DNA of 59,780 bases, filler included, from Jimgerdemannia flammicorona (taxonomy: Eukaryota), in the NCBI GenBank assembly GCA_003990765.1. It is 3 parts of 3 records of this genome, joined end to end, with 100 filler letters (N's around TTAATTAATTAA, not from the genome) between each part and the next. Parts side by side here need not be neighbours in the genome. Positions count along the whole stretch, not along the records: positions 1 to 19,862 come from RBNJ01001828.1; 2 more parts are not named here. One strand, 5' to 3'. Shown in pieces: positions 1 through 59,780 of this stretch; the stretch's first letter is position 1, and every line of letters starts with the position of its first letter. The notes beneath the pieces were generated by a model. The model was not told where the DNA came from. It saw nothing but the letters and a program-made list of their open reading frames with translations, and made no database searches. A program made the translations under genes and the position numbers.

Positions 1-252
1 GAATGACTCACTACTTAGCCACCTTATAGCTAGCAAACTTGTATAAATAACCCAGTATCTTCGAGTGAATAAACCTCAGATCGAAATAGTTCAAAAGCAA
101 GAGATAGCAAAGGAACTAGTAAGCCTGTGGGCAGATACACTTCGAACTCACCCACCCCTGCATCCCAAGGACTCTGAGGAGTCAGAGAAGATCAAGTATT
201 CAAGATACAGAAATCAAATGTACTTTCAAGAGTAAGTGTCTGCTATGTTACA
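1..252 (+). repeat. Dispersed ~250-bp repeat, copy 1
   Basis: ttagccaccttatagctagcaaacttgtataaataa...aagtgtctgcta recurs as reverse complement at ~4146-4397 and as an internally deleted, decayed copy at ~21455-21605. Confidence 0.85.
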
Positions 253-1814
253 ATCTGTGCAATTCTTATAATTACAAAATTCTTATTACTAATTCAGATC
301 AACTATTATAATAAATAACTATACAAAAATAGATATATTACTTAGTTACTAATTAGAACTTATAATATTATATAAAATTTGTTATTAAAATACTAAAAGT
401 TTTTATTAATTAATTTTGGTATATTTATATATTATCTATTACTCTATAATATATTTAATTAACTGAATGGAATAACTTTTATAAAATAGACAGAATAACT
501 ATCATATCTAATAATGTTGACTGTATTGTTAATATTGTAAATTATTTTAAAATTTATCATCAATTAGAATTATTTAGTTATATGCAGAATCTTGAGTGTG
601 TATTCAGATGCATTTATTTATTTATTTATTTATTAAGGAGGTGGGATACTTATGAATTGAATCTATCAGAATTAAGGTTCTCTAATACATTAACTTCAAT
701 TATACATTTGATAGCAGGCTTGAAAGCATTAACTTTCTGAACAAGGATCATGATGCTTACCCTTTCCTTCTCCACTTTACTCTCTAGTCACTAATTCGAC
801 GAATCTCCAAACTTAGAACAAAAAGAGTTGGGTTTTCAAGTTTTTTTTTTTAAAAAAAAAAAAAAAAAGATGCGCGCATAGAGGAACGTCAAAAACGACA
901 TCTTGCAGCCACCTCCAGTACCAATGCTGCGCCCCCGCATAACTGACAATCGACGACGAGCGAAAGGACGGCAAATAAAAGCACGGAATAGCGCGAAAAA
1001 CACGACCCCTGCAAGTCCGACGATGCCGGAGAAATGCGTGGAAGGACGCGAGAGGAACGCAAAAACAACATAAACTCAACGATGTGCATGTATTGCTAAA
1101 AATAATAAATGTTGCAAAACTGTGGAAGAAAACCAGTTTCAGTGTCGCCCCTTACTATGTATATCTTTATATCTTGCCTTTCTGCTACCTTCAATAGTGC
1201 TGCTCTTATCAGAGATGCAAAGTGATTTCACAGCCTTTCAAAGACTGAGGTTTGACAGTGTGAAGAGATTGATGCAAATCCCCAAGATATTCCGGCTTTG
1301 CCTTGTAACATGTTCAATGAGTTGGAACACTCGGTTGTAAAGAGAAAAGGGGAGGTAAAAAGTCTTTTTTAATCGGCCACAACATAATATAGTGTGTAGC
1401 AAAGGATTAGTCAGGAAGACCTCAAAGATTATGAATTAACTTTTATTGACTATATGTTCCGTATCGTGGATATATAGTCTTGCGCCGATGGCATCTAGCC
1501 TCTTCATATAAATTTCGCATGCATAGTTAGTTCCAGCAGAGATTTGATATGGCACATTGATATGTATCCATACGAAAACCGTACAGCAGCGAAATAGTAT
1601 TCAGTAGTCATTACAGTACTTAAAAGATGCAATCTGGATTTCTAAACTGGTTTTGCTGTAACATCATACACATGAAAATATATTTCAGATTTCGGAATAT
1701 TTTTTTTGGCCGAAGGGATGTACGTAATCCTTTAATATTGATTTGTGCACATTGTTTGGTAGAGAGTTTGAGCAGAACTATTTCCTTCACTCATTTCCCA
1801 TTCTCCTTCACCGC

Positions 1815-3406
1815 CTACGGAAGGTCTTCCACGAGGTAGTTAACCATGGACTGCAGGAAATAGCAGTGAGAAACGGTAGAAGCCAGATAGACAGCTACAA
1901 ACGAATTCCAGACTTACCCGCACATTCCACGCTGCACGAATGGCGTCTCCTAACTTATTGTACGATGGGAATGTAAAAGGGACAATAACTGTATGTAGCA
2001 GGTGGAGTCGGTATACCTCTCGTTTTTCAAGCATGAAAATCTTGATAGTACTCATGTGGGTCTACATATAGCGGAAAAAAACATATTTAACAAGCATGCC
2101 GCGGGTCGATACTATTTTATCAAAAATTCCCATACCTGCACACCCAAGGTGAAGAGATGCGACGGATCTTTTCCCTGTTGACGGTAGTCATTGTAAAGAG
2201 CTTTCAGCATGCTCTTCATGAAACGAGCAAGATGGCAATTTTTGCCGTAATACTTGTTTATATCGCACTCTTGAGGTTGGGCTATCAGGCCGCATAATAG
2301 AGATTGTTCTTTATACGAGGTGAGCAAGTCGACAACGGTGCCACCGTCCTCATTCAGAAGAGAAGCGGAGGTATCCCTAGGTCGTTGAGAGTATTATTAA
2401 ATTAAAATACATTGGGAGAAGGGAGTGGGGAAAGTAAACTCAACCTACCATACATTTCGGCAAACTGCATCGATATTGAGTGCGCCTTGCAAAAGGGGTG
2501 TGATGTAAGAAGCAAGATATTCTCTCTTGTGACATCCTTCCGTCAAAGGATTTTTTTGGCTTTCAATCGCATTTAGACTGAAACAGCAAATTAATTAGTA
2601 ATACGTATAAACAAACAACACTACAAAGAAAAAGACATACAATTGTCCTGTTGCTCCTTCAATCCACCGGATGACTTTCTTGAAGTTGATATCGGTTGGG
2701 GAGGTAGGTTTCAAATCGCGCAGGCCTTCCCACCTACGTCGTGCTTCAAGTAATGATATCTGTTTGTATATAGCGGCAATTAACATCAAATGAAAATTTA
2801 CTCAGCGAGGAAGGACAAACATGCAAGATGTAACCTACCTCTTCAGACGCCGTGCCAAAGAGTTGCGTGATGATAGTCTCGATTTCTTTGCACTTAGTGG
2901 TTCCAATATTTGGACGGTTAGCGACAAGCCCTTGCCATTGCCGCTCTGAAAATTCAAATTGGATTGGCGAAAGGCCCGACAGGTCGAGGATGAAGCTATA
3001 TGCGAAACTGGATGCGAGACCGTCCCAATAATTTTAATAATTGCATCGACAAGAAAAGGTTGAATACATATATAGCTAGTAATACTCACTCGAATGGATC
3101 ACTTGTTTTTGAGGCGTATTTCTGTACTATCTCAGACAACGATGCGTCTTTAGCATCTCTTCGAGGACGCATTTGCGCCGTCGCGCCAGAGCCCAGCAAC
3201 AAGGAGGAGGTGGCTAGGCATTCGACAATTCTATCGGCATCTCCCGAGCTGTCGGAACGCTTGCGCAAATGAAAAAGAGTCTTTTCGATGAATGCGAAAT
3301 CCGTGCGATACGGACAAGCGAGAGAGCCCATTCTGTGTTGGCCGCGGGTCACGTATAAACCATCGTAACGGCAGAGAAGGCAGGTGTCCGGGGGTGGTGG
3401 TGGCAT
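1815..3406 (-). CDS. Spliced hypothetical protein: N-terminal CxxC-H-C zinc knuckle, C-terminal region resembling a degenerate PD-(D/E)xK/REase-like fold
   Basis: ATG at 3406 (MPPPPPDTCLLC...H...ACP). About 7 exons joined by GT-AG introns give an open frame (ISLLEARRRWEG, KREYLASYITPLL, LARFMKSML...LGVQ, IKIFMLEKREVYRL, SMVNYLVEDLP*), TAG at 1815-1817. Domain assignment is by pattern recall only. Confidence 0.7.
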
Positions 3407-3539
3407 GTTGACAGAATGAATTGGTTGTGGACGAGAGTAGCTGGAGATCCTATCTCCCAGCCTGCTTTTATCCTTCACGTACTTGGTATGCATATAATTT
3501 CATGTATGTAGGAGATTTTGTGATATATACAAGGCCTCG

Positions 3540-3740
3540 GAACAATCAGCCTGTCGAACGAAACATGTCGAAACAATCAGTCTGATGGAGGAAACAATCA
3601 GTCTGTTGGAGGAAACAATCAGTCTGTCGAACAAAGCCCATGTTGAAACAATCAATCTGTCGAAAAAAGCCCATGCTGAAACAATCAGTCTGTCAGACAA
3701 AGCCCATCAGTTTGTGGGTTACGCCAATCAGTCTGTGGAC
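3540..3740. repeat. Minisatellite of GAAACAATCAGTCTG-core units
   Basis: About 7-8 imperfect 21-33 bp units upstream of the minus-strand gene. Confidence 0.85.
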
Positions 3741-4145
3741 AACGCCAATGATAAAACAAGTAGTAACGTGAATTTACGCCACGCATTTCTTTACTTCAGT
3801 TTCGTGGTGCCGCCAACCTAAAGATTTCACAAAAAATACCTCATGAGGATAAATGCTATTTAAAAAAGGGCTTAATTACATTGATTTATTATAATTCTAT
3901 GAAATTCTTTTTTTAAATTAAGTCCTATTATGGTTGGCTATAGTTTTAAAATAAAATTATAATCACTGAAATTTACAGTCACACATACTCAAATAGAAAT
4001 AATTATATTTGGTTAGAATATTACTATATTTGATATATAATATACATTTATTATTTATTTATTTATTTATTAAATATTTCATAATGATATTTCAGAAATT
4101 CAAAAATGAGAATAATATTTTCTAACTTTATAATAAGCATCTATA

Positions 4146-4397
4146 TATTATAATGTAGCAGACACTTAACCTTGGAAGTATGTCAGATTTCTGTATTTTG
4201 AAAACTTGTTCTTTTTTGACTCTGCAGAGTCTTTGGATGTAGGGGTAGATGAGTTTGAAGTATATCTACCTGCAGACTTACTAGTTTCTTTGCTTTAAAC
4301 TATTTCAATCTGAAGTTTATTCATTCTAAGATACTGCATTATTTATACAAGTTTGCTAGCTATAAGGTGGCTAAATTATGACTATATTATGAGTCAC
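4146..4397 (-). repeat. Dispersed ~250-bp repeat, copy 2 (inverted relative to 1-252)
   Basis: ttatttatacaagtttgctagctataaggtggctaa is the reverse complement of positions ~15-50, and similarity runs across the whole unit. Confidence 0.85.
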
Positions 4398-4411
4398 TTT
4401 TTGCAAGTATT

Positions 4412-4505
4412 GAAACTTTCAACATCTGCAAAATCTTCAATATCTGCAAAATCTTCAACATCTGTGAAAAGTTCAACATTTATGAAAACTTTAACAGTTG
4501 TGAAA
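4412..4505. repeat. 18-bp tandem repeat (aaaatcttcaacatctgc) x~5
   Basis: Direct inspection. Confidence 0.8.
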
Positions 4506-4713
4506 TAATAATGACTGCTATTTATAAGGCTATACTATATTGGGAATTGGATTAAAGTACTATGATCAAATATCTAATTTTCCTGATTTATATTTCTAAT
4601 TTGGATCAACCATTACAACTTCCTCCTAAATAGGTAATTCATCTCTGAAATATCCTATTCAAACTTCCAAGCTTCTACAATTTGTATCTCCTTATACTGT
4701 TCAATCTGTATCA

Positions 4714-5930
4714 TTTTTTTTTTGGTTTTTTTTTTTTTTTTTTTTGTTTTTTTTTTTTTTTTTTTTTAATGGACCCAATGTTCTACAGATTTTTATTGGA
4801 AGGGAATCTAGACTATATAGACCAAAATCCTCCCCCACCACCCATCAAGCACTACCCCTCTATTAATCTAGGCTAGCTATTATCCAGCAGCTTGACCATA
4901 CCAGGTGCAGCAGGGCCTATGTTGGTCTATACTTCATTCTGTATACTATGCTCTCCCTACTACCAGGGAAAATCCAGCCATATGCCAATGACTGAAAGCA
5001 CACACCTGAGAACCCAATGTATGTACAAGACCATGCCCGAGCTAAATAGAAAAGCCCCTACCATCTTAAAGAGAATGACAGGTAAAGAAAAACCCTCATC
5101 AAAGTACAATATGGTAGGTAGAGCCTAGTTCTCCCAGTTGAGGTGAGTAAAGGACTTATACATGAGGTGGGAGGAGACCCCACTACTCAAGCTTACAGGC
5201 CTCAATCATGTTGCTGTGTCAGCTCCTGGTTCCAGTTAAGTATAGCCAAGATACCTGAAATAGGTAGCCTTGGACCCCCCAACCCCCTCTGATAACTGGG
5301 GCCCAATCCACCAAATTGCCAAAGGAAGCCAAGAGTGATATCTACTATCTAACTGTGCTGTATCAATCAAAAGGCCCCACTGAAGCAGCACTCACCCTAG
5401 CCCTGATGACTGCCCCCAGCCTGGCACCCTACTGGTCCACCATTATTGCCCTTCCTCCTATCTGTGACAGCCATCTCCCCTCCCATCCTGACAATACCCA
5501 AAAAGCAGTCACCTATGCTAGAACTGTGCTTGCCAGGAAGCTCATCAAAGCCAGAGAGCCCCACCACAAGCACCAAGGACCTACAGGTAACCTATACTAA
5601 GCACTTGATACCCAAGGTCAGCCAACTCTCTATGTAGCCCGAGATACATCGAGACAGCACCTTATTGGTGATGGCAAAAGGAAGAAGGCATTACATCAAA
5701 ATGGATATACTCCAGATGTAGCCAAAGGCACCAGAAAATACAAAAAAGTAGAGAAGACACTGACCAGATACTGATAAAGAGGCAACTCATCACCATTGCC
5801 TCCCTCCCACTGCCCTGCAATAGGTACAGCAAACCAATCCAAGGTAGAGGGGGTAATAATTGTGGAAAGTAGACTCAGAAGATTATCTACCAAACCATTA
5901 TAACTGGTAAGGTAGTGGAGAAAGAGGTCA
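4714..5930 (-). mobile_element. Unclassified degenerate repeat ending in a poly(A) tail; possible non-LTR retroposon 3' end
   Basis: ~55-nt T tract at 4714-4768 next to a CpG-depleted segment that is G-rich on the minus strand. No recognisable protein motif. Confidence 0.35.
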
Positions 5931-6343
5931 ATCTGCATCATTACATACTCCCAGTATTGTCTCTTGATATATCCAAAGTCTCCTGGAACTATTCTACAAA
6001 GATGGGCTAGAGCTGACTCATCATCCTTAAATATCTTATTGACTCATTTAACAGTTATAATCTGAGTATAAGAGAGCTGACACTCTCTAATCCAGTCTTC
6101 TTTTCCCATGTCTGGTTGCAAGTTCAGTAGCTGTCCCAACTTGAAGTATTCTTGAAACTCAGTTCAGTTCTGGTAGATCTTGAAGTATGAGATTTGTAAC
6201 AGGTGTGTCTGGACTATGCTCTGCATACTGTCAAAGAATTCTTCTATGACTGGTGGCTCAGTAGTGCACCATTGTCTTTCTATGGCTCATTGTATAGCAC
6301 TGATGATCTTGAGGGCTATAGCAGTACTCCATTAGTTAGCCAT
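5930..6343 (-). pseudogene. Extra ORF downstream of integrase (unknown function)
   Basis: ATG at 6343 starts ~135 codons in one frame, with four stops each restorable by a single T-to-C change (3x TGA, 1x TAA): ...FQEYFKLGQLL...QLSYTQIITVK*VNKIF...AHLCRIVPGDF. Confidence 0.65.
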
Positions 6344-9017
6344 AATACTTCTTGAGTCAGTTTCAGTAGATGCTAGTAGGGATGATTGTGTCTGAGAGTT
6401 TTCATAGCCAAAAGGTGATCTCTTTTATATCTTGCACAAGGTAAGGTCCTTCCTACTGGGGCTCCAGTTTTCATAACCATGAAGCTTCTACTATATTCCA
6501 ATATACTAAGACCTTGTCTCCTATCTTGATAATCTCTAGAGGCTTGTGAATCTTTTCTGTATTATTCTATTGTAGTGCCTGTGCCTTGATTATGTAATCC
6601 TTGGCCTTTTTTCTGATTTGGTATAGTCTCTGTATTTCTCCATCCACTCTTTTCCATATAGCATTCCTATTAGATGATAGGGTTTCTTGAGAACTTTCTT
6701 CTCTGAATAGTATTTCTTGAGAGGTAAAATGAGTGCTTTGTAATCAAATATCCTAGAGAGCAGATAATGCTATTGGCAGATAGTGATCCCAGTTTTCATG
6801 GTTATCACAGATCTTGGCAATAATATTCTTGAGGATCTTGTTGGTCCTTTCTGTCTATCTATTTTCTTAAGGATGATATGCTGTAGTCTGAATGTGCTGG
6901 ATCTTGTACTTCTTATAGAGAACCTCAAAGAACTGGTTCACAAATTCTATTCCTCTGTCTGTAGTTACTTGTGTTGGGGTCTTGAACTGGCAGATAATTT
7001 CTTTGTAAAAGAAATCAGCAAATTGACTGTATATCCCTGAGGGGTCCTGCCTCTATCTATTTAGTAAAAAGGTCTACAATGACAATGATGTATCAGTTGC
7101 TAGTCAAAGTCAAGAGTAGAGGGCCAATTACATCTATTGCAATGTGGGCAAATGGTGCTGGCTCTATGTATGCTGATCCTGGGGCTTGATTTTATTGATT
7201 TTGTTTCTGTTTCTAGCATTTATCACAGATCTTGACAAATGTCTGACATCTTCCTCTATTCCTGGCCACCATATTGTTCTTTTTGCTTTATCATATGTAT
7301 TTGTTCCTCCTAGATGGCCAAGTTCATATACTGATTTCATTACTTACTCCTTCTTGTGTTCTGGTATAACTAGTAGTTTTCCTTTCTTCAGTATTTCTCT
7401 ATCAGTTTCAAATTGTTTCCATGTTCTGTTGATAATTGTTTGTGTCCATTCTTCCAGATGTTGGGGCATCTTTCACTGTCTCAGATAGGTGATTATTCCA
7501 TAGTAGAGCTCCTTATTCATAATTTATTTACTGATTGGGGGGCCTTTGAGGTATCTGTGAGAGGGCATCTACATTGGCATTGGTTTTTTCTGGGTAGTGT
7601 ATAATGGTTATGTCTTTTGCTTGCAACTTCATGATCTATCTGGCATAGATTCCTTTAGATTGCCCAGTGGTCAGTAGCTAAGTAAGGGCTGAGTGGTCTG
7701 TCTGGATGGTGAAGTGTCTTCCAGCAAGGTAGTAGTGGAACTTTTCCACAGCCCAGATAACTGCAAGGTATTCCAACTTATAGGATTCATATTATTTTTC
7801 AGCTTCTTGAGTTCCTTGGCTTAGGTATGTAATGAAATACTCTACTTTGTCTTTCTTTTGAGCTAGGACTACTCCTAGTTCCTGGGTGCTTACATCTGTC
7901 TGTGGGATGAATTCTTGAGTCCAATTGGATCTTCTGAGGATGGGTGCCTGAGTCAGTCTGACCTTGAGCTCATCAAATGCTTTTTGTTGTCTACCAGTCT
8001 ATCAGAACTTGGTATCCTTCTTGTTGAGTTCATAGATTGGGCCTGCAATGTTAGAGAATTCTCTGATAAATCATTGATAATATGAGGCCAGCCCCATGAA
8101 AACTTGGACTTCAGTAATAGTAGTAGGTCTTGGGTATGCTACTACTACTTGTATCTTGAGAGGGTCTGTGTGTATTCCATCTCAATTGATGATATAGCTG
8201 AGATAGATGATCTCAATTCCATGAACTTGTACTTCTTGGGCTTAGTATAAAGACCATGCTGTCTCCACTTCTCCATCATCTGTTGGATGTATTGCAGATA
8301 TTCCTCAGCTGTTCTGCTGTAAATGATAATATCATTCATATAAACTATCATCCATCTTTCCATGTCATAGTGAAAGATTTTGTTCATCATTCACTGGAAG
8401 CTTGCAGGGGTATTGCACATTCTAAATGACATTCACAAGTAGATGTAGGTTCTGTCTGAGGTGATGAAGGCTGATTTCTCACTTGCTGTTTCTGTGAGTC
8501 TGATTTGGTGGAATTCTGAATATAGATCCAAGGTGCTGTAGTACTGTACTTCATCTCTCAGAGTTATAAGAATATCATTGATGAGAGGCAGTGGTTGGCA
8601 ATCCTTCTTAATAACTATGTTGAGCTTTCTGTAATCAATGTAGAGTCTTGGGGCAAATTCTCCAGGCTTGCTTTCTTTCTTTAGAGCTAGTACAACTGGT
8701 GAAGACCAGGGGCTACTGGCCTCCTTGATGATACTGGCTTCTTTCATCTGCTTGATTTCTTCTCTGAGCCACTCTCAGTTGACTGGTGGGACAGGTCTTG
8801 TCATCTGGTAAATTGGTTTGGTATCACCAGTATCTATGTCATAATAGTAGTGTGGAGTCTTTCTCTTGATATTCTTGAAGTCTCTAGCAAGGACATCCTC
8901 GAATTCATACAGCATTTTCTTGAGTGGGAATTCATTTCCAATAGTATAGCTGTGCTTATTTGTAGTTTCCTCCTTGTACTGCAGCTCAGTGATCTTGATA
9001 CTGGTAAATACTCCTCT

Positions 9018-9438
9018 TCCCATAGATCTGAATTCTTTTCTTCCTCTTTCTGTTTCCTCCAACTTCTTGACTTCCATGATCCTTGGCTGAAGAACTGGGA
9101 AGATCAACATCTACATATGCCAGTCAGTCCTTTTTCTTAATTGGAAATGGAATTGTAAGATTGTAGTTTCTAGCATTAAGTAGTATTTCTCTAATATAAT
9201 CAAAATCAATAACTCCTCCTTCAATTGTAATTTCACTCCTAGCCAGGCTGCTTCTTGTCTTAAGGATTCTAATATGGTCTTTTGGAATGGTCATATCCAG
9301 ACTGGTTGTGAGTAGGGTGGTTGTCTGGGGTTCTAGTATAGTTTCTTCCACTGTGGCAATATTCATTCCAGCTATATTTTCTGACTTATATTCTGATAAG
9401 ACTGTATTAGAGAGAATCTTCCAAATCTTGATCTTGAT
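9018..9438 (-). pseudogene. dUTPase domain within the retrotransposon pol, between protease and RT
   Basis: Trimeric dUTPase motifs in order: IAGMNI (AGxD), TRSSLA, GGVIDFDYIREI, QMLIFP, TERGRKEFRSMG (RGxxGFGSTG). One frameshift near 9120. Confidence 0.9.
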
Positions 9439-9602
9439 TTTCTCTTCATTATCACTATCTTCGAGGAGAGCTGGTGGTTTGTCACACTCTTCCTCCTCTT
9501 CTTCCATTCTCTTTTCTTCTCTTGCCTATTTCTTGAAGGTCTTCTCTCTTCTTTGGTGGTAGATTTCCTTGATTTTGCCAGTGCACTGATAACACTTGTT
9601 GA

Positions 9603-11674
9603 TGTAAGAGGGTTTACTTTTTAGGATAACCATTACGTAGTTCTGAAAAGGTTTTCTGGAAGTTCTGGATATTCTGGAAGACTGTTTTCTTAAGGTCAAG
9701 ATCAATTTCATATAGAGTACATCCTCTATGCTTATTGATTTCAAGATCGAATTAATGTCTCAACCAAAGTCCTTTTTTGGACTAGTTTTGGATGTTCAGA
9801 AGTTTCCATATTTCAGGAAGTTCAAGAAACTAAGGCCAGCTTAGTTGAATTGGCATATCGCTGTAGACAATACCCAATTAGGAAATTTCATGATAGGGTT
9901 AGGAGTGGGACCTAATGGGGAGCAGATTTACTTAAGAGTGGTTTGTGGGTTATTAAATAGGTTTATTTGCTATTCATGATATTACTATACTAGGAGTAGC
10001 TGTGTGAAGAGATATTATGGGGAAGTATTCAGAAGTTGTGTTCAGATTGTTCAAGTCTGAATTTCTGAGGTCTGGGGGAGGAGGTATTTATACTAGTGAG
10101 GGGCTATCTGGGCTAGGCTAGATATAGATGTAGCACTAGTGCCTTGCTGAGTCGGAATGCAGTCATATAGTACAAGTGTGATCTGATATGTCAAGAGATC
10201 ATCTGACTGCTGAGTCAGTTCACAGTCATGTTGTATAAGGCTAATCTAACTATACTATGACTGCTAAGCTATTTATTAGTTTAGACACTGTCTGGGTAAT
10301 CTTCGATAACATCACCATCGATGACATCATCTCTGATGAAGTAGTCATCTAGGAAGAGTAGTTTGTAGATTACTTCTCCTTATTCACTGAGGTAATAATA
10401 CATTGGGACTTCATCACCATTCCACAGAATAGCATCATCTGTCTCATATGCTGAATAAGGTGTTGGTGGGCAAAGGATGGGTGTATCATCTTCACTTTCA
10501 TTGGATTCGCTATCTGTATACCTTCTATAGGTTACAGCACTATGAGTTATAGGGTTGTAGTAAGCTGGCGGCTGTGGTTCATGTCGCTTGTACTCAGGTG
10601 GTAGAGTGGTTGGTTCAATCTCGAGGGTTATCTGAAGGTACAGGTTGTGTTCTTCAGTCTCTTCATTATAGTTAAAGTAATCAGGAATAAATGCAGGTTA
10701 GTATTCATACCAGTGGTCATTGTCCCAATAGGTCTCATAGGTGGTTATGAACTATTATAAGTTCATTGGCAGTATTGGTGGAGTGATCAGGGTTAGCAGG
10801 GATCCTTGGCTTGAGATCATGTTGGCATCAGAGGGATCATTGTCTTCTGCTTCATCTTTATCAAATCAGATTATATCATAGATGTCCTTCATAGTGTATC
10901 TGACTTGAGGCATTTGCAGGATATGGTCATCAGAGTGTGAGAAGGTTCTGTCTGTAGTCTGAACATATTCAAGATGCTTGTAGTTGAGTCCTTATATCAT
11001 GTCGTCAATTTGGCCATAGGACAGGATAGCAACCATCTTGGCAGTAGTAACTCAGAGGCAGGGAATAAAGGTGCTGTACTCATAAAAGAGTTCCCAGTAT
11101 TTGTGGGTGATGAGTTTCTGGTGTTGAGACATCTGGGTAATATCTGTATTGTGATGGTGTTTGACTATATCTTCTAGGAGGTGGCCAATCTGATAGTAGC
11201 TTGAAATTTGTCCAATTTGGTAGACTTCGCTAAGCATGTTCAGGGCATTCCATTGGGCTTCTACAAAGTAGAGGGGTACTAGACTATGGATATTCATGAG
11301 GGGCAGAGGGGGTGTGGCTCAGTTGACAATGGCATTCCAAATGTCAGCATGGATGTGGTTATAGATCTCGGTGGTCATGTTTGTATATGTTCAGAAGTTA
11401 TAGTTGTATGTTTGGTTTGTTTTGGTTCTCAGTTTTGATATATTTTAGTGCTTGGTATTTATGTATTTAGTCCTGATTGGTAAGATTCTGTTTGTGTAAA
11501 TCTTGTGTTCTGTGACTTTATATTGACTCAGCTTTGTGCACTGTGACTTTGGTTTGACTCAGCTTTGTGATCTTGCAGGTGATTTCCAGATTTGTTCAGA
11601 GGTTACATGTGATTTCCATGGCTTGTTCAGAGGGTGACATATGATTTTGATGGCTTGGAGGTTGTGCGCTTACA
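9603..11674 (-). mobile_element. Solo LTR (2072 bp) nested in the Ty3 pol
   Basis: Termini TGTAAG...CTTACA; 5-bp TSD GTTGA at 9598-9602 and 11675-11679; colinear with the LTR at 55677-57757. Confidence 0.95.
10281..11378 (-). pseudogene. LTR-internal ORF, copy 1 (365 codons, disrupted)
   Basis: ATG at 11378 to TAA at 10281-10283 spans 1098 nt, the same length as copy 2. Confidence 0.75.
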
Positions 11675-12424
11675 GTTGACATGCTCTATACAGTAAATTC
11701 AGATCCTATGAAGGCAGACTCCTTGTGGTGCATATCCTTCTATAATCTTTTTGCATCAGTCTTCTTCACTCATCCATCTGATTTTCTTCTTCTTTTTCTG
11801 AGTTATTACCATATAGGCTTCCTCTTGTTCACTCTTTTCTTCCTCTATCTCAGGCAGGACTCCTTTGTTGACATTGATGAGAATTTACATCTTCTGTCTA
11901 TAGTAGATGATCTACATCTTCTGAGTATTCAGATCAATTATTGCTTTGGCTTTATGAAGCCACTGGTTGCCAATGGGGATGTTATAGTTGGTTGCATTAA
12001 TCATAATTATATTCACTGAGATAGTTGCTCCTTCAAACTTGATGGGAACATCTCAGATCTTTCCCAGAGGTGTGGCTCTTGAACCATCTGCTGTGATAAA
12101 TACCAATTTAGTTGCTTCTTCAACTTCCCAATCTAGGCAGTTAGCTGCTTTCTTGCTGAGAAGGTATCTTCCTGCTTCTGTATCAATGATAGCCTCAAAT
12201 TCTCTATCTTCAATTTGACAAGTTGCATAGACAGAGATCTTTCAGTTGTCTTTGCTTTCTTCTCCTGAGTCCTCTTGGACATTATTGGTCTCAGTTATCT
12301 TCCAACTTTGCTCCCTAGTTGTCTCAGCAAGTCCATATCTCATTTGCTGTCTGAATGTGGGTATTTCTACCAGCTAGCTAAAGGTGATATTGACCTTTTG
12401 TTAACTGAGATCTTTGAAGATATC

Positions 12425-12813
12425 TGTAACAATTTCACAGTCATGTTTAGTCTTAGTATATTTTTTGGATCTTTTAGTCAGTCTTTTCTTGTCATTTCTT
12501 GAATATTCTACTATGTTCCAGTGTCTTCTACTTGCTTAGAAACCTTCTCTCAGTGCCCAGACACTACTAGAACATTCTTGTCTTTTCTTGGCACCAAGTA
12601 TCTTGTCTCAGCTAGTCATGGAACCCTTTGGAATATTGTAGAATAGTATTAGTCAGCTTTGCTAAGAACCTATTTCTTGGTATTTCTCTTTCTTTCCAAG
12701 ATCCTTCCAGATCTTTCTTTCAGATCATGTATAAATAGCCTTGTTCTCTGCCTGAATAAAGCTCAGAATATTTTCTCTCAGAAATCCTTCAAGAACACTT
12801 AAACCTTTAAGTA
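12425..12813 (+). mobile_element. Truncated LTR of the family seen at 40695-41159
   Basis: Starts TGTAAC; reverse complement of ~40771-41159; homology ends at a TA where the next element begins. Confidence 0.9.
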
Positions 12814-14498
12814 TAGTGATAGTCAAAAGTATACCAATGTTTGGTTATTATTAATATTTTAATTATATTATACCTTCAATCTAAATTCTATTTAACCAAA
12901 ATTTTAAACATTAATAAAATAGCCTTTAAACTTTTGAATAGTATGTGTTTTATTATATTTAGATAATTATGGACATTAATATAACCATTTTAAGTTAAAT
13001 TATCCATTGGTACTATTTTGACCCTTCTCAGTATATAGACCTTTTTTTATTTTTTGATGCATACATTTTGCATACTATTAATATCCAAATTTTCGCCATT
13101 ATTGTTTCAAACATTCTTTATAACTCTACAATGTTTTCGTGCAATATCAATTTAGTTTCATTGTTCTGATTTCTAAATTAGACCACTTAACATTTTCCTC
13201 AATAACTTGGTGAGTTTTCAGTCGATTTTGATGATCCTGGTGCCATTGGAAAGTCATTCTCAAGAGCTTTTCAAAGATACCAAGGACATTAAAATCGGAT
13301 GAAAATTCACTGAGTTATCAAGGAAAACGTCCAACTTGCCGAGTCCGAAACGAACATTTTCCTCAAAATCTCAGTGAATTTTCATCCGATTTTAACATTT
13401 ATAATATCATTGTGAAGCTCTCTATAATAGCTTTCCAATGACACCAAGATCATCAAAAACGGATGAAAACTCACTGAGTTATCAAGGAAAACGTTTGGTG
13501 GTCTAATTGGTAAGACAATGGCAAGTGTCAATAACATAAAAAGAACTCTCAAAAAGGCCAGTATATGTATCAATGTTTTTGCCGTAATGTTGATCTATGC
13601 TAGGGAGGTGTAACTATACTACATTTTGCATAATATCAACTATGCTACACTCACATGATGTCAATCTTCGTGATAAAATACCAATAACCCCATGTTACCG
13701 AAATGACCATGCATCACCCCGAAATTCTAGGAAAGAAACCTCAAATAAATGATCAATTGTTCTATAATTGGGTGGAAACACATGGTATAAAAGACCGGCC
13801 CAACCACTATGTATATATATATAGGGTGAGGTGGGTGGTAATGAAATACGTATGAATGTATGGAAGTGCAAAAGCATAAGTGTAAAGCATGTACAAAGTA
13901 ATATTGGGTGAATAGTAGAATTACATATAGAAGTAATGTGCATACTGTGCTAGTACCAAAAAAGGAAAGACTACGCCTGATTTAGAAATGCCTTAGACAA
14001 ACAACGGTATTGAAACATTTTGGGCACTATATACCTAAGACCTTCCTGCATTCATTGACCTGTGGTCTCAAGCGAGCCCCTCATTCAATGTTTTTGCCGT
14101 AATGTCGATCTATGCTAGGGAGGCATAACTATACTACGTTTTGCATAATATCAACTATGCTATGCTCATGTGATGTCAATCTTCGTGATAAAACACCAAT
14201 AACCCCATGTCACCGAAATGACCATGCATCACCCTGAAATCCTAGGAAAGAAATCTCAAATAAATGATCGATTGTTCTGTATTTGGGTGGAAACACATGG
14301 TATAAAAGACTGGCCCAAATGTTATATGTAAAATGTGCAGAATGATGATGTATAGCGGTGTGAGTTGGCAGTACTGAAAGAAAGAACTCAGCCCAAATGA
14401 AGTAAAAGAGGGGTTATGGATGTGGAAATGTGAGTGGAGTAGAAGATAGAAAGGCGCCGAAGGCTTAATAGAAAGGCTGTGCCCAATGTCAATGATAT

Positions 14499-14864
14499 GG
14501 CTGGTATCACGAGCCACGCAGTTAAAACTGAGGGTAGGTGTTGCAAATCATGTGAAAGCCAAGAAGCTGATTTAATGAACCCAGCGATCGAGGGATAGAG
14601 CTGGTGTCGCGAGTTGTGCAGGGGTCCGAGTAGGCTGGTGTCATGAGCTGTGTAAAAATGAAAAGAAGGAGGGCTGGTGTCATAAGCCATGCAATGTCGG
14701 AAAAGGTTAGTATCATGAACTACGCAGTGGCAAGAGGCTGAGGTGGGTGGATTAAAGGCTGGTGTTGTGAGCTGCACAGTGATATAAGGCTGATGAGAAG
14801 AGGTACAGGCTGGTGTCGCGTGCTGCGTGGGACCTGGAATAAGCTGGTGTCACGGGCTACGTAG
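14499..14864. repeat. Array of ~23-bp conserved repeats with variable spacers
   Basis: Consensus near GGCTGGTGTCRYGAGCYRYRCAG at ~14499, 14532, 14565, 14599, 14633, 14672, 14705, 14757, 14808, 14842. Confidence 0.85.
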
Positions 14865-14888
14865 TAGAAAAAGAGGAATGGAAAATCA

Positions 14889-15900
14889 TTAACTGCAAGT
14901 AATATGAGTACCAGAACAAGTATTACAAGTTAACGAAGCCCAAAGGTAGAGAATGCGAGAAATAGGCATGTGAATATAGCCTTTAAATGCCATGCTCTCC
15001 CACCGACCCAACATCTGAATCTCATAATCAGATAAGCCAGCCACAGCAGCATCAGATGTTGCGCCAATCCGAAAACTATGCCCAGCATAAAGAAGTGGAT
15101 TCAGACCAATCCGTGGAAGTAACACGCGAAGACGACTAACGAGATAGACCTGAGAGAATGATTGATTTGCAGAATGCTAGAACAGAGGGGTGTTAGGTGG
15201 GGCTGGGTGCACCAGGTAAAGAAGGCGAAGTAAGGATATAATGCATGGTGCAGCAGGATCCATTTTGGCGATAAAAAGTAATGCACCCTGGTGAAATGGG
15301 TCTGTTTTAGAGGCCAGCAGAGTGAGCATAATATGGGTGGAGTCGGCAATGCTAGGTTGAAAGACCACAGAGCTGTGGGACAGCTGGGAAATGGGATCGA
15401 AAGACCTGTCCCATGTAAATTCGCTAGAGCGAAGAAAACTGACATATGCAAGCAACATCGCGGTCGCAAGATGCAGATCATCATAATCAGATAGCCGAAG
15501 CAGACTGATAAGACTGTGAAGAATACTGAGCATGATAGGAAGCTGAGGTTGAGTTGGGCATATACCTAGCCACCGCTTCACGCCATGCATCACTCAGGGA
15601 AGTTGGTGAAGACTGATGAACAGATCGGCAAAGCCGGAGTCAATATGTAGAGAACAAACAGCTGAGAGGTAACATTTGATTGTGGATGGTTGAAGCTGTT
15701 GCAAGGCCAAGCTACAGACCCACTGTATTAGCACCAGTTCGGACATGGGCAAAGGCCCGCCAGAGGCATGATTACTGCTATGGAGATTGCAGAATTGGAG
15801 GAAGCTGTGTTGTCCCAAAGAGTATGAGCAGTGCATTGATTTTGCCAGTCTGAACCACAAAAAGAAGGCAATGACAGGTGGAAGTGTGGAATGCAAATGA
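14889..15900 (-). pseudogene. Tyrosine recombinase of the Ngaro element
   Basis: LQPSTIKCYLSAV, AYVSFLRSSEF (R), SKTDPF (K), YAGHSFRIGA (HxxR), LGRWES...GY. Frameshifts and stops present. Confidence 0.95.
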
Positions 15901-17400
15901 TACCAATCGCGGTCAGGAGTGTCTGAGCTTAAGGGGCAAGATGATGGAAATGAGGAAGATCAGCATGGGATAAAGCATCAGCAATGCCATTATCAGATGT
16001 TGAGATGAATATAACATGAAGTTGAAAAGCATGATGCACCATTTGAAAATAGAGCTGGTGGAGAAGTTCCAGCAGAAGAGGGTTGCATGAAGAGCCCAAG
16101 TTGATAATAGCAATGACCACCTAATTATCAGAATGAAGCAATATATGGTGAAAATGCCATTGAGCACCCCAGGTAGCAGTGGCAGTGACCACAGCATAAA
16201 GTTCCTTGAACTGAATGTCGCGCAAGGCTATATCAGGAGGTCAGGGAGTGGAAAACTATTTGCTATTGAAATGTGCACCAAAGCCTTGGATCCCACTGGC
16301 GTCCATCCATAATTGTGCATCAGGCTCATGGAACCATGCTACTGGATATATAATGGAAATACCATTCCAGTGGGGTAGAAATTCAAGCCACCAATGAATA
16401 TCGACATAGAATTTCTCATTCAGTGAGATATGGAATGAGGCGTTGCCAGAAAGAAGGTTGATAAACTGCTGCAGGAATGGGCAGCCTGGCGGAATGATTT
16501 TACAGGCAAATGCCAAAGAACCAATAAGAGACTACAGTTGAGAGCATATACATAACGTATGCGATAGCCACTGCTGAAGAGTGGTGAGCAATGTGTCAAG
16601 CTTGCCGAGAGGCAGGCGGACTTCCATAGTCATTGTATCCAATTCGATGCCCAGAAAGATGAGTGACATTGTCGGGCCTTCTATCTTGCACTCTTGAATC
16701 GACCAGCCAAGATGACGACAGATGGCAAGAAGTAAACATAGGTCGGAAAGGGCAAATGGCCAGAATGGTAGTGAAATAAGGAGAAAATCGTCGACGTAGT
16801 AGATGAGTATGCATATGTCATGATGGTGGGCGATCCATGCGAGAAGTTCCGCGAAAAGGTTGAAAAGAAATGGTGATGAGGATGTGCCAAAAGGAGTGAA
16901 CCGATTGAAATAAAACTACCCCGACCACTCGAAACCCAGCAACTCCCAATCTATAGGATAGATGAGAATATGACGATATCTATCAGCGAGGTTGACCTTT
17001 GATATGTAGAAGACATCCCTGGCCAAAACGACAAACCAAGTTCAAAGTCTCGTCGAACTTAATGTAAGAGAGCCGAAAGGTGTCGGTATCTATGCTGGTA
17101 TTCACCGAAGAAAGGTCATGAATATGATGCCATGCACTATTAGAATTCTTCTTCGCGATGGCACTAAGAGGAGATGAGCGAAAGTATTTGAATGGAGGGG
17201 ATGAGAACAGACCACAAATTCTATCGGCAGCAACTTCCTGCTCGATGTCAGACATGATCGCTTCTGGGTAGTTGAGAGCAGAGTGATGATTGTAGGACAG
17301 CAGGTGCCGATGAGGCCCATCAAAGCTGAGAAGAGCACCTTGAGTAATAGCAGTGATGGCAGCCTGAGCTACCCACAGGTCAGGATACAACTGGAGCTCA
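15900..17400 (-). pseudogene. RT-RNase H of the Ngaro element
   Basis: FRSSPLSAIAKK...IHDLS, YYVDDFL (~16790), WMDASGIQGFG, KELYAV, DNGIADALS. Confidence 0.9.
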
Positions 17401-17589
17401 TGCGCCCATGTGACAGGGTGAAGAGCAGAAGAAGGAAGAGGAAAATGATGTAGAATGTCTTGAGCAGCTTTGTTAAGAAGAGTGGTAAATGGGCGACGGA
17501 GTAGGGTATTTGGAGCAGCTGAGGGTATGTGTAAAGAATAAACAGGGGCGAGTTCCTAGGGGCGAGACAATGGATTGTGGGAGCATCAA

Positions 17590-18955
17590 TACTACGGATG
17601 ATCACCATTGCAGCGAGAACAGGAATGCACATAAGGGCATCCTTTTCTGTTGCACCCAGGATCCTTCATGGGTGATCCATCAAATAGAATGCTGTTGTAT
17701 GCCTGACAAGTAGACCATTGAGAGGCATTCTTGGTAGATGGAGCGGAGGAGCCATCAGTAAGACATAGCCCCCATTGTACATTGTGAGACTTGAAGGGCT
17801 TAAGCGAATTAGATGTAGAGGTCGGAGTTTGCGGACATTGATGTAGACTAAGGATCATAAAGAGGTCGGGGTCGCACTGGGCCCAGTGCTCACACTATAC
17901 CAAAGAAACACCATCGTTTGCGATCTCCACCAGTCATTTTGTATGAAAGGAGACATGATAATCAAGAAGCGCGGACCAATATGACGACATTGATAGTAAA
18001 ATAAAATCTGCGGCATATGAAAATAATGGAGTAGGATCAGTGAGGCCTGGGTACACGTCATGAAGAATGCTGAAATATGTAAGCAGGGTGGTGAGGAAAG
18101 CAGGGACATCCAGAAGATCTTTGATAAGGGATGGCGGCTTTCGAAGAATGATCTGAGTACCCGATTCATCAAATATTTCGATGAATTGAGCATCAGGAAG
18201 ACCACTGATAGAAACGACATTTCACTCCAAGAAACAGCTGAGTGACATGGTGGTGAACGAATTGTTGATGACCACGGCCAACAGCCATTAATTAACATAG
18301 GTGTATTTTAAAGAGAGATTGACACCTCAGACAATGGTATGGGCAGAGATGACAGAAGGAGGTATAGGGATAGACTCACCCTGGGGATTACCGGCAGGGC
18401 CGTGAATGCTGGTAGACCGAACTGAAGGGATAGTTGGTAAGGGCTGGGATGAGGATGGGGAAGCGAGAACCATTGAAAGAGAGGCAGTAGCATGATCGAT
18501 AAAGGCTTGATCGATGATGGGAGATGCGTTCTGACCAGAAATGGCAGGAACTGTACTAGCCAGTGCCACCGAAGATACAATATCAGGGCAAGAGCATAAA
18601 AGCTAAAAAAGTTCATCGAACCGACAGTCTTGTGTGGATGCATGCTCTTGGAGCTGAGCAATGCTGGCTTCAATGGAAACATCAGAGGCCGGTGTGCTGA
18701 AAAAAGCTGGTCTGGCTGCTGTAGTACTAGCGGGAACCTTGGATGTGGTATGCACTGATAGATACATGATTCAGCAGGGTGCGGAAGTAGAGTGATCAGG
18801 GAGGGTGGCGAGGTAATCCATGAGGATAGTAACATCAGGGTTCTTACTATCAGATTCCAGGTCATCTTGCAGAAAGCGGAGTACATGTTCGATGAAATTA
18901 ATGTTCAAGCAGAAAGGGCAGGTGGCAGAGCCCAGGTTGTATTGGCCCTTCAACG
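17590..18955 (-). pseudogene. gag-like ORF1 of the Ngaro element
   Basis: Pro/Ser-rich fragments ending in the Cys/His finger CNRKGCPYVHSCSRCNGDHP. Confidence 0.7.
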
Positions 18956-19862
18956 TATGGGAAGGGTCATATCAATACAAAAGGCAGGAATTTGTGGAGA
19001 GGACCATGGTAATGTAATGAAATGCATACGAATATACAGAAGTGCAAAAGCGTAAGTATAAAGCGCATACAAAGTAATGTTGGGTGAATGGTAGAATTAC
19101 ATATAGAAGTAATGTACATACCATGCTAGTACCAAAAAAGGAAAGACTATGCCTGATTTAGAAACACCTTAGACAAACAATGGCGTTGAAACATTTTGGG
19201 CACTATATGCCCAAGACCTTCCTGCATTCATTGACCTGTGGTCTCAAGCGAGCCCTCTCATTGTAAGCAAAAAAAACCTGCTTTTGCTGCCTCATCACAT
19301 CAAGGCACAATACAAATTTGCAACATAAAGATTGAACCATGACTGAACTGGATGGCTGTAAATGGGTATAGGCAAGGTGCAACCTTGAAACTGAACCATG
19401 TGACCAGAACTCTAAAATTTGGTGGCCTTGATAACTCAGTGAGTTTTCATCCGATTTTGATGATATTGGTGTCATTGGAAAGCTATTATAGAGAGCTTCA
19501 CAATGATATTATAAACGTTAAAATCGGATGAAAATTCACTGAGATTTTGAGGAAAATGTTTGTTTCGGACTTGGCAAGTCAGACGTTTTCCTTAATAACT
19601 CAGTGAATTTTCATTCGATTTTAACATCCTTGGTACCTTTGAAAAGCTCATGAGAATGACTTTCCAATGGCACCAGGATCATCAAAATCGACTAAAAACT
19701 CACTAAGTTATAGAGGAAAACGTTAAGTGGTCTAATTTGGAAATCAGAACAATGAAACTAAATTGATATTGCGCGAATACACTGTAGAGTTGTAAAGAAT
19801 GTCTGAAACAATAATGGCGAAAATTTGGATATTAATAGCATGCAAAATGTATGCATTAAAAA

Positions 19863-19962
19863 NNNNNNNNNNNNNNNNNNNNNNNNNNNNNNNNNNNNNN
19901 NNNNNNTTAATTAATTAANNNNNNNNNNNNNNNNNNNNNNNNNNNNNNNNNNNNNNNNNNNN
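19863..19962. other. Artificial contig linker
   Basis: 44 N + TTAATTAATTAA (stops in all six frames) + 44 N. Confidence 0.98.
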
Positions 19963-20064
19963 AAAAAAAAAGTAGTATAAATAGCATAATATATAAAATT
20001 TCAAATATATTCAAAACTTAAGAATATATATTATATATACTTGATCACTATATCCAAAATACTT

Positions 20065-20475
20065 ATACTTATAAGCTTATAAGTCTGCAATTCTATGAGT
20101 AACAAGTATAAGCCTGTAATCTTATAAGCAACAAGTATAAGCCAGTAATCTCACAAGTAATAAGTATAACCTGAGAGCTTTAAATATTGCAATAAGTACA
20201 AGCCTGTAATCTGACAAGCAATAAGTATAAGTGGGCAATCCTATAAGTAATAAGTATAAGTCAAGAGCTTTGAATTTTATAACAAGTATAATCTTGTAAG
20301 CAATAAGTATAAGCTGAGAGCTTTGAATATTACAATAAGTATAAGTCTGCAATCCTATGAGTAATAAGTATAAGCCTACAATCTCATGAGCAATAAGTAT
20401 AAGCTAAGAGCTTTGAATATTATAATAAGTACAATAAGTATAAGTTGAGAACTTCAGATATTATAACAAATATAG
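20065..20475. repeat. AT-rich minisatellite (taagtataagc core, ~26-28 bp period)
   Basis: About 14 decayed units. Confidence 0.85.
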
Positions 20476-20779
20476 GTAAAATATATATAAATAAGCTGAC
20501 TATAATAATAAAAAATAAACCAAAACTCAAAAAAAGGACCTCACCTTATAAAAAACTTCAATTCTATATTACTATCTTTCTGAAGTCTTTGAGGATATAA
20601 ATAATACTATCAATAAGATTATCATTTGGTTGAATAATGAAGAACCTAAAACTAATAATGAATACAAGAAGAAGAAGAAAAAGATTAAAGAAACAATCAA
20701 GTAATTTATCTCAAAGACTGTACCAGAAGCTATTTCTCAGATTGCCCCTAAAGCCTCTACTTCTGAGATCTCTAAAGAT

Positions 20780-20990
20780 ATCACCCAAGTCCAAGCCACC
20801 ACCTAAGTCTAAGCTGCCATTGTCCTAGCCTAAGCTGCTACTTAAGTTCAAGCTACTATCTAAGCCTAAACTACTATCTAAGCTATTACCCAAGTCCAAG
20901 CTACTATCTAAGCCCATTGCTACTACTCAAGCTACCACTTAAGTCCAAGCTATCACTCAAGCTACTACTCTAGCCACTACTCTAAAAACT
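20780..20990. repeat. 18-bp tandem repeat (ccaagtccaagccacca-like)
   Basis: Decayed units; the period is a multiple of 3, so possibly a former coding repeat. Confidence 0.75.
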
Positions 20991-21324
20991 AAAGGTCAAT
21001 CTCATATAAGCTACATATAACAATTATAGAAGATATAAAAAACCATATTATATCTTTCTCAAAATTTGTCAATAACTTAATCTATTGATTTTTTATCTTC
21101 TACTAAAAAAGAAGTTATATAATAATACTTACTAGATAGCTACTGCTATAATCAGGTATAGCTGAGATCAGAATCAGAACCAGAGTTGTATATGTGTGTG
21201 AGAATTTTAAAAATATATATTGGTTATATATATATAAATTTTGGTTAGATATAAATTTTAGTTATATGTAAATTTTGATTATATGTTTATGTGTGAATTT
21301 CGAGTAATACATCTTTCAAATAAA

Positions 21325-21443
21325 GAACTGAATTTAATTTGATTTGAATTCAATTTGAATACAAAAATCTCTAATTCAATTTAATTCAAATTAACCCCAA
21401 TTTAATTTAATTTGAATTAATTTAATTTATTTAGAAGTACTAG
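21325..21443. mobile_element. Decayed right end of a hAT-type MITE
   Basis: Mutated GATTC-type pentamer repeats ending tttagaagtactag, comparable to tttgggagcactag at ~50516-50529. Confidence 0.55.
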
Positions 21444-21454
21444 ATATAAATACT

Positions 21455-21605
21455 CTAGTATTTAGAATGAATAAATCTCAAATTAAAATAGTTCAATCTC
21501 ATCCACCCCTATACTCTACTGAGAACTCTGAGGAGTTAAAGAAGATTAAATATTCAAAATAAAAAAATTTACCATACTTTTCAGAATATATCTACTATAT
21601 TATAT
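21455..21605 (+). repeat. Dispersed repeat, copy 3 (internally deleted)
   Basis: tgaataaatctcaaattaaaatagttcaa...ccacccct...actctgaggagt aligns to positions ~52-250. Confidence 0.75.
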
Positions 21606-22137
21606 TATTAATATTTAAATATTTTCTATAAATACTTAATATTCAGTTAAATTATTAAATATTAAACTTATTATAATCAAAATAAATAGCTTTAAAAAAA
21701 TAAAATTTTATTTATTTATTTAATAATATGATACAGTCACTTTTAAAATCTCACTTCTGATAACTTAGTATAATTAAAAAAAAACAGAAAAAAAGATTTT
21801 GAAAGTACATAACTATCTCATATTATCTACAGTTTATTAATTATTTCTATAATATTCTAATATAATATTATTATTTTATTGTTATTATTTAAATAAATAA
21901 ATTTATTACAAATAATTAAAATATAATCGTTTTTTTCATTTATTTTAAGTTTAAAATAAATAATAAAGGTTTTTTTTAATAAAAGAAAAAAAAAAATTAT
22001 ATATTTACTTATTGAGATTGACTTCAGATTAATTTCAAGTCCAGTATATAAAATTATGTATCTAGTCAACACAACTAATAATACAGTTATATGCAGATGA
22101 TTCAAAGACATCGCGACGCCGGGATCTCCAAACAATC

Positions 22138-22330
22138 GGTCACGTGATGTAGTTTAAATGTTTGGTCGGTGTACAACACCGCGATGACGGGAAACAATAA
22201 ACATTGCCGTGAGAACTATTTGGTCGGTGTACGACACCGTGATGACGGAAAACAATGAGAATTGTTTAGTCGGTGTCCGACACCCCTATGACGGGGATTC
22301 GTAGCTAGTCTGGTAATTCGTCATATAAAA
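22138..22330 (+). promoter_or_regulatory. Putative oxidase promoter: E-box, three repeated palindromic sites, TATA box
   Basis: GGTCACGTGAT at 22138; TTTGGTCGGTGTnnnACACCnnnATGACGG x3 (~22160, 22219, 22265); TATAAAA at ~22324. Confidence 0.6.
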
Positions 22331-22373
22331 TGCGTCAGGTCCTGTCGCAGGATCAGTATACTCTGTCTCCACA

Positions 22374-24178
22374 ATGCCATTCAAAGGCACCAAAACGCAC
22401 AATTCATCCCACTACGATGTTATTGTTGTCGGCGGTGGAGCCATCGGCCTGTCGGCGGCGCTGAATGCGGCCAAACGTGATGCGAAAGTTCTCGTCATTG
22501 AGCGATTTTTCTTGTTCAATGTGAGCGGCAGTTCCGGTGATTTCGTGAGGATGTTTAGAACAGTAAGTTTATCATAGGCGATTTGAGATTTTGCAAAGAA
22601 GAGCATCATAATTAATGTTGGAATGATGCTTGGTCAGATGTACAGCGACGAGGAACTCTGCAAGCTGGCTCTCAAGGTATGACAACCCTGATCTCACATC
22701 CATCTGCGCATTGCACATTCATTACCCGATACTATGTACATACCGACGTGGTTATCCAGAACTTCTATGAGCACTGATTGATTTGATTTGATTTTCAGTC
22801 GAAGGAGATGTGGCACGAGCTCGAAAAAGAATCGGGCAAAACCTTGATCGAAATGTCAGGCTTGCTCAACTTTGGAAACCCCGACTACAAAGATGGTCCA
22901 GAAGGAAACCTCACGGATCCTATTCCCATTCTTAAGAAACTTGGCGTTCCGTTCACGTTATATGAAAATGGTGCAGATATCGAAAAGGATTATCCTTGCT
23001 TTAAAAATTTGCCCGCAAATTACAAAGCCATCTATTCCCCTTGGAATGGGTACGTGTCTTCGCTCACGTTGGCTCTGTTTTTGATCTCTCTTTGATACAT
23101 GTTCCCCTCTTTTTTATTTAGAACCATTAACGTCACGTTGGCACTTCGTACCCTTTATGAGCTTGGGGTAAATACCAAGAACGCCGACTATATTGAAGAA
23201 GAAAAGGTCGTGAAAATTCAACCACAAGGCCATTCCAGGGTATTGGTGGTGACGGAGCATGTTGGCGATGCCGGACATGTCACGGAAAATCACTACAGGT
23301 ATGGAAATGCCCTATGTACTATATTAACGTTAACAAGGGTTTTTGCTTACGCATGCTGATACTCACAGTGCCGGCAAGGTCATTGTGGCCAGTGGCGCGT
23401 ACGTCAATCACGTCACGCGTAGCCTTGGCTTTGAAATCAACCTTCAAATTTGGGAAATGGTTTTTATGTACTTTTCCATGAAGCCGAGTTTCAATGTAAG
23501 CGATGCAGAATTTGACGTGTGTAGTACGAGTTCATGTCATTCATACGGATTGATCTTCATTACAGTATCCTTGTATGTGGTTCCAATTCGAAAATCCCGA
23601 TGACGAAAACCAATCCAGGCTGTTCTATGGATTTCCCGCCATTCCCGGCAGTCCTCCAAATTGTGCACGTATCGCTGTGGACTGGGCGGCACGTATTATT
23701 GCCGACCCAGTGTACCGTCGTATGGATGTTTCTGAGTTGGAGCCAGACATGACACATAGATTCGTGGCGAAGCACTGCAATGATGTCCTTTCTCAACCGC
23801 AATTTCAAGGGACATGCCTCATGCCCAATGTTCCAGATAATGGCTTCGTTTTGGACTTCTCGCCCGAAAGTTTCGTTGGTAAATTTCTCTGGAGAACTTT
23901 CACGGCCTCTTGTTTGCATATGCCATGTTAACTAACAACCGTGTTTCATCATTTCGTTCGTAGGTGAACACCACAAGAACATTATCATTTTCACGGCTGG
24001 TTGGGCCTTCAAGTTTATTCCGTTGTTTGGACACATTCTCGCTGACCTGGCGTTGGATGGCTCGACGAGCTACAACATCCGGTCAATGTGCATCGATCGT
24101 CAGAATGTCCTCAAACCAGTGGCCGCTGTACCCGATGTAGGGTCTCACCTGCCCATGAAAGGACCTTACTTCGAGTAA
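22374..24178 (+). CDS. FAD-dependent oxidoreductase, sarcosine oxidase/MSOX-like (DAO family), 7 exons
   Basis: YDVIVVGGGAIG, VIERF, GSSGDFVRMFR, KVIVASGAY, TCLMPNVPDNGFVLD, GWAFKFIPLFG. Exons ~22374-22562, 22638-22676, 22799-23049, 23122-23298, 23369-23495, 23566-23878, 23964-24178 with GT-AG introns. Confidence 0.9.
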
Positions 24179-24652
24179 AAGTGCAATGTAAAACAACGAT
24201 CTACGATTCGCCTGATTTTACGCAATAAAGTTATATCATACCTGCAAAGTGCGACACCTATCTCGAGGTGATGTTTTCCTGGTTCGTATATGGATGACGT
24301 TTGTCAAAGGTTTACAGGTTTGTATTGGTAGACTATGCCACCACGTGTGCATCCTCGCCGAACTGGCTAGGATTTCCTGGCTGATTCACGTTCAGGAACA
24401 ATGTAATACTCATTTGGATCACAATGTTCTTTCCATGAAATCTTTAGCATATGTTGTTACAAAGGACGCCAAGGAAAAACTTGACGAAGCATATGCAAAC
24501 AGGTTCAGGCAGCTTTGGGCCCCGGTGAGGTTGTTAACGAACGTATATACGCGATGACTATGGAGAGCTTTCGGATATACGGCCTGTCGCTTAATAAAAA
24601 AAAAAGAAAAAAAGAAAAAAAGAAACTGCAGAGGTCCCAGGGTGGAATATAT

Positions 24653-24696
24653 GGCATCAAGCGGCATCAAGCGGTATCAAGCGGTATCAAGCAGCA
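24653..24696. repeat. 10-bp tandem repeat (ggYatcaagc) x4
   Basis: Direct inspection. Confidence 0.85.
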
Positions 24697-25184
24697 CCAG
24701 GTACCCTTCTGATAAAACCAGCGGGGGAGTACTCATTGCCACCATCTCGCGAGCCAACGATTACCCTCGCAAACCCCAGCACATTTTGCAGATCAAACCA
24801 TAGTGCGTAACACCAATAATGATCATTTAAAAGGGAGATGGCAGCAACCAAACAAAAGAAACTGGGAAACATGTCGCGGGGAAAAAAACGCGTGCTATAA
24901 AAGGAAGAAAATCGAATAACTTATTCTACGAGGGAAATTGTACCGATCAAAAATAAAACGTCCGAGGTAGGAGGTCAACGATAGTCCGCAATCTCTCACG
25001 GGCAAAATCCATCCGGTATTTATAGGGCAACCTCAAAGATTGAAAAGTCTTTCTGAGTTCTATAAAATTAAAAATCTGAATAAATGTCGGAAATTTGAGA
25101 ACATATATTTGGATGCAATAATAATGTGCGTTGAAATGGGGGACCCTCGATTGAAAAGTAAACAAAAGTCAGGACCGTACTCAC

Positions 25185-25297
25185 ACTTCTCGTACTCGAC
25201 GGCCAGGATGATCATCTCGAACTTGTCCAGGTCCTTGCCTGATCTCGCGTGCCTGCGAGGTGTCGCCCAGGAGTACGTGGAAGCTCTTTATGGCATC
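25185..25297 (-). pseudogene. Isolated, internally deleted exon of an HD-domain 5'-deoxynucleotidase (HDDC2/YfbR-like)
   Basis: AG acceptor, then DAIKSFHVLLGDTSQAREIR / KDLDKFEMIILAVEYEK, then a GTGAGT donor. Confidence 0.65.
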
Positions 25298-26790
25298 CTT
25301 TGTATGAAGCTTTTCAAAACAAGAACACCGTGGCGGTCGAAAATTCCAGTTTCATAGGTTTTAATATCAGAATTAGTGCTCGGTCACTTAAGGATGTTTG
25401 GCTTCCCTTTTGATTCTTGAATTCCGTGTTGGTGGGTCTGGCGCACGACGAGTCACAAGGATTGTGGCCAACGTGTCGGATGTTGCGCACCCCGTACTCC
25501 GCGCATTTACATTGGCCAGACTAAGCTGGGCCACGTTGCCTCGCCGCTGACCAAATACAACATGCAAATCCAGCTAGTCGAATTTCCATAAGGCGACGAG
25601 TTTATGATGACTGATGCGTGGTTATGTCAGTTACGAGGTGTCGTGGGAAAGGGTTTTCTTTGACTGTTCGGGGAAGGTATATTTTTGTGTCGATCACATC
25701 TCTTCAACAGTTTGCAAAGCTTAAAGCTGTGATTGAATTACTCGAATACTATATGAATAAAAGTTACTCAGACTCTATGCTTACCGTTTTGTCATAGAAG
25801 GTACTACCCTCTCTAATAAGCGAAAAGCAAGGGAAAGGTGAACTGGTAAACGAATGTTGAATTCTTATGTAAAAGTCAAATAATCTCTATAAAGTAATAA
25901 AAAGGGGTAACGGGTTCTCGGGGTACATCCATTGTTGAGACGTCCCAACCAAGGAACCTCTCCCTTTTCATTTTCATTTTCATTTATTTATTTATTTATT
26001 TTCCGAACAATTCTTTTACGACTTAAAATCATTACAGCCAGCCACCAAAACATTGTTCGGATTTGGAGCCGTGGAGCTGAATTTCGCTCCAATCGTTGTT
26101 GAAGCCATCAATTACAGCTCTGGTTTATAACGTAGTGTATGCACTATTCACGTTCGGAAGTTGCACCTTTTTTTTCGCACTATGGGCGCCGGAACGGTCG
26201 AAACGCCGCTTACATCGGTACCAAAAATTCAACTTAAAAATCAAGATAGAAGAGGATTGTAACACATGGCCCTAGTCCTGTGTCTCGAACGCGGTAGGAA
26301 TCGTGAGCAATCTCGCGCGTTAAGGCTCGTTCCCGTAAAGCGAAGAGCTTCACGATTGCGCACACTCCTGGATCGTGATACGTTTGTGACACACCGCGCG
26401 TTCCGGTGAAGTTGTCCGAAGGACACGCGAGACAACACGTCAGTCAAGCGACGATTGGGCAACGTATGAACCCGTGCCATTTCCTGGTAGAGTATATACA
26501 ATCCAAGTGAGGCAATCTTAGCTCATTTCGTTCACAGCTAGGTTCTTGTCCAACCCAAGCTCAATAAACCGTTGCCAAGCACATCCAAGACCCCTTTATT
26601 GGCTTGTACCGGATCATAGAATTGGCAAAAGCTCGGCCCGGTTATCGGGGGGACATGAGAAAACCATAAACATTGTTTGGCCCAAAACCGAACACGCGAT
26701 CAAACTCTACGACATGATAGCGATACATTCTTATTCTATATAAATCACCATCTCCAAGCTAGTAATACCATTACCTTTCGCACGACAAAT

Positions 26791-28630
26791 ATGGCCGACG
26801 CGACGAAATCACCGCCTATCCCCCCCGAAGCATCGACTTCGACCGAACACACCCCGCTCCTCTCAGTATTCCAACCGTCAACTACCCCGATCCTACCCTG
26901 GTACCGTCGGCCAGACCCGATGTGGGTGATGATTCCGATGTTCATCCTCTCCTGCTCATATGGTGCCACGATGACGCCGCTCGTGGTATGGATTGAGGAA
27001 ATCGTATGTGAATATCAGTCGCGTCAAACGCCGGAAAGCAGCATCGGTTCCGGATCCGTAGGGAACGGGACGTCACGGCAACCGTTGGAGGATTGCACGA
27101 CGCCGGAGGTGCAGGCGCTGGCGAGCAAGATCCTGATGATATTCCACCTGACGATGGCCATCGCGGCGTTGATTTCGACGTCGTACCTAAGCGCGATGTC
27201 CGATCGTCTTGGACGGAGGTTCGTCCTGCGCGTCTCCGCGTTCGGGATGACCGTCTACAGTGTGCTTTTGTGGCTCGCTGCACAGTACTGGCGCCAGCTC
27301 CCGTTGTACTTTCTGGTCGTACCGGGGTTTATTGAGGGTTTCTTTGGGGGATCGACAACACTCATCGCAGCGATATATGCTTATGTGGCGGATTGCACGA
27401 CGACGGAGGAGAGGTGGGTCAGCTGATTGCATGTGGTTAGGCGGAGAAAAAAATTGGGAAGGGCGCCGTGCTTATCCCTACTGTTTGTTTCGCACTCTCA
27501 GAAGCATTGCGTTCGGCCGCTTAGTTGCATCTATATTTTTGGGCCAGATGATTGGCCCCGCCATGGGTGGCTACTTAATGAAGGTAAAGTTCTCGTTTAA
27601 CATCAAATTTGACCCCTTCAAAATTTAGCGCCATTTCTGATCCAATTTCATTTCCCTTACTAAAATTTCTTAGGCCTTCGGCGGCATCTCGTTCGTCCTC
27701 ATGGCCGGCCTCATCGTCGCCTTTATCTGGCTCATCCTCGTCGTCTTTTTCCTCCCCGAATCTAACACCCACATCCAAGCTGGCGATCCCTCCGCCGATT
27801 CCGTCCCCACGCCGTCAGCCGCGAAATTCAAGCTCTCCCATCTCAACTTCTTCGGCGCCCTCTCCATCGTCTTCACCGCCCGCTCCCCCTATGTTACATC
27901 CTCGGCTCTCCCTCTTCTAATCACTGCACATTTTATGACCATCTTCGCCGTTGGCTCCCAGGGCATTATCGTTCTCTACACGGGAATCCGCTTCCACTGG
28001 GGCGCCCTGCAAGCCGGCATCCTTCTGAGTGTCGAGAACAGCGGCCGCCTCTTAGCTCTGCTGATGGTCATGCCCGTCGTCGTGAGCACGTACCGGCGGT
28101 ATCACGTGGGCGAAAAGGCGCGCCGGGCGCAAGAGAGACAGGAGCGCGCGAAGTCTGACAACGACGACGACGAGGTGAATCATGACGATGTGATCGAGGA
28201 GGAGTTGCGCCGTGATAAAACGCAGGATGTACAACTGAACCTGTGGCTCACCCGGTTCGGACTGTCAATGAGTGTGGCATTCTATCTCGCCTTCGCGCTG
28301 GTCACGGCCGGGAGGCAGCTCTTCGCTATCACGCCACTCCAGTCCGCCGCGACCTTGTACACCCCCGCAATGCGGTCACTGCTGACCAGCATCGTCGGGC
28401 CGACGCAGACGGGTGCCGTCCTTGGCGCCGTGTCAGTCGTGGAGGCCGTGGGAGGCATTATAAGCCCGCTTGTGTTCAACATGCTGTACTCCAAGTTTGT
28501 ATACACAAACCCAAGCGTGCCGTTCTTCCTGTGTGCCGCCGCTTTGGCTGCAGGGGTTGTATGCCTGTTGCTTGTGCGGCCAGTGATGGAGCCACCAAGG
28601 ACAGGGAGGAGGGGAGAGGAGGCGGCGTGA
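26791..28630 (+). CDS. Major facilitator superfamily transporter, 3 exons
   Basis: Motif A-like SAMSDRLGRRFV, AYVADCT, ~12 hydrophobic segments; introns 27414-27501 and 27584-27673 keep the frame. Confidence 0.93.
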
Positions 28631-29249
28631 TAACGTCATATGATGTGCCTGAATCGCCTTTGTTCCTATGTTATGAAAGCGCACCATGTGCGGATGTATG
28701 ATATGATGATTGTACTTTATGAGAGATCCTGTTCGGGGTCACATGTAAATGTCAATGTCTGACAAACACGAGCCGTTGTTTGTAATGTTTTTCTTTTCAC
28801 TCTACTTCGCTTACGCGCTTCGATTGAAGTTTTCCCCTCCTTCCACCCCCTTTCTTCAAGCATGTAAGCAAAAAATCGAGACTTTTAAAACACTCGAGTT
28901 CTCTCCCTTTTGGGAATATGTCAGCATTCGACCGTTTTTGGCGGTGCATGCGGGAGTGACGAGAGCTCGAGCTCGCGATCGGCACAAGGAATCTCTCCTT
29001 GTAAAGTGCGAATTGTCCAAACGGCGGCCCGTGACCAAGATGGAATAATGGAACCCACCGACCACCGACCCTTCCTGAGCCCATATGCAAAACCAAGGTG
29101 AAGACATCAGTGCATCCATGACTTTTGGACTCGCATCAGTGGCCGGGTTCCAAATCGCTATCATTGTACCGGCAACCGTATTCCAATATTATGCAATCTC
29201 ATATATAATCATGGCAAAATCGTTTTGGAGAACGGTCACGTGATGGCAG

Positions 29250-29652
29250 TTGAGGGCTGAAAATTGTGGAATAGGAGAAGTGGTTTTTTTGTATGAAATT
29301 TGCGGGATTGAGAATTACCATGGATTCGGTTAAACAAAATAATGGAATTAGATTTAATAGTTAGCCATGCAATAATATGAATATACCACGAGTGAGGGCT
29401 GCAAATTGAGGAGGATTGAACAAAATAAGATATAATGGTTCCCCCGCAGTACTAAATTTCATAGTTAGTCGGGCATTAATATATTTATACTTCGAGTGAG
29501 GACCTACAACTTATGGAATAGGAGAAGTGGTGTTTTGTATGTTGATATCGTGCAATTTGCGGTTGAGAATTAACATTGATTCTGTTAACCAAAAAGTAAG
29601 AATACCAAGCACTAAATTCTATAGTTAGTCGGGCTATGCTACGAGTGAGGGA
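29250..29652. repeat. Degenerate tandem triplication (~105-150 bp units)
   Basis: ggaataggagaagtgg occurs twice; atagttag(t)c...cgagtgagg occurs three times. Confidence 0.75.
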
Positions 29653-29944
29653 AACGATTGGAATTTAACTTCAAAACGACGTGTCATTTAAAGAAACCTT
29701 CTGTTTGTGATACTCGAGGAAACACAGCAGTATGAATAAATAGCTTGCAAGATATTTATTTAGGTTGAACATGACAATTCAATATGCTAAAACTCGTTGG
29801 ATATAGATGCCTTTATTCAACTTGACAGCCCAGCTCCTTATACCGAACCCAATCCCTCGCCAATTTTATCTGAGCCAACCCCCACACCCCACCAACGAAT
29901 ACAAGACGAATGCCCCAATACTAGTGCTAACACCAGCGAATCGT

Positions 29945-30788
29945 CTACCGCAACACGACGGCCGCGCCCCTACCGGCCAAGTGCTCCTGCACCTGGGTCA
30001 CGCCGAGCAACTTGATATGCTGGTAGACCTGGGCGGAGTGGTAGCGGAGGGAGGTCTTGGGGTCAGTGTATTTCGCCTGCGATATGGGTTGGTTGCGTGA
30101 GCGACGAGTTTACGTGGAAGCGATCAAATTGGTTACACTTTTGATATCCTTCCTTCTTCATCTGCCTAAGTGCATACCTCCAAACCGGTGATGTCACAGT
30201 ACTTCTTCTGCGGCATGAGAGATGGCGGGGCCTCGATGTTAGAATCTACGAGCGAGTTCGATACGTTAGCATCCGCAAAACTGTCCCGGTGATTCCATCC
30301 ACCCACACTGGCAACCTACAGGTCGGCATATCGAGAGGCACGTCGATGGTTTTCTCCTGTGCCAAAATCTGCTTCAAGTTCTTGGACTTTTTGGCCACTG
30401 AGTAACGGTGGTTCTTGAACGGGCGACTCACCGCCACGAGGTTCAGGATGGGTACCGCGGGACCATCGGCGGGTGTAGCTGCAGACGAGGAAGAAGTGGA
30501 GGAAGGTGGCGTGGCCTCGCGCGAATCGACGGATTCGGCCTAGAATTGTGTGATGGTCGTCTTAAATTCGAGTCTGTGTGGTCGTGGAAAATCTCGAGTG
30601 GCTTTATGGAAAGCAAGGGGGGGTGCTCGCCTACCTTGGTCCTGGACGACGACGACTTGCTGGGGACTGGTGCTTTCCTGGGGTTTTTCTTGGCCCTTCC
30701 AGAACAATTATTGGGTATAGTGAGTCGTGTGAGTCATTTGGGTGTATCGTGTTGACGATGAGGACAAAATTACGATGGGTCCTTACAT
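29945..30788 (-). CDS. IES6: INO80 complex subunit Ies6 (YL1 C-terminal domain), 5 exons
   Basis: RPFKN...KNLKQIL...[38 protein letters not shown]...VQEHLAGRGAAVVLR*; TAG at 29945-29947. Confidence 0.93.
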
Positions 30789-30949
30789 TGTCGATGCTTG
30801 AAGAGAACGAAATGCGATGGTGTTGACCGTCGTATCACGTGACCAAATTCGATCGGCGTTGGAATGACCTACAGCTCATTTGGATGCGCAATGTGAAATT
30901 CAAAAATAAAGAGTCTTTTGTATCCAAAAGGGAATCGAGTGGCAGGTTA

Positions 30950-31720
30950 CATATTTATTGCTCAGAGACCATACGAGTGCGTTCAAATCGAAGTCGACCT
31001 TATCTGGGTTTAATGTAATACGTTTGCAGCGGTATTTTCAACAAGTCTATATTGCATAGGACTCGTGGATAGCGCGCTTAAACGATGCTAGTCTTGATTC
31101 AACAGCACTACTTAAGGAGAATATAAACTAAGATGCGAGGCAAAAATGTATAAGCTCACGAAAACGTTAGGATAATATAACAGGTAGAACGATGGCAATT
31201 TTATATTGCTAGACTAAGAGCAGATGGACCATTCAACAATCTTTTATCCGACACTTGCATAGTTGATATAAAGTCATAGCAGGGTACACCTTGTCAGGGA
31301 GATTTCTCCAGGCTGTCCCTTAGTTGAATCCGTTGATCGAAAGGTATGTTTAGGTTTAAATGCAAGGTTATGACATCGCCATTTTCAATACGTTTGCCGT
31401 AATTGTCATCGAGGACTTTTGTTCCATCATATTGTTGGTTGATGCAAGATTGGAAAGTCCAAGAGAACGATGTTGAGTACTGCGGAGGCGATATCGTTGA
31501 GGACAACGTGGAAAGAAACTCTCTCGCATGTTTCCGTACAGTATCGCCTTGAAGACTGGACATCTTTTAAAATAGCATATGAAATGACACAACTAGACTG
31601 TGTAAAAGAAGCCAATATGGCCTAGCTCGACACTATCAGCACAGACGATAGTCACATCGTGGTAGGTTGGACCCTTCCGGATAGAGGCGATGTCGTTCCT
31701 GAGGAATAAAGGCTTTGTTT
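30950..31720 (-). pseudogene. BTB/POZ-domain gene relic with a possible SPRY-like fragment
   Basis: YHDVTIVCAD...RCPVFKAILYGNMRES / VVLNDIASAVLNIVL (frameshifted), then YGKRIENGDVITLHLNL. Confidence 0.6.
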
Positions 31721-32256
31721 GGGTTGCCTGTTTTATATTTATATTGAATCGTGGCGCAGCGTTGACAAAACTGGTGGTACGATTGACAAAACTGGTGGTA
31801 CGATTGACAAAAACAAAAGAACCGCGGGCGATGCTGACTAAATTTTTTTATGGTTAAAGAGGAAACACAATGTCAGATCTTATCCTTTTTCAACAGGTTT
31901 CGCCTTAGAGACAGGGGTATTCCCTCCGCTGACAACTTTATCTCCATCGAACGCAAGCCATCCTTTTTCTCAATCCATACCGACTCCAACAGTGACCCTC
32001 GCGCATCCACTACTTACTTTACTTTTGAATAACGAGTTCCTTGAGCAAGTATGAAACCGGAAACGTCTATCACATGACCTTGTATGGAAGAGTCCAAAGA
32101 AGACGCCCCCCTGTTTCAGAGGTAAGACTGTAGAATAACATCCTTGATACATGTTTACATCCTTTTTAGGTGAAGTTTAAAATAAAAAAAAGTTCCGCCG
32201 ATCCTGTCGTCTGTCGCCACTACGCCGATATCTTTTTCTACAACAGACGCCAAACG

Positions 32257-33984
32257 ATGATTTCAAGAGCGATTCTCCCGCTGTTATGTGCCATCGTCGC
32301 CGCCTTTGACTTCGTCCCCTTAAAATCCGGACCAGTCCCTTGCATAGGAATAAACGACAGCGGTAGCGCATATATTCTTGGTAGCAAAGCCCAGAACTTC
32401 ACTGACTACCAGACTACTGCCCAGGGTCTCAGCTCGCTAAATCCGAGCCTTTCTGCTATACCCTTGAATCCGCCGCGAAGCACCGCCATCACAGGTGTGT
32501 GCGTCTCGGCCCGGCAATATCTTTATGTTATCGGAGGCGACGTCGTGTACCCACCTATGGCTCCTGGAGGTATTGCTCCATCGTATTTACGCTTTCCTCT
32601 TTTAAATAACTAGTTGCTTGAAAACTAACTCATTACCATCCGTGCTGCAGTGAACGGTATCAGCATTTTTGATCTCAGCAAGGGGACCTGGGCTCAACCA
32701 AACATATTTCCCGCTAGCTTTGAACTTGACCTTACCAGCCCTAGATTCATGGCCGCCACCATCACGAGTGTAGGAACCAACTACGTCTGGTTAATATTAT
32801 TCGACGCGACGAGAGCAGAATTTGGGCGCGCGGGGTGGTATTTCTATAACATTGCACAGCCCTACGTCGCTCCAACCCGAGTGTTCACGAACACGCATGC
32901 GCAGGTTTCAACCAGTTTTGTCGCCATGGTCGTACAGAGCAAATCGCTCTGGCTCTTCAGCGATTCCGCCATCTACCAATTAGACCTGCAACAACTCGTC
33001 GCGAACCCCAACAGTCTGCAGGACACTAACATGACCCTAAATTCCGCCAACTTTACCTTCCAAGCTACCGACTCCTGGACCCCACTATCGACAACCCCAC
33101 TGCTACCCCAAGGACCGGGACAAGCCGTCGCCTTTGGTAGCAAATATATCGCCTTCCTTGCCTTCAACACCACCAGTATCACGGTCTTCGACACCCAGAC
33201 TTTTCACTACACAGAGCCGTTTCCGTATCCTGTAACTAAGATCAGTGCCGCTCCCGTCGACTTCAGCAACTCCACCTTGGTTAGCCTGCCCTTCAGTAAC
33301 GACTCCGCATCCGGCGTTATCCTGTACAACGCCGGCACTTCCTCTCTCGCCTCTTTCGACCTCACGAACCATTGGCTCGTCTCCCCAAATCAAGTGAACT
33401 ACAACGCAACTAGAAGCCCCACAACTAGCGGCGCCACCACCTACCCGACCCAATGTTCGCCCGGAAATAACTCATGTCCACTCGCGCCCACCCCTAACTC
33501 GGGCCTTCAACCCGTCGAGATCATCGGATGTGTTCTCGGCGGTGTCTCTTTCGTTGCCATGAGCTTACTTGCCTGTGTGTGCTACATGCGCTATTACAAG
33601 AGCAACAACAAGCGGCGCCAAAATCTGCAATCAATGTCCTACGACAGCGTGGCTGGAGCCACCGATGAAAAAGACAAGATCACCAATAGCGAGGTCTGGT
33701 CTACTGACATCCCGAACATAAACATCAGTAGCGACACCATTTATCAAGACGGGCCCATCCGTCGGCCTGAAGAACGTGAATATAAGCCTGACGAGCGCGA
33801 CTACAAACCCGACGAGTCTGAGCCTGAACACAAACCCGACGAGTTTAGCGCCAGTCATCGGGTCTGGGTGTCGGCGACGGACGGCTCTTCCGTATTGGGT
33901 AGACAACATGCTGTCGAAATTGCCGAGAACATCGAGCCCGCTCAGGCGGACCCACTCCGCCCCAGGCGGCGCGGGGGACCCTAG
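32257..33984 (+). CDS. Type I membrane protein: signal peptide, beta-rich (kelch/propeller-like) ectodomain, S/T stalk, TM helix, cytoplasmic tail
   Basis: MISRAILPLLCAIVAA signal; YLYVIGG...ISIFDLSKGTW kelch-like; TM IIGCVLGGVSFVAMSLLACVCY; single intron 32570-32650. Confidence 0.85.
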
Positions 33985-35752
33985 CGCCACTGCCACTGCA
34001 TTGGATTTCCTTGCCTTCAACTTGTCCAGAAGTCAGCATTGTCAAAGTGGTGGGCTAGCGCAGGTTTTCATCCGTTACGACTCATTATTGCAGGATGATT
34101 TCTAAGAAACGATATTTCACACGTCGTTTCAAATATAGAATTACATTCATTTGGGCCGCAGAATATCAGTAGGATTTATAAGTTTTGTTTATATTGTCGC
34201 AATGTAAATATCGCATGGAAAGCGAACACTATGTCGGAATCCGTTTTATAATTTAGTCGTTTTTATGTTGCTTTCGTTCTTTCTGTAACGCGCCGTAAAA
34301 TATATCAAGTCACGAGCTCCCATTGTGCAATGAATACTAATTTGGAAGCAGTCTATATCCAATTATTTGAACCCAACATTCCAGCCTGTCTGCACAGCGC
34401 TACATTCCTGTACAACGAGCCTCGCTCCAAAAATTTCGACCGAAACCCATCCGATCCCACATGTGCAAGAACAACGGCACACGAAATGCCTCATCCCCTC
34501 TGGCTTGCAATATACTGCAATTTCACTCCCATGTTTATCATTCTCTTCTATTTACATTTGCAGTATGGAAATAACCAACGTAAAATGAAAATCGATCAAG
34601 TGATCATCAGCTGCGGCAGGAGCTTTGTTTGACTCATTTTAGAAAGCCCAAAAAAAGATTCGTCAATATAGCTATTTATAAATTTCTACGTTTCTGGGCT
34701 GAGGATGGGCCCGGTTCTTGAGGGACCATTTCGTGGTTCTTGGCGAACCCACTTTTGCCGTTTGTATTTCGCAGACTGTTGACAGTTTGCTCCAAAGTCT
34801 GCACGGCGTACTCGATCTCGGCATCAAGCTCCTTAGGGGCACCCTTCCGCCGCATCGACTTTTGTCTGCAATTCGTGCATCGTGTTCCTCTAAGCCGCCC
34901 AGTCCCAAAATATATACCGACGGTATAAACCACGGATGCTGTCGGCCTTGATCGTCTTTGAGTATAACTCGACATCGCACCCTTTATCCGAGGGTAACCA
35001 ACCCTTGCCTTTAGATACTCGTCCGAATTTGATACATGTAATCCTCTTTACTAAGCACTGACATGCATTCGGTTCAACAGCTCCAAGTCCGCTGCAGCGC
35101 TTCTATCCAAGAGCACGTACCTTCACGCCGACGGAATACAAGGTCTCGGTCCTGATATGTCGAACGATGGAGTTGCGGATTTTTTTGGTTGGTTCAACAA
35201 TGAAGAAAGTAGACTGGACAATTTCACACAAAGATGCAGGTACTAATAGTATATACTAATGGCCGAAAGAGCACCGTAACACTAAAACGAACCCAACGAA
35301 CACGCCAAAAATTAAAATAAAAGGCAACGCAAAACTTATTAATACCTAGTTGCTATTTACTCAACCAAATGTAAAGCAATATGCATGTGCAGAGCCGAAA
35401 GAACAAATATCAAGAGTATATATCAGATCGATAAAATTTTCAAAAGATGGTCCTGATCCTATGGTTCCAAATCCGCGCGTGCGGAGATGAGGAAAAGAAA
35501 GGTAACAATGGATTATATGCTATCTACAAGGCAAGGGGTCCGTTCGGAAGGTGACGGTCTATGCCAAACTCCAGTGAGAGTCGTAAATAAATATAGTTAT
35601 GGAGGATTTGGCAGTCGAAGGTCTAACGGATAATGCGAAAACTAATACTATAATAAATGAATGTTTAAAATTGTCCGCCACCCAAAAGGCAACCCTAAAA
35701 GTAACACTCTTTTTTTTCTTTTTTATACCTCGCTCTCCTCGTCAAGAAAGAC

Positions 35753-36835
35753 TCACACCCTCTGGGCCCCCACCACGGCCTCAAAGAACGCACTTTCATC
35801 AATCCCTCCAGGAACCTCGACCCCCTTTACAACTCCATCCCTCGCCCTCTTCGCTTCCTCCTCCAGCTCCCTCGGTACACCCACGACCTCCATACATCCC
35901 TCCTTTACCCAATCAACACCGCTCATCATGCCATGGAAGACATACATGCACTCCTTCTCCGCCATACTAAGCTTCTCCTCGCTTTCCAGGCACCTCTCCA
36001 CGACTGTCCTCGCGCGCTCCACAACCAAATCCTTCTGCTTCGGAATCAAGGCGTACCCGAACGTCCCATCGAGCGCCCACCGGACGGCAAAGTGCGCCTC
36101 GAGCCCGCCGCGACGGTCCCGCATGGTAGGGCTCATTGCGTCATGCTGGTACTTAAGGAAGTGGTCACGGGCGGGTGTGTGCGGTAGGACAAAAAGGACG
36201 AGGTTGAGAGTGTAGAGGCGGGAGGCGATGTGCTTTGCGAGTGTAAGCGGGAGGTTGTTGGTTTGGTCGGCGGCGGGACTCTGCGAGAGGGATCGTGGCT
36301 GCGAGTGGTTGCGCGGTGCTAGGTTTGGGGAGGTGGAGCGGCCGCGACGGTCAGTGGCGAGGCTTGCTACCGGACTTGGGGCGGGGAGGGTGAATGACAA
36401 GGGTAGAGAGTGGTCGTCGAGATCGATCCCTGTGAAGAGGGCTGGAAAGTTCTGTTTCAGGCGTGCGGCCATGAAAGTGGCGCGGTCCATGCACTTCTTG
36501 TCTGTAAAGAAGAGGGTTTCGAGTGCGGCGGAGGCGGCTCGCTTGCGGCGGGCCTCGAGGCTAATGTGGCGCATGGTGCGTACAAAGTTACCAGAGCCTG
36601 GGGTGGCGTCGTGTTCGAAGTGCTGGGCTAGAGCGGCGGTGCGCGGGGAGGGTGGGGGCAAGGGGAGATCCGGGTTTGAGAAATTGAGGTCAGACATTTC
36701 GTGGTCGCCTGAGGAGGTGGGGTCCTCCTCGGAGTCGGTGAAGACCTCATAGCGGGCCTTGGGGACGGTGAGGGTTTTGAGGAGGCGGGGGAAGTGTTTC
36801 GGGGTGTGAGAGAAGCGGGAGGTGCGCGGCGACAT
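35753..36835 (-). CDS. Intronless hypothetical protein (360 aa)
   Basis: Long GC-rich ORF, TAAATATA ~95 bp upstream, disordered N-terminus and globular-looking C-terminus. Confidence 0.75.
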   Translation of the reverse strand: MSPRTSRFSHTPKHFPRLLKTLTVPKARYEVFTDSEEDPTSSGDHEMSDLNFSNPDLPLPPPSPRTAALAQHFEHDATPGSGNFVRTMRHISLEARRKRAASAALETLFFTDKKCMDRATFMAARLKQNFPALFTGIDLDDHSLPLSFTLPAPSPVASLATDRRGRSTSPNLAPRNHSQPRSLSQSPAADQTNNLPLTLAKHIASRLYTLNLVLFVLPHTPARDHFLKYQHDAMSPTMRDRRGGLEAHFAVRWALDGTFGYALIPKQKDLVVERARTVVERCLESEEKLSMAEKECMYVFHGMMSGVDWVKEGCMEVVGVPRELEEEAKRARDGVVKGVEVPGGIDESAFFEAVVGAQRV

Positions 36836-39822
36836 TGTGGGGTGGAGGTGGTGAAGGGCTGTGTAGGGGGGAGATGAGGTGCGGGGTGTGCTAGTAGTGC
36901 TTTTTGTTTAAAGGCTGTGTGCAGGGCCACCTATATTTAGCAAGCGACACCTCCTATGTTAGTATAAAATATCCCGTGCGATCTATCTTTGGGTAGAGAA
37001 GACTTTTGGTTACGAGACTTTGGGGAAAAAAAGAAAAAGAAAAAAAGGGAGAGAGCAGACAAATGAAGAGGATATCCGAAGCGGAGAGTTGGACTCTCCC
37101 GAAGCTTTTTTATACACCGACAAGGGTTCAAAGGAACAGTGCGGTTATAAATCAAATTGAGAGGTAACCCACAACACGATCTCGATACTGAAAAATGCTT
37201 ACATCCGGATTAAGGTTAACGCAACCCAATTTCATTGGCCCTCCTGCCGTAGACATCATTATTGACCCAATACCCGGAACCCCATGCATGCGTTGCATTT
37301 AGTCAGTATCACCAACCATCGCAGCCATTAGTTTTACCCCTCGCGCGGAGAGATTCCTAGCGTGGCAAGAAACTTACCGGCTCCCTCTCCCCGCCCCCTA
37401 CTTCTCTACTTACGCCTTGAAGCAACAATCCACGGCGCAAACGATCGGCGGTATATACTTGCGTGATCGTGACACCCTGCACCGTAATCATCCTTAAAAA
37501 GATTGGTAGGTACGCGCGAGGTTGATTTAGGCCATGACTAAGTGGGCCTTTGACGGGATTTTGATCAGGGTGCATGAGCATTTTGAGTATTTTTGAGCCT
37601 TATCTCGTGATCGTTGACCCGTTAACGGGGGAGTAGTCCTTGGTAATTGAGTGAATGGAGTAACAAACAAACGTCCCATTTCCACTAATCCGGCTAGAGC
37701 GTGTATACATACTCCTGCCGAACATCCCACCCCCATTCGAGGCCTCCCCTTTGCTTAACAAAATAGCAACCACGCAACACACCTCTGACATCCATCACGA
37801 CGTAATTATGAGCCATAGCCATTCTCTGGGCTTACAACTTTCCCGGACCCTGAAATCCCAAAGCTGAATACGAATGATAAATTCGAACACCGATCAACTC
37901 TCATTGTGGAATAACGGGTTTTTTTGCTCTGTCGAGTGACTCTGGATCGTTGAACTCCTTCATCGGGAGCTATCAGTACACCAACACCGCGTATAATATT
38001 TCCCGGGGTCCGAAATCTCAATTAGACCATCTTTCATAAAAAAAATACCTGCGCCGATCTTCGGGCCTTCTTTACGCCGGCTCCATCCTAATTCATATTT
38101 TTTGAAGACAACAATCCTGGTACTCCTGATTGAGTCAAAGTTACCATTCCTGCCAAACTTAGACCCAAGTAATTCAGCGATTGCGGAGAAGCGACATGCG
38201 TCTGTTGAACTGGAGTTTCAATCTCCATCACGGCTCTATTAATCAGCACCAAAGGGAGATGGAGTTTGTAGTAAGCAATGATCCTTTCGCTGTTGACAGT
38301 TGATTTGTGGATACCATCCCAATGAATTCTCTGTGTTCTTCGAATGATAACCAATTGCGGGTAGGCTTGAAAGGGTTTCCTCGCGCTAGGCAAAGATCCA
38401 ATGTGTCCGGCATTTGCTAAGAGTTTTCGTTTTTTGAGCCAATTGATCTCGACATGGGCATTGAGGAATTCTCGTTTTTAGACCCGGCATTGTCGAGCTC
38501 TTGGAGTCCCTCGCTCTCAGCTCGGGCGTTGTCAAGTTCTTGTCGGAGATTCTCTTTCGGAATTCAAACACCGATGCCATCAACAAAAAAGCCGTTCCAC
38601 GAATATATATACATAATGAAATTCACAATGGGCCTTGTGTATTCTATCAACCCTCTCAGTGATACCGACTTTGATAAGTACCACCTCCTCATCGTCTTTC
38701 CTTTTTCGTTGAGAAACCTCTGTAGACTCACCACACACCTCCTATACCCACCCCCAAACAGGTATCAAGACTTCTAAAGGAGTTGGATCCAAATGAGGGA
38801 GTGCTCCGGACTTGCGCACAACTCTCCACGATACTGACAAGATATTTCCATCTTGCGGGCATACTGGATCGACCGAATACACAGGATCCATTTGTGAATG
38901 TTTTGTTAGTCGAGGCGAATGTGATGGCGCGGGTGTTTGACTTCGATCTGCCGCCGAAGCATCTCCTTGGTTGAGCATAAATGGTTTAGAATGTTATACT
39001 TTGTATTTGCGTAGTTGATAAACAAATAATTACCTATAACTTCGAAAACCGTTCGACTAGTTTGGGCAATGTTTACAAGGTCCAGTGGTCTGACATGACG
39101 GAGGGTGCGAGTAAACAAACAAACAAAACCCTCAGGCATTTTTGAGAGCTGATCTTTGGCTAGTCTCCCAAATCTTCATTGGCTGAACGGACGCCAAAAT
39201 CGTTCTATTCATCCAGCCGCCACATCACGAAAATGGTTGCAAGCGCAGCTTCCGAGAGAAGTCGTACGCGCTAAAAACGTTGGAGCAGGGAAACCAAGAG
39301 TATGGGTCTTGAGAAGAGGACGACAAGCCTGGGAGCAACGCTAGAAAGGAGGCTGGAAGCACCAAATGGCAAGGGTTTCCATTTCCTCGCGGGGAAATTT
39401 TGGCGGCGGAGCGAGCAGAGCCTCGGGAGCTTCGCGCGTGTGGCCGCATTCGTGGCGGCATTTTGTGGTCTTGCGGATGTAATGGAATAAAGGGAGCTTT
39501 TTGAGCGAGTTTCGCACACTGTGGTGTGGAGATAAGAAGAGAGGCAAAAGAAAAAAAAAAAAGGCAATAAAAATTCTTTAGCTCAAGTCCCATTATACCT
39601 GCGTTCAACGCCATACTTCATTTATTATATTTATTCTGCTTCTTTATGGTCATATGAACCCTCATGTCTTGCTGACTCTTTTCACAACTTTCACTCTTTT
39701 CCAATAAAACTGCCAGCATGAGTACCCTGCGCATTTATTCTCGTCACATCCGAATCAGATTCGGATGTGACGAGAATAAATGCGCAGGGTACTCATGCTG
39801 GCAGTTTTATTGGAAAAGAGTG

Positions 39823-39922
39823 NNNNNNNNNNNNNNNNNNNNNNNNNNNNNNNNNNNNNNNNNNNNTTAATTAATTAANNNNNNNNNNNNNNNNNNNNNN
39901 NNNNNNNNNNNNNNNNNNNNNN
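39823..39922. other. Artificial contig linker
   Basis: 44 N + TTAATTAATTAA + 44 N. Confidence 0.98.
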
Positions 39923-41159
39923 TGATAATATCAAATCTATCAGTGATTCTCATGGCTTCATCAAGAGTTTTGGACTCTTCTAGCTCAACCTTGACTTGTG
40001 TGTTTCCCTTCAGGCCTCAGACATAGTGGTCTATCTTTTTATCCTTAGATATTGCTGGTAGCTTAAGTAGGATTGACAAGAATTGTATATTATAGTTTTG
40101 CATAGACTTAAGTTACTTGATATTTGCTAGCTTGTCTCTGGCTAGCTTGGTGGAATTAGCAGGCTTGAACTGCTTGTGAAGAGCTCTCTTGAAAGCTTTC
40201 CAATCTCTGATTCATATATATAAGTATACAGATATAACCATGATATGATTGTACCATCAGATGGCTACATTTCCTTAGAGAAGTGTAGTGGCAAATTGGA
40301 CTTGTATGTTATCTTCTATTCTTATGAGCTTGAAGTATTGATTCAATTGAAAGGTCCATGTATCTGTAGATAGTCCTCCTCAATGGTTGTCAAAGGTATC
40401 TAGCTTGAGTGGCTTGAAACTGACTAGTACTACAGCAGGATATGATGTATCCATAGTTTGTATTTTCTGCTATTCTAGTTATACTTGAAGTTCTTGAATT
40501 TGGTAGACCATAGCATTGATCATATCTTCTATATTGAGCTATGATCCTCCTGTTTCTTCTATAGCAGAGGAGTCTAGCTGGTAGACTGACTCTTTGCAGC
40601 TCATTTTAGATTTGTGTGACTAGTTGTGACTGGTTTCCACATTTATGTAAGGTTTCTTAATAAGGCAAGGTATAACAATACCACTGCTACTAAGTGTAAC
40701 AGTTCTAGTTTCTTTAAGAGGAAGCAGCTAAATCTGAAAGTTCTAGTTAGCCTAAAGTAGCTCAAAGAGATACTTAAAGATTTAAATATTCTTGAAGATT
40801 TTCTGGGACAAAATATTCTGAGCTTTATTCAGGTAGAGAATAAGGATATTTATACATAATCTGAAAGAAAGATCTGAAAGGATCTTGGAAAGAAAGAAAA
40901 ATGCCAAGAAATAGGTTCTTGGCAAAGCTGATCAATACTATTCTACAATGTTCCAAAAGGTTCCAAGACTAGCTGAGATAAGATACTTAGTGCCAAGGAA
41001 ATACAAGAATGTTCTAATAGTGTCTGGGCACTGAGAGAAGATTTCTAAGCAAGTAGAAAGTGCTGGAACATAGTAGAATGTTCAAGAAATGATAAGAAAA
41101 GACTGACTAAAAGATGTGAAAAATGTACTAAGACTAAATATGACTGTGAAATTGTTACA
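39923..41159 (-). mobile_element. 5' end of a Ty3/Gypsy element: 465-bp LTR (40695-41159), PBS-like site and gag
   Basis: LTR TGTAAC...GTTACA; cttagtagcagtgg follows on the minus strand; gag FKPLKLDTFD...WTFQLNQYF...FATTLL*GN, ARDKLANIK. Confidence 0.88.
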
Positions 41160-42140
41160 GGTAGGTCCATAAGTACTAGTTGCCATCTTAAGAAGAAAGC
41201 TTGAGTCAATAAGAGAACCATCTATTGCTGGAATCATAATAATATATCTCTTTGTCAAAAAACCTATCTTAATATACTTAGTATTGACTGTAATCATTTT
41301 GAAAATATTAGAAAGCATTTGGCTAAAAACCACCTTCTTTCCTAAGTCTATGATAATATAAAAAAGATACTACAGTGAAAACTAAGATGATCATCAATAT
41401 GAATGTGACTACTGTGATAAAGAATTTTATCTTAAACTATATCAAAGTATATAAGTTGCCTAGTCTAGTTAGAAATATTAATTGTGTAATCTAATCAATT
41501 ATCTTTTTACCTATAGAAATGAGCTACAAGTCTATTTATTATAACTTTTTAGTAGGCCTAAAAGAAGATAGCACTTTGCATATACTAAAATACAATGTAT
41601 TTTGCAAATTGTAATATTAGCTAACTTTACATATCCAAATTATAAGCCTTCAAACTAATTTATATGATACTTATCAATATTTGCAGAATGATTTATATAT
41701 AATTCAAAGCTCATAAAGAGGAAGAGACTCCAGATTTATTAAAGAAATATAGAGAGCATCTCACTAAAGCTAGATTAGAGAGAAATTATTATAACAAAAA
41801 TATCAAGTTGATAGAAGAATAAAAGAAACTCATTAATCAGAATTATTCTATACTGAAAGGCAAGATGCTATACTACAGCATTGATGTGGTTGCATATTAC
41901 AGTTATGACTGAGCTCAAAATATCTACATAACTTATTCAGATTAACAGATCAGCAAAGTATATTATCTCAGTACTCACAAAGTATAATTATTTTGGATCT
42001 AGAATGAAGTAGTCTGTGAACAAATTAATTATATTCTTGATAAGAACAAACTTTTTAGAAAAGATCCAAATGGTATACTTAGCCTAGTTTTTGATGGAAT
42101 TAAATAATTAAATAGAAGTGAAAAGCATTTGAAGGTTTCT
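41160..42140 (+). mobile_element. Decayed Sola-like DDE transposase fragment
   Basis: HYSYD*AQNI...QISKVYYLSTHKV...EQINYILDKN...KDPNGILSLVFDGI...EKHLKV, matching my recollection of the SxDxAQ...GKGxN transposase pattern. Confidence 0.55.
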
Positions 42141-43219
42141 ATATAATATAGTAATAAGAGAGAGATACTATTGAGACCTATAATATAAGTAGTTCTCTAC
42201 TAGTGGACTTTGACATTAGTGTGAGTATAGAGTATTAATAGAGAGTGAGTCAGAATCTATAACTATTTGATTGATAGTTGGTAGAGATTGATAAGATTTG
42301 AGACTGGACTAGCATCTAGTCTTAGAGTGCTATAATATAGCAGTAACTTTCTCTGAAGTTCTGAGTAATATAGTAGTATATCCTAAGGAGAAATATCATA
42401 TTGAACTTTTAATCAGAATACTTGATAGATGGTAGAGGTTTCAAATATAAGGAGTATATAATATAGAATAAGAGAGAGAATTTATTCAGATACTCAAATA
42501 TTGGCTGAGTAAGTATAAGATACTTAGAGACTTCTAGATAATAGTTGGAAATTACCTGGGAGTAGAGAGGTGAGATAATAGAGAGGGAGAGAGATAGAAT
42601 AACTTGAGAGAGTAATTGGTATGATATATTGGAGATGAGTAGCTTACTATTGAATAAGTATTAGTAGTATAAGTAAAGTTGGCCAAATACTGGTAGTTTG
42701 TATTTAAGGATGAAAAGTAGATAGATTTAGAGGAAACAATAGTAAGATAAGAGAGATTGATAGTGGATATTCTGTCAGACTAGTAGAAGGAGTAGGGTCC
42801 TCATGGGAATCACTATTAATATCTGGTAGAGAAAATTTATAAGAGAAGTAGAGGGTAGATTGAGATCATTAACAATATAGTGGTTCTTAAAAGAGTGAGA
42901 GTAGATATAAGAGAGTATATTGGAGTAGAGTAGAGTGAGTTTAGTTAAGACTATTAGTGTGGTATAAAGACTATATTTTATTATAGATTAATTAATAAAG
43001 AGATTTAGTGCTTGTGAAATAATAAAAAACCACTTTAGGTAATATATTAGTTAAGTAAATACTATTGCTAAGCATGGGCTATAGTCTAGTATTTAGGAGT
43101 TTTGTAATAGAACAAGTGAACAAATGAGATATGACAATGAAGAAAATATAATAAGTAATCATATAACTCAGCAATGATGTCATAATTAAGTATATATGAT
43201 GAATATAATAAGTAAATAA

Positions 43220-46200
43220 TGTGAACAATATAGATAATTAATATCTAGCTTAACTCTAGTAACTAGTACTATAGCAAATTACTACAGCAACTGATCATTA
43301 TCTAACAACAAAGGTTCTGATCATAAAAGGTCCTATTTATAAAGATTCTGATCACAAAGGTTGCAATCACAAACCTCATTCATAATTATCAAATTAGTCA
43401 CTTATACTTAGTTAGAAATTTACATAAATACCCCCAATATCTCATCTAAAATAAAGCAGTTTTAGTTTAGTTCTTAATATAAGAATTACGTTCTCTACTA
43501 TATATGCATAAATTTCTCTAAGTCTTAGTAATAATATCTAAATAATTCTAGTTTTTCTGACTAAACTTTAGAAATCTAGCTAACTTTTACAAGAATTGAG
43601 ACTGATATATAAATCCCAAAGACTTAAGTATTGAACCTGAATTCCAAGGCAAATTAAATCTATATATAGTAAAGAATAAGTCTCTTATAACTATAGTTAT
43701 CAAGAAGATACTACTAGTATAACTACTTTTAAGTAAGTATTTCCTTATACTAAAGGCTTCTTAGTATACTTATATACTAAGTCTCTAAGTAATACCTTGT
43801 TTCTCTAATTATCTAAGGATAAGAGAGGGGTAGAAAGAGAATTATTACAACTTGGTAGTAGTGAATTACTGAGCCAAAATGGTATTAAGACTATATTTTT
43901 GAGAAGTTGGAATAAGACCAATCTTGGACAGAAGTAACTTCAGAACTAACTGTAGATTTCCAAGGAACAAATCTATAAACCAGAGCCCATCTAGTAATTG
44001 CTACTAGGACTAAGTGATACTAAAAGAATATAGATCTTAGGCTATACCAGCTTCTGATTAATAAGAAATATAGAGATCTATACAAGGTCTTTAGAAACTA
44101 CCACTCAGATCTTAGGAATGTAAGTATCTACTGCAGATTCTACATCCTTATCTATAATTACATTGGGATTACTAGAACTCAAGAATCTATAATTGCTACT
44201 ACCTAGAAATTTTTAAGCCATATCTCAACAGCTTCTTCTATAGTAAAAGCAGTAGCCACTGAGTGGATTGCATCTGACAGATACTACCATACTCTTACCT
44301 GAACCTCTCTCTACTACTGACTAGTTATATACTATACTACTACTATATAAAGATATAAGAATGAACAGACAGATTACCTACTCCCAACTTCTGATCAAGA
44401 AGTAGGCCTATCTATTTAGCCAGAATTTGATATTCTCTTTAAAGGATCTAGTTAGTATAAGAACATACTATCTTATCAGAAAAGAGAGTCAGATGAAGAC
44501 TCAACAGGATATCAGTCTAACAATAGCCAACAAGAAACAGTAGGTCTAGGAATTTACCAAGAACTCATAGATCAAGAAGATCAGACCCCAGAATAAATCC
44601 AGACACTTATATAGAGATTTGGTTTACCTACTCTCATAGAACTCTTTGATCAGATCTCTGAAAATCAAGTAATCCCAAGTTACTCAGCACTATAACTTTA
44701 GCAGGCCAAACAATCATCAGAAGAATCTATCTACAGGCCCACCACCAGTAGTCAACACAATGATAGATACTAATATTTAGACCCTTACTGTCCAGCTAGC
44801 TATACTAGCAGAAATAGTAGAACAAACTAACCAAGACCTTGAGAATCTCAACTTTCAGTGAAAAAAACTGTAACATTGAAACCTTTATCAATACAATAGA
44901 TACAGAATACTGAGCAAATCAATGAAATGATAACTGAGTATCTATAGAGATACTTACCAATAACAGAGATAGTACCTTTTAACAATTTTTTGCCACATTA
45001 GTAGTATAAGGTGAAATCTGTATTATCTTGCAAAATTTTGGAGATATTTCATTTAAAGTTAAAGCAGGCTAAAGGATTGCTCAAGTAATTATTGAAGAAA
45101 TCTGATAAGATCACACCATTGAAGAAGTTCCCAAACTCTCTCAAACAGACTAAGACAAGAAAGGGTTTGGATTAACCAATAAATCTTCCAGTTAAAAGAT
45201 TACCACTATGAAGGAAGATGATGAAAACTAATATGAGAGAATTGTAGATAATTATGCTCTATGTAATAATGCTCTCATTTTATCCAAATATATTATATAG
45301 AATATGTTAGTGAATGTTATGCATGTCTCTCCAAGGTTTTCAAAATCCAATCTGAAAGACACCAAGCCCAACAGACTAAAGAACTCAAACCAGACCACTC
45401 TTCTTATGAAGAATGGAGAGAAACTGACTTTGAGAAGACTGATAGTAATTGGGATATAATAAAGAAGAGCTCAATATCATTAAGAAAAAGAACAGTTGCA
45501 TCAAGTTTACAGACCAAGTTCACAGGCAGGATGTTAATGTCTTACTAGATAGTAGTATTACTAGAAACTATATTAGCACTAAGACTATCTAGAGGATTGG
45601 AGCCTAAAGTAGACAATTCTCTAAGAAAAGAAATATTATCTTTGGTAATGGCAAGACTATATCTTTGACCAAAATCTGTAAAGATTTATTACTCAAAATT
45701 AGCAAATACTAAGAGAAGTTAGACTTTAGCATCGTAGATCTTCTAGGATAAGAAATTATCCTAAGAAAGGCCTGGTTGACTCAGTATAATCCAGATATCA
45801 ACTAGAGGACCAATAAAGTTAATTTGACTTATGAAGACAGAAAATCACCTTGATATCTCAAAAAAGTATCAACTACTAAAAAATCAAGATCATCTCTACA
45901 ATTCAGATAAAAAGACTCTCTCACAAAAAGAGGAATATATACTTCATCTGCACTATGCAAAAAGTCCCTAAAATTCCAATTAGCCCAGTTTTATCAGAAA
46001 CTCAAGAACTATTTGAGGAATTCCAAAATATATTCTAGGAACTCAGAGGACTTTCACCCAAGTACCAAATCCAATATAGAATTAATTTTATCTCAGAATC
46101 TGAACCCCCATACAAGAGTATCTACCAGCTGGCCTAATCTAAACTTAAGATTCTTAAGGATAAGTTGACCAAGCTACTGGTTCAAGGATATATTGAACTC

Positions 46201-49160
46201 AGCCATTCTCTATTTAGAGTCTCTATTCTGTTTATCAAGAAGAAGGATAGCTCTCTGTAAATATATATTGACTATAGAGCTCTCAACAAGATCACCATCA
46301 AGAACCAATATGCCTTATTTAGGATTGATGAGTTATTATACTAAATCTTCAAGGCTAAGACCTTTTCTCTACTAGACTTATGAAATAGTTACATATTATC
46401 AGATCCTTATTGATGAGAAGGATGTTGAAAAGACAGTTTTCTGAATGTGGTTTGAATATTACCAGTTCTGAGTTATATCTTTTAGCTTGATCAATGCATT
46501 AGTAATATTTCAATATCTGATGAATAATATCTTTGGACCACTATTCAATATTTGTATCCTTATATATATATTTAATGATATACTAATCTATAATGAAACA
46601 GTGGAACTATACTATACTTATCTCAGGCAGATACTGACCCTTCTGTATAAATACTAGCTCTATGCTAAGATGAGCAAGTGTAAGTTCTATCAAGATCAGA
46701 TTGAGTATCTAGGACATATTATCTCTGCTGAAGACATTAATATAAACTCCCAAAAAGTATCAGCTTTTTAGAATATTCTCATCTCCACTATCCTCAAGCT
46801 ACTCTAGTACTTTCTGGATATTATAGATTACTACTGAAGGTTTATCTAAGGATACTCTGCTATTGTAGCTCTACTGATCAGTCTGGCCTACAAAGAGGTA
46901 AACATTAAGACTGAATAGACTCCTGAAGAAACCCAGACTATAGACCATCTTAAGAGACTCCTTACTGAGATCCCTATACTAATTATACCTGATTCTACTA
47001 GACCATTTACTCTGACCACAGATATCTCTGATGTTGCCATTAGGGCAGTACTCAGTCAGAAAGATTGTTCAGTGATCTATCTCTCTTGAAAGTTCAAGCC
47101 AGCTGAGACCCAATATACTATCTATAAGAAGGAACTTCTGGCCATTATCACTATACTTTAGAAATGATGCTATTTTCTTTTAAGACAACTATTTGTAGCC
47201 TACACTGATTACTATGCTCTGTAGTATATTCATATATAGCCTATACTGACTCACAGACAAGCCTGGTAAATGGAAATCATTACTAACTTTGATATAGAAA
47301 TCAAGTATATTTCAGACAAAACCAACTATGTAGCTGATAATTTCTCTAGGTATATAGAAGATGAACTTGTCTTTATGGTTGAGGTAATTGGAGATCTTAC
47401 TCAGATTATTAAGAATAGCTATTAAAAAGACAGCCTTTTGGTAAAATTCCTTTAATTCTTCTAAGATTCAGAGGCTGAGGTCTCAGAATTCATGAAAAGA
47501 AAGTCTAAAAGATTCACATACCATAATGGACTCATCTATAGAGATCATGACAGGGTAGTAGTACTTAATAATAATACTCTATAACTCAAGATAATACAGA
47601 AACTCTATAACACTCTTGCAGCAGAATACTTTGGTTTCAAAAAAACCTACAATCTCTTCTCAAGAGAGTTCTACTGACCAAAGATAACTAAAGATATCAA
47701 AGATTTTATAGCCTCATATGAAATATACTAAAGGTTCAAAAGTAATAATAAACTATCAGTAGAACTTCTGTAATCTCTGTCTATCTCTAATTATAATTGA
47801 GATTAGATAGCAATGGACTTTATTGTCCAGCTCCCCAAGACTAAGGCAGAATGAGATACTATTATAGTATTTATAGACCACCTGAGTAAGCAAGCCCATT
47901 TTATATCTACCAAAACCACTGCTACAGCTTCTGATATTGCTGAGATCTTTCTCAATCAAGTATTTAGACTATATAGCATATCTAGTACTATAGTATCTGA
48001 CCAGGATGCCAAGTTTACAAGTAACTTCTAGAGAATATTTTTCTCTCTCTATAGTACCAAACTGAAGTTCTCTACTGCCTACTATCCTTAGACTAATGGT
48101 CAGACTGAGCAAACCAACAGAACTCTTAAGTAGATACTCAGTATTTTCTGCTGTTATAAGCAAAATAATTAGATCAAATACCTGACCTATACTGAGTTTG
48201 CCTACAATAATAGCTAATAAACCTCTATGAAGAAGATCTCATTCTTTCTGAATTATGATCAATACTCAAGAACTCTAAGCACTATCACAAAATCAGTAGT
48301 TCCAGTAATCTATAATTTGGTTGAGACCATTTCTGACCTTAATAAATAACAAGAGATGCTCTTATAGAAGCATAGGACTATCAGACTAAGTATGCTAACT
48401 TGAAGCAAAGGAAAGCCTTCTATAATATTGGTGATATAGTTATACTTAGAACAGACTATCTCTACTCAGATACTCAGACCTAGAAAACATTCAGGAAGCT
48501 CTGTACCAGAAAAATTAGACCATATAAGATTGTGAAAAAAGTCAGTAAAGTCAACTATAAGCTACAACTCTCTTATAATATTTGAGTCTATCTAGTATTC
48601 CATTTAGTCAACTAGTGGACTACTATATAAACTCATTTTCCAAGTATATAGTTCTACCACCTCTCTCAATTAGGATTAACAATTATGAGAAATTTGAAAT
48701 TAAGAAAATACTTAATCACAAAGTCTACAAATATACTAAAATAGTCAAGCAGTTTTTCTTCATTAAGTAGAAGAGTTACCCTATCTATAATGCTATCTGA
48801 AAAAAGGAAGAAGTTCTGGAGAATGTACATAAAGCCCTTCAAGACTATATGAAAATACTCATCTCATAGTAGAGAGCTCTAAACTTAGAGCATATAGTAA
48901 ATAAGATAACATATATTTATCTAGGTTACATATATAATATCAAATATTGTGAGAAAAGGAATACTATAATTAACCAATAAGACAAAAAGGTTGTTCTGTA
49001 AAAAACTCCTTCAGATCTCCTATATAGTTATATCAGAAGAATTGTACAGAACTAGTACAATATTATAGTGACTATACTAGATTTATTAATGATCACAGAA
49101 AGTCATCTGATTTGATTTGAATTCCTAGTCTACAGACTGGAGGACAATATCTTAACAAGG
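43220..49160 (+). mobile_element. Heavily decayed Ty3/Gypsy chromovirus (gag-protease-RT-RNaseH-integrase-chromodomain)
   Basis: LTR end ...TTACA at 43849 followed by tggtagtagtg (PBS-like); protease VLLDSS ~45545; RT IDYRALNKITIKN ~46270; RNase H LTTDISDVAIRAVLSQ ~47010; integrase IAMDFIVQLPKT, TNGQTEQTN; chromodomain ~48685-48850. Boundaries approximate; no 3' LTR matched. Confidence 0.88.
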
Positions 49161-50104
49161 TAATCAACTCTCTATCTAAAGTCAAAAGAAGAAAATTTCA
49201 AATTAGTGAAACTCAGTATTTCTTATATAACTAGTACATATCTTACTTATAGTAATAGATCATATATTCCTCTAGAAATGTGATTGAAATGAAGTTATAT
49301 CAGACAGGCAAATACATATAAATATCCAGAGCAGGAATACACCATAACCCCATTCCTCTCTCTTCTCTCTAAAGAAAAATAATACAAGAATACCTGCTGT
49401 CTGCTATCAAACAGCCCACTATAGCCAGCCCCTCCCAAGACTAGTTGATCATCTTTTTGAACACATTCAGGTCATTATTCAAGAAAGAAACCACCACTCT
49501 GAGGTTCTTAACCTTATTAGTCAGGACCTGGAACACTATATTCTCAATCACTAAGAAGTTATCACCTTTCTCTTGTATAATTCATATTATACAAAACTTC
49601 AAGCAACGGTTTTCAACACAACTCAGAGAAAAGGTACTATCAAAATGTCATCAAGCAAGAGCTCTGGTGGGCATACTGAGGCAGGGGGTTCTGGGGCTTT
49701 TAGCTGGTAGAATGTGGGGAGGGGTTATGGCCTGGGGATGGGGGCCTTTGGAGGGTCGAAGGGCAGTGAGGGCTCTGGAGGAGGACTGGTGGCAGGTGGT
49801 AATGGGAGAAGGACTGGCCCCTCAAGCTTTGCTGATAAGGTGAAGGAGGTGAAGGAGAGTGAATGGCTGGCTGGAGACAGGGCTGGTGCTGCTGTGGGGA
49901 AGGACAAGGTAAGCTTTGGGAGAGGGGGGGGTCCTCAGGCTAGGGGTATGAGTGTAGGGTCTGGAGGTATTGTGGCTAGAGGTGGGACTGCTGATGGAGG
50001 TGTGACAGGGAATCAGAAAAAAAAAGAAGATGTAATGGCTGATGGCAGAGTGAGGCTGAGGCTACTGATTTGGAAGAGGGACCTAGCTGATGGTGTGATG
50101 GGGC

Positions 50105-50528
50105 TAGTGCTCCCAACAAATCGAATCGAATCGAATTTGGCCCAAACTCAATTTGATTTGATCAAATCAAGGGTCCTATTTGATTCGATTTGAATTGAAT
50201 CAAAGGTCCAATTTGATTCAAAGTTTGATTCAAACCTTAATTTTCAAAATGTAATAACTCGACGAAACCTCATCCAAATTTAACATATTTTAGCTTGTTA
50301 GATTCACCATATTAATGTGATTCTAACAAGCTAAAGTACATTAGATTTGGATGAGTTTACACTGAGTTATTGCATTTTGAAAATTAGGGTTCAAATCAGA
50401 CCCTCAATTTGATTCAACTTTTGATTCAATTCAAATTGATTCAAATTGAAAAATCCCCAATTCGATTCGACTCATTTAACCCTCAATTCGATTCGATTCG
50501 AATTGATTCAACTCATTTGGGAGCACTA
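50105..50528. mobile_element. hAT-type MITE (424 bp) inserted in LINE ORF1
   Basis: TIR TAGTGCTCCCAA/TTGGGAGCACTA; 8-bp TSD GATGGGGC at 50097-50104 and 50529-50536; GAATC/GATTC subterminal repeats; central hairpin. Confidence 0.93.

Positions 50529-59780: not shown

Follow-up and report, generated by a model that had tools for sequence, protein, structure and literature searches.

Additional open reading frames (ORFs) in retrotransposons with long terminal repeats (LTRs) are poorly understood, and those of fungi have barely been described. In retroviruses, accessory genes such as MMTV sag and HIV-1 nef lie in, or overlap, the U3 region of the 3' LTR. In LTR retrotransposons, sense additional ORFs located between pol and the 3' LTR are called aORF-3S, and the sense ORFs of plants are mostly env-like in the excerpt available of the survey by Vicient and Casacuberta (2020, PMC7264820). 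An "add. ORF" is also marked among fungal elements in a study from 2010 (PMC2864245), and the accessible part of the same study reports dUTPase in fungal Gypsy elements, namely the PosPlaTy3 families and others, with the dUTPase of PosPlaTy3-5 placed between the protease (PR) and the reverse transcriptase (RT). In bdelloid rotifers, additional ORFs are common to very different types of retroelements, according to the excerpt of Rodriguez et al. (2017, PMC5408684). An ORF within an LTR is not reported in the available portion of PMC10787394, nor was a fungal retrotransposon with such an ORF seen among the literature matches listed by a full-text search, as far as their titles and abstract openings tell.

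Here, we describe a stretch of 59,780 nucleotides (filler included) of the Jimgerdemannia flammicorona genome, referred to as the window, that contains two different Ty3 elements. One of them, element A, carries a dUTPase and no chromodomain, whereas the other is a chromovirus; this difference, noted in the initial annotation, is borne out by Pfam. On the minus strand, element A encodes a protease (11909..12280, RVP_2, E=4.4e-6), the dUTPase (9393-9118, E=3.6e-9), RT (8651-8217, RVT_1, 4.9e-18), RNase H (7992-7621, RT_RNaseH_2, 4e-25), and the integrase zinc domain (7367-7236, Integrase_H2C2, 2e-8). The integrase core (7007-6870) matches rve at 0.0031, which is below the cut-off of that family, and no Chromo match is found in this pol by Pfam. 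The pol (6870..9393) is decayed throughout, with many stops and frame changes, and a nested solo LTR of the chromovirus separates the protease from the dUTPase. The location of the dUTPase between protease and RT is the same as in PosPlaTy3-5. However, the elements in the accessible part of PMC2864245 are chromodomain-containing and belong to Basidiomycota and Ascomycota, while element A is without a chromodomain. Its integrase frame closes with LKKYYG-stop, and the sequence places this TAA at 6336..6338 on the minus strand.

A second minus-strand frame, ORFx, starts at this very site. Its ATG (6343-6341) lies 5 nt upstream of the pol stop TAA, so that ORFx, in a frame different from that of the integrase, overlaps pol by 8 nt up to the end of the stop. 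Both this frame and the pattern V-x21-YFKLGQLL quoted for it in the initial annotation are present in the sequence. The lower limit of 5930 given there is wrong, as it only marks where a retroposon has broken into the ORF. ORFx codons 1-138 occupy 5930..6343, and codons 139-153 with the stop TAG (4657-4655) are found beyond the retroposon at 4655..4702. The ORF therefore has 153 codons in total, against the ~138 earlier supposed, as revealed by reading the sequence and by tblastn with its relatives. Residues 1-138 of a 153-aa relative, P0019, align to 6343-5930 with 64% identity (E=1e-54), and the tails of P0019 and P0023 align to 4714-4658 with 74% and 63% identity (E=3e-4 and 2e-6, respectively). 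The window copy of ORFx is dead. It contains four in-frame nonsense codons (read as X), three of which are at positions occupied by Arg in the relatives, and is disrupted by the retroposon in codon 139.

The retroposon (4715..5927, minus strand) is ~1.2 kb long and poly(A)-tailed. It is bounded by a target duplication of 14 bp with one mismatch (5941-5928 and 4714-4701) and has an AATAAA about 25 nt ahead of a ~75-nt A-run; the GC content inside it climbs to 0.45-0.54. No Pfam family was matched by its minus frames or by its two long plus-strand ORFs. Among the contigs listed for run X1, a coded soil-metagenome DNA run used as contigs (word share 0.09), none spans the insertion. A 115-codon open frame and the hydrophobic tail of the window read-through frame are part of this retroposon, and so is the stretch behind an hhalign match, LSTIITPSTL/LPTLITPPNL.

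On its other side, ORFx ends 27 nt before a polypurine tract, AGGAGGAAG (4627-4619, minus strand), and 38 nt before the start of a putative LTR, as read from the sequence. The segment 4374-4147 matches 15-254 in inverted orientation (80%) and is therefore considered to be repeated DNA. Since the polypurine tract, a TG start (TGTAATGG at 4617), and this repeat occur together, the 3' LTR of element A probably extends on the minus strand from 4617 to approximately 4140. A 3' LTR starting near 5945, with ORFx entering it, had also been considered; it is refuted by the ORFx tail past the poly(A) insertion. That idea had come from a jump in summed contig depth near 5970 (run X1) and from the 115-codon open frame. 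ORFx is thus a sense frame with the pol stop on one side and the polypurine tract and 3' LTR on the other, which is the position of an aORF-3S and agrees with the placement downstream of the integrase given by the initial annotation.

Relatives of ORFx are found in databases. An exhaustive phmmer search over 1.84 billion representatives returned three proteins at E<=0.001 (1e-46, 1e-41, and 9e-9), all of them short and covering the same frame. Of 1197 candidates in a profile search, 12 distinct proteins had E<=0.01, with ENA and JGI as the sources. These 12 share 59-85% identity; they are short, at 49-153 aa, and the contigs that carry them measure 515-3003 bp. The start is at the window ORFx Met in eight and at Met37 in the remaining four, and two (P0019, 153 aa, and P0023) reach a common C-terminus that the window encodes beyond the insertion. 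ORFx appears to have been kept across the copies of the family, its linkage to the same pol being read from the present window. We conclude that ORFx is a true additional gene, carried by a Ty3 retrotransposon that has a dUTPase and lacks a chromodomain. Its position is that of an ordinary "additional ORF", and its sequence is that of an orphan.

Two other views of ORFx have to be weighed against these data. The frame could be a C-terminal extension of the integrase displaced by a frameshift, or an open but non-coding spacer. The heavy decay of element A makes its frames untrustworthy, and open frames of at least 100 codons are common in the window. However, gene models elsewhere begin at the same Met and end at the same residue in the numbers given above, the integrase frame terminates just past its GPY-type module, and the exhaustive phmmer search, run with no length limit, contained no fusion of ORFx with an integrase. 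An integrase C-terminal domain, an outcome for which the initial annotation had allowed, was not what the segment proved to be: it is in another frame, has a Met of its own, and gives no Pfam integrase, SH3, or chromo match. This view is highly improbable. An equally small chance is left to an origin of ORFx outside element A, either as part of a host gene that was captured or as part of an unrelated inserted element. Element A did receive the solo LTR and the poly(A) retroposon as insertions. Against this, neither a target duplication nor a repeat boundary occurs around 6343, ORFx is fitted closely between the pol stop and the polypurine tract, and no longer host protein occurs among its database relatives.

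The sequence of the additional gene ORFx does not place it in a named family. In 13 members, no Pfam family reached its cut-off; the best was HTH_Tnp_Mu_2, seen in 2 of the 13 (E=0.031, with 14.8 bits where the cut-off is 20.5), and no HTH family model was matched at its cut-off. P0007 had zero Pfam families. A profile search of PDB with ORFx gave a single match, an asparaginase, at E=0.078, and a sequence search of PDB with the LTR ORF gave none. Pattern matches of the ORFx profile in viral contigs (63) and in metagenome contigs (69), as well as those of the LTR-ORF N-terminal profile in metagenome contigs (270), included no relatives. A Foldseek search of PDB with the ORFx model yielded no match at E<=0.001, and its top rows were generic helical bundles. 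As a lead only, the ESM Atlas neighbor clusters of ORFx and the LTR ORF overlap, and among the neighbors are a cluster of an "LmbU family regulator" and one of HTH_3, in which 15% of the members have the latter family.

ORFx resembles aORF-3S, as covered in the excerpt of PMC7264820, in position, sense strand, conservation among family copies, and the lack of a known function. It differs from those of plants in having 153 codons, a predicted all-helical product, no evident membrane segment, and no relative in a named family. Because no membrane segment is evident, ORFx is probably not env-like; its 153 residues and an all-helical model with no long hydrophobic stretch are also unlike env. The product would be a small, soluble, all-helical protein. 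Its helical content, a basic helix, and the Atlas neighbors suggest that it may bind or regulate nucleic acids, and it could act in trans on the nucleic acid or the expression of the element, as a regulator or a chaperone. It might be translated by ribosomes that re-initiate at the pol stop, or else a subgenomic RNA might serve as the template.

The ORF with which ORFx had been compared lies inside the LTR of the chromovirus, as originally described. The chromovirus integrase with its chromodomain (58183..59490, minus strand) matches Integrase_H2C2 (1.2e-19), rve (2.7e-6), SH3_Tf2-1 (3.4e-17), and Chromo (2.2e-15), and the pol stop is at 58185-58183. The 3' LTR of 2081 bp (55677..57757, minus strand) has TG..CA ends and is preceded by the polypurine tract AAGAAGGGGAGAG. 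The solo LTR nested in element A (9603..11674, minus strand) also has TG..CA ends and is flanked by the target duplication TCAAC. One contig of run X1 links 9596 to 11676 without the solo LTR and represents the empty site. With these ends, the polypurine tract, and the 5-bp duplication at the solo copy, the 2.08-kb unit is a true LTR. The LTR ORF occupies positions ~289-1386 of the 2081 in sense orientation, namely 57469-56372 in the 3' LTR (365 codons, two stops) and 11378-10281 in the solo LTR, where the copy is decayed by eight stops. The dN/dS between these two copies is 0.156 in frame versus 0.75 and 1.02 off frame, and the LTR ORF is, on this comparison, a real ORF under purifying selection.

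Location inside the LTR, sense orientation, and this purifying selection are the features by which the LTR ORF resembles MMTV sag and HIV-1 nef. No sequence similarity is expected, and in the present case the host is a chromovirus in a fungal genome. ORFx differs from sag and nef in being outside the LTR. The sequences quoted for the LTR ORF in the initial annotation, V-x21-YYQIGCLL, QMSQHQKLITHKHRELF, and YEYNTFIPCL-stop, occur on the minus strand at ~57148-57421, with a second copy at 11052-11318. YEYNTFIPCL-stop had been taken as the end of the ORF. It is a premature stop, a TGA at a codon that is Arg in the intact relative and that arose by a C-to-T nonsense mutation, and the frame continues to ~365 codons. 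The pairing of KDDESALAHLC in ORFx with YEYNTFIPCL-stop as an "end" is therefore meaningless. The intact relative, P0018, differs from the window LTR copies mostly by Arg that has become His, Cys, Gln, or a stop in the window. Beyond its N-terminal helical domain, the LTR ORF also has an acidic, Pro/Tyr-rich tail of 235 residues.

Do ORFx and the N-terminal domain of the LTR ORF share an ancestor? The likeness seen by eye does not exceed chance between the copies in the window. Smith-Waterman scores of window ORFx against the two LTR copies are 31 and 26, with shuffle means of 30.1 and 27.7, and they are reached by 779 and 1258 of 2000 shuffles. When 1132 non-self ORF pieces from the window are scored with the post-integrase profile, the two LTR copies come 4th and 6th, with E~3. 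P0019 against the same two copies gives z~1, a score reached by 786 and 911 of 5000 shuffles, and seven of nine pairs in local alignment have scores reached by 512-1775 of 3000.

The signal rose once intact relatives replaced the decayed copies, as homology predicts. BLASTP aligns P0018 with P0012 (E=0.008, 14/56 identical) and with P0019 (E=0.001, 17/62 identical), in both cases over the segment quoted earlier. The score of the best pair, which is the best of many correlated pairs, is reached by only 8 of 200000 semi-global and 8 of 20000 local shuffles. The post-integrase HMM scores P0018 at 7.2 bits, a value reached by 8 of 3000 shuffles and by none of 1535 decoys, which were taken from the same window and matched in length. 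In the other direction, the LTR-N HMM scores full P0019 at 10.6 bits (1/3000 shuffles, 0/1535 decoys) and its first 150 residues at 9.1 bits (1/1535 decoys). All eight tests of a profile against a sequence fall at 1 to 92 of 3000 shuffles. Within the aligned segment, the differences of P0018 from the window LTR copies all increase the match. The register from the two N-terminal Met residues is the same, with an offset of 4-7 residues, and five helices lie at similar places in the two AlphaFold models, which are of low confidence (pLDDT 56.5 and 49.4) and too poor to superpose. Each of the two is an accessory ORF in sense orientation near the 3' end of its Ty3 element, and both elements live in one genome. 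These observations favor a common origin, in which one ancestral accessory gene that moved between two Ty3 lineages gave rise to ORFx and to the helical N-terminal domain of the LTR ORF.

Several results speak against common descent. Comparison of the N-terminal profiles by hhalign, the check proposed at the outset, gave no significant match (P=0.041-0.044, probability 1.2-1.3%), and full-length LTR ORF gave P=0.22 and 0.3%. Profiles built from 13 versus 3 sequences (P=0.044, 1.2%) brought no gain over 4 versus 3, even though nine further ORFx sequences had been included. The signal comes largely from one sequence, P0018, and vanishes against the two window LTR copies. Across family members, z spreads from 7.2 down to 0.7 (1.25 for the P0020 pair and 0.74 for the P0024 pair), and whereas the best members have 0-1 of 1535 decoys above them, other members have up to 95. 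The ORFx tail contributes nothing to the match, and with a longer LTR profile the P0019 score drops to 8.6 bits from 10.6. For two helical proteins, nulls made of shuffles and random-ORF decoys are lenient. None of the collections searched contained a sequence that bridges the two families. The p~0.001 of the pair also has to be discounted for the many comparisons implicit in choosing it by eye within 60 kb. Of the original proposal, two uncharacterized accessory genes of different Ty3 elements stand, and a single shared protein family is not established, with hhalign not significant and BLASTP borderline. We give an even chance to ORFx being a real orphan additional gene whose resemblance to the N-terminal 110 residues of the LTR ORF is accidental or generic. 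Common ancestry is a serious candidate, at somewhat less than even.

If the two genes do share an ancestor, one conceivable route of transfer is a template switch between RNAs packaged together, and the gene would now precede the polypurine tract in one lineage and follow it, in the U3 of the LTR, in the other. A more specific and rather unlikely version is that a helical module of ~110 residues was swapped between the dUTPase-bearing, non-chromoviral lineage and the chromovirus of this fungus, that the polypurine tract of the chromovirus shifted and thereby left the gene, enlarged by its acidic, Pro/Tyr-rich tail, inside the LTR, and that the LTR-borne product became a regulator of LTR-driven expression. 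The rotifer case in the excerpt of PMC5408684 is similar to this idea in that the same accessory ORF would be found in unrelated retroelement lineages of one genome; sharing is a finding there, whereas that between ORFx and the LTR ORF is borderline.

The firm result is a corrected anatomy, which includes the extents of both ORFs, the two insertions nested in element A, and the premature stop misread as an end. For the biology of these elements, ORFx offers a clean case of an additional gene that is small, tight against pol, conserved, and of no known family. If the kinship with the LTR ORF were true, it would follow that accessory genes move between Ty3 lineages that are far apart, and that a gene has crossed the polypurine-tract boundary into the LTR, altering its copy number and the logic of its expression. 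With an exchanged module, the gene would be present at both ends of every chromovirus copy and on every solo LTR.

The dUTPase-bearing Ty3 retrotransposon on the minus strand, element A, is decayed and retains recognizable Pfam matches to a protease (RVP_2, 12280-11909, E=4.4e-6), dUTPase (9393-9118, E=3.6e-9), RT (RVT_1, 8651-8217, E=4.9e-18), RNase H (7992-7621, E=4e-25), and an integrase zinc domain (7367-7236, E=2e-8). The integrase core (rve, 7007-6870) is below the cut-off at E=0.0031, and Pfam found no chromodomain in the element. In PMC2864245, dUTPase is likewise described as lying between PR and RT. Upstream of the protease, a 394-bp piece (12421-12814), probably gag, recurs inverted at 40770-41163 with 90% identity, the latter being a fragment of another copy. 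Where element A would be expected to have its gag and 5' LTR, another minus-strand retroelement (13838-19262) is located; it carries an RVT_1 match (16535-16915) and two direct repeats, 90% identical and about 248 bp each (13838-14085 and 19014-19262). Inverted repeats of 437 bp (13051-13487 and 19426-19862, 94%) enclose this retroelement, and the N run at 19863-19962 comes next. Elsewhere, two plus-strand ORFs with MFS_1 matches (26659-28627, E=6e-8 and 3e-10) probably form an intron-containing host transporter gene.

The integrase frame of element A terminates in ..LKKYYG, followed by a TAA stop at 6338-6336. An additional ORF, ORFx, begins at the 3' end of the element with an ATG at 6343, 5 nt upstream of the pol stop and in a different minus-strand frame, reading MAN-stop-WSTAIALK..., so that the two overlap by 8 nt. 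The initial annotation was right that a real frame begins at 6343, but its lower limit of 5930 does not hold. In tblastn searches, 6343-5930 corresponds to residues 1-138 of the database relative P0019, and the last 19 residues of P0019 match 4714-4658 (74% identity, E=3e-4), as does the tail of another relative, P0023 (E=2e-6). ORFx, which ends with a stop at 4657-4655, therefore comprises 153 codons; a retroposon inserted in codon 139 separates the tail from the rest. A polypurine tract (4627-4619) lies 3' of this stop, and after it a TG-initiated repeat from 4617, part of which recurs inverted at 15-254, is interpreted as element A's 3' LTR.

The 1.2-kb block between the two parts of ORFx (5927-4715, minus strand) is a poly(A) retroposon. 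Its end consists of AATAAA, about 25 nt and a run of about 75 A, and its GC content of 0.45-0.54 is above that of its surroundings. On either side of it lie the two copies of a 14-bp direct duplication (5941-5928 and 4714-4701), which differ by one mismatch. The block gave no Pfam match; one soil-metagenome run contains thousands of contig pieces that resemble it. The block is probably either a SINE-like repeat or a non-LTR element truncated at its 5' end. A read-through frame to 5696, first counted as part of ORFx, was rejected as retroposon sequence.

Searched exhaustively with phmmer, 1.84 billion representative proteins yielded three matches to ORFx at E<=0.001 (1e-46, 1e-41, and 9e-9), all short and none of them integrase-fused. 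With an ORFx profile, 12 proteins at E<=0.01 were recovered among 1197 candidates from a 5.8-billion-protein collection. These relatives are 49-153 aa long, come from ENA and JGI, and lie on contigs of 515-3003 bp. In their alignment, the Met of the window is the start in 8 of 12 and Met37 in 4, and the common C-terminus is reached by two, P0019 (153 aa) and P0023. Identity to P0019 is 59-83%, and the closest relatives of P0012 reach 79-86%. Relatives carry Asn at one of the four in-frame stops of the window ORFx, Arg at two, and Arg, Gln, Trp, His or Tyr at the remaining one; three of the four are at Arg positions. Judged from sequence, ORFx is a real gene of the element A family.

ORFx has no named sequence family, and by position it is a sense additional ORF. 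A review on plants treats sense additional ORFs between pol and the 3' LTR as a class (PMC7264820), and ORFx occupies the same position. For fungal Gypsy elements, an additional ORF with unknown function is named in a figure legend (PMC2864245), and additional ORFs common to unlike retroelements are reported for rotifers (PMC5408684).

Position, overlap with the pol stop, conservation, and size are the established properties of ORFx. Its product of 153 residues (pI 6.8) would be a soluble helical protein with no membrane segment, and so would not be an env analogue. Translation may use a subgenomic RNA, or ribosomes may re-initiate where the pol stop and the ORFx start overlap. The protein might act in trans on the nucleic acid or expression of the element, a rather unlikely function at which a basic helix (..IAKRIHKLF..), a sub-threshold HTH_Tnp_Mu_2 match (E=0.031, 2 of 13 family members), and regulator-like ESM Atlas neighbours only hint.

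The proposed homologue of ORFx lies in a 2.08-kb chromovirus LTR with TG..CA ends, whose two minus-strand copies are 86.6% identical. One (57757-55677) is preceded by a polypurine tract and lies 3' of a chromovirus integrase in which Pfam finds a chromodomain. The other (11674-9603), a solo LTR with the target duplication TCAAC, sits between element A's protease and dUTPase; one public-run contig joins 9596 to 11676 without it and so shows the empty site. An RVT_1 fragment (53991-54356, plus strand, E=7e-8) is located just below the chromovirus 3' LTR, and 33-bp tandem repeats lie upstream of the integrase at about 59600-59780, where the chromovirus seems cut off; no RT or RNase H is visible before the window ends.

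The LTR ORF had been given 88-91 codons. Its frame continues for 365 codons, from Met 57469 to 56372, with two stops, and eight stops are present in the solo copy (10281-11378). P0018 (JGI, 128 aa), an intact relative, shares this start and carries Arg in place of the first stop; P0017 (ENA, 247 aa), which spans residues 115-365, carries Gln in place of the second. Since these relatives read through the window stops, the ORF is continuous, and the end aligned by eye in the initial annotation is a nonsense mutation.

Within the window, the proposed likeness of ORFx and the LTR ORF gave no signal. The Smith-Waterman scores, 31 and 26, compare with shuffle means of 30.1 and 27.7, and 779 and 1258 of 2000 shuffles reached them. 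With the ORFx HMM, the LTR copies ranked 4th and 6th among 1132 non-self ORF pieces (4.0 and 3.8 bits, E ~3), and ORFx pieces were absent from the top 12 non-self matches of the LTR HMM. The signal rises to a borderline level when intact relatives replace the decayed copies. BLASTP aligned P0018 with P0019 (E=0.001, 17/62 identical) and P0012 (E=0.008, 14/56 identical), both within the segment aligned by eye. In local alignments, two P0018 pairs were equalled by 5 and 44 of 3000 shuffles, and the other seven of nine pairs by 512-1775. HMM scores were equalled by 8, 48, and 56 of 3000 shuffles in one direction and by 1, 5, 92, 41, and 31 in the other. Against 1535 length-matched window decoys, none scored above P0018; among 11 ORFx members, five had one decoy at or above them and the rest 3, 3, 5, 25, 46, and 95. 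Semi-global alignment of P0019 with P0018 scored 54 (z=7.2, 8 of 200000 shuffles), whereas other members gave z=3.3, 3.0, 2.3, 1.25, and 0.74, and P0019 against the window's LTR copies z ~1.

The profile-profile comparison proposed earlier was non-significant in hhalign (P=0.041 with 4 vs 3 sequences and P=0.044 with 13 vs 3; probability 1.3% and 1.2%). Against the full-length LTR ORF it gave P=0.22 (probability 0.3%), and longer LTR profiles lowered HMM scores. AlphaFold models were poor (pLDDT 56.5 for ORFx and 49.4 for the LTR-ORF domain) and all-helical, with low-pLDDT predicted helices at 3-26, 33-51, 61-75, 81-104, 109-115, and 120-129 in ORFx and at 3-20, 34-54, 61-73, 85-102, and 105-118 in the LTR-ORF domain. 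A Foldseek search of the PDB with the ORFx model found no match at E<=0.001. The ESM Atlas neighbour lists overlap, a lead only, as size-matched orphan helical proteins may share neighbours. Common ancestry of the two ORFs is conceivable, at somewhat short of even chances: p ~0.001 recurs in several tests, which are correlated, the signal gains from intact copies, and the proteins share an N-terminal register and the same kind of genomic place, but the profile-profile match is non-significant, and the signal depends on one sequence, P0018, varies widely among family members, and was measured against nulls lenient for helical proteins in a pair chosen by eye.

The LTR ORF has a predicted helical N-terminus and an acidic, Pro- and Tyr-rich tail of 235 residues (131-365, pI 4.1); searches of Pfam and the PDB returned no relative. 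Both LTR copies carry the two nonsense codons, TGA and TAA (57143-57145 and 56789-56791 in the 3' LTR, and the corresponding codons of the solo copy), and they diverged with purifying selection acting on either side of these codons. Parallel C-to-T hits, read-through or gene conversion are possible origins of these common stops. C-to-T changes also account for most of the stops that only the solo copy has. Where P0018 differs from the window copies, the change is mostly from Arg to His, Cys, Gln or stop, and three of the four ORFx stops fall at Arg positions, a pattern that looks like C-to-T or CpG-type repeat decay. In frame, the two copies have a dN/dS of 0.156 (thirds: 0.12, 0.15, and 0.19), compared with 0.75 and 1.02 in the other two frames, and differences at codon positions 1, 2, and 3 number 45, 24, and 80; the LTR therefore carries a protein-coding gene that evolved under purifying selection. 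The arrangement recalls MMTV sag, a gene inside an LTR, and a selected protein-coding gene in this place is unusual.
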